Below are positions 1 to 29,953 of a stretch of DNA of 29,953 bases, piece by piece. Origin of the DNA: a virus (taxonomy: Duplodnaviria > Caudoviricetes); the IMG/VR virus record IMGVR_UViG_3300037139_000037, positions 1 through 29,953 of that record. One strand, 5' to 3'. Both the position numbers and the translations under genes were made by a program. Under the pieces are notes generated by a model that saw only the letters and a program-made list of their open reading frames with translations, was not told where the DNA came from and made no database searches. How positions within the stretch are numbered: the first letter of the stretch is position 1; each line of letters starts with the position of its first letter.

Positions 1-663
1 GTCTTCTCGCCCTTCACTTCTTGGGCGTTCACGATCTGAACATTGTACATCAGGTTGCTCTGTGCGAATGCCTGCTCAAGAGGACCATACCAGATTCCCG
101 ACTTCAGGGACTCTGCGTCTGGACCCAATGCACGGGTCAATAGCACTTCGGCACGCTGCGCAATTCCTGGGGTGATTGCCGCGCCATTCAGGTTAATGGT
201 CGGGGTGCTCAAACGTCCAGGGTACGCATTGCGGTTCAATCCACCGATAGTGCCAGTGTTTGAGTTCACGTCCCAAGCCTTGATGCCTAGGATGGAGTTG
301 CCGCTGCCGTACGATGCACCAGCCACAACGATGTAGTCAGTCACAACTACGTCAGAAGGCAGAACGGTGCTGAAAAACAGGGTGTTGGTAGGACCATCAG
401 AGTAACTGATGGTTGCGGAGGTGACTCCACCAGTACGTTGTACACCAGCCGTGCTGTAGAACTTCACGACCTGTTGGTCGGTGAAAGCTACGGCGACGTT
501 GATGCCTGCGATGCTGGCGGTCTGGGCAGCGGGTGATCCGCCGCTCAGAACGATGGTCGCAGTGGCAGGAATCTGGTCGATCATGCCAGTACCATCGGCG
601 TTGATTAGCCCTTCGATACCCTGCATTGCAGAGTCCAAAGAGTTCTTCATTTCCTGGGCCTTA
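1..663 (-). CDS. Major capsid protein, exon 2 (runs off the window edge)
   Basis: Open minus frame from 662 (KAQEMKNSLDSAMQGIEGLINADGTG...EVKGEK) with no stop; joins exon 1 in frame (GT|T = Val) after intron removal; lies downstream of portal and scaffold. Confidence 0.85.
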
Positions 664-1373
664 CATTTATGTTACTTCTCCAAAGGAGAGGCGTTGCATT
701 TCGGCAACGCTCTGCATATCACTATGCAGGTCGGACTATATCATCACCTTGAGGTGCCTGACGTGTAGTCTCTACGGGTTTAGGTAAAGAGTCTGCTGGG
801 AAAATTCCGTTGAGCCGCATCATTTCTCGTCTCAACTCGTCTCTCTTTGCAGTCACTTCGGAACTCAGTTCTTGACTACCAATTCGTCCTGTGTAATAAG
901 TCTTGCAGAACTCTAAGGTAATCAATGCCTGTTTCCTTTTTACAATGAGGTAAGGCAGAATCCCTAGCGTAAATGTCTCGATGTCCTCGTGGCTTGTTCT
1001 GAACCACGAATATCTCGTTTTATACTTTGGGTTTCGGTTCTCGTTACTGCCTATGAGAACCTTGCCCCCAAAAGTCTTGGCTATCCAATCCATCACCTCT
1101 TTATTGGTGTTGGTTACGGAAACCATACATTTGTAGGTTATGTATTTCTGCTTACTTCCGTCCCGTTTCCTTTGAACAGAGAAGGTTTTGACGATGGAGA
1201 AGGAACCCTCACCATCCATGAAACCTGCTAAGTACGAAAACTTCGACTGTTTTGTCATCCTATCTTCCCTCGGGATTGTCTGATTTACCACTAACTTCAG
1301 TATATCAGGGTTTCCCCGATTTAGTCAAGTTTTGCTGTTGTTTTACTTGCCTGCAGCAGCCGCTAAGGTTTTA
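664..1373 (-). mobile_element. Group I intron (710 nt) in the major capsid gene
   Basis: Exon GCCGU pairs with intron GCGGC (P1, U.G at splice site); guide CCUUA pairs with 3' exon UAAGG (P10); R-like GUAGAGACUA and S-like GAUAUAGUCC (P7 GACUA/UAGUC); P9 hairpins; terminal G at 664. Confidence 0.93.
722..1258 (-). CDS. Intron-encoded single-motif LAGLIDADG homing endonuclease
   Basis: YLAGFMDGEGSFSI motif; ATG at 1258; 3' end of the ORF runs through the intron R/S core. Confidence 0.92.
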   Translation of the reverse strand: MTKQSKFSYLAGFMDGEGSFSIVKTFSVQRKRDGSKQKYITYKCMVSVTNTNKEVMDWIAKTFGGKVLIGSNENRNPKYKTRYSWFRTSHEDIETFTLGILPYLIVKRKQALITLEFCKTYYTGRIGSQELSSEVTAKRDELRREMMRLNGIFPADSLPKPVETTRQAPQGDDIVRPA

Positions 1374-1735
1374 ACGGCGAACAGGCCCTTCTGCTTGGAA
1401 TCCGTGGAAGCCTGAGCCAGCCACGAAATCTCGCAGACGTTGAACAGATAGACTGGGGCCAGAGCGAAGGAAGCCCATTGCGAACCGCTGCCACGGAGCA
1501 TGCTGTCTGCGTTGCCCGTGCCTTGCGTAATTGCCGCACCAGCCTGCACCCTGAAGGGCACTCGGAATGATGCACGTTGCGTCCCACCAGCGTTGCTTTG
1601 GTTGGACACAGGAATCTTTGTTGCTTCTGCCTTAAACATGCTGTACGCGGTCGTCCCGTGGAAAACTAGATCGGGGATTTCTTTAGCGAAAGCATCTAAT
1701 TCAACAGCCTCGACGGCTGCTTCCAATAGCGCCAT
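1374..1735 (-). CDS. Major capsid protein, exon 1
   Basis: MALLEAAVEAVELDAFAKEIPDLVF...KGLFAV; ends at the intron 5' splice site; head-module position. Confidence 0.85.
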
Positions 1736-1857
1736 AAATGTAAATCCTTAAAACAAAGTACCACATCGTACGCTTCTGAGTAACGCACGGGTCTAGCGCT
1801 GAGTTCTACCTTGCCACGTCTCTAATGAATCATGTTTATAGTGTCACGCCACTGCGT

Positions 1858-1998
1858 TCACTTTGAGATAGTGTTTAGATCAGTGTTGCTTTCTAAAATC
1901 GATTGTGCCAGTATGCTTGTGAGCAACTCCCTGTTCTTCTCAGGGCTGCGTGCTCTTGCTTTTGCTGAGTACTCACGCATGTATTTCAAAGTCTTCAT
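1858..1998 (-). pseudogene. 46-aa ORF, probable truncated homing-endonuclease N-terminus
   Basis: AGGAGG SD; YMREYSAKARARSPEKNRE resembles the basic helical N-termini of phage HNH/EndoVII proteins; no catalytic domain; preceded by the same leader structure as intact nucleases. Confidence 0.4.
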
Positions 1999-2005
1999 TA
2001 TTCTA

Positions 2006-2074
2006 CCTCCTAACAGATCGCTCTGGAGGGTGGTTAGGCACCCTCCTCGGCTAACTCAGGGAGCAACCCCTGAG
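2006..2074 (-). promoter_or_regulatory. Two-hairpin / SD-pseudoknot leader element, copy C
   Basis: CUCAGGG/CCCUGAG hairpin, then GGAGGGUG-CCUAAC-CACCCUCC; loop CCUAAC is complementary to GUUAGG overlapping the SD. Confidence 0.6.
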
Positions 2075-2082
2075 GATGTTTT

Positions 2083-2262
2083 TTATTGCACTCCGAGTTT
2101 GATCGGAGCACGGTGCTTGGGGGCGTGTTTCTTCCCCTTTTTGAACTTTGCTTTGGCGTAGCGCACCGATAGCGGGTGTTGTTTCAACACTCGGTCGCGG
2201 TGTGCTTCCCTCTCTCCTTCTTTGCGGAGTTTGGTTGCCAATCTTTGTTCGGGTGTGCGCAT
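2083..2262 (-). CDS. Small basic hypothetical protein (59 aa)
   Basis: AGGAGG SD; MRTPEQRLATKLRKE...KLGVQ; K/R-rich. Confidence 0.7.
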   Translation of the reverse strand: MRTPEQRLATKLRKEGEREAHRDRVLKQHPLSVRYAKAKFKKGKKHAPKHRAPIKLGVQ

Positions 2263-2323
2263 GAGTTAACCTCCTATAGGTTAATTGTCATGTGTCACCT
2301 CCTGTTTTGAATTTGGTTACAGA

Positions 2324-2521
2324 TTACAGCGTCTGTGTAGTTGCGCTGATGTCCTGCGCTTGAACCTGAACGGACAACCCTGAGCCCTGTAACTGAACAG
2401 TGATCAAAGTAGTTGGTCCGACATTGGTAGGTACTACGGTTACAAAAGCGGCGATAGTAGCCTGATCAGCTACGTTAATCGGCTTGCCGTCACGTGTGTT
2501 AGGGCCTGAATTTGTTGACAT
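2324..2521 (-). CDS. Small beta-rich virion protein candidate (65 aa)
   Basis: AAGGA SD, ATG 2521; V/T/Q-rich; lies between scaffold and capsid genes. Confidence 0.65.
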   Translation of the reverse strand: MSTNSGPNTRDGKPINVADQATIAAFVTVVPTNVGPTTLITVQLQGSGLSVQVQAQDISATTQTL

Positions 2522-2523
2522 GT

Positions 2524-2979
2524 TTATTCCTTTTCTCTCCACGAGGGAGTGCCGTTTAAGTCGGCTCTTCTACGTAAAATTTCTTTTTTCCACTGATGAT
2601 TGTGACACAGAGTTTGAAAACCCTCTGGCAATCCTTCACGTTTTAGTTTTGCATAGAACGCTACTCCACCGGGGTTGTTGCTAGTCTTCCTGTCTTCATT
2701 TCCGTTGTTCTCTTTATGATCTAAAGACAGCATATCTGGGTCAACTACGCTACACTCAGGCCAGCAACACTGAAGAACACCGGAGTTTCCGTAGTGGGAT
2801 AGAACCTCAATCTTCAGTGCTAACCTTTCTGCACTTCGATTAACATTGACACGGACTCGACATTCTTCGCAGTACTTAATTTCGGCAGGCTTAACTGCGC
2901 AACAAACGCATAAGCCTTCCTTTCTAAGCCGTGCATATCGCTTCCTGTTGTCTTCGTAGTTCTTCTTTCTTCCAGTCAC
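2524..2979 (-). CDS. HNH-family (His-Me) endonuclease
   Basis: CVCC...CEEC zinc motif, then LSLDHKENNG...FQTLCHNH; GTG start abuts the scaffold stop codon. Confidence 0.8.
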   Translation of the reverse strand: MTGRKKNYEDNRKRYARLRKEGLCVCCAVKPAEIKYCEECRVRVNVNRSAERLALKIEVLSHYGNSGVLQCCWPECSVVDPDMLSLDHKENNGNEDRKTSNNPGGVAFYAKLKREGLPEGFQTLCHNHQWKKEILRRRADLNGTPSWREKE

Positions 2980-4455
2980 CTAACGTCTCCACGTTACAAA
3001 CTTAACAGACTTACCATCTGTAGTCTTAACAAAACCACGTCCCGTGATCTGGAGCGTTTGTAGGTCGTTCGTAGAGTATTCCCTTCCGCCAACCTTTATG
3101 GGCTCGCGTACGAGGTTCGTCGGACGAATGGCAACATAGATCGGCTTGCCTGTGGCTACCGATTGTGTAGCTGCCTTTACTGCTGTTTCTTTCTTCACCA
3201 CCGCAGCGGCTGCCTTGCCTGCGGCACTGCCACCCTTGGCGTAGCCAGGGTAGCGGTTTTGGATCGTATTCCGCACGATGTCTGCGGCAATGTTCTTCAG
3301 CGTAGTTTGGTGATACGCTACGATCTTTGCCTTGTCTGGAGACTTTGCATCCCAGAGGGCTTTCATCTGTATCTGATAGGCTCTGTCGGCCCTCAGCGTA
3401 GAGTACAGACGGTCTTTGATTCCGTTGCCAAGATCAACCTTTGTCTCGCGTGGGAAATCCTTGAAGAAAGGCATAGCCAGGAAAGGCTTCAATGCTGCAC
3501 CTAAAGTGGTGTTGTTGAAGTGCTCGCACTCAGTGGCAATTCCCTCTTCAAATACTTTGGTTTTCTCTGCGGCTGCAGTTGTCTTTTCCTTCTCGAAGGC
3601 TTCTTTATCCGCCATGAACTTTTTGTGTTCTGGTGTAACTTCAGGAACCTTCTTACGGTTGGCTTCGTCGGTTTCCATGCCTTTATACCAATCAGTCATG
3701 ACCTTGGTAATGGCTTGGATCATCCTCACATTGGGCGCTGGCTTGCCTTCGGCATCCTTCTCACCTAGTGCTGCGTTCAACTGATCTAACTTGATGTTCA
3801 GCCCAGACTCTTGAAGTCCGTTTACGAAGTGTGGCATGATCTGAGCGTAATAGTCCTTCTCGTTCACTTCTTTCAAGTGACCAAGGAAGTTTCCTACGAC
3901 TTTACCATAGGCATCTTCTTTGCCCTGGGCCTTCATGTCCTCATACACGTTCTTCGATAGTTGTGGGTCTGCAGCGTACAGGAGTTCGTCGGAACCCTTT
4001 ACGGCGTCCATTGCTTCCTGTGTCTTCTGATAGCCCTCTTGTCCACCGATTGCGTCAATGAAGGCTTTTGCTTCCTTCATTTCTTCTACGCCTTTGGGGA
4101 ACACCGTTTTGGCTGCACTCCAACGCTCGTACGCTCCATGTAGTTCTTTCACTACATTTGCATTGGCGGGTGAGGCATCACGCAGCCCCTTTAGCGCTTT
4201 ACGCACGTTCTGTGGGGTAGCCTCGGTGTCTATTGCTTTGTCAGACTCGACTTTCGCCGCTGCTGTTTCTTTTTGCTCTGGTGTTTGCTCTGTGCCGTCT
4301 TCATTTAGCACAGATGCTGTGGGTGTATCCGTAGTCTGAGTTTCGGTTCCTTCTGTGGGGGTTTCAACGTCCGTAGTCTGAGTTTCTACGACTGAGCCTG
4401 CCGCCGTGTCCGTAGATGAATCTATGGACGCGAAGTCAATCATATCTGTTGCCAT
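2980..4455 (-). CDS. Capsid scaffolding/assembly protein (putative)
   Basis: Acidic T/E-rich disordered N-terminus, helical body, between portal and capsid genes; ATG 4455 after AAGGA. Confidence 0.65.
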   Translation of the reverse strand: MATDMIDFASIDSSTDTAAGSVVETQTTDVETPTEGTETQTTDTPTASVLNEDGTEQTPEQKETAAAKVESDKAIDTEATPQNVRKALKGLRDASPANANVVKELHGAYERWSAAKTVFPKGVEEMKEAKAFIDAIGGQEGYQKTQEAMDAVKGSDELLYAADPQLSKNVYEDMKAQGKEDAYGKVVGNFLGHLKEVNEKDYYAQIMPHFVNGLQESGLNIKLDQLNAALGEKDAEGKPAPNVRMIQAITKVMTDWYKGMETDEANRKKVPEVTPEHKKFMADKEAFEKEKTTAAAEKTKVFEEGIATECEHFNNTTLGAALKPFLAMPFFKDFPRETKVDLGNGIKDRLYSTLRADRAYQIQMKALWDAKSPDKAKIVAYHQTTLKNIAADIVRNTIQNRYPGYAKGGSAAGKAAAAVVKKETAVKAATQSVATGKPIYVAIRPTNLVREPIKVGGREYSTNDLQTLQITGRGFVKTTDGKSVKFVTWRR

Positions 4456-4510
4456 TTTTTGAGTCCTTCTGAGCGTTAGATGGGCCACGTCTGAGGCGTG
4501 GCCCTTGGTC

Positions 4511-7111
4511 TTACTTCTGCGGTTGCTCTAAGGCGTGGGGTATAGCCTTTTTCGCTACCGAGTCGTTCAGTTGTGTTGCTGCGTGCTGAACAAACATATC
4601 TGGCGTTGCATTGATCTGAGCCTTTGCCAGGGCTTGTACAGCCACAGGAGGAGGCATCTTCGAAACGTCGATACTGATGGATTCAGATGGTGGTCTCTGC
4701 TGTGGAGGAGTATTTGCTGCTGCTATCTTCTTAGCCATCGCAACGTGTTCTTGCCAGTGCATTTTCAAGTTCATGAAACATGCTTGCTGATCTGGCGCTC
4801 CAAACCTCAACTTCTGACCTTCAATTGAGTTCATCTTCTCGAAGCATTCGTTAGCTTCCACTACGTGGTTTTCGCTTTCGTCTTGTGCTACCTGAACACT
4901 GCTGACTTGCGGCGGTACTGCTTGCATCGCCTGGGTCAACTGCTGAACCATGGGGCCTGCTTGTGGAGGCACCATCTGTCCTGTAGCCTGGGCATTCTGC
5001 ATACCTTCGTTGGCTTGGGTCAGAGCGTTTTTCATTTTAAGGAACACTGGGTTGTCTTGTGCAGGTTCTCGCAGTAGTTTTTCGAATTCATTACGCTGCT
5101 TAGTCACTGACGAAGCACCTTGTACTTTGTAGTTCTTCATTCGCAAAGAGGTGGCGGTCTCAGCCAAGTTAGACGGGCTGAATACCCACGCAGCAAAGGG
5201 AGTCATTGGGGCGGTAATGGCTTTGTCTATCATACCCATTATCTTAACGGCCTTTTGCTCTTCAGTCTCTGGAATAGAAGGGTTGCTCTCGGGGTAACAT
5301 AGTACGTTTCCACCAAGGAGGTTCGCAGTATTGACCGAGACGTTTCCCTGTCCTGGCCCAAGGTTCTGTGTTATCTTTTTGCCATCACGACATTCTGCTG
5401 CACACTTCACGGCCTGCCTTGCAGCGATTGCGAACAAGTCCTGAATGTTATTCCATGGACAGCCCACACGCTGTAGTGCTTGATCGCGCTGAATGACTGC
5501 ATTGCCTACGGTGTTCTCGCCTGTGGCGTTACCGAACAAGGAGGGCAGTGCGCCCGAGATTTCCTCGGAGAGAGTTGTGATGAACCATTTGATGAAATCA
5601 GGCAACGCAGGTTGAGGCGTCGGTACTGGTTCCACCATGATGTATTGTGATTCCGTTGTAAGTCCCGGTTGAGGCTGGAACGGTCCTATGTCGCCAGGGA
5701 TGTTGGGCTGCTTCTTGATAGCATCCATGTCGAATGCTTCAGCGTTCATCCACTTCTTAGGGACGGTGCGTTTGAAGAAGTCATCCAGAAGGTCAACCCA
5801 ATCGTTGATGCGCTTCTGTACCGAGATTAGGGCTGTGCCCATTGCTCTGCGGTTCTGACCTTTACCTGCTGACGGGTGCGCGAGGGCAAGGTGATCATCC
5901 ATCTTCTCGTTACGAGAGAAGGCATATTCTTGTCCAGCGCGAGCCAGCAGCACTCCGTCTGGGAATGCCTCTAGCAGTTCTGCTTTGACTTCATCGCTGA
6001 CTGATCCGTCAAGGAACATCGAAGGCCGCATCCACGTGTACTTCACAGTGGTGTGGCGACTCAACGAGTCTCCTGTGACGTACGCACCAAGTACTGCTTG
6101 GCGCACGTTCTCTCTTGCAATGCGATCAAGTTGTGTGGAAGATTGCCCATCAGTGCCGGGGTTGATCTTGCTGGCAATCCACGGGAACATGCCACGCACA
6201 AGCGCAACATCATAGTCCAGCATTAACTGCACGAACGTCATCTCGGAGAAATTGTCAACGGAGATGGGAACCTTATGATCCAGTTTCCCGTGAGCCGTGG
6301 TAACTTCCATGCCGAGTGGCTTCTTAGCATTATTTCCGACGCCTGCTGAATCCAGCACGCCGTCGATGTCTCCTCCACCTTCGGACTCGGACTCAGTAAC
6401 TTGTAGAAAGTCTTCTTGTCCTTCTTGTCCCGTTGGGGTTCTGTCTGGAGGATTCAGTTCATCCTCTGGTACAGTGGGCGTTCCTTGGTCCTCTTCAAAT
6501 CCATACTTCTGTCCGTCAAGATTATAACGTGTCCATAAAAGGACGCGATCTTCGTTCCAGAAAATCCTGGCGCACTGAACTAAAAGTTCATGAAGATTGT
6601 TGTTCCTAGCCCAGATGTCTTTGAAACGATCAGCCTCTTCGGCTGCTATGATGTCTGGTCCCCACTCTGGGTTGGCTGGGTAGAAGTCCACCTTTGGTAT
6701 CTCACGTGATAGCGCGGAGACGATTATATCGCCCTTAGGCCCATACACGTTTGTGTCGTAAATGCTGTTGTGGTTTCGTTCATTGGCTTTCTTGCCCTGT
6801 CCACCGCCGGGTAGTTCCCAGCCTCCGCGTTTTCCATGCAGCAGGTGCTGGTACCCTCTCTCGAAATGTAACGCTTCCCACGCCTGCTCAACTTCAAGCC
6901 TTCTGGCGGCTACATCGGCTTTTGTGCAGATGTCATCAAGGGTAATCAACGTGCCACGTGCCTTATCGCTTAACTCCGCAAAGGGTTCTGGGCTGTAAGG
7001 AAAACTCGCATAAACCCCTAGAGGGCTGTCATTAGGAGACTCTGGTTGGTCGCCTTGCTTGTTAGAGCCTTCAGCCTCTACTCCTGTTGCTTCTGACACT
7101 GTGTCCGGCAT
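4511..7111 (-). CDS. Portal protein (large, P22-like size)
   Basis: 866 aa; between terminase and scaffold; EISGALPSLFG segment and Q/P-rich C-terminal extension typical of portals. Confidence 0.8.
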   Translation of the reverse strand: MPDTVSEATGVEAEGSNKQGDQPESPNDSPLGVYASFPYSPEPFAELSDKARGTLITLDDICTKADVAARRLEVEQAWEALHFERGYQHLLHGKRGGWELPGGGQGKKANERNHNSIYDTNVYGPKGDIIVSALSREIPKVDFYPANPEWGPDIIAAEEADRFKDIWARNNNLHELLVQCARIFWNEDRVLLWTRYNLDGQKYGFEEDQGTPTVPEDELNPPDRTPTGQEGQEDFLQVTESESEGGGDIDGVLDSAGVGNNAKKPLGMEVTTAHGKLDHKVPISVDNFSEMTFVQLMLDYDVALVRGMFPWIASKINPGTDGQSSTQLDRIARENVRQAVLGAYVTGDSLSRHTTVKYTWMRPSMFLDGSVSDEVKAELLEAFPDGVLLARAGQEYAFSRNEKMDDHLALAHPSAGKGQNRRAMGTALISVQKRINDWVDLLDDFFKRTVPKKWMNAEAFDMDAIKKQPNIPGDIGPFQPQPGLTTESQYIMVEPVPTPQPALPDFIKWFITTLSEEISGALPSLFGNATGENTVGNAVIQRDQALQRVGCPWNNIQDLFAIAARQAVKCAAECRDGKKITQNLGPGQGNVSVNTANLLGGNVLCYPESNPSIPETEEQKAVKIMGMIDKAITAPMTPFAAWVFSPSNLAETATSLRMKNYKVQGASSVTKQRNEFEKLLREPAQDNPVFLKMKNALTQANEGMQNAQATGQMVPPQAGPMVQQLTQAMQAVPPQVSSVQVAQDESENHVVEANECFEKMNSIEGQKLRFGAPDQQACFMNLKMHWQEHVAMAKKIAAANTPPQQRPPSESISIDVSKMPPPVAVQALAKAQINATPDMFVQHAATQLNDSVAKKAIPHALEQPQK

Positions 7112-7141
7112 TGTTTGTCTCCCCGCCTATAATCCAAAAAC

Positions 7142-7345
7142 CTAGTGCGACATCGCAGCGAATCCTTTTGCACTCGCCTTCATTCTCTTAACGTGTTCGC
7201 TGTCACCAGCTTTTGGTTCCTTCTGGGATGCGCTTAACTTCTGTCCTTCGGGAACTCCTAGTGCGCGATGGAGTCCGCCCTTGTTCACATTGAAGGAGCC
7301 GTGTGAACCTAAGTCCACTTTGTGACTCTTGTGCCCGATTGCCAT
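7142..7345 (-). CDS. Small basic phage protein (67 aa)
   Basis: MAIGHK...; KGGLHRALGVPEGQKL segment; start coupled to the upstream stop (TAAATG). Confidence 0.75.
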   Translation of the reverse strand: MAIGHKSHKVDLGSHGSFNVNKGGLHRALGVPEGQKLSASQKEPKAGDSEHVKRMKASAKGFAAMSH

Positions 7346-7519
7346 TTAGTAAACTCCCTTGCCATTGTTCTTGTGCTGTCCCGTAGCAGAGGAATTGCTT
7401 CCCTTGCGAATTCCCATAGTCACTCGCTTGAACGAGGTAGGATTCTGATCCTTCGCAGACAATGGAGGTTGCTGCGGTGATGCGTTCAACTTGGTTCTTT
7501 TTCCTAAGCCGATTGCCAT
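7346..7519 (-). CDS. Small basic protein (57 aa), not in the ORF track
   Basis: AAGGA SD; MAIGLGKRTKLNASPQ...GKGVY. Confidence 0.7.
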   Translation of the reverse strand: MAIGLGKRTKLNASPQQPPLSAKDQNPTSFKRVTMGIRKGSNSSATGQHKNNGKGVY

Positions 7520-7647
7520 GGTGATTTGTCCTTCTTTGACGATGGGGCATTCATGACTTCTGCTATGTAATCTTGTTTCCCTGTGTTCTTTGTGTTCTTA
7601 GATGGTTCAGGCAACTTTGACTTTGGTCTTTTTCCAAGTCCTATCAT
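7504..7647 (-). CDS. Small basic protein (47 aa)
   Basis: MIGLGKRPKSK...; ATGA overlap with the upstream gene. Confidence 0.7.
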   Translation of the reverse strand: MIGLGKRPKSKLPEPSKNTKNTGKQDYIAEVMNAPSSKKDKSPWQSA

Positions 7648-7823
7648 GCTGCCCTCATGCTTCCTTTTACTAGTTGCCCACCAGAATCCACTCTGGGTTT
7701 CTTGCGCTTCGGAGGAGGCATAGGTGCTTCGCCTTGCAGCCAACTGGGCAGAGGCGTCGCGTTCATCGAGGCAGTATCCGCAGGTACTGCTGGTTTCTTC
7801 TTTGGAGCACCAATGCCAATCAT
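7644..7823 (-). CDS. Small basic Pro-rich protein (59 aa)
   Basis: MIGIGAPKKK...; TAATG overlap; GGAG SD. Confidence 0.7.
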   Translation of the reverse strand: MIGIGAPKKKPAVPADTASMNATPLPSWLQGEAPMPPPKRKKPRVDSGGQLVKGSMRAA

Positions 7824-8044
7824 TAATTTTTCTCCCAAAATCTGCAATACGCAACTGCATGGACTTTCACATTGCCATTTGCCAAGCGAGGCAACTTGGA
7901 CAGTTCTTTCATTTTTGGTCCGTTGCATCCACTCTCGTCTTTAACAAAGTGTCTGCAATTGAAACAATGCTCCGAACTGCCTGGGTGATGCGATTGGTAC
8001 CCAGTGCGAGGCTCTTTTATAATGCTAAACGCAAACTTAGCCAT
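7823..8044 (-). CDS. HiPIP-like four-Cys small protein (73 aa)
   Basis: YQ-x8-CFNCRHF-x6-C...YCRFW spacing resembles high-potential iron-sulfur proteins. Confidence 0.55.
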   Translation of the reverse strand: MAKFAFSIIKEPRTGYQSHHPGSSEHCFNCRHFVKDESGCNGPKMKELSKLPRLANGNVKVHAVAYCRFWEKN

Positions 8045-8204
8045 TGGACTTCTTCCTTCCAAAACCGGGGGCCTTTTTACGCTCAGGAAGACCTTTGGGT
8101 GATCCCGTGGCACTGAGCCATTCATCAGTGCCAGATGTCCCTAGCTGTTTCTTTGCATCATCGGTGTGAAGCCACCTGAACTGCGCCTTTGAAACTGCTG
8201 GCAT
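8037..8204 (-). CDS. Small phage protein (55 aa)
   Basis: AAGGAG SD; MPAVSKAQFRWL...LPERKK. Confidence 0.75.
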   Translation of the reverse strand: MPAVSKAQFRWLHTDDAKKQLGTSGTDEWLSATGSPKGLPERKKAPGFGRKKSNG

Positions 8205-8213
8205 AGTTCTCCT

Positions 8214-8750
8214 TTATACTAAATTGGGCATGGAAAAGCCATCTTCCTCGCTTGGTGCTCCTTGCTGTCCTTGTTCCTTATGGTTGAAGCCGTCTTTCTC
8301 TTCGTTGCCTTCTTTGCCAGCAGGCGGAACGTTCGCCAGTTCACGTGCCTCACTGTGCGCCTTATGGGCGTGCTCGTGTACATTCATGTGGACATGTCCA
8401 TCGGCGTGATGCGAAGTGACTGTGTGGCGTCCAGACTTTTCATCGTGATGAATCACAACTTTAGTTGCTGGACCGTGCTCTGCAACTACTGGGTGCTGCT
8501 CACCTTCATGCTCTTCTTTTCCGTTCTCTTCGTTCATCTCTCCGTTATGCTCGTCGCCCTCGTTCGCTTCGACGCCCTCATGCGCACCTTCGTGTTCACC
8601 AGCTTCAAACTCTGGGGATTCAGACGCTTCATGCTCAGGTGACTCTTTTGGTCCACCTTCGGAATGCATGCCATCAGGGGTGTGATCCTGATCATGCTTA
8701 CGGCCAGCGAAGATACTGCCAAACTTTTTACCACTTTTAGATGTGTACAT
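8214..8750 (-). CDS. His/Glu-rich low-complexity protein
   Basis: GAGGAG SD; 178 aa with dense H/E tracts. Confidence 0.8.
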   Translation of the reverse strand: MYTSKSGKKFGSIFAGRKHDQDHTPDGMHSEGGPKESPEHEASESPEFEAGEHEGAHEGVEANEGDEHNGEMNEENGKEEHEGEQHPVVAEHGPATKVVIHHDEKSGRHTVTSHHADGHVHMNVHEHAHKAHSEARELANVPPAGKEGNEEKDGFNHKEQGQQGAPSEEDGFSMPNLV

Positions 8751-8775
8751 TTTGCTCCTCTTCGGCGTGGCCGAT

Positions 8776-8985
8776 TTATAGAACTTTCTTCAACCGTTCA
8801 ATGACGGCTGCTTTGGTTTTCTCAACGTAATCTTTGCACTCGCCCATTGAGGTTGGTACCCAACCCTTGCGCTCCGATAGTGAAGGCTCATGGTCGTACT
8901 GGCAACTGATTTTGTATCCGTTTTCCACGGCGCAGATTGCGACGTGGCACAGTTCGCCAAGTTTCTCTTCTTTGTCTTCTGCCAT
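8776..8985 (-). CDS. Hypothetical protein (69 aa)
   Basis: Tiles the operon; GGGG SD-like site. Confidence 0.7.
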   Translation of the reverse strand: MAEDKEEKLGELCHVAICAVENGYKISCQYDHEPSLSERKGWVPTSMGECKDYVEKTKAAVIERLKKVL

Positions 8986-8987
8986 GC

Positions 8988-9350
8988 TTACCCCTTGGCG
9001 GTTGCCGCCTCTTCCTCTAACTCTTTTGCTATGCGTGCATCATGCTCGTCTTGCTCAACCTGCCAAGTTGTCCTCACTCGTGGTGACTCGAAGCTGGCAA
9101 AGCTAGGCTTCTCTGCTCGCTTACGCGTAGGATCGATGCCTACGCGCTGGTTGATGTTCATCTGATAAAGTGCGACTGTAGCTGTGAGTTGTGCCTTTTC
9201 GGAGCGCAATTCAGCTATAGTTTGATCTTTATCCTGCCTCATTTGTTGCAAATCAGAACGCGCCATCAACAAGTCTGTTTCCAATCTGCATAGTAATCTA
9301 GAGCAAAAAAGATCATGGAAAAATTCACGTACTTTACTGGCTAGAGTCAT
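8988..9350 (-). CDS. Coiled-coil hypothetical protein
   Basis: Heptad-like central segment; tiles the operon. Confidence 0.75.
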   Translation of the reverse strand: MTLASKVREFFHDLFCSRLLCRLETDLLMARSDLQQMRQDKDQTIAELRSEKAQLTATVALYQMNINQRVGIDPTRKRAEKPSFASFESPRVRTTWQVEQDEHDARIAKELEEEAATAKG

Positions 9351-9852
9351 TTGTTGCTTCCTTGTTGCGTTCCCAGTATTTCTTCATTGAACGCTTATAA
9401 TTGTCTGTCCACTCCTGTGATCTAGGAGGACGCTTCCTACCAGTAAGTTGTTTACTGTGGTTTATTTTCCATTCTTCGGTGTGGAGAATTCCTATGTGAG
9501 ACTCTGCTATGTTTCTTTTTGTCTCCGCAGTTCTCTTCATACCTCTGTGTGCAGCGCCAATCTTCAACCTATGCTCCAGTGTTTTAGGTCCATAAGTTCC
9601 TTCTCCACCGTTCGTGAGGTTTCTCAGGCAACCAAGCCCTAAATCCTTGCGACCGTAGTACCAAATCAAAGCAATTTCAGTTTCAAACGCATCGGCTTCA
9701 GATTCGGCTGGATAGATAACAACGCATTCTTTAGGAGGTGCCTTCATCTTCCTATTAGGCGCTAAGTGACGTGTGTAGGCTCTATTTCCTTTTCCCTTAC
9801 CTGCATAGTAAGGGGTACCATCTTCCCTCAACCATAAATACGTGTAGAACAT
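9334..9852 (-). CDS. GIY-YIG homing endonuclease with NUMOD3-like repeats
   Basis: FYTYLW-x7-YYAGKGKGNR, conserved Glu (AFETE), LRNLTNGGEG, and RTAETKRNIAESH-type repeats; GGAGG SD before ATG 9852. Confidence 0.88.
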   Translation of the reverse strand: MFYTYLWLREDGTPYYAGKGKGNRAYTRHLAPNRKMKAPPKECVVIYPAESEADAFETEIALIWYYGRKDLGLGCLRNLTNGGEGTYGPKTLEHRLKIGAAHRGMKRTAETKRNIAESHIGILHTEEWKINHSKQLTGRKRPPRSQEWTDNYKRSMKKYWERNKEATNDSSQ

Positions 9853-9856
9853 CTTT

Positions 9857-9927
9857 CCTCCGCAATAGGTTCGCGCAGGAGGAGATTGCGGCTCCCCCTG
9901 CACTGGCGCTGAGTAATTAGTCCAGCG
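9857..9927 (-). promoter_or_regulatory. Two-hairpin / SD-pseudoknot leader element, copy A
   Basis: CGCUGGACUAAUUACUCAGCG; GCAGGGGGAG-CCGCAAU-CUCCUCCUGC; GAACCU; AUUGCGG-AGG. Confidence 0.7.
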
Positions 9928-9930
9928 ATG

Positions 9931-12348
9931 TTACTGATTTTCGTACTTGGATTGCCACACAGGCTGTTCGGCCTGTCTGAACGATGATGTTTTGTTCTCA
10001 TTCTCCGCATCAAGTTTCATCTTGAGGAAGTGGGCAGCTAGTGGGTCAGTCTTTTTCAACATTGCGACTCGTTCTGCTTCGATCTGTGCTTCAGGCTTCT
10101 TCTTTGCTCCGAGATGTCCGTACAGTCCGTATCGGAAACCATCGTAACAATCATCGCCTTTGGCATCGACCTTCAGCACATCGTCCATCACTTTAGGGTC
10201 ACGCATCAACGACGGGATTGCAAGGATTATCTCCCTGCAGGTGTCGAGGATTACAATTTCGCCCTTCTTGATACAGTTGTACATCAGCGATGCAGAACCA
10301 ATGCGGTCCTGTGTCGCTCGTGTAACTGGCGGTAAGCCCACAAGTTTCAACGCTCGTGAGTACTCATTCGCAGGTGTGCGGTCGTCCATCTGTCTGTTGA
10401 ACTTTTCATGAGAAAAGTAAATTGCTTTGAGTGCGATTGGTTTTCCGTTTGGCAAGTGTGCTTTTGCTTTGATGATCGAGGCTAACTCGTCCATCGTCTT
10501 GCCGCCTGTTACAACGATCTCTTGGAAGCAAACAGTCTTGAGTCTGTAGTTGTCTCCAATTGAGTCTTTAACCAGCGCCTTCGTAAACATGTAGGTGGCG
10601 TTGGCGTGTCCCATGCCCCAGTCTTCTCCAGCCCAGCACGGTTGCCAGTCTTGCCAGATAATAGCCTCGGGGTCTTCTCGTAAGTTGAGCACGTGATACG
10701 AAGGATCGAAGCAGTCGAAGTACTGTCCTTCTGCTACGCCGTCATACCCGTATAGAACTTTGTCCCGCTTCGCCTTCGGCATTGACATCAAACGTGTAAC
10801 GATGCCAGGGTCACGTGCGAGCAGTTCTGGGTTGTCAAAAACTGTCGAGCGTTGGTAAGCATACTCGTCTGGGTCGTAAATCTTGCTCCACTCCCCAGAT
10901 TCCTTAGTCCACCATGTTCCATCCACAGGGTCGCGCTTGGCTTCCTCACCCGGATTCCATGGTTCCTTCTGAACGAACAGCGTGCGGTAGTACTCGTAGT
11001 GTGGACCCAATGGGTTCGTGCACCCTACGATGGTTGGTATCGGGAGATTATTGTGATCGTCCCGTTGGCAAGCTGGGTTGACGATGTTACGTTGGAATAG
11101 CATCATCCATGCATCCGGCGAGAACTGACCACATTCATCAACCAGAATAGCGGGGTAAGCCTGCCCTAAGTACTGCTCGATGTCTCTATCTTTGTTGTTC
11201 TGACAATTATGAACAAGCACACCATTGGCAAAGAACTCATGTTCTTCTTCAACTTGTAAGTCAAATACTGGGACAGGTTCTGAGGTAATCTGCTCGGAAG
11301 GCGTTGCCACAGTTAACGTCACAAAATCGCTTCTTTTTTGTTTGGGCGATAATTGGTTTGTTACATTCCCAGCAGATGATCTTCCAAGGCTCACGGAGCA
11401 GAGGTCTTCCTGTGCGTCCGATGCCGTGAGGGGCGTGGTGTATTCTGTGCTCTCTGATGGGAAGCAGTTCATAGTTGCTTCCATCAAATGGGTTGTTAAG
11501 AGGGTTTTCATCTTTGTGATGAACTTCAAACCTCTCTGGAATAGCACCGTTAGTTTTTTCGTAAACAGCGACGTGCAGGTAAGTTTTGATTCCGTTTCTC
11601 CAGCCTTTATAGTACACACGGTCGGACCTACGGCTTGAGTCTGGATACCTGTAGTAAACAACGTCTCCAAATACGATGGTTTGTGACACAGCAGGCGCAC
11701 GGTCTTTTCTAAATCCTTTTGGCATGTAATCTCCTCTGCGGATTTCCATTCCCCATTGACTAAGAGTTTATGCTCTTTGGTTAGGCTTAATGGACCAAGT
11801 TGGACGACTGCTTTGGTGCCAGTCTGCCCAGACCATAGTATACGCCTAAATCCTTTACGAGTCAATGCTGAGTCTTCCGTGGTTACCTCTTCAATAGGTA
11901 CTAAACCCCTCTGTGTGGTTACTAACGTGCCTTTAGCAAGGCAGTGTCCGAAGACTACCCGCGATCCGTTTGTTAATGTTGCAACGTGCTTCGTGGAGTC
12001 GTAGGTGTAGAGTTCCTTCGGCATGAAGGTGCGAAAATCTGCAATGGCTCCGTTCTCCAGTTCTTTAAAATTTCTTCTCAGAACTAGAAGGTTGCACCCT
12101 TCCCATTGTAGGCAATAGTGCATCACAAAAAACATGAGCCATCCGCAAGTTTTACCTGAGCGGATACCACCCGTACTTAAACATTGTCCTGCTGCAGGTT
12201 GCAAGTACACCTTACCATTACGCATAACATTACGTATCAGTTCTGTCTGCTTCGGTTGGAATCTGAATATCTTGTCGAAGTTCAGTGTTCCATCTGTGTT
12301 TAAGTATGGCTTTGTCTCTACTGCATCTACGATTTTTCTTCGGGGCAC
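9931..12348 (-). CDS. terL: Terminase large subunit (intein-containing)
   Basis: Walker A GGIRSGKT, Walker B ILVDE, TNP coupling motif, nuclease-domain DWG and DDCYDGFRY. Confidence 0.93.
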   Translation of the reverse strand: MPRRKIVDAVETKPYLNTDGTLNFDKIFRFQPKQTELIRNVMRNGKVYLQPAAGQCLSTGGIRSGKTCGWLMFFVMHYCLQWEGCNLLVLRRNFKELENGAIADFRTFMPKELYTYDSTKHVATLTNGSRVVFGHCLAKGTLVTTQRGLVPIEEVTTEDSALTRKGFRRILWSGQTGTKAVVQLGPLSLTKEHKLLVNGEWKSAEEITCQKDLEKTVRLLCHKPSYLETLFTTGIQTQAVGPTVCTIKAGETESKLTCTSLFTKKLTVLFQRGLKFITKMKTLLTTHLMEATMNCFPSESTEYTTPLTASDAQEDLCSVSLGRSSAGNVTNQLSPKQKRSDFVTLTVATPSEQITSEPVPVFDLQVEEEHEFFANGVLVHNCQNNKDRDIEQYLGQAYPAILVDECGQFSPDAWMMLFQRNIVNPACQRDDHNNLPIPTIVGCTNPLGPHYEYYRTLFVQKEPWNPGEEAKRDPVDGTWWTKESGEWSKIYDPDEYAYQRSTVFDNPELLARDPGIVTRLMSMPKAKRDKVLYGYDGVAEGQYFDCFDPSYHVLNLREDPEAIIWQDWQPCWAGEDWGMGHANATYMFTKALVKDSIGDNYRLKTVCFQEIVVTGGKTMDELASIIKAKAHLPNGKPIALKAIYFSHEKFNRQMDDRTPANEYSRALKLVGLPPVTRATQDRIGSASLMYNCIKKGEIVILDTCREIILAIPSLMRDPKVMDDVLKVDAKGDDCYDGFRYGLYGHLGAKKKPEAQIEAERVAMLKKTDPLAAHFLKMKLDAENENKTSSFRQAEQPVWQSKYENQ
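11206..11943 (-). mobile_element. Intein (246 aa) in the TerL ATPase domain
   Basis: Block A CLAKGTLVTT, block B LTKEH, blocks F/G VFDLQVEEEHEFFANGVLVHN followed by Cys+1. Confidence 0.93.
11261..11725 (-). CDS. HNH endonuclease overprinted in another frame within the intein
   Basis: GAGGAG SD before ATG 11725; YLHVAVYE..NGAIP...VHHKDENPLNN...NYELL...EH; C-terminal CWEC/CDVNC zinc ribbon. Confidence 0.85.
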   Translation of the reverse strand: MPKGFRKDRAPAVSQTIVFGDVVYYRYPDSSRRSDRVYYKGWRNGIKTYLHVAVYEKTNGAIPERFEVHHKDENPLNNPFDGSNYELLPIREHRIHHAPHGIGRTGRPLLREPWKIICWECNKPIIAQTKKKRFCDVNCGNAFRADYLRTCPSI

Positions 12349-12358
12349 TGAGTTGCCT

Positions 12359-12874
12359 CTATCTCTTTTTCTCGTTCGTGATTACATCTATCACCTCTGC
12401 AAAGGATGGCTGCTTGGGTTTTACAACCGCTTGATCTGCATCCACAACTTTGGGGTTCATTAAGTCTGGTGACACCACGATGATTGTCTTCACAGGCTGA
12501 GTTGTAATCCTGTCTAAGTCTTGCTCTGATGACGCTTCTTTGCCCAGCGCACGTCTCATCACAATCTCGTACGCCTTCACTGCCGCCATCATTGCCTTAG
12601 GGTCTGTGTCTGTATTCTGCGCTATGCTTAGAATGTTCCTGAAAGCTACTTCGTGCTCTGACAAACCTTCCTTAGTCTTACTGGGTCCGTACAGAATCTT
12701 GCGCTCTTTGCGCGTAAACTCTACGCTGGGTATAATGGGCCTTGGCTTCTTTGCGAAGGTGCCCTTAGTATTGCGTAGCGCTTCTCTGGTGCTACCATCT
12801 TTATTCCTGACGATAACCATAGAAGTTCCCTCAGGCGCTATTTGGGGTAGAGGCTTTGGTGCTGAGTCGGACAT
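12359..12874 (-). CDS. Terminase small subunit (putative)
   Basis: Immediately upstream of terL; RNTKGTFAK N-terminal motif and helical core. Confidence 0.55.
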   Translation of the reverse strand: MSDSAPKPLPQIAPEGTSMVIVRNKDGSTREALRNTKGTFAKKPRPIIPSVEFTRKERKILYGPSKTKEGLSEHEVAFRNILSIAQNTDTDPKAMMAAVKAYEIVMRRALGKEASSEQDLDRITTQPVKTIIVVSPDLMNPKVVDADQAVVKPKQPSFAEVIDVITNEKKR

Positions 12875-12875
12875 T

Positions 12876-13433
12876 TTATTTTCCCCATTTCCTAAGGTAG
12901 GCTGCGGCAGCTTCACATAGTGTTGGATTGTCTTGTAAAAGCCCTATAGCCTGATTGCATGTACCGCAAAGTAATTCACGTGGAGTCTTAGTTTCATGGT
13001 CGTGATCTGCATGCGGAGTTGTTTCGAAAGGTTTATTACACAAAGCACAGCAATTGTTCTGCTTCTTTTTAGTTTCCTCCACCGATTCTGGAGTCCAACC
13101 TAAATGCTTCAACGCCGCTCTACGAGAACGCTTTGCAACTTTAGCACGAAGTTCTGAATCATTTGCATAGCGTTCTTTGGAAGCTAATAACTGCTCCTCT
13201 TTGTGCTCTGCGTAGTACTTTTTCATGTACTCTGAGTTCGGCTTTCGTTTTCCACGGAGTGCTTCGTTTCTCTTTCGAGAAAATTCTTTTGCTTTTTCAG
13301 GGTTTTCTGCCCACCAATTACTACTGGTAATCTTCTGGCACTCTTTGCATCCTCCACTACTGCTTACATTGTTAGGGGTTCTTTCATGCCCACGTTTACA
13401 ATGCTTCTTTTTCTGGTACGGTCCTCTTATCAT
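12876..13433 (-). CDS. Endonuclease VII-like homing endonuclease
   Basis: QNNCCALC...HADHDHET...RELLCGTCNQAIG; N-terminal HCKRGHE...CKEC module. Confidence 0.88.
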   Translation of the reverse strand: MIRGPYQKKKHCKRGHERTPNNVSSSGGCKECQKITSSNWWAENPEKAKEFSRKRNEALRGKRKPNSEYMKKYYAEHKEEQLLASKERYANDSELRAKVAKRSRRAALKHLGWTPESVEETKKKQNNCCALCNKPFETTPHADHDHETKTPRELLCGTCNQAIGLLQDNPTLCEAAAAYLRKWGK

Positions 13434-13436
13434 TTT

Positions 13437-13507
13437 CCCTCCATATAAGGTTCGAGCCTAGAGTGTATATGGCACCCTAGGCTCTACACTGGGTAATTAT
13501 TCCAGCG
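13437..13507 (-). promoter_or_regulatory. Two-hairpin / SD-pseudoknot leader element, copy B
   Basis: CGCUGGAAUAAUUACCCAGUG; GAGCCUAGGGUG-CCAUAUA-CACUCUAGGCUC; GAACCU; UAUAUGG-AGG. Confidence 0.7.
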
Positions 13508-13512
13508 GTTCT

Positions 13513-13833
13513 TTACAGTTTCTTAAAAGTATTTGTAACTCCATCAAAAACATATTCTGCTTTTGAAATGATGTAAGTTGAGAATAATCCCTCAACAGTA
13601 GTTTGATATGCTTTAGACTTTTCCTCGGCTAATTTTGAAAGACGTTGCAACTCCATCTGCAGTTTAAGGAAATCTAATTCCAAAGTGCGGAGCACGAGTT
13701 GCTCCTCTGCTTTAATTTCCACAATCGCAGCCTTGATCTTCTCTTCAACCTTCGCCACAACTGCTGCTGCAACGGTTTCAACTTTAGTTTCAACTGCTTT
13801 CACTTCACCTTCAATTACGGTTTCGATTGACAT
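13513..13833 (-). CDS. Coiled-coil hypothetical protein
   Basis: AGGAG SD before ATG 13833; E/K/V/A-rich helix. Confidence 0.75.
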   Translation of the reverse strand: MSIETVIEGEVKAVETKVETVAAAVVAKVEEKIKAAIVEIKAEEQLVLRTLELDFLKLQMELQRLSKLAEEKSKAYQTTVEGLFSTYIISKAEYVFDGVTNTFKKL

Positions 13834-13856
13834 TCTGAGTCTCCTAATTTTGATTT

Positions 13857-14216
13857 TTACCACACGTTCTGAAACGCTCCAGCTTTCGCTATGCGCTTCA
13901 TTTCTTGCTGGAATGCACTACGTGGGTCTTGTGACTCACAGTCCGCATTCGGTTTTGCTATGTGACACATCTCATGCAGTAAGTCTGATGCTCTGTGCCG
14001 CATGTTTGAAGCTGGTGTCTTTCTAATCACAATCTTTGGCGGTCCTTCTTTGTAGAAATAGGTTACCGCGCAAGTGCTGCGATGCTTTCCGTCCTTCGTG
14101 TTTACCTTATCCAATTTTGGCGCGTAGTACAGTTTCACACCGTCAGGCAATCTGCCACCGAAGAACTCTCGGTTATAGTGGTTGTACAACTTTGTCAAGT
14201 AAGAAGAGGCACGCAT
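13857..14216 (-). CDS. SprT-like zinc metalloprotease
   Basis: YNHYNREFFGGRLP and LLHEMCH (HExxH); GGAG SD before ATG 14216. Confidence 0.75.
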   Translation of the reverse strand: MRASSYLTKLYNHYNREFFGGRLPDGVKLYYAPKLDKVNTKDGKHRSTCAVTYFYKEGPPKIVIRKTPASNMRHRASDLLHEMCHIAKPNADCESQDPRSAFQQEMKRIAKAGAFQNVW

Positions 14217-14301
14217 AATGAACTCCACAAGCCCACCGTTTACACTTTCGGGCAAGATAGAGTGAGGCATATTGCTGCGCGGCCTCTGCGCGTACAAACG
14301 T

Positions 14302-14333
14302 AGAAAGCCCCAACTCGGTTAAGAGTTGAGGCT
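14302..14333 (-). terminator. Probable intrinsic terminator
   Basis: AGCCUCAACUC/GAGUUGGGGCU stem followed by a short U-rich tail. Confidence 0.55.
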
Positions 14334-14335
14334 TG

Positions 14336-15120
14336 GGTCCGACGTTCTTCACATCGGAGGTGTAGTTGAAATGTCCTGTTACCAGCCCATTCACACTGCG
14401 CTCGAATCCGGCGAACAGTGCCCAATGGGGCTTACAAGTTTTAGGGTACAGGTGAATCCCCTATGCCCGTTTAGGCTCTGGGTCCAGAGTGTGCTCATCG
14501 TTGGATGCATCTCTTGTTATGCGGTGATGGCCGCGATCCCAACTACGCAACGAAGCGATAGGGAAGCCTTCCTGAGCGCGACTGGTCTCTTGCCATAGGC
14601 GTGAGTAGCCAGCTAGGTTGATGAGGATATCTAGAACGCTACAACCGTACGTTCCTCGACGCTGCTTATAGATGACGGAGGGGAACAGCGAACCTTTCTC
14701 GTCACGTTCGTCCCTATGGTGCCACTGAAGGCCCAGCACTCGGGACATGCAACTGAGGGCGGGTTTCAGCCGCTACACGAGGCGTAGCTTATGCGCCTCT
14801 CTCAATTACATGCGGTTTTATTGAATGAGAATCCGCCACTCTGCAGATCGAGGGGTCATGACTTCCCAAACATCTGCTTTGTACGGTTTCCGTTCCCCGT
14901 TCCGTAGTCTGCGGCGAAAGCAGAGCGGATGTCCACAGCCCCGTCTCTCAAAGAGTGCGGTGTGGCTTCGATGATTGCGGTAGTCGTGAGCTACACCTCC
15001 GCTAAGCATCATCCATGCGCCCTAAGGCGACTTTCGACAAGCCTGACCGCCAGCACGAATGCTGCATGCTTTATCTCGTATCCCTAATGGGGAAGTCAGG
15101 AAACGTGTCGAATCTTTTGC
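14336..15120 (-). ncRNA. Candidate large structured ncRNA (~780 nt)
   Basis: No credible CDS; many nested inverted repeats; 11-bp long-range complement 14355-14365/14991-15001; begins right after tRNA-Asn and ends at a terminator. Confidence 0.6.
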
Positions 15121-15125
15121 ATGTA

Positions 15126-15201
15126 TGGCTGGCACGGAGGGTGTCGAACCCCCAACCACTGCATTAACAGTGCAGCGCTCTGCCAATTGAGCTACATGCC
15201 A
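15126..15201 (-). tRNA. tRNA-Asn(GUU)
   Basis: 76-nt cloverleaf; CUGCA-CUGUUAA-UGCAG anticodon arm; GUUCGA T-loop; encoded CCA. Confidence 0.95.
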
Positions 15202-15206
15202 ATCTT

Positions 15207-15280
15207 TGGTGGACCGTGGCAGATTCGCACTGCCGTTTGATGCGTGCAAGGCAACTGTCCTCCTACTAGACGAACAGCCC
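15207..15280 (-). tRNA. tRNA-Ala(UGC), atypical
   Basis: Cloverleaf with G3:U70, discriminator A and CCA; anticodon UGC; T-loop UGCGAAU. Confidence 0.85.
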
Positions 15281-15283
15281 ACG

Positions 15284-15487
15284 TTAAACTTTTGGAATCT
15301 TGTAATGGTTCCGCTTTGCTGCTTCGAGTTCTGCTACGCATTCGTCTCGCACTGTCGATGAAATGTATACTGTACTTGCGAACTCTATAAGGTCTGCCAT
15401 GCGCTGATCGAACTTCTCTAAACTACTTTCGTTTGCTTCCCTCAGTGCGAAGAGGGGTTCCTCGTCCTGCGGAATGTCATTGCTCAT
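15284..15487 (-). CDS. Hypothetical protein (67 aa)
   Basis: ATG 15487; protein-like acidic helical composition; weak SD. Confidence 0.55.
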   Translation of the reverse strand: MSNDIPQDEEPLFALREANESSLEKFDQRMADLIEFASTVYISSTVRDECVAELEAAKRNHYKIPKV

Positions 15488-15496
15488 AATTTGTCT

Positions 15497-15785
15497 CGAA
15501 GGGAGAGTCAATGCTCTCCCCTCTCGGTTGTTGCAGCTTCACGTTGGGACTTCCGCTCTAAGGCTGCCCAATACGCTATTAGCGCAATCTTGGTACTGCG
15601 CAGGATGGTATGTCCTGCTTCGGTTCTTACAATGGAACCAGAACTTGTCGATGGCGAGCGGTGGCTTGTTTTCCACCGCACTGTTTACAGCCTACGTCGC
15701 CAATGTCTAGCCGGGGCCGTCACAACCTAGAAAGGAGAAGACTAGGGACTGCCCCGGCGTATGCTGTGGGGTTGCCCCACTGAGG
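15497..15785 (-). ncRNA. Candidate structured ncRNA or leader (~290 nt)
   Basis: Back-to-back GC-rich stems and no convincing CDS. Confidence 0.45.
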
Positions 15786-15813
15786 GTATGTCTCATTTCA
15801 AGATACACTACAA

Positions 15814-16149
15814 TTATACCATGCCCTCCAAATCCTCAAGGAACGGCTGTCTTTGCTGATCCAGAATCTGTTCCCTGCGCTGCTTCTCTTCGTAGGCCAG
15901 GTTCTGTACATCATCCTCTATCCTACTCATTCTAATAGTAGCTAGTGCTACTTCTTTGGTTTCCTCCAGATACCGCCTAAGGCTCAATCGCTCGCCTAGT
16001 GGTTCTGGTTCCTTTGAATCTTGTAAAGCCCATCCGGCTCTGTACAACCAGTCGAGCACGGTTTCTAAAGGTAAACTGTTGAGAACTTTCAAAAATGTGC
16101 GTGACTTCTGCTCTGCTCTTTCGGTTTTGGTTAGTATGTGAGTTGTCAT
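15814..16149 (-). CDS. Hypothetical protein, probably leaderless
   Basis: 111 aa; ATG lies 6 nt downstream of a -10 box. Confidence 0.75.
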   Translation of the reverse strand: MTTHILTKTERAEQKSRTFLKVLNSLPLETVLDWLYRAGWALQDSKEPEPLGERLSLRRYLEETKEVALATIRMSRIEDDVQNLAYEEKQRREQILDQQRQPFLEDLEGMV

Positions 16150-16155
16150 ACAAAC

Positions 16156-16184
16156 AGTATAGCAGCGCCCGGTAGCATTGTCAA
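16156..16184 (-). promoter_or_regulatory. sigma70-type promoter
   Basis: TTGACA-17 nt-TATACT with TG extension. Confidence 0.8.
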
Positions 16185-16448
16185 CTAAAAAGTGGTAAGT
16201 TACTTATTTTCAACAAGATGCATGCAGTGTGTAGAAACACTTTCCTTGTAAACAACTCATAACAATGAACTTACACATCCGTTCCACTTTTATTTGGACC
16301 CGCATGTTATTCTAAGACTACCCCTCCCCGGCAGATACCTATACATGTAATAGACACCTCCTGAACGTAGGTAACGTGTTACCATAATAAACCAACAAGT
16401 TAGCTCATGCATTGGCTGCTAAGATGTTGAAAGGAAAGAACCATTTAT

Positions 16449-16694
16449 ATGCTAATGTCAGCAAGTGCTAGGGCACACCGTAGCAAACTGCGGCAGTCCC
16501 TGAACTTAGAGTTAAACGTCTGGCTCCAGCGGGAGAAGGACATGGAAGTCGCGCTCGCACTGGGCAAGTCTGGCGTCCCCGAGAAGGTGGCATTCATCCG
16601 ACAGGAACAGGCGAAGCTGCGGAAGGCCCTGCGGTCGCTCGACCGAGGCTTCGGACGGCAACGGGCTTGGTCACAGGGCAAATTACTTTACTAG
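16449..16694 (+). CDS. Hypothetical basic protein (81 aa)
   Basis: First gene of the plus-strand module; stop overlaps the next SD (TAGGAGG). Confidence 0.7.
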   Translation: MLMSASARAHRSKLRQSLNLELNVWLQREKDMEVALALGKSGVPEKVAFIRQEQAKLRKALRSLDRGFGRQRAWSQGKLLY

Positions 16695-16704
16695 GAGGAA
16701 TCAT

Positions 16705-17139
16705 ATGAGCAGTCTAGGTTGGAGAAAATCGCACTGCAAGAATGGGCATGAGAGAACTCCTGATAACCTATCGGCATACGGAACCTGCAAATTATGTCAG
16801 AAGGAATGCAACACTGCTAGTTGGCAAAGACGCGATAAAGAGAGCGATTTTCAACGCAAACGCACCACCTCTATAAAAAGAAAGTATGGCATCTCTGTTG
16901 AAGAGTACGACTCCCGGTTGGCACGTCAGGGAAATAAGTGCGCTTTGTGTGGTGAATGGTTCTACGGAAAAGGACTCGGAAGCCCAGCCTTCGACCACAA
17001 TCACGTCAATGGTGATTTACGGGAATTTCTACATAAAAAGTGCAATGTTGCTCTGGGTTTATTTGAAGACTGCTTAGAAACCTGTGAAAAGGCAGTAGTT
17101 TACCTACAGAAGCACAGCCAAGGCAAACTGCTTTACTGA
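16705..17139 (+). CDS. Endonuclease VII-like homing endonuclease
   Basis: KYGISVEEY...QGNKCALC...FDHNH...REFLHKKCNVALG; N-terminal HCKNGHE module. Confidence 0.88.
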   Translation: MSSLGWRKSHCKNGHERTPDNLSAYGTCKLCQKECNTASWQRRDKESDFQRKRTTSIKRKYGISVEEYDSRLARQGNKCALCGEWFYGKGLGSPAFDHNHVNGDLREFLHKKCNVALGLFEDCLETCEKAVVYLQKHSQGKLLY

Positions 17140-17224
17140 TCTGATCGCACTGCGCGATCACATAGGTTACCCAAGGAGAGTATAATCGAAGCAACAGTAG
17201 GTTGCGCGGTTTCTGGAGCACACT

Positions 17225-17638
17225 ATGACTAAAGAGCAAGTAGCCACGAAGTATGCAAGGCAATGCACTTATCAAAAAGAAAATGTAGAACATATAAGGG
17301 CACGGAGATTGAAAAGGCGTGTTGAAAACCCAATCAAGTATATCTTAGACACTAAACGCAGAACATGCAAGATGTTTGAGGTAGAGTTCTCTTTGGATGA
17401 GTCGGATATATGTCCTTTGCCAAAGGTGTGTCCAGTGCTTGGTATTGTTCTGAACTATGCAGTGACTTCAGGTAAACCAGAAGACAACTCCCCATCTATA
17501 GATCGCCTAGACAACAGCAAAGGTTATGTGCATGGTAATGTTCGTGTGATTAGCAACCGTGCAAACAGACTGAAGGGTGATGGTACAATAGAAGAGCATC
17601 TGAAAGTGATAGTCTACATGAAAGGTGAAAATGCCTGA
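17225..17638 (+). CDS. HNH-like endonuclease
   Basis: CPVLG...SPSIDRLDNSKGYVHGNVRVISNRANRLK. Confidence 0.82.
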   Translation: MTKEQVATKYARQCTYQKENVEHIRARRLKRRVENPIKYILDTKRRTCKMFEVEFSLDESDICPLPKVCPVLGIVLNYAVTSGKPEDNSPSIDRLDNSKGYVHGNVRVISNRANRLKGDGTIEEHLKVIVYMKGENA

Positions 17639-20258
17639 GTTGGTACAACAACTGCGACCGCTCGACTTGAGCAGTCTGCAGCCTCATCTCAAGGTAACTG
17701 TGATTCATGATGAGGCAGGACTTCTGCTGTTGAAAGATTATATCGCACGCAAGAGATATAGCGGGGACTTTGCCGTAGGTCTCGACACTGAAACCAACAT
17801 GTGCGATGACTTCTGGTTTCGCCGCTGCCGCTTGATTCAGATTGGAGACCGCGATGAGCAGTTCGTTATCGACCTCCTTTCCTTCGCAGGGTCCAAGGAT
17901 AGACTCATTGCTACGCAGGGAGAATACGGAATCAATGCCGAAGGTGTCTACGATGAAATCCTAGAAGTATTAAGGCCCGTGCTATGCACACGTGACTTCC
18001 TGAAGGTGGGACAGAACCTCGCATTCGACTACACCATTATGTGGTGGAACTTCGGTATGCGTATGTGGCACCTGTACAGCACAGACATCTCAGAGCGCGT
18101 GATTCAGGCAGGAACAATCTCACTGAAGAAGATGGCTGAGTTCTCCATGGCGTCAATCGCTGCACGTCACTTCCATTTGCTGATTGACAAGAGTGAACAG
18201 GAAGGGTTCGACCTAGAAACTCCGCTGACTCAGAAGCAGATTGATTACGCCGCGTTCGACGTACGCTTTCCACATGCTATGCGACAGGCGCAGATCAACA
18301 TTATGACTGCAGATCAACTGCTCACCACTGCACAGATTGAGAACGACGCTCTTCCTATGTTCGCTGACATGCCTCTCAACGGTCAGAACTTGGATGACGA
18401 CCGCTGGAAGGAGCGCATTCAACACGTACTGGAGCGGCGTGAGGGAGAGTTGAAGACTCTCGATGAAGGCTTCATTCCCATTGTAGGAAAGAAGAACGAA
18501 CAGATTGATGAGCCGGAGATCGAACGCCGCTACAAACATTGGCAGGAAGACTTCCAATTTCCCACACAGCTTGAAATTGACTTAGCATCGCAGAAGCGTC
18601 TGGAGAAAGATAAAGAGAAGAAAGCAGTGATTGGTGCTCTCTTGAAGGCAGAAGCCGCGAAACGCGCCGTGGCGAAAGCCGATGCTCGTGCTGCCCACTC
18701 AGAACTCAGCAAGAAGCGCACTGTGTGGAAGAATAAGTTAGAGGATTGCGAAGGCGAAGCCTACATCAACTACGGGTCACGTGATCAGTTGCTCGCGGCG
18801 TTACAGCAGATGCCGGGGATGCGCATCATAAAGGACACCACGGATGACACACTCCTGTGGTTCAACGACCGTCCGCTGATACAGACACTGAGGAAGTACA
18901 ACAAGGGGAAGAAGGACACAGGAACTTATGGAGTTCAATGGACACAACGATGGATCACTAAGCCCCTGTCCAAAGAAGGATGGCGACACCCCTGCGATGG
19001 ACGACTACATTGTGTGTTTTCACAACTTGAAGCCGAGACTGGTCGCACATCTTCATCAAAACCCAACGCACAGAACTTGCCTAAGGATGATGAGGTACGC
19101 GCCTGCTTCATCTGCGATCCACCGAATCCATTAGTCCGCGTTTCGGTGTGCTGCGATGCTGACGCATATATAGTGAACAGCAAGTACACCTGCGCGAAGT
19201 GCAAGGAATACTGCGATACCAAAGACGAAGAGATGTGCATCGTCACCTGCGATATGGCTGGAGCCGAACTCCGCATCATTGCAGAGTTGGCGAACGCTAC
19301 ATCGTGGATCAACGCCTTCAACAAAGGCTGGGATGTCCACTCGGTCTCCACGGAAATCTTGGAGCCACAAAAGTGGCCTGCACTGCAGTGCCTGGGTGGT
19401 GAGAAATGGTTCGACAAAGAAGCTGATGGAGGCAAAGGCAAAGAGGTAATACTTCCGCCGTGCGGCTACTATGCACTGGATGCGGAGGGTCAACCAAAGA
19501 GACAGAAGTGCAAATGCCCTGCGCACGCAGAGCTACGTCAGAAAACAAAGTCAATAAACTTCCTGTTGTGCTACGGTGGTGGTCCTGCGGCTCTGGCCGA
19601 TGAACTGGGAATCACTGTGGACGCGGCGAAGGAATTGATGCGTCAGCACGAGGCAGCATTCCCTGATGTCTGGGGCTACCTCGAACGCTCTGGTAAACTC
19701 GCAAAGGCTATGCGCGAGGCCCGAGACATGTTTGGTCGGCGTCGTTCATTCCCTATTCCCACAAGGCAGATGGCTAAGGAGTGGTGGCAGGACGAACATG
19801 AAGAGGACTTAGAACTGTCCGACGATGAAAAGAAGGCCAGTCTATTCAGCTTCAGATCAACACAGCTACGAGAACCTACCAAAGCAGAATTGCATCAACT
19901 CACACATAGGAACCCTACCGAGAAGGAAATTGAAAGGGCTCTGTATGCTCTGGCAGGTAGCGTAGAACGCCGTGGTAAGAACCATTGCATCCAAGGCACG
20001 AACGCTTCGATCATCAAACGCGCCATGGGCTGTGGGTTCGACAAGAACAACAAGCCGTACCTATGGCACACACTGCCGCAGTACCGCGCTAAGGTCCAGA
20101 ACATGGTTCACGACGAACTCGTCATTGGCTGCCCGAAGAGATTTGGGAAGTTGGTGGCAGAACTCATCGCGGATGCGTTCAAACGTGCGGCGGCGGAAGT
20201 GATGCACATGGTTACTATGGAAGCGGATTATCACATCGCAAATCGCTGGATGAAGTAG
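17631..20258 (+). CDS. polA: Family A DNA polymerase with 3'-5' exonuclease
   Basis: Exonuclease motifs LDTET, GQNLAFD, YAAFD; TGRTSSSKPNAQNLP; motif A DMAGAELR, B RQKTKSINFLLCYG, C VHDELV. Confidence 0.96.
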   Translation: MPELVQQLRPLDLSSLQPHLKVTVIHDEAGLLLLKDYIARKRYSGDFAVGLDTETNMCDDFWFRRCRLIQIGDRDEQFVIDLLSFAGSKDRLIATQGEYGINAEGVYDEILEVLRPVLCTRDFLKVGQNLAFDYTIMWWNFGMRMWHLYSTDISERVIQAGTISLKKMAEFSMASIAARHFHLLIDKSEQEGFDLETPLTQKQIDYAAFDVRFPHAMRQAQINIMTADQLLTTAQIENDALPMFADMPLNGQNLDDDRWKERIQHVLERREGELKTLDEGFIPIVGKKNEQIDEPEIERRYKHWQEDFQFPTQLEIDLASQKRLEKDKEKKAVIGALLKAEAAKRAVAKADARAAHSELSKKRTVWKNKLEDCEGEAYINYGSRDQLLAALQQMPGMRIIKDTTDDTLLWFNDRPLIQTLRKYNKGKKDTGTYGVQWTQRWITKPLSKEGWRHPCDGRLHCVFSQLEAETGRTSSSKPNAQNLPKDDEVRACFICDPPNPLVRVSVCCDADAYIVNSKYTCAKCKEYCDTKDEEMCIVTCDMAGAELRIIAELANATSWINAFNKGWDVHSVSTEILEPQKWPALQCLGGEKWFDKEADGGKGKEVILPPCGYYALDAEGQPKRQKCKCPAHAELRQKTKSINFLLCYGGGPAALADELGITVDAAKELMRQHEAAFPDVWGYLERSGKLAKAMREARDMFGRRRSFPIPTRQMAKEWWQDEHEEDLELSDDEKKASLFSFRSTQLREPTKAELHQLTHRNPTEKEIERALYALAGSVERRGKNHCIQGTNASIIKRAMGCGFDKNNKPYLWHTLPQYRAKVQNMVHDELVIGCPKRFGKLVAELIADAFKRAAAEVMHMVTMEADYHIANRWMK

Positions 20259-20265
20259 GAGAATC

Positions 20266-20433
20266 ATGGCATACCTAAACTGTCCGTTTTGTCCTGCTCA
20301 ATCTTATCCTGTGAGAACCGAGGACTTTCCACAACTCGGTTGTCACATGGATAAGTTTCGCTGTAGCTCACAACATATTTTCTACACAAAAATGGAGGAA
20401 GACGATGTGTCCAGAACAGTTACTAATGATTGA
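20266..20433 (+). CDS. Small zinc-ribbon protein (55 aa)
   Basis: AGGAG SD; CPFC...CSSQH. Confidence 0.65.
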   Translation: MAYLNCPFCPAQSYPVRTEDFPQLGCHMDKFRCSSQHIFYTKMEEDDVSRTVTND

Positions 20434-20677
20434 AGTAGCAACAGAACTAGCGCGTGCGCGTGAACTATTCAAACCAATACACAGCCCCCACGAGGGACTT
20501 GGCATTGTGCAGGAAGAGTTCGAGGAGTTCAAACTGGAAGTCTATGCATTCAACATGGCTAAGGGCAGGGACACGCGCCCTGCAATGCGCAAGGAGTTGA
20601 TTCAGTTAGCCACCATGGCTCTGCGAACTATTCTCGATGCTCTGGAGTTTGACCCAAGGGAGAACCCCTACGAATGA
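20405..20677 (+). CDS. MazG-like NTP pyrophosphohydrolase-fold protein
   Basis: HSPHEGLGIVQEEFEEF...KELIQLATMALR. Confidence 0.65.
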   Translation: MCPEQLLMIEVATELARARELFKPIHSPHEGLGIVQEEFEEFKLEVYAFNMAKGRDTRPAMRKELIQLATMALRTILDALEFDPRENPYE

Positions 20678-21111
20678 TCAACGCATATTGTGATGGCGCG
20701 GTGCGTGTCTCTAACCCCGGCGTGGCTTCCTGTGCGTGGGTCATGTACAATGGTAAAGGTGAGCACCTGCATAGCGAATCCTATTACCTTGGCCCAGAAC
20801 TGCGAAGCAACAACTATGCAGAGTATGCTGGTCTCATCCACCTGCTCGAATGGTTGTACGAGCACCAGACACGCAACGTGGTGATCCACAGCGATAGTGC
20901 CTTGGTGGTGAACCAAGTCAACCAGAAATGGGACGTGAATAGCGACGAGTTACGCCCGCTCATGAGCAAGGCGTACGGATTGTTGGTTCAGGGAGCCCAC
21001 GTGCTTAAGCATTGCAAAGGCCACGCAGGTAACATAGGAAATGAAAAAGCGGACAGGCTGTGCAACGAGGAGTTAGACAAGAGGAAAAACTATGAATCTA
21101 GCAAGAATTAG
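20674..21111 (+). CDS. rnhA: Ribonuclease HI
   Basis: YCDGA...NPG, NNYAEY, HSDSALVVNQ, GHAGNIGNEKADRL. Confidence 0.92.
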   Translation: MINAYCDGAVRVSNPGVASCAWVMYNGKGEHLHSESYYLGPELRSNNYAEYAGLIHLLEWLYEHQTRNVVIHSDSALVVNQVNQKWDVNSDELRPLMSKAYGLLVQGAHVLKHCKGHAGNIGNEKADRLCNEELDKRKNYESSKN

Positions 21112-21352
21112 GATGTGGGTGCGTTGCAGTTGGCTAGCGTTCTGCCGCGACTACAAGGATGCCACCAGCGTTTGCTATTCGTGTGGGCGCTACGGGGCCT
21201 CGGTAGTGAGTCTTGTATACCCCAAGCGCCTGTGTAAGGCATGTGAGCAGTCTTTTCAACGCAGATACCATGCGTCCATAAGTATTGCAGATGCTTTTGA
21301 GCAATCTGTTGCTCGCAACCATGATCTGCTGCAGCGAATGGGGGACGACTAA
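21092..21352 (+). CDS. Hypothetical zinc-finger protein
   Basis: CYSC...CKAC; GAGG SD. Confidence 0.65.
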   Translation: MNLARIRMWVRCSWLAFCRDYKDATSVCYSCGRYGASVVSLVYPKRLCKACEQSFQRRYHASISIADAFEQSVARNHDLLQRMGDD

Positions 21353-21579
21353 TGAAAAACACTCACCTGAAGGGACTTGTGCATGGCGCTCTCGCATTGG
21401 GTGCCTTGACAGAAGCCTTGACTACCAAGTCACGCGCAAGGCGCTTACTCAGTGGGGCTGCTTGCGGATATCACGTTCATGCGACAATGTATCACCTGAT
21501 GTATGAACAGGAGGAAACTCATGGCACTGACCAGACGCAAAGTTGGGAAGACGACTACGAAGAGTACTGGGACACCTAA
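21352..21579 (+). CDS. Hypothetical protein
   Basis: TAATG coupling with the upstream gene. Confidence 0.6.
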   Translation: MKNTHLKGLVHGALALGALTEALTTKSRARRLLSGAACGYHVHATMYHLMYEQEETHGTDQTQSWEDDYEEYWDT

Positions 21580-21799
21580 GAAGAAAGTCGAAACACCTGA
21601 TCCCGAGACGTACACAGAGAAGGGTGCAACGAACACAGCGGAGAAGACTACTCCCACGTTAGGCAGGTGCACCAAGTGCAAAGTGATGCCCTCGCACTCC
21701 GAGTCGGATCACCTGTGCTATGATTGCCACATGCTGGATAAAGGCTTCGAGTATGATGCAAAGACAAATCTGTATATACTTTCAAAGAGGAGAAAATAA
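21521..21799 (+). CDS. Hypothetical zinc-finger protein
   Basis: AGGAGG SD before ATG 21521; CTKC...CYDC. Confidence 0.7.
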   Translation: MALTRRKVGKTTTKSTGTPKKKVETPDPETYTEKGATNTAEKTTPTLGRCTKCKVMPSHSESDHLCYDCHMLDKGFEYDAKTNLYILSKRRK

Positions 21800-21800
21800 C

Positions 21801-22307
21801 ATGGGATGTGATTCGCAGTTCGATGATGCACAGCACTGTTCGTGGGAGAGTTCAGTGGAAGCACCCACGCGTTCTCGTTTGGTGACGGACAAAGGCCCAC
21901 GCATTGACACTCGTACGTTTGCAGAGCCACTGAAGATTGAAGAGGAAGACAACATTCCCTGTGGCTGCGGAACTCGTCAGGAAGAGAAGCCACATTACAC
22001 TTTCCCCAATCACAAGACTGGACCAGTAAAGACTGTGGTGTTTTCTGACAATGAGTATTGTACGGCCAAACAAGAAGTAGAAGCAAAGCAGCCTGAATCG
22101 TTTCGACTGTCACAACCTAACCAATATGTGCGACCTCCTCTCACCGCATTCGAACAGGACTTGCGCCGTTTAATCAACAAGTACTCCATGGAGAACGACA
22201 GCAACACGCCTGACCTCATCCTTGCAGAGTACCTGCACGCCTGCTTAACGAGTTTCAACATTGCCACCCGTGCGAGAGAGCACTGGTATGGACGGAGGAC
22301 GTTCTAA
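21801..22307 (+). CDS. Hypothetical phage protein
   Basis: AGGAG SD; C-terminal LINKYSMENDSNTPDLILAEYL segment. Confidence 0.75.
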   Translation: MGCDSQFDDAQHCSWESSVEAPTRSRLVTDKGPRIDTRTFAEPLKIEEEDNIPCGCGTRQEEKPHYTFPNHKTGPVKTVVFSDNEYCTAKQEVEAKQPESFRLSQPNQYVRPPLTAFEQDLRRLINKYSMENDSNTPDLILAEYLHACLTSFNIATRAREHWYGRRTF

Positions 22308-22486
22308 TGACAGGGCACTTCACTACACTTGACCCTGACGCCAAGCGTAAAACTCGCATACGTGGATTCATCAACACTGTTGTGTACCACGAGTACCAAG
22401 ACGGCGTGGACGAGAACGATCTAGATGCAATACTGTTGGAATTCTGGAAGTTCATAGACGAATGTGAAGTAAAACGTCAAAGGTAG
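22307..22486 (+). CDS. Hypothetical protein (59 aa)
   Basis: GGAGG SD; TAATG coupling. Confidence 0.65.
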   Translation: MTGHFTTLDPDAKRKTRIRGFINTVVYHEYQDGVDENDLDAILLEFWKFIDECEVKRQR

Positions 22487-22498
22487 TAGGAGAACACA

Positions 22499-22654
22499 AT
22501 GGACCCAAAACTAAAGGAAATAATCGTAGGGCTCATAGATGCCACGAAGGAACTCACCAAGATAGTGCAAGGGTTGAATCAGCGCGTGGATGTTCTGGAG
22601 CAATTGGCGGCACCACAGCTAATCAGAGAGCGGATACTGCGGAAGTACTCATAA
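22499..22654 (+). CDS. Small coiled-coil protein (51 aa)
   Basis: AGGAG SD; heptad pattern. Confidence 0.65.
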   Translation: MDPKLKEIIVGLIDATKELTKIVQGLNQRVDVLEQLAAPQLIRERILRKYS

Positions 22655-22659
22655 CCCCA

Positions 22660-22707
22660 TGCCCCACCACACGGAATTTCCCCCCCGTGCGCGTGGGGCA
22701 ATTTTTT
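22660..22707 (+). terminator. Intrinsic terminator of the replication module
   Basis: TGCCCCAC...GTGGGGCA stem followed by T6. Confidence 0.7.
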
Positions 22708-22778
22708 GTGCCCAATCGGCCTGCGGCTCGCGCCACATTCTGCCGAGAGGCTTTCCGATTTTTTCCAACGGTTCCCGC

Positions 22779-22820
22779 AAAACAAAAAGCCCCGGTCCTC
22801 CCTTTTGGGGAAGCCGGGGT
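22779..22820 (-). terminator. Intrinsic terminator (convergent)
   Basis: CCCCGG...CCGGGG stem followed by UUUUUGUUUU. Confidence 0.75.
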
Positions 22821-22892
22821 TCTTCGTGTGCGCTAGCCGAGACCTTTGCTTATGGGTCCACACACTGGGGCGCGACCCCAGGTGCATTTGCT

Positions 22893-22923
22893 TGGCAGAG
22901 GTGAGGGAGTCGAACCCTCCTGC
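22893..22923 (-). other. Isolated tRNA 3' fragment (T-arm plus CCA)
   Basis: GAGGG-UUCGACU-CCCUC-ACCUCUG-CCA with no D or anticodon arm. Confidence 0.55.
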
Positions 22924-22929
22924 ACAATC

Positions 22930-23142
22930 TTAGTTTATGGTGAGGCCAATGGTGATGTGTTGGTCGCCATTTTTCCCTATGGCAGAACATTCCCTCACCC
23001 AGCCGGTATCAGTGATCACCTTCGGAGGGATGATGCCGTACAGTTTCTTGATGTCCTCACCTAGCTCATAAGCTGTGAGGAGTGCTTTGCGGTAGTCTTG
23101 CAGAAGCAGGGAATTTCCAGCGGTGTGCGTTTCGTTTTTCAT
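22930..23142 (-). CDS. Hypothetical protein (70 aa)
   Basis: GGAG SD; extended -10 TGGTATACT about 55 nt upstream. Confidence 0.65.
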   Translation of the reverse strand: MKNETHTAGNSLLLQDYRKALLTAYELGEDIKKLYGIIPPKVITDTGWVRECSAIGKNGDQHITIGLTIN

Positions 23143-23268
23143 TGTGTTGCTCCATATGCTCGGCCCCTAAGGGGCTCGGCGGATTTAACTACCCCACCAG
23201 TATACCACACGGCATTAAGAAAAACTACCCTACTTTTTCGCAACGCAGCGTTCAGGATTCCCAGGCGT

Positions 23269-23874
23269 TCACGCGGCATGAACAATGTGTTTCATACGAA
23301 TGCGCTTGGGCAATGCTTCATCCTGCAAGGCTCCTCCTACTTCATCATTGCCTGCCAAAGATTCCATGCGACTCACCATTCCGAGGGAATGCAGCACCGA
23401 GGCTAGACACCCTATGGAAACACCAGGATCACCACGTTCAATTTTTATGAGAGTTCCTCGGCTTATACCAGAGCGCTCGCTTAGGATGGCAGACTGAATG
23501 CGGCGTCGTAGTTTGGCGTTTCTAATGTCTTTCCCCAGAGAACGCAAAGCACGCTGCACAGGTAAAGGCAAAGAGTTGTTACGAGATGCACCATTAACCC
23601 CACCGATTCCACCAGTGTGCACGTTGTAGCACAGCGGATCACCCAAGCATTGAGACACCAGTTCTTCTTCCTTCGCATAAGCTGTGGCGCGATCCTCGTA
23701 AGTTAGCAGGACGGTGCGCTCAAAGTTCTCTACACCGTGCTCAAGTATGGCTCTACGAAGTCTTGCACCAGAGCCAAGGTAGTCATCATCTAGCCAACGT
23801 GTCTTGTGCACACCAATGTAGTACTCCTCTGTTTTCAAGTTCTTTGTTTTGTAAACCATATAAACTATAGACAT
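23269..23874 (-). CDS. GIY-YIG (Seg-like) nuclease fused to an XRE helix-turn-helix
   Basis: MVYKTKN...YYIGVH...YLGSG...AYAKEEE...YN, then LSERSGISRGTLIKIERGDPGVS; GGAG SD and TGCTATAAT promoter. Confidence 0.8.
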   Translation of the reverse strand: MSIVYMVYKTKNLKTEEYYIGVHKTRWLDDDYLGSGARLRRAILEHGVENFERTVLLTYEDRATAYAKEEELVSQCLGDPLCYNVHTGGIGGVNGASRNNSLPLPVQRALRSLGKDIRNAKLRRRIQSAILSERSGISRGTLIKIERGDPGVSIGCLASVLHSLGMVSRMESLAGNDEVGGALQDEALPKRIRMKHIVHAA

Positions 23875-24122
23875 ACCTAATCTCCCGTAAAGTAGTTTTA
23901 TAGAATCATTATAGCACATACCACAGGCATTCTAAATTCCAGAACAAGGAATTAACACGGCCATGGTAATTATCACGGTCATGATAGTTCCATGATGGAA
24001 CTATATTGACACGCATTGCTAAACTAGAAGTGCTAGCTAAACATTGTCAAGCTAGTGAGCGATGTCAAGTTATGGATATACAAAACGCTCCGGGTCCGCG
24101 CCCGCGCTGCGCTCACCGTGGG

Positions 24123-24476
24123 CTATGCCGCCGCGCCGTAGTGCTCTAAGTAGCTGTGCAGTCTTCCTGCTACGTCTTCCCTTAGAATTATCTCCCACCA
24201 CGCCACAAGCAAATTGCAACGCGAGCACAGCCATCCCCGTGCTTTTCCCGTAGCGTGATCATGGTCTTGCTGCAGAGCCATTATCCTCAGGCAGAACACA
24301 CAGGGAGCAGTCTTCTTTTCACCCGTGGCATTCACCACGCCACGCGCCGTGCGCCTGTACCGCCGTCTCGCATCGGGGTTCGCTTTGCGCCACGCTAGGG
24401 TTCTGGCTATGGTCTCCTCTCGGTGGGCCAAGTACCACTCCCGCTTCTTTGCCGCGTCTTGCGTTTTGTCTCGCAT
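24123..24476 (-). CDS. Endonuclease VII-like nuclease
   Basis: CVFC...DHDHATGKARGWLCSRCN; GAGGTG SD; TGTTACAAT extended -10. Confidence 0.82.
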   Translation of the reverse strand: MRDKTQDAAKKREWYLAHREETIARTLAWRKANPDARRRYRRTARGVVNATGEKKTAPCVFCLRIMALQQDHDHATGKARGWLCSRCNLLVAWWEIILREDVAGRLHSYLEHYGAAA

Positions 24477-24751
24477 AGATCACCTCACAACCATTGTAAC
24501 ATAACCCTAGCAAAACCACAAGAGGGGAGTTTTGTCACACAAAGCAACGTATCACAAGGGCCAAGGGCCGCGCCTATGTAGTCCCAGAAAATTTCCTGAG
24601 GTAAGACGCGGCGGCTTCGCAGCGTTCAGGGGAGTCCTTCAGCAACCCCAGAGCCGCGTTGCAGCCGGGGCACAGCAACGCTCTGGGTATGGGCACCTCG
24701 TAGAGTGGGTGCCCCTTAGTAGACCGCGCTGCGCGAGGACAAAAAAATCCC

Positions 24752-25588
24752 CTAGATGATCTCTAGGGGAAAACCAGCACGATAGTCTATCCACCTTGCA
24801 CTTTTCAGCATGTTGCAACTTGACCCATCTCCATGGCAAAGTGGCTGCAGGTTCTCTATGGAGTTTGCCCCGCCGATTGATATGGGCTTTATGTGGTCGG
24901 GAACCATCTTCCTTCCCATGGCTATTACCTCAGCCTCTGCTCTGCCACACCCCAAGCACCTGTTGCCGTGCTCAGCTTTTAGAGCCAGCCATTGTTTACC
25001 CGTCCATGAACCACCGTTGCCTACTTCCCTAGCCCTGCGGCGGTGTCGCACAGCAGCCTGCCTAGATTTTCCAGCAGGGGTTTGTGATTTGCGTTTCTCA
25101 TTGGCTTTGCGCAGTTCTCGGGACCACAGGGTTCTGATAAGGAACTCCTCTTCGTGAGTCAGGTTGGCGTACCAGCGGAGGGAGGCTTTACGCATAGTCT
25201 TTTTCCTGCATTTTGCTGAGCGTTTACATTGCACACTGCAGTACAACTTCTTAGTCGTCTGGAACTCAGTACCGCACTTTGCACATGCTCTAATAATCAC
25301 AGGGTGTTTCTTTCTATTGACTATGGATTTGCGTTGCTTATCACACAGTTTGCATGTGCCATTTGGCGTAATATTTTCCTGCACCCTTTCGTGCCCGTTC
25401 AGGCAGTGCGTCGGCTTGACGCGAGGGCAAGGCACACGCTTGGCACGTACCACTGCATTGCGCCGTATGCGGCGTAGCTCCTTACGCTGTAGGCTCGCCT
25501 CTTTGACTCTCTCTGCAGTTGCTAGGCGCTGGTCAGGCGTCAGCAACGCATCCGCTTTGCAGTTCATGTAACTATTATATCTGGGCAT
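24752..25588 (-). CDS. HNH endonuclease with multiple zinc modules
   Basis: CLGC...DHIKPISIGGANSIENLQPLC...CNMLK; HCLNGHE and CAKC/CSVQC modules. Confidence 0.88.
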   Translation of the reverse strand: MPRYNSYMNCKADALLTPDQRLATAERVKEASLQRKELRRIRRNAVVRAKRVPCPRVKPTHCLNGHERVQENITPNGTCKLCDKQRKSIVNRKKHPVIIRACAKCGTEFQTTKKLYCSVQCKRSAKCRKKTMRKASLRWYANLTHEEEFLIRTLWSRELRKANEKRKSQTPAGKSRQAAVRHRRRAREVGNGGSWTGKQWLALKAEHGNRCLGCGRAEAEVIAMGRKMVPDHIKPISIGGANSIENLQPLCHGDGSSCNMLKSARWIDYRAGFPLEII

Positions 25589-25609
25589 TAGTCCTCACTC
25601 TCATGTACT

Positions 25610-25638
25610 ATTATAGCACAGGTACTGCGCTATGTCAA
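25610..25638 (-). promoter_or_regulatory. Consensus sigma70 promoter
   Basis: TTGACA-17 nt-TATAAT with TG extension. Confidence 0.85.
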
Positions 25639-26370
25639 GCGAAACCCGTGCCTATGGAACACGCTTCTCTAAACCCACGCCCACGCGTCTGACAGAAGGC
25701 TCATTTCAGGGCATGCCCCGCCTTCGCTTGCCCACCCAGAGAGCCCGACCTTCGCCTTCCCTTCGCTCATGTCCATTGCACAGTCCATTGTAGTTCGCAT
25801 AGTGATTGCAAAGGACTTAGCTCGTGGTGGAGAGGCAGGTACTCTCCTTGCGTGATGCAGGACAAGGACTTAGCTCATGCACGGTATCACCTAGCACGGT
25901 ATCAGGTAACTGTCTCACTAAGCGAAGGGAGGGCGAAGGTCGGGAGCAATGCGATGGTAGTGCGTGCGCCTCGCGTGCTGCAAGGGACAGGGTAATGCAG
26001 AGTGGCGGGGAACCTCGGCTCTGCATCCTATCGGTGTTGTGTTCGCAAGGCAGGGGCGAAGAGAATGCGTAAGTCTTTGCATGGTTATGAGCTAGGGGAG
26101 AAGCAAAGGCGAAAGCTATGGCCATGAGTGTTACAACTTGTAGTGTTACACCATGTAACAGTGGCTATGTAGCTAGGCGAATGCTTAGCGAATGTAGAAT
26201 GAGTGAGTTAGATAGGTTTCTACCATGTCAATATCGCATGGGCGAATACATGGCAAAGGTACAGGAAGGAACATTACCACGGCATCGGGAACACATGGCT
26301 GTCTGCTCCTCTGTCTGCTCTCTGCTGGTACTCCGTTTCATGCGGCGATTATGTACGCCCTTGTGTACGC

Positions 26371-26550
26371 TTAGAGGCAGATAATAAAGATCACCAGCTT
26401 GGCCAGCAATGCCAGCGTACCGAAGACAACGGCGAGGGAGAATGCCACTCTAAAGATGCTGTACTCAGTTGAGACTGGCACCGAGGCGCGTGCGGCCTTA
26501 AACGCTGCTGCTTTTTCAGGATTGGCTGCTAACCACTCTTGGTATGTCAT
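26371..26550 (-). CDS. Small membrane protein (59 aa), probably leaderless
   Basis: MTYQEWL...FSLAVVFGTLALLAKLVIFIICL; TTGCAG-17-TAGACT ends 6 nt before the ATG. Confidence 0.6.
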   Translation of the reverse strand: MTYQEWLAANPEKAAAFKAARASVPVSTEYSIFRVAFSLAVVFGTLALLAKLVIFIICL

Positions 26551-26783
26551 AGGGATAGTCTAGGGCATAGCCTAGGGCGCTGCAATGGCACGACAGTGCT
26601 ACGGCATGGCACGTGCGGTGCATTAGCTTCGATTTTAGCCCTGTATCTGTCCTCTATGGCAGTCTGAGTCATCGGTGCGAGTTTGAGCGTAGAAACGAAC
26701 GCCAGCGCATTCCCTTAACTCTATGTGCCCGCAAGGGCTGCACTTTAGTGCACAGAAAAGCACGAATGGGCTATGTTTTGTGC

Positions 26784-26812
26784 TTGACAAAGTTTTGGAC
26801 TTCAGGCATACT
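26784..26812 (+). promoter_or_regulatory. sigma70-type promoter for the small-gene cluster
   Basis: TTGACA-17 nt-CATACT. Confidence 0.7.
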
Positions 26813-27101
26813 CTTATCAGTCGAAGCCAATAAGTCAAGAGGCTAAGATAACTAACCGCCGAGTCCTCTCGAAGACGCTACCAAAGGCCGAGAAACTCAG
26901 GAACCAAAAAGGCTAAAACAAACGGTTGGAATATCAAAGGTGACAATCCACCGAGTACCTGCATAGCAGAGGAAACCACTGCTCAATCGTGAGAGTCAAA
27001 GGCTTAGCAACCTGCTCACACGTTAAACACAGACATTGACTAAGATCACGACAGACTGGCAACAGGAAACGTGATCTTAGATGAGTGCCTGAGGAGACAA
27101 T

Positions 27102-27299
27102 GTGACAGAATGGGAACGTAAGACGCACATGAAGCCCGTTAGGGAACTGCGAGGCGTTAAACGTGAATCCTGCAACCCTCCAACCTGCCCAACACAGCAG
27201 TGGGATAGCAAGATTCAAACGCGCAGAACGGTACTCACTAAGCAAGCCTCTGCATTCTGGAAATGGCATCTTCAGTACGAAAAGGAGCAGGCACAATGA
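27102..27299 (+). CDS. Hypothetical protein
   Basis: GAGGAG SD; ATGA overlap with the next ORF. Confidence 0.5.
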   Translation: MTEWERKTHMKPVRELRGVKRESCNPPTCPTQQWDSKIQTRRTVLTKQASAFWKWHLQYEKEQAQ

Positions 27300-27499
27300 C
27301 AAGGTTGATACGCTTCGATGCTGAAGGGTTACCATTGCAAGACTTCTCATGCCCCGCAGATGTTGATAAAACAAAGAAGTCTAGAAAGACAAAGACACTC
27401 AACACAGACTGTCTTAGACTTCGTAGTTACTTATCAGTGGACTTGAAACAAGTGCGCAGAGAATGCACACACTCATACGCTACTTTTTGCAGAGGATAG
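27296..27499 (+). CDS. Hypothetical protein
   Basis: AAGGAG SD before ATG 27296. Confidence 0.55.
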   Translation: MTRLIRFDAEGLPLQDFSCPADVDKTKKSRKTKTLNTDCLRLRSYLSVDLKQVRRECTHSYATFCRG

Positions 27500-27510
27500 G
27501 AGCAATCACA

Positions 27511-27669
27511 ATGAGAGACACGCCAAACGTTAACACCGCGCCCGTCACACTCAACCATCGCAGAGTAAACGGGAAAGCCGTTGATAACCCTGTCAGACGT
27601 AAACTACTTCCTCCCGGTGTAGTTTCTCCCGAGGCATTGGAACTATTCACGCAAAGGAGAACACTATGA
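27511..27669 (+). CDS. Hypothetical protein (52 aa)
   Basis: AGGAG SD before ATG 27511. Confidence 0.6.
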   Translation: MRDTPNVNTAPVTLNHRRVNGKAVDNPVRRKLLPPGVVSPEALELFTQRRTL

Positions 27670-27929
27670 AGAACTTCGCAATGATTTTGTTGTTACTGAG
27701 TGTAGTCGCTGTGGCTCAAACAGACACCAGTGTTTCGGCTACGGGTTTCTATCTGGATAACTACCAGTCCGCAATCACACACGCAGTTGAGATGTCAGCA
27801 AACAAACTCACTGACAAATGTGATGGCCACTTACACGACGTTGCCGCTACCGTATATTGCTTTCAGTCCAAAGTCAGTCACGATGTTGATTGCACAGTTA
27901 CGCTAAAAGCACAATGCACATCTAAGTAA
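27666..27929 (+). CDS. Small secreted protein with signal peptide
   Basis: MKNFAMILLLLSVVAVA|Q signal; four Cys; AAGGAG SD. Confidence 0.75.
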   Translation: MKNFAMILLLLSVVAVAQTDTSVSATGFYLDNYQSAITHAVEMSANKLTDKCDGHLHDVAATVYCFQSKVSHDVDCTVTLKAQCTSK

Positions 27930-28058
27930 GTAGCAACACCAAAAAAAGCCCTGAACCCAAGGAACCCTCGAGGAAAGTGAACCTGCACAGAGTGAACCTA
28001 TTGAGCACAGTGTGTAAACCGTACATCAAAACGGGAGCAAGAGTGAAGCACAATCAAT

Positions 28059-28090
28059 AGCGAGTGACCCATGCAGCGAGTGACCCATGC
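28059..28090. repeat. Perfect 16-bp tandem duplication
   Basis: AGCGAGTGACCCATGC x2. Confidence 0.9.
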
Positions 28091-28255
28091 GCACACTTTG
28101 AGAATATATCAAGCCGTTGAAATCTTCAGGCAATACACTATGTGAATCCTGAGGACTAGCCGCAATGGCTTGAATATGTTTTCCCTCGCGTAACGGGAGA
28201 GAACGGGCAGAGATTAGTCACCTCTGCCCAACACTTCGCAAAGGAGAATCACATC

Positions 28256-28432
28256 ATGTACATTCCAGAAGCACCGCTGAAATACAAAGTTGTTTCGCAT
28301 GGCGCACTGCCAAGCGCTGTTAGACCGCGCATCGAATTCACAATTGAGCAGCTACTCAACAGTGACCAACACAGCACAGCAGAGAAACGCTTTGGCCGTG
28401 CCGTGACTACAAAGAAAACGAGGATAGGCTAA
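28256..28432 (+). CDS. Hypothetical protein (58 aa)
   Basis: AAGGAG SD; TAATG coupling to the next gene. Confidence 0.6.
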   Translation: MYIPEAPLKYKVVSHGALPSAVRPRIEFTIEQLLNSDQHSTAEKRFGRAVTTKKTRIG

Positions 28433-28632
28433 TGCAAGTAACACTCAATCGTCATGAGATAGCAGCATTCAAGCGCACGTTTCCCTGTAGCGGTCTGCCT
28501 GATCTTCTATCAATCACCTTTGACTATGAAGCCAATGGCGACCTATGCGGCATTACAGCCGTAGACGAAGATGGAAGCTGGATAGACCCCGCAGACTTTG
28601 ATGGTGCAGGGCCGAGGACATCAAACAGGTAA
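28432..28632 (+). CDS. Hypothetical protein
   Basis: Coupled start; protein-like composition. Confidence 0.65.
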   Translation: MQVTLNRHEIAAFKRTFPCSGLPDLLSITFDYEANGDLCGITAVDEDGSWIDPADFDGAGPRTSNR

Positions 28633-28688
28633 CGGGCAGCACAGCCGTTGACTTCCATGTCAATGCTCAGACTAGCAAGGAGTAAGCC

Positions 28689-29138
28689 ATGCAATCAACC
28701 CACGTTGAGGTAGAGTGCTGCTTTGGTAAGTGCTATGCAGTGAGCCGTGAAGGCATCATCGACCACGATGCAAAGCAGGCTTTCACTCGCGGTCAATGTC
28801 ACGCATTGGCGCTGGCGCTGCACCGTCTTACAGGCTGGCAACTGTATGGACTGTACCGGCCACATGAACTACGCAGAGGTACCACGCCTAGCCACACTGT
28901 TGTACGCACTTCAGACGGTGAGTACATCGACATCAACGGCAATAACGCGCTGGAAGAGTGGCGGAAGTATTACCATGAGGCTGAACCCAAAGCAGTGACC
29001 GAGGCACAGGTGCTGGCCTTCGAGGAAGACGACTATTGCAAGCCAGACATCAAAGCCGCAATGCCGTTTGCTGTAACGCTATACGTGAAGTATGGCAAAG
29101 GGCAGACCACACAGATGCGGTTACCGTTCGCAGTCTAA
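28689..29138 (+). CDS. Putative Cys-His-Asp triad (papain/transglutaminase-like) protein
   Basis: GQCHALALALHRLTGW...HTVV...YIDING. Confidence 0.6.
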   Translation: MQSTHVEVECCFGKCYAVSREGIIDHDAKQAFTRGQCHALALALHRLTGWQLYGLYRPHELRRGTTPSHTVVRTSDGEYIDINGNNALEEWRKYYHEAEPKAVTEAQVLAFEEDDYCKPDIKAAMPFAVTLYVKYGKGQTTQMRLPFAV

Positions 29139-29148
29139 GGAGGCTCGC

Positions 29149-29226
29149 ATGGATAGTTTCTACTTGTCAATCGCTGTATTGTTTCTCATCCTAGTCTGCA
29201 TCTTCATTTATGAAAGGGGATTCTAA
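29149..29226 (+). CDS. 25-aa single-TM peptide
   Basis: AAGGAGG SD; MDSFYLSIAVLFLILVCIFIYERGF. Confidence 0.6.
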   Translation: MDSFYLSIAVLFLILVCIFIYERGF

Positions 29227-29235
29227 GGAGGCGCT

Positions 29236-29382
29236 ATGTGGATGTATCAAGGACGCCTAACAAAGCACGATGCACGCGCATGGGTTCGGCATTGCACACT
29301 GCTAGGCTGGGCTGTGCGCTTGCAAAGGACACGCAAAGGGAAGTTCCATACTTGGCTTAGGATCACACGGAGGGAACCATGA
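29236..29382 (+). CDS. Small basic protein (48 aa)
   Basis: AAGGAGG SD. Confidence 0.6.
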   Translation: MWMYQGRLTKHDARAWVRHCTLLGWAVRLQRTRKGKFHTWLRITRREP

Positions 29383-29549
29383 GCATATGCAAGCAAACTC
29401 GCGGCGATGGAGCAATTTCTCGCAGTGGTCAACAATTTATGAATTGCGAACACTGCGGGAAGGAGATGTACAACACTCCAGTCGATGGTTGGTTCCATAA
29501 GCGGGAGCAGGACGCTATCGACTGCTATCGAACACGGAGGGAATCATGA
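29379..29549 (+). CDS. Small zinc-binding protein (56 aa)
   Basis: GGAGG SD; CEHC...WFH...C. Confidence 0.6.
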   Translation: MSICKQTRGDGAISRSGQQFMNCEHCGKEMYNTPVDGWFHKREQDAIDCYRTRRES

Positions 29550-29782
29550 ATCGTGATTACGTTTCACCTGAGCAGTACCCCGCTGCATTAGCCGCATGGC
29601 AGAGAAGCCAAGCAGTGAACCATTACGTGTACCTTGTATGGTGCGCCGTGGACTACGAAGGTAGCTGTGTGATGTCAGTACACAACACCAAGGCAAGCGC
29701 GGAGGCAGCATGCGCAAAGGCAATTGTAGAGCACAAGCACTGTGACAAGCACGGCATTGATGTTATGGAAGTGCAACCATGA
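29546..29782 (+). CDS. Hypothetical protein
   Basis: GGAGG SD; ATGA overlap. Confidence 0.7.
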   Translation: MNRDYVSPEQYPAALAAWQRSQAVNHYVYLVWCAVDYEGSCVMSVHNTKASAEAACAKAIVEHKHCDKHGIDVMEVQP

Positions 29783-29953
29783 AGCACTACGTGGGGTACC
29801 TCGACAACCCAAACCGCCGCGTGGAAGTAGACGCGGATAACTATATCTCCGCACAGCACAACGCTGCGCAATTGCTAGGCACTCGCAGGGAGAGGGACAT
29901 CTACCTAATCGAGTGCACACAGCCAAGCAGCATCGCAGACTTGAGTGCAGACA
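29779..29953 (+). CDS. Hypothetical protein (runs off the window edge)
   Basis: ATGA overlap; open to the window end. Confidence 0.55.
   Translation, partial: MKHYVGYLDNPNRRVEVDADNYISAQHNAAQLLGTRRERDIYLIECTQPSSIADLSAD

What the first reader, a model, noticed from the sequence alone, without database searches (positions are those of the whole stretch)
9857..9927. Recurring two-hairpin RNA element with a covarying pseudoknot over the SD of free-standing homing endonucleases (copy A)
Seen: immediately after the terL stop come hairpin 1 (CGCUGG-A-x-UAAUUAC-y-CAG-y-G), hairpin 2 with a 7-nt loop, linker GAACCU, and a 7-mer perfectly complementary to the loop whose last GG starts GGAGG. Copy A: CCGCAAU/AUUGCGG before a GIY-YIG gene. 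Copy B (13437-13507): CCAUAUA/UAUAUGG before an EndoVII gene. Copy C (2006-2074): CCUAAC/GUUAGG. Loop and partner change together and hairpin 2 is fully re-sequenced yet paired. Known: T4 I-TevI is repressed by a simple SD hairpin. Inference: a portable cis-regulatory or mobility module shared by unrelated nuclease families; I do not recognise it as a named family.
Basis: partly seen in the sequence, partly recalled or inferred. Interest (0 to 1): 0.85.

Follow-up and report, generated by a model that had tools for sequence, protein, structure and literature searches.

The report
Kissing-loop lock on phage nuclease translation
A three-hairpin element of about 80 bases sits in front of selfish DNA-cutting genes in this uncultured peat phage and its relatives; one hairpin loop matches the loop that holds the gene's ribosome-binding site letter for letter, which likely keeps these nucleases scarce, and the first hairpin's often self-complementary loop may let two RNA copies pair.

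Summary
The element is real. The window holds three copies on the minus strand, and related loci give 97 distinct copies. It has three helices, not two. The 'linker' pairs with the bases after the partner (P3, at least 3 bp in 75 of 86 cores; swap control 50), so the 'pseudoknot' is a loop-loop kiss that buries the Shine-Dalgarno sequence (fully buried in 83 of 91). A model blind to the kiss found it complete in 47 of 54 distinct hits. Of 89 downstream ORFs, 83 are nucleases or nuclease-like, from at least three unrelated folds. Element and nuclease come and go as one cassette right after a stop codon. Loops of the first hairpin (P1) carry 6-base palindromes in 10 of 15 types, against 3.5% of control hairpins. 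Best reading: a portable translational silencer that works like T4's hairpins but is built differently. RNA dimerisation is the open, bolder option. No Rfam match. An unreadable 2023 candidate set may contain it. This scan noted the same family, including the palindromic loop, on other DNA before. No function was tested.

The parts
9931..12348 (-). Upstream gene, likely terminase large subunit, with an intein; its stop codon (9931-9933) lies 3 nt before P1 of copy A
   Evidence: its C-terminal part gives tblastn hits to annotated terL at 22-27% identity
9907..9927 (-). Copy A, P1: 6-bp hairpin with 9-nt loop ACUAAUUAC holding the palindrome UAAUUA (9914-9919)
9873..9903 (-). Copy A, P2: 12-bp stem (two G-U pairs) with 7-nt loop L2 CCGCAAU (9885-9891)
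9857..9869 (-). Copy A, P3: CCU/AGG stem closing 7-nt loop L3 AUUGCGG (9860-9866), complementary to L2; joined to P2 by GAA (9870-9872)
9857..9861 (-). Shine-Dalgarno GGAGG of the nuclease gene: GG in the kissing helix, AGG in P3
   Evidence: sequence
9334..9852 (-). Free-standing GIY-YIG-like endonuclease gene, 172 aa from the ATG at 9852; its end overlaps the start of the next gene
   Evidence: PHROG 314 E 1.2e-11; no Pfam hit; relatives with the same N-terminus hit Pfam GIY-YIG weakly (L124, L143)
13438..13507 (-). Copy B: P1 13487-13507, P2 13454-13484 (L2 CCAUAUA 13466-13472), P3 13438-13450 (L3 UAUAUGG 13441-13447); 5 nt after the upstream stop
12876..13433 (-). Endonuclease VII-family free-standing nuclease gene behind copy B
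   Evidence: Pfam PF02945 E 1.3e-14
2005..2074 (-). Copy C: P1 2055-2074 (UUGC loop), L2 CCUAAC 2033-2038, P3 AUCU/AGGU with L3 GUUAGG 2009-2014
1858..1998 (-). 46-aa ORF behind copy C, likely the stump of a deleted nuclease gene
   Evidence: no family hit; its 3' part is 91% alike to DNA that in L059 lies between a nuclease gene and the capsid gene

Best explanation
The element is a portable three-hairpin RNA leader that travels with free-standing homing endonuclease genes and likely holds their translation down by locking the Shine-Dalgarno sequence in a loop-loop kiss (L2 with L3) plus a short stem (P3). Shown from sequence: the three covarying helices, the exact loop match, the overlap with the ribosome-binding site, the nuclease association, and the gain and loss of element plus gene as one cassette just after a stop codon. 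Inferred: the cassette lands in the strongly transcribed late operon; P1, mostly 3-8 nt after the upstream stop, would block re-initiation by terminating ribosomes; the kiss and P3 would block fresh 30S binding; only leaky translation remains, which is enough for homing and spares the phage. Whether the kiss forms within one RNA (P3 or lower P2 partly open) or between two RNAs is not settled. Copies appear to exchange modules, likely by short-patch recombination, which would let new nuclease genes inherit a ready-made dimmer.
For: Kiss complete in 47 of 54 distinct hits of a model blind to it; 51 of 54 have at least 6 pairs; the other 3 are truncated remnants. Loop positions 3-7 vary with compensation while position 1 is C-G in 62 of 62 seven-base loops, the side that faces the Shine-Dalgarno sequence; Watson-Crick pairing extends past the loop in 0 of 86 cores on either side. 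P3 of at least 3 bp in 75 of 86, swap control mean 49.8, maximum 58 of 1000 swaps. Best anti-SD duplex fully inside L3+P3 in 83 of 91. G-U 104 versus A-C 17. 78 of 89 downstream ORFs fall in nuclease-type families by profile and 5 more are 38-58% identical to such proteins. At the terL junction 11 of 33 distinct alleles carry element plus an inserted ORF, 19 are empty, 1 is a P1 remnant, 2 carry another ORF without the element. Stop-to-P1 distance 3-8 nt in 48 of 65 assignable copies; this fits the ribosome termination structure, whose folding minimum lies five nucleotides after the stop (PMC7518266, passages). T4 precedent for RBS-sequestering hairpins on homing endonucleases (PMC2988022, passages).
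Against: No experiment on translation. Four nuclease genes inside the same late module have no element (L062 twice, L078, window 2524-2979), so the lock is not obligatory. No 'on' switch was found: no T4-type late promoter in 97 copies. A rough rigid-body estimate says P2, P3 and the full kiss cannot all form in one molecule at kiss angles of 90-180 degrees (gap 27-46 A, reach 7-28 A), so the drawn fold is not one simple cis structure. The kiss is modest (mean -7.0 kcal/mol as a free duplex). One copy precedes a 331-aa ORF with no nuclease hit (L127). The self-complementary P1 loops are not explained by a purely cis lock.
Confidence: 0.62

Rival explanations
1. RNA-dimer version of the silencer. 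Two transcripts pair through their palindromic P1 loops and then kiss reciprocally (L2 of one with L3 of the other). Repression would then tighten as mRNA concentration rises. This is a refinement of the best explanation, not an opposite.
For: 6-base palindromes in 10 of 15 distinct P1 loops of 7-10 nt versus 152 of 4366 control hairpin loops from the same loci. Classes UAAUUA, UGAUCA, UUAUAA, UAGCUA and UCAUGA (L073) differ by compensatory changes at positions that cannot pair within one loop. No second copy of the hexamer within 300 nt in 0 of 35 (6.2 expected), so no local cis partner. The 2+6+1 layout and a GACG loop resemble retroviral dimer loops (PMC7357161, passages; the 2+6+1 layout of HIV-1 DIS is recalled). 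P2-P3 joint of 0-3 nt in 82 of 86; P2+kiss+P3 of 21-24 positions in 67 of 86, about two helical turns. A degenerate copy that lost L3 also has a broken palindrome (L060).
Against: The two commonest P1 loops are the tetraloops UAGC (20) and UUGC (16), with only two self-complementary bases. AU-rich palindromes self-pair weakly (-0.6 to -2.4 kcal/mol). The 15 loop types are related, not independent. P2 and P3 lengths are not significantly anti-correlated (rho -0.12, p 0.29). 7 of 97 copies had no P1 by my test. DNA template switching can perfect palindromes without RNA selection (recalled).
Confidence: 0.25
2. Activating pseudoknot, as in plasmid ColIb-P9 repZ: the L2-partner pairing opens P3 and couples nuclease translation to termination on the upstream gene.
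For: The element starts a few bases after a stop codon. P3 and the kiss may be mutually exclusive in cis. Precedent: PMC4705826, passages.
Against: Here the partner strand includes the first bases of the Shine-Dalgarno sequence; in ColIb-P9 it lies just upstream of it. The upstream stop lies roughly 55-60 nt before P3, not within the inhibitory stem. P3 is mostly 3-5 bp, too weak to need opening.
Confidence: 0.08
3. Mobility signal: the element is a DNA or RNA recombination end that moves nuclease cassettes to new gene junctions.
For: An identical 39-nt core precedes GIY-YIG-like (copy A), EndoVII (L052) and HNH (L247) genes, and the same core occurs with different P1 hairpins. The element also occurs before an HNH-AP2-like gene beside a DnaB-like helicase in a genome labelled Verrucomicrobia (L118; families read from motifs by eye).
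Against: No shared 3' end (commonest 8-mer in 7 of 74 and it is the next gene's ribosome-binding region), no folding bias at the 3' end, no systematic direct repeat (mean 5.7 versus 5.3 nt). Covariation tracks the Shine-Dalgarno sequence. Ectopic conversion between copies explains shared cores as well.
Confidence: 0.1
4. Self-cleaving or self-splicing RNA, or a ligand-sensing riboswitch.
For: Small, compact, pseudoknot-like fold in phage intergenic DNA.
Against: No Rfam hit on the element down to E 10 in the window or in 18 other loci. One invariant column in 72 sequences, and P1 loops are interchangeable. RNA-library contigs cross copy A unbroken (X8 9148-9960, X18 9102-9928); the one joint that skips it has 87 other letters between, about the length of the empty DNA allele.
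Confidence: 0.05

Closest known systems
RBS-sequestering hairpins of T-even phage homing endonucleases (I-TevI, I-TevII, I-TevIII, segB, Aeh1 mobE; PMC2988022 passages) and the hairpins before endonucleases in fractured genes (PMC2677866 passages)
   Same: RNA structure over the Shine-Dalgarno sequence of phage homing endonuclease genes of several families; predicted translational repression.
   Different: Those are single hairpins released by a late promoter placed inside them. This has three helices and a 6-7 bp loop-loop kiss, one conserved architecture at many sites, and no TATAAATA in 97 copies.
Ribosome termination structure (PMC7518266, abstract and passages)
   Same: Stable hairpin a few bases after a stop codon, proposed to block re-initiation; P1 sits at that distance.
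   Different: The RTS is a generic folding signal; P1 has constrained, often palindromic loops and is tied to a kissing module.
ColIb-P9 / pMU720 rep pseudoknot (PMC4705826 passages)
   Same: A hairpin loop pairs with a segment next to the Shine-Dalgarno sequence, after an upstream stop.
   Different: That pseudoknot activates translation and is blocked by an antisense RNA; here the paired segment includes Shine-Dalgarno bases and no antisense partner was looked for or seen.
   Same: Self-complementary hairpin loop whose palindrome changes compensatorily; a second pair of complementary, non-palindromic loops.
   Different: P1 palindromes are AU-rich and lack conserved flanking purines; the RNA is an mRNA leader; dimerisation is untested.
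Cobalamin riboswitch L5-L13 kissing loop (recalled, no call)
   Same: A kissing loop covers a ribosome-binding site held in a small hairpin.
   Different: No aptamer core, no Rfam hit, no metabolic genes downstream.
Candidate DNAVirus_8080 of Fremin et al. 2023 (PMC10690425, supplementary tables)
   Same: 79 nt, 29 sequences, soil and freshwater viruses, upstream of HNH, GIY-YIG and AP2 genes.
   Different: Its alignment could not be read, so identity is neither shown nor excluded; its row lists one covarying base and no EndoVII, and the main text has no 'kissing' and no such pseudoknot.

Membership tests
T-even homing-endonuclease RBS hairpins | Directly upstream of a homing endonuclease gene | tested here: met
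   83 of 89 downstream ORFs nuclease or nuclease-like
T-even homing-endonuclease RBS hairpins | Predicted structure covers the Shine-Dalgarno sequence | tested here: met
   83 of 91 fully inside L3+P3; prediction only
T-even homing-endonuclease RBS hairpins | Single stem-loop | tested here: not met
   three helices plus a kiss
T-even homing-endonuclease RBS hairpins | Late promoter within the structure that frees the RBS | tested here: not met
   TATAAATA in 0 of 97; sigma-70-like sites in 11 of 97 at scattered positions; none at copies A or B; this phage's own late promoter is unknown
T-even homing-endonuclease RBS hairpins | Repression of translation shown | not testable with these tools
   needs reporter or toeprint
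Any Rfam 15 family (ribozymes, riboswitches, leaders) | Match to a covariance model | tested here: not met
   no hit on the three copies at E up to 10; none on the element in 18 other loci or at gathering score in 15 loci
Self-splicing intron | Precise excision from RNA | tested here: inconclusive
   no clean joint at copies A or B in four RNA-library contig sets; contigs drop rare forms
ColIb-P9-type activating pseudoknot | Paired segment lies upstream of, not on, the Shine-Dalgarno sequence | tested here: not met
   partner ends in the first Shine-Dalgarno bases
Retroviral-type palindromic kissing dimer | Self-complementary loop kept through sequence change | tested here: met
   10 of 15 loop types versus 3.5% of controls; weak for the UAGC and UUGC tetraloop types
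Retroviral-type palindromic kissing dimer | Dimer forms in solution | not testable with these tools
   needs native gel or SEC-MALS
Intrinsic terminator | U-tract after the stem | tested here: not met
   run of five T after P2 in 0 of 97
Fremin 2023 candidate DNAVirus_8080 | Same sequences and structure | not testable with these tools
   alignment archives too large to read

The most novel reading that the evidence does not exclude
A natural, protein-free RNA dimer switch in a phage mRNA leader: palindromic P1 loops bring two transcripts together, reciprocal L2-L3 kisses of about two helical turns lock both ribosome-binding sites, and nuclease output is buffered against mRNA level. Unrelated selfish nucleases would have adopted one exchangeable module that makes them tolerable at any junction of the late operon.
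Probability: 0.25. Interest if true: 0.85.

Novelty: new variant of a known kind. Interest (0 to 1): 0.62.

Why it matters
It shows one conserved, modular RNA fold serving several unrelated homing-nuclease folds. In T4 the comparable controls are single hairpins. It offers a direct handle on how phages tolerate many selfish nucleases in their busiest operon, since filled and empty alleles and dozens of natural compensatory variants exist for testing. If the dimer reading holds, it would be a rare natural case of translation control by mRNA self-association, and a ready set of orthogonal kissing loops.

Tried and rejected
Whole genome: none held. First pattern (TAAUUAC...GAACCU...GGAGG): only 1 of 28 loci was a true copy; the linker is not conserved. 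Hairpin-1 pattern also hit loci with P1-like sequence but no P2/P3 (L032 group, L094, L112-L117), treated as chance or unrelated; none of those given to the model scored. Pattern scans on the P2 top gave a whole-loop partner in 30 of 44 and 18 of 53 distinct hits; the misses look like unrelated hairpins except L128, a copy with 6 of 7 pairs. My descriptor requires the kiss, so it was not used as evidence for it; the model search was. The official kiss count on alignment A3 is only 77% because rows with an 18-nt spacer are one column out of register; per-row counts are. Cultured phages: no relative of the element; terL relatives below 27% identity. P2/P3 length anti-correlation: not significant. 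Conserved 3' end or target duplication: none. RNA runs are contigs only, so strand, ends and level could not be read. A promoter-like reading of L053/L059 did not pass my own filter. In one search, 21 of 40 'nuclease without element' rows were artefacts of one fused query (L107) and were dropped, leaving 19. Literature searches that found no description of this element: (0 papers).

Full report
Observation. Copy A begins 3 nt after the stop of the likely terminase gene and reads: P1 (6 bp, loop ACUAAUUAC), CCA, P2 (12 bp, loop CCGCAAU), GAA, CCU, AUUGCGG, AGG, AAAG, AUG. Folding gives a third small hairpin, CCU/AGG, closing the 'partner'. Copy B has the same layout. Copy C has another P1, a 6-nt loop, and precedes a 46-aa ORF without family hits. 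Rfam has no hit on any copy at E up to 10. No whole genome is held.

Family. Pattern scans and 46 terL-related loci gave 97 distinct elements by a descriptor that requires the loop match, a start codon and a purine-rich end. Because that is circular for the kiss, I built a covariance model without it (15 sequences) and searched the window and 67 of the 252 loci, 585 kb: 82 matches, 54 distinct, and in the window only copies A, B and C. Loop and partner are fully paired in 47 of 54. Four more have 6 or 7 pairs. The last three are truncated remnants. Over the whole structure 92.1% of cells pair, against 68.6% in shuffles and 40-50% for slid partners, and 27 of 28 pairs change on both sides. That alignment is fitted to the stems, and relatedness inflates such counts. 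G-U pairs outnumber A-C 104 to 17, which points to RNA on the coding strand.

It is a kiss, not a plain pseudoknot. In 86 distinct cores the bases flanking the partner pair with each other: at least 3 bp in 75, against a mean of 49.8 and a maximum of 58 when flanks are swapped between copies. Variants include CCU/AGG, AACU/AGUU, GUCC/GGAC and CUCU/AGAG. The loop match stops exactly at the loop edges: 0 of 86 extend by a Watson-Crick pair on either side. There are 57 different L2 loops. Position 1 is C-G in all 62 seven-base loops and positions 3-7 vary. The best anti-Shine-Dalgarno duplex lies wholly within L3 and P3 in 83 of 91 copies with a plausible start (the anti-SD motif is recalled).

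What follows it. I scanned 89 ORFs: 86 of the 97 rows plus three more; 11 rows were left out as near-duplicates, cut ORFs or unclear starts. Pfam gave 27 EndoVII, 12 GIY-YIG, 9 NUMOD3-only, 7 HNH, 1 AP2-only and 1 PD-(D/E)XK. PHROGs placed 20 more in endonuclease families and one in the same unnamed family as copy A's protein. Five others are 38-58% identical to two of these and share a DH...N...H motif (motif read by eye). Six stay unassigned: four short or cut ORFs, one doubtful start, and one 331-aa ORF (L127). An identical 39-nt core stands before a GIY-YIG-like, an EndoVII and an HNH gene, and one core pairs with three different P1 hairpins. The modules are therefore exchanged.

Cassette behaviour. 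At the terL junction 11 of 33 distinct alleles carry the element plus an inserted ORF, 19 go straight to the next gene's ribosome-binding site, one keeps only P1 and part of P2, and two carry another ORF. At the junction before the small terminase-like gene 4 of 19 are filled. P1 starts 3-8 nt after a stop in 48 of 65 copies where a stop could be assigned; 25 of 90 could not. In terL-anchored loci 32 of 33 elements are on the terL strand. Of distinct nuclease-like ORFs in those loci and the window, 46 have the element and 19 do not: 7 on the opposite strand, 5 upstream of the late module, 3 at locus edges (one with a visible partial element), and 4 inside the late module. The element is thus common in the late operon but not obligatory. 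No shared 3' end or target duplication was found in 74 cassettes.

Reach. It spans phages whose terL C-termini are 51-98% identical to the window's. It also occurs in contigs whose 3-4 kb fetched stretches show no core-gene match, one of them in a genome labelled Verrucomicrobia (L118). Two copies without a clear P1 have a sigma-70-like promoter ending just before P2 (L194, L175). Cultured phages hold no match. Runs that hold the window are peat and permafrost metagenomes. RNA-library contigs from two studies cross copy A with no joint. This does not prove transcription, as DNA can be in such libraries.

The P1 loop. Of 15 distinct P1 loops of 7-10 nt, 10 hold a 6-base palindrome, against 152 of 4366 control hairpin loops. 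The classes UAAUUA, UGAUCA, UUAUAA, UAGCUA and UCAUGA (the last from L073) differ by paired changes at positions that cannot pair inside one loop. No second copy lies within 300 nt (0 of 35). Against a dimer: the commonest loops are the tetraloops UAGC and UUGC, the AU-rich palindromes self-pair weakly, and the types share ancestry. A rough geometric estimate says that P2, P3 and a full kiss do not fit in one molecule with a joint of 0-3 nt at angles of 90-180 degrees. A sharper, unstacked cis fold or a switch between P3 and a pseudoknot is not excluded. P2, kiss and P3 sum to 21-24 positions in 67 of 86, but P2 and P3 lengths are not significantly anti-correlated.

Mechanism. Most likely the element silences translation of the nuclease on the late polycistronic mRNA (0.62). 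P1 would stop re-initiation after the upstream stop, as proposed for ribosome termination structures (PMC7518266, abstract and passages). The kiss and P3 would block fresh initiation. These steps are inferred. The dimer version (0.25) overlaps with this and would make repression concentration-dependent. An activating pseudoknot of the ColIb-P9 type (PMC4705826, passages), a mobility signal and a ribozyme or riboswitch are less likely, for the reasons listed under rivals.

Known versus new. It works like the T-even endonuclease hairpins (PMC2988022 and PMC2677866, passages) but fails two of their features: it is not a single hairpin and has no T4 late promoter. Rfam has no family for it. Six full-text searches found no description; the library lacks most subscription journals. 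Fremin et al. 2023 (PMC10690425; I saw passages, rows of supplementary tables 3 and 5 and the first part of file 4) list candidates upstream of mixed nuclease families. DNAVirus_8080 could be this element, but the alignment files could not be read. Three earlier notes of this scan describe the same family on other DNA, one of them the palindromic loop. My readings were noted before I saw them; they are not independent support. Verdict: real, a new variant of a known kind, interest 0.62.

Noticed in passing
window 11202-11939 (-), ORF 11261-11749 (-): The terL intein reads through without a stop, yet carries an HNH_3 ORF (162 aa, E 7e-9) in another frame on the same strand. Alleles lacking exactly these 738 nt occur in RNA and DNA contigs.
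   Followed up: partly
window 712-1383 (-): Group I intron-like region (Rfam 39 bits, below the gathering score of 50) with a LAGLIDADG ORF, splitting the likely capsid gene; a joint that skips it appears in three RNA runs and one DNA run.
   Followed up: partly
window 2524-2979 (-); L059, L061, L075, L087, L119, L133, L135: A family of 140-215 aa proteins with a DH...N...H motif and no Pfam nuclease hit; likely an unmodelled His-Me finger homing endonuclease family.
   Followed up: partly
L175 2273-2580 (-): A viral contig carries a bacterial RNase P RNA (102.6 bits, above gathering) among seven tRNA genes, with two element-led nuclease genes in the same cluster.
   Followed up: no
L053 19000-19500; L059 11000-11450: By eye, small ORF-less group I intron-like inserts near the end of the capsid gene; Rfam gave no hit at gathering score.
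   Followed up: no
L126, L164, L175, L243, just before P2: In place of P1 these copies have a palindrome-like word, TTGTAGCTACA(A) or TTGTACGTACAA, overlapping a -10-like hexamer; possibly an operator or a minimal P1.
   Followed up: no
L055 3432-3523 and 4065-4151: Two elements in tandem share the same P1 and the same 20 or so upstream bases, with a likely frameshifted nuclease gene between them.
   Followed up: no
P2 upper stem, all loci: The 5' strand of P2 holds GGAGG in 58 of 97 copies, so its 3' strand resembles the 16S anti-Shine-Dalgarno tail and could pair with the real site in another fold.
   Followed up: no
L107 689-1525 (+): The EndoVII ORF behind the element runs in frame into the next phage gene as one 279-aa ORF.
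   Followed up: no
window 15129-15280 (-): Two tRNA genes.
   Followed up: no

Follow-up and report, generated by a model that had tools for sequence, protein, structure and literature searches.

We found an uncatalogued family of large modular phage noncoding RNAs (ncRNAs), the longest of which lies in a 29,953-nt stretch of viral DNA that was analysed as a whole (hereafter, the window). There it occupies the minus strand from about 15113 to 14373, downstream of tRNA-Ala and then tRNA-Asn, with 10 nt between the CCA of the latter and the element. The element is organized as beads on a string, i.e., as self-contained hairpin and pseudoknot modules in the order A-S-E-e-g/G-C-x-B-J-D-K-M-L-P (Table 1), and as excised it measures 755 nt. 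The structured ncRNA is real, and the strong evidence for it is covariation among 22 full-length versions, not folding energy; in addition, contig depths in metatranscriptomes strongly suggest, without proving, that the RNA is highly abundant. Large RNAs with a defined structure are rare in bacteria and phages, and what the tRNA-linked GOLLD and ROOL RNAs do is an open question.

The window comes from a phage genome; it encodes DNA polymerase A, RNase H, and a terminase with an intein, contains a group I intron, and is rich in HNH/EndoVII genes, with LAGLIDADG in addition. The phage belongs to an uncultured clade of ~105-kb peat and permafrost phages. A related record of 103,946 bases has a completeness rating of 94%, and those sequencing runs with this stretch that have a stated origin come from peat and permafrost. 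For the window terminase, 423 relatives reach E 1e-30 or better, and the closest matches among cultured phages are ~25% identical.

Table 1. Features of the modular RNA locus in the window, listed in the direction of the minus strand; fractions refer to the full-length versions that carry a module.
Feature	Position	Strand	Evidence or remark
Extended -10 promoter-like box (TG-n-TATAAT)	15813..15821	-	sequence; putative operon start
Conserved ~70-75-aa phage ORF, same putative operon	15284..15511	-	tblastn, 13/21 relatives
tRNA-Ala (UGC), CCA encoded	15207..15280	-	cmscan RF00005, 50.4 bits
tRNA-Asn (GUU), CCA encoded	15126..15201	-	ARAGORN and cmscan
Predicted mature modular ncRNA, ~740 nt	14373..15113	-	22 full-length versions, deep RNA contigs
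Module A, 5' branched hairpin domain, 10/22	15034..15113	-	alignment, compensatory changes
Module S, short hairpin	15016..15033	-	
Module E, hairpin with UAGCU loop, 4/22	14970..15013	-	GUG/CAC to CUG/CAG change
Module e, hairpin, 3/22	14931..14969	-	
Module g/G, two linked hairpins, 10/22	14881..14930	-	covarying stems
Module C, hairpin with self-complementary loop, 12/22 (13 copies)	14842..14878	-	candidate kissing loop
Module B, branched hairpin with CAUAAGCUA loop, 5/22	14748..14817	-	compensatory changes
Module J, 2/22, duplicated in L078	14710..14747	-	
Module D, two tandem H-type pseudoknots, 6/22	14617..14709	-	helix covariation
Module K, hairpin with conserved internal loop, 19/22	14582..14615	-	
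Optional 120-nt block: module M (window-unique) and module L (4/22)	14462..14581	-	
Module P, 3' pseudoknot domain, 22/22	14375..14461	-	14452-14448 pairs with 14379-14375
Small trailer hairpin	14338..14358	-	sequence; variants in L009, L016, L079, L080, L090
Terminator-like hairpin, weak U tract	14301..14334	-	sequence

Relatives were collected via neighboring proteins, terminase alignment, and motif patterns, which gave 21 further distinct full-length versions of 227-594 nt, all at one genomic slot that precedes the terminator and the genes for the small and large terminase subunits. Kept outside the 22 were duplicates (L005, L010, L012-L015, L042, L044-L047, L050, L081, L082, and re-fetched copies) and partial or divergent loci (L001, L003, L004, L008, L024, and L087). 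Among 45 loci from the terminase scan, those that lack the element either have sequence only from a point past the slot or show no relationship (L093 and L094, 23% identity), and all clade loci that reach the slot hold the element or a remnant. The element is cut off at contig ends in L001 and L024, and diverged versions are present at three more loci, L003 (4150-4500), L004, and L087 (2480-3010). In L003, the P-like hairpin seems to pair with a distant strand on the other side of module K, and immediately upstream there is a separate extended -10 box. In L008, the 3' half of the element has been lost beside an insertion, and therefore the RNA may be dispensable. In L008 (60-560), where the 3' modules are gone, the insert that breaks the element resembles the end of an IS605/tnpB-type gene as read from its translation, and L021 has a weak HEARO match at 99-360 (E 0.018).

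Outside the clade, no modules were found: nine pattern matches there are isolated stretches of 19-27 nt, mostly within long open frames, and the phage and plasmid collections yielded nothing past a single 33-nt match at E 0.7. Likewise, blastn of the element alone against 50,697 phage records gave no match, and with the tRNAs included in the query the matches to phages were confined to the tRNAs. Chance matches of the pattern scans were dropped on inspection (L017, L019, and L030 of 16, L038 of 7, L040 and L049 of 11, 6 of 6 genome-contig matches, and 3 of 10 and 6 of 14). Within the clade, module P is present as a single copy per genome in all five records.

The original prediction, made from the window sequence, described this region as a gap without a credible coding sequence, and this description holds. 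The four overlapping ORFs of the gap (64-95 aa) show no codon-like conservation: in tblastn against the 21 relatives they matched in short pieces only, several with stops, and no reading frame was conserved end to end, whereas the positive-control ORF at 15284-15511 matched in 13 of the 21. The helix strings named at that stage were all found, reading the minus strand, and the collection of homologs for covariation, which the prediction had proposed as a check, now comprises the 22 full-length versions and did reveal covarying helices. Compensatory changes in relatives support CCUGAC/GUCAGG, the base helix UCGACA/UGUCGA, and GAGGCG/CGCCUC. GUCCC/GGGAC is present as well, but its sole other carrier, L078, has zero variation, and CACUG/CAGUG lies within a hairpin that is always present yet variable.

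The strongest covariation is in the pseudoknots. Module P, an H-type pseudoknot whose long loop contains a hairpin, has 94% of cells paired across the 22 versions, with two-sided changes in 10 of 14 pairs; its covariation score was reached by none of 500 shuffles, a control that related sequences can beat, and slid controls drop to 30-51% paired. Module F, a ~35-nt H-type pseudoknot with an invariant GCCA in its loop, has 97% of cells paired and 7 of 10 pairs covarying. The weight of this evidence rests on the many distinct pair types (up to five per pair) and the slid controls. The helices of modules D, A, K, and C were scored with an anchored script without a shuffle control (MAFFT alignments were too gappy); in module D, both pseudoknot helices vary in sequence while 4-5 of 5 pairs are kept in all six carriers, and the same script revealed compensatory changes in modules A, B, E, and g/G. 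Folding energy alone is weak evidence. Against shuffles, a comparison that the prediction had also named, z was -3.64 for 14290-15125 with the terminator (20 shuffles), -1.93 for the plus strand, and -1.76 when the element by itself was folded locally (+0.15 to -4.61 across the 22 versions), which is modest support.

Several modules have further distinguishing features. Versions that do not have module A have other 5' hairpins instead, and the second hairpin of module g/G has a conserved 10-nt loop with AAA at its end. The count for module C leaves out two false calls (L063 at 263 and L090 at 109). Module F is present in 18 of 22 versions, a count taken apart from the order script, which under-counts F; its model (R2) gave no match in the window, where module M, with a similar GGCCAUC string, may be a diverged F. 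Neither M nor x matched any of the 21 relatives in blast searches.

By contrast with these local structures, the single ornate fold closed by long-range helices that was first proposed is not supported by comparison with the relatives, which are a mosaic of independent modules ranging from 227 to 755 nt. The 11-bp pairing CGGAGGUGUAG/CUACACCUCCG (15001-14991 with 14365-14355) is found in only one of the four RNAs carrying module E, which contains its 5' strand, and 5.3% of 2000 shuffles yielded a helix like it; part of its 3' strand is occupied by the trailer hairpin. Similarly, the partner in the 14-nt pairing AUCCGCUCUGC/GCAGAGUGGCGGAU is specific to the window among five carriers. Both long-range helices were rejected as not conserved among carriers, and conserved local hairpins take up both strands in their place.

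The presence, copy number, and sometimes the order of modules vary among versions. The window, L009, and L011 have terminase exteins that are 97-100% identical, yet the three share no modules other than A, K, and P. Module order is otherwise mostly colinear, and the majority of swaps involve the window: the usual order is B, C, G, and that of the window is G, C, B, with G before C versus C before G in five relatives, and C before B versus B before C in two. In addition, K precedes L in three versions versus L before K in L063, modules C and J are each doubled in L078, and module E sits inside the 5' stem in L043. Variation is also seen between close strains, as contigs of a near-identical strain without the 120 nt of modules M and L join 14461 to 14582 in RNA runs X10, X18, and X19 and in DNA run X3. 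Joins with B before C, as in L006, are present in contigs of three RNA runs.

Contig depth was examined in 8 of the 24 runs that contain the stretch (all six RNA runs and two DNA runs). In six peat metatranscriptomes, element contigs were ~6-340 times deeper than flanking-gene contigs, a comparison affected by the selection of runs for holding the stretch. The depth of the element, taken from contigs with no mismatch inside it, was 14424 in X10 (leader and tRNA contig 399, flanking and downstream genes 43-79), 2392-4371 in X16 (flanks 14-39), 924 in X17 with one gap (flanks 16-33), 118 in X18 (flanks 4-18), 126-174 in X19 (flanks ~5), and 218-349 in X20 (flanks 5-11). The DNA runs were flat over the element (8-19 in X2 and 29-71 in X3). 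Single RNA contigs bridge several modules, including one of 411 nt at depth 14424 (X10) and one of 511 nt at depth 924 (X17). Bins without RNA cover (15925-16500) were excluded as evidence. A discrete transcript, whose absence would have spoken against the prediction, is suggested by deep RNA contigs over the element, but by depth, a poor measure of expression that carries neither strand nor ends, in runs that may contain DNA.

As to processing, the available text of one source gives RNWUU as the RNase E consensus (PMC5222698). This motif is present 3' of the pseudoknot in 19 of 22 versions versus ~8% expected, and it is rare within the element (0.75% of positions); its presence at the 5' end of all 22 is circular, as the motif was used to define the start. 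The mature RNA would run from 15113 to 14373, between two RNase E-like sites of this kind.

The tRNAs and the ncRNA are probably co-transcribed from the extended -10 box, because of the 10-nt gap between tRNA-Asn and the element, the box itself, and one bridging RNA contig (15024-15769). An identical box is present upstream in L007. Pfam gave no match for the ORF between the box and the tRNAs. The tRNA-Ala was missed by ARAGORN and detected by cmscan only, and its counterparts in relatives are called tRNA-Ala. The gap had been described as bounded by the tRNA-Asn CCA and a terminator; the former boundary stands. At the latter, the U tract of the terminator-like hairpin is weak, the terminator scan did not report the hairpin, and low-depth RNA contigs run across it. 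In relatives, the matching position is occupied by a hairpin whose tail is U-rich.

Other structures were seen around the RNA. The leader between the box and the 75-aa ORF (15520-15810, minus strand) has more small hairpins, partly conserved in relatives, and lies under the RNA contig of depth 399. A CCA-ending tRNA-like element, not called by ARAGORN, lies 5' of the RNA in L002 (4457-4536), with similar ones in L016, L027, L045, L078, and L090. Weak matches to YrlA (Y RNA-like) were found in L037 (E 0.3) and, in another tRNA-like piece, in L020 (E 0.002). A conserved hairpin leader precedes HNH genes flanking the RNA in L001 (20-90), L002 (5070-5160), L045, L078 (5025-5100), and L084 (4400-4470).

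The original prediction also proposed a member of the GOLLD or ROOL classes or a new class. A large, conserved, structured, and apparently highly expressed phage ncRNA beside tRNAs and outside Rfam is what we found, but not membership in GOLLD or ROOL. No Rfam family matched the element in the window at E up to 1, in 14200-15900 at E up to 10, or in 13 related loci at E up to 2. Among the families suggested for comparison, GOLLD (RF02032) had no match in the window, the 13 loci, or five phage records (where one control genome did give a match, below the cut-off), and neither did ROOL (RF03087), without a positive control in the phage records. OLE, RNase P, tmRNA (also by ARAGORN), group I/II introns, and self-cleaving ribozymes had no match at the element, in a cmscan analysis that did detect a group I intron at 712-1383.

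GOLLD is a large phage ncRNA of unknown function found by tRNAs, with a common P1-P27 fold, a ~375-nt conserved 3' domain, and a variable 5' region (PMC12990946; 10.1101/2024.12.08.627333). Judged by the available text of these sources, the element resembles GOLLD in being phage-borne, near tRNA genes, and in having a conserved 3' and a variable 5' part, but its shared core is one ~90-nt pseudoknot, its RNAs are as short as 227 nt, and its modules are exchanged; the family has neither the P1-P27 structure nor the large conserved 3' domain. ROOL is likewise described, in the parts available, as large, abundant, phage- and tRNA-associated, and containing several pseudoknots (PMC5737381; 10.1101/2024.12.08.627333). 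The element shares that context, size, abundance, and set of pseudoknots, but it does not match the ROOL model, and its module content, order, and length are variable as opposed to a fixed architecture.

The small H-type pseudoknot units of the family (F, D, and P) are reminiscent of type III antitoxins and pseudo-ToxI. As far as the available text of the report goes, the pseudo-ToxI of phage phiTE is a string of small pseudoknot repeats that evolves via expansion and recombination and suppresses ToxIN through mimicry, as a decoy, and ToxI arrays consist of near-identical 36-nt repeats that are cut into units (PMC3475682). By contrast, the modules of the element are dissimilar, mostly single-copy, and apparently kept in one RNA, and self-comparison of the window element gave no direct repeat longer than 9 nt. 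RNAC and RNAD of T4 are small RNAs of unknown role from the phage tRNA region, according to the accessible part of the source (PMC3014915). The likeness is in that origin, and the sequence comparison was the negative blastn against phage records. MISL RNA is a large bacterial RNA with mostly independent substructures; the likeness lies in this general description only, and the 4227 Rfam models that gave no match for the element perhaps do not include MISL. In the literature covered, which leaves out most subscription papers, neither the element family nor a module-swapping phage RNA is described; the alignments of PMC10690425 and PMC5737381 lie outside this comparison, and single modules could be listed there.

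As for function, we tentatively favor, at somewhat short of an even chance, an abundant multi-decoy RNA whose modules would each sequester a different protein of the host, RNA-binding or anti-phage. This is the best fit to autonomous modules with invariant unpaired bases, fast turnover, abundance, and position in a tRNA cluster, and there are precedents, in the available parts of the reports, in the phiTE pseudo-ToxI (PMC3475682) and in tRNA clusters that act in counter-defence (PMC13728456). The RNA would be transcribed with the tRNAs from the extended -10 box (15821-15813) and freed by RNase E-type cuts at RNWUU sites at both ends; the 5' hairpin and 3' pseudoknot would shield it from decay, while the conserved loops would be displayed as binding sites, possibly with dimerization through the palindromic loop of module C. 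Modules would then be turned over by recombination at short shared linkers under shifting host pressure. Against decoys, the modules match no known antitoxin, riboswitch, or other Rfam family, and none was detected beyond the clade; attempts to assign a host gave no result that would point to a target protein. A bolder version, which we consider rather doubtful, is an RNA cassette array, in which the 3' pseudoknot, always present, and a 5' cap that can be exchanged would form a stable chassis for a dozen or more swappable and duplicable aptamer-like folds, i.e., a reprogrammable protein-free counter-defence sponge; if so, modules F, D, and P would be new pseudoknot families themselves.

It is also conceivable, if unlikely, that the molecule self-assembles from RNA alone into a scaffold, whether a dimer, a cage, or a condensate, and works like GOLLD and ROOL, its modules being contact surfaces that can be exchanged. 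In its context, range of sizes, and abundance it is like GOLLD and ROOL, and the conserved 3' and variable 5' parts are as in GOLLD, going by the available text on both. The loops of module C change yet mostly stay self-complementary: 10 of 13 copies have the core GAUC, the window has CAUG (UCAUGA at 14861-14856), and two copies have the wobble form GAUU, and the change from GAUC to CAUG is a double change that kept self-pairing, although it is one event. The tips of one module K subtype, noticed after the fact, are AGCU, UGCA, GAUC, or AUGCAU. Palindromic 4-mers are present in 26 of 104 distinct predicted loops versus 17.4 expected (p 0.008), but without GAUC/CAUG-type loops the count is 16 of 93 versus 13.8 (p 0.27); the excess disappears, and we rejected a general enrichment of palindromic loops. 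Therefore, a single kissing-loop module, for which C is a plausible candidate, is suggested rather than general multivalency. Moreover, module C is limited to 12 of 22 versions, the two GAUU loops form a weak self-duplex or none, and a 3.3-fold variation in length, changes in order, and the failure of both tested long-range helices to be conserved all argue against a scaffold.

The remaining alternatives are less probable. The element could be a precursor that is cut into individual small RNAs, including ribozymes that would act on the tRNA operon in the manner of theta ribozymes, and its autonomous modules 3' of tRNA genes and several compact pseudoknots with invariant loop bases would suit this; it is nonetheless improbable, as single deep RNA contigs extend over many modules, internal RNWUU is rare, and no ribozyme family matched at E up to 10. 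HDV-like ribozymes require a hairpin inside the first helix, and module P has none there. A cis-acting leader that controls terminator read-through into the packaging and head genes seems to us improbable: in every relative the element does lie 5' of the terminator and of the genes for terminase and portal, the terminator is crossed by low-depth RNA contigs, and the 11-bp pairing of the window would compete with the trailer hairpin, but the steady-state depth far exceeds that of downstream genes and points to a stable product, the competing pairing is missing in three of four carriers, and HNH genes sit between element and terminator in L002 and L078. We likewise give little credence to near-neutral accumulation of nuclease-resistant structures that spread by recombination and homing and bring the phage no advantage. 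The wealth of HNH/EndoVII genes in the window, slippage repeats in L078, and the loss in L008 are in its favor, but repeated compensatory changes and invariant unpaired bases are seen in phages down to 61% terminase identity, and retention of the element or a remnant at every clade locus reaching the slot also speaks against it.

Whichever applies, the natural variants already delete, duplicate, and reorder domains and are ready-made controls, including the short versions of 227-242 nt and the strain that lacks 120 nt. The covarying pseudoknots, at 35-95 nt, are of a size that suits screens for structure and binding. Should the modules be decoys, phages would own a route to counter-defence built from modular RNA; should they be contact surfaces, RNA assemblies would be seen to evolve through domain shuffling.

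Elsewhere in the window, the group I intron (712-1383, minus strand; 39 bits, E 9e-7 by cmscan) holds a LAGLIDADG ORF and splits a gene that we take, from its position, to be the major capsid gene. The terminase gene (9931-12348, minus strand) has its intein at residues 137-382, within which a separate 162-aa HNH ORF (11261-11749) lies in a different frame. The gene 3' of the terminator (13857-14297 on the minus strand in the window, 6687-7091 in L009) exists in two distant forms that are ~25% identical; Pfam gave no match, and both forms have the string HEMCH, which we take to be a zinc-protease motif.
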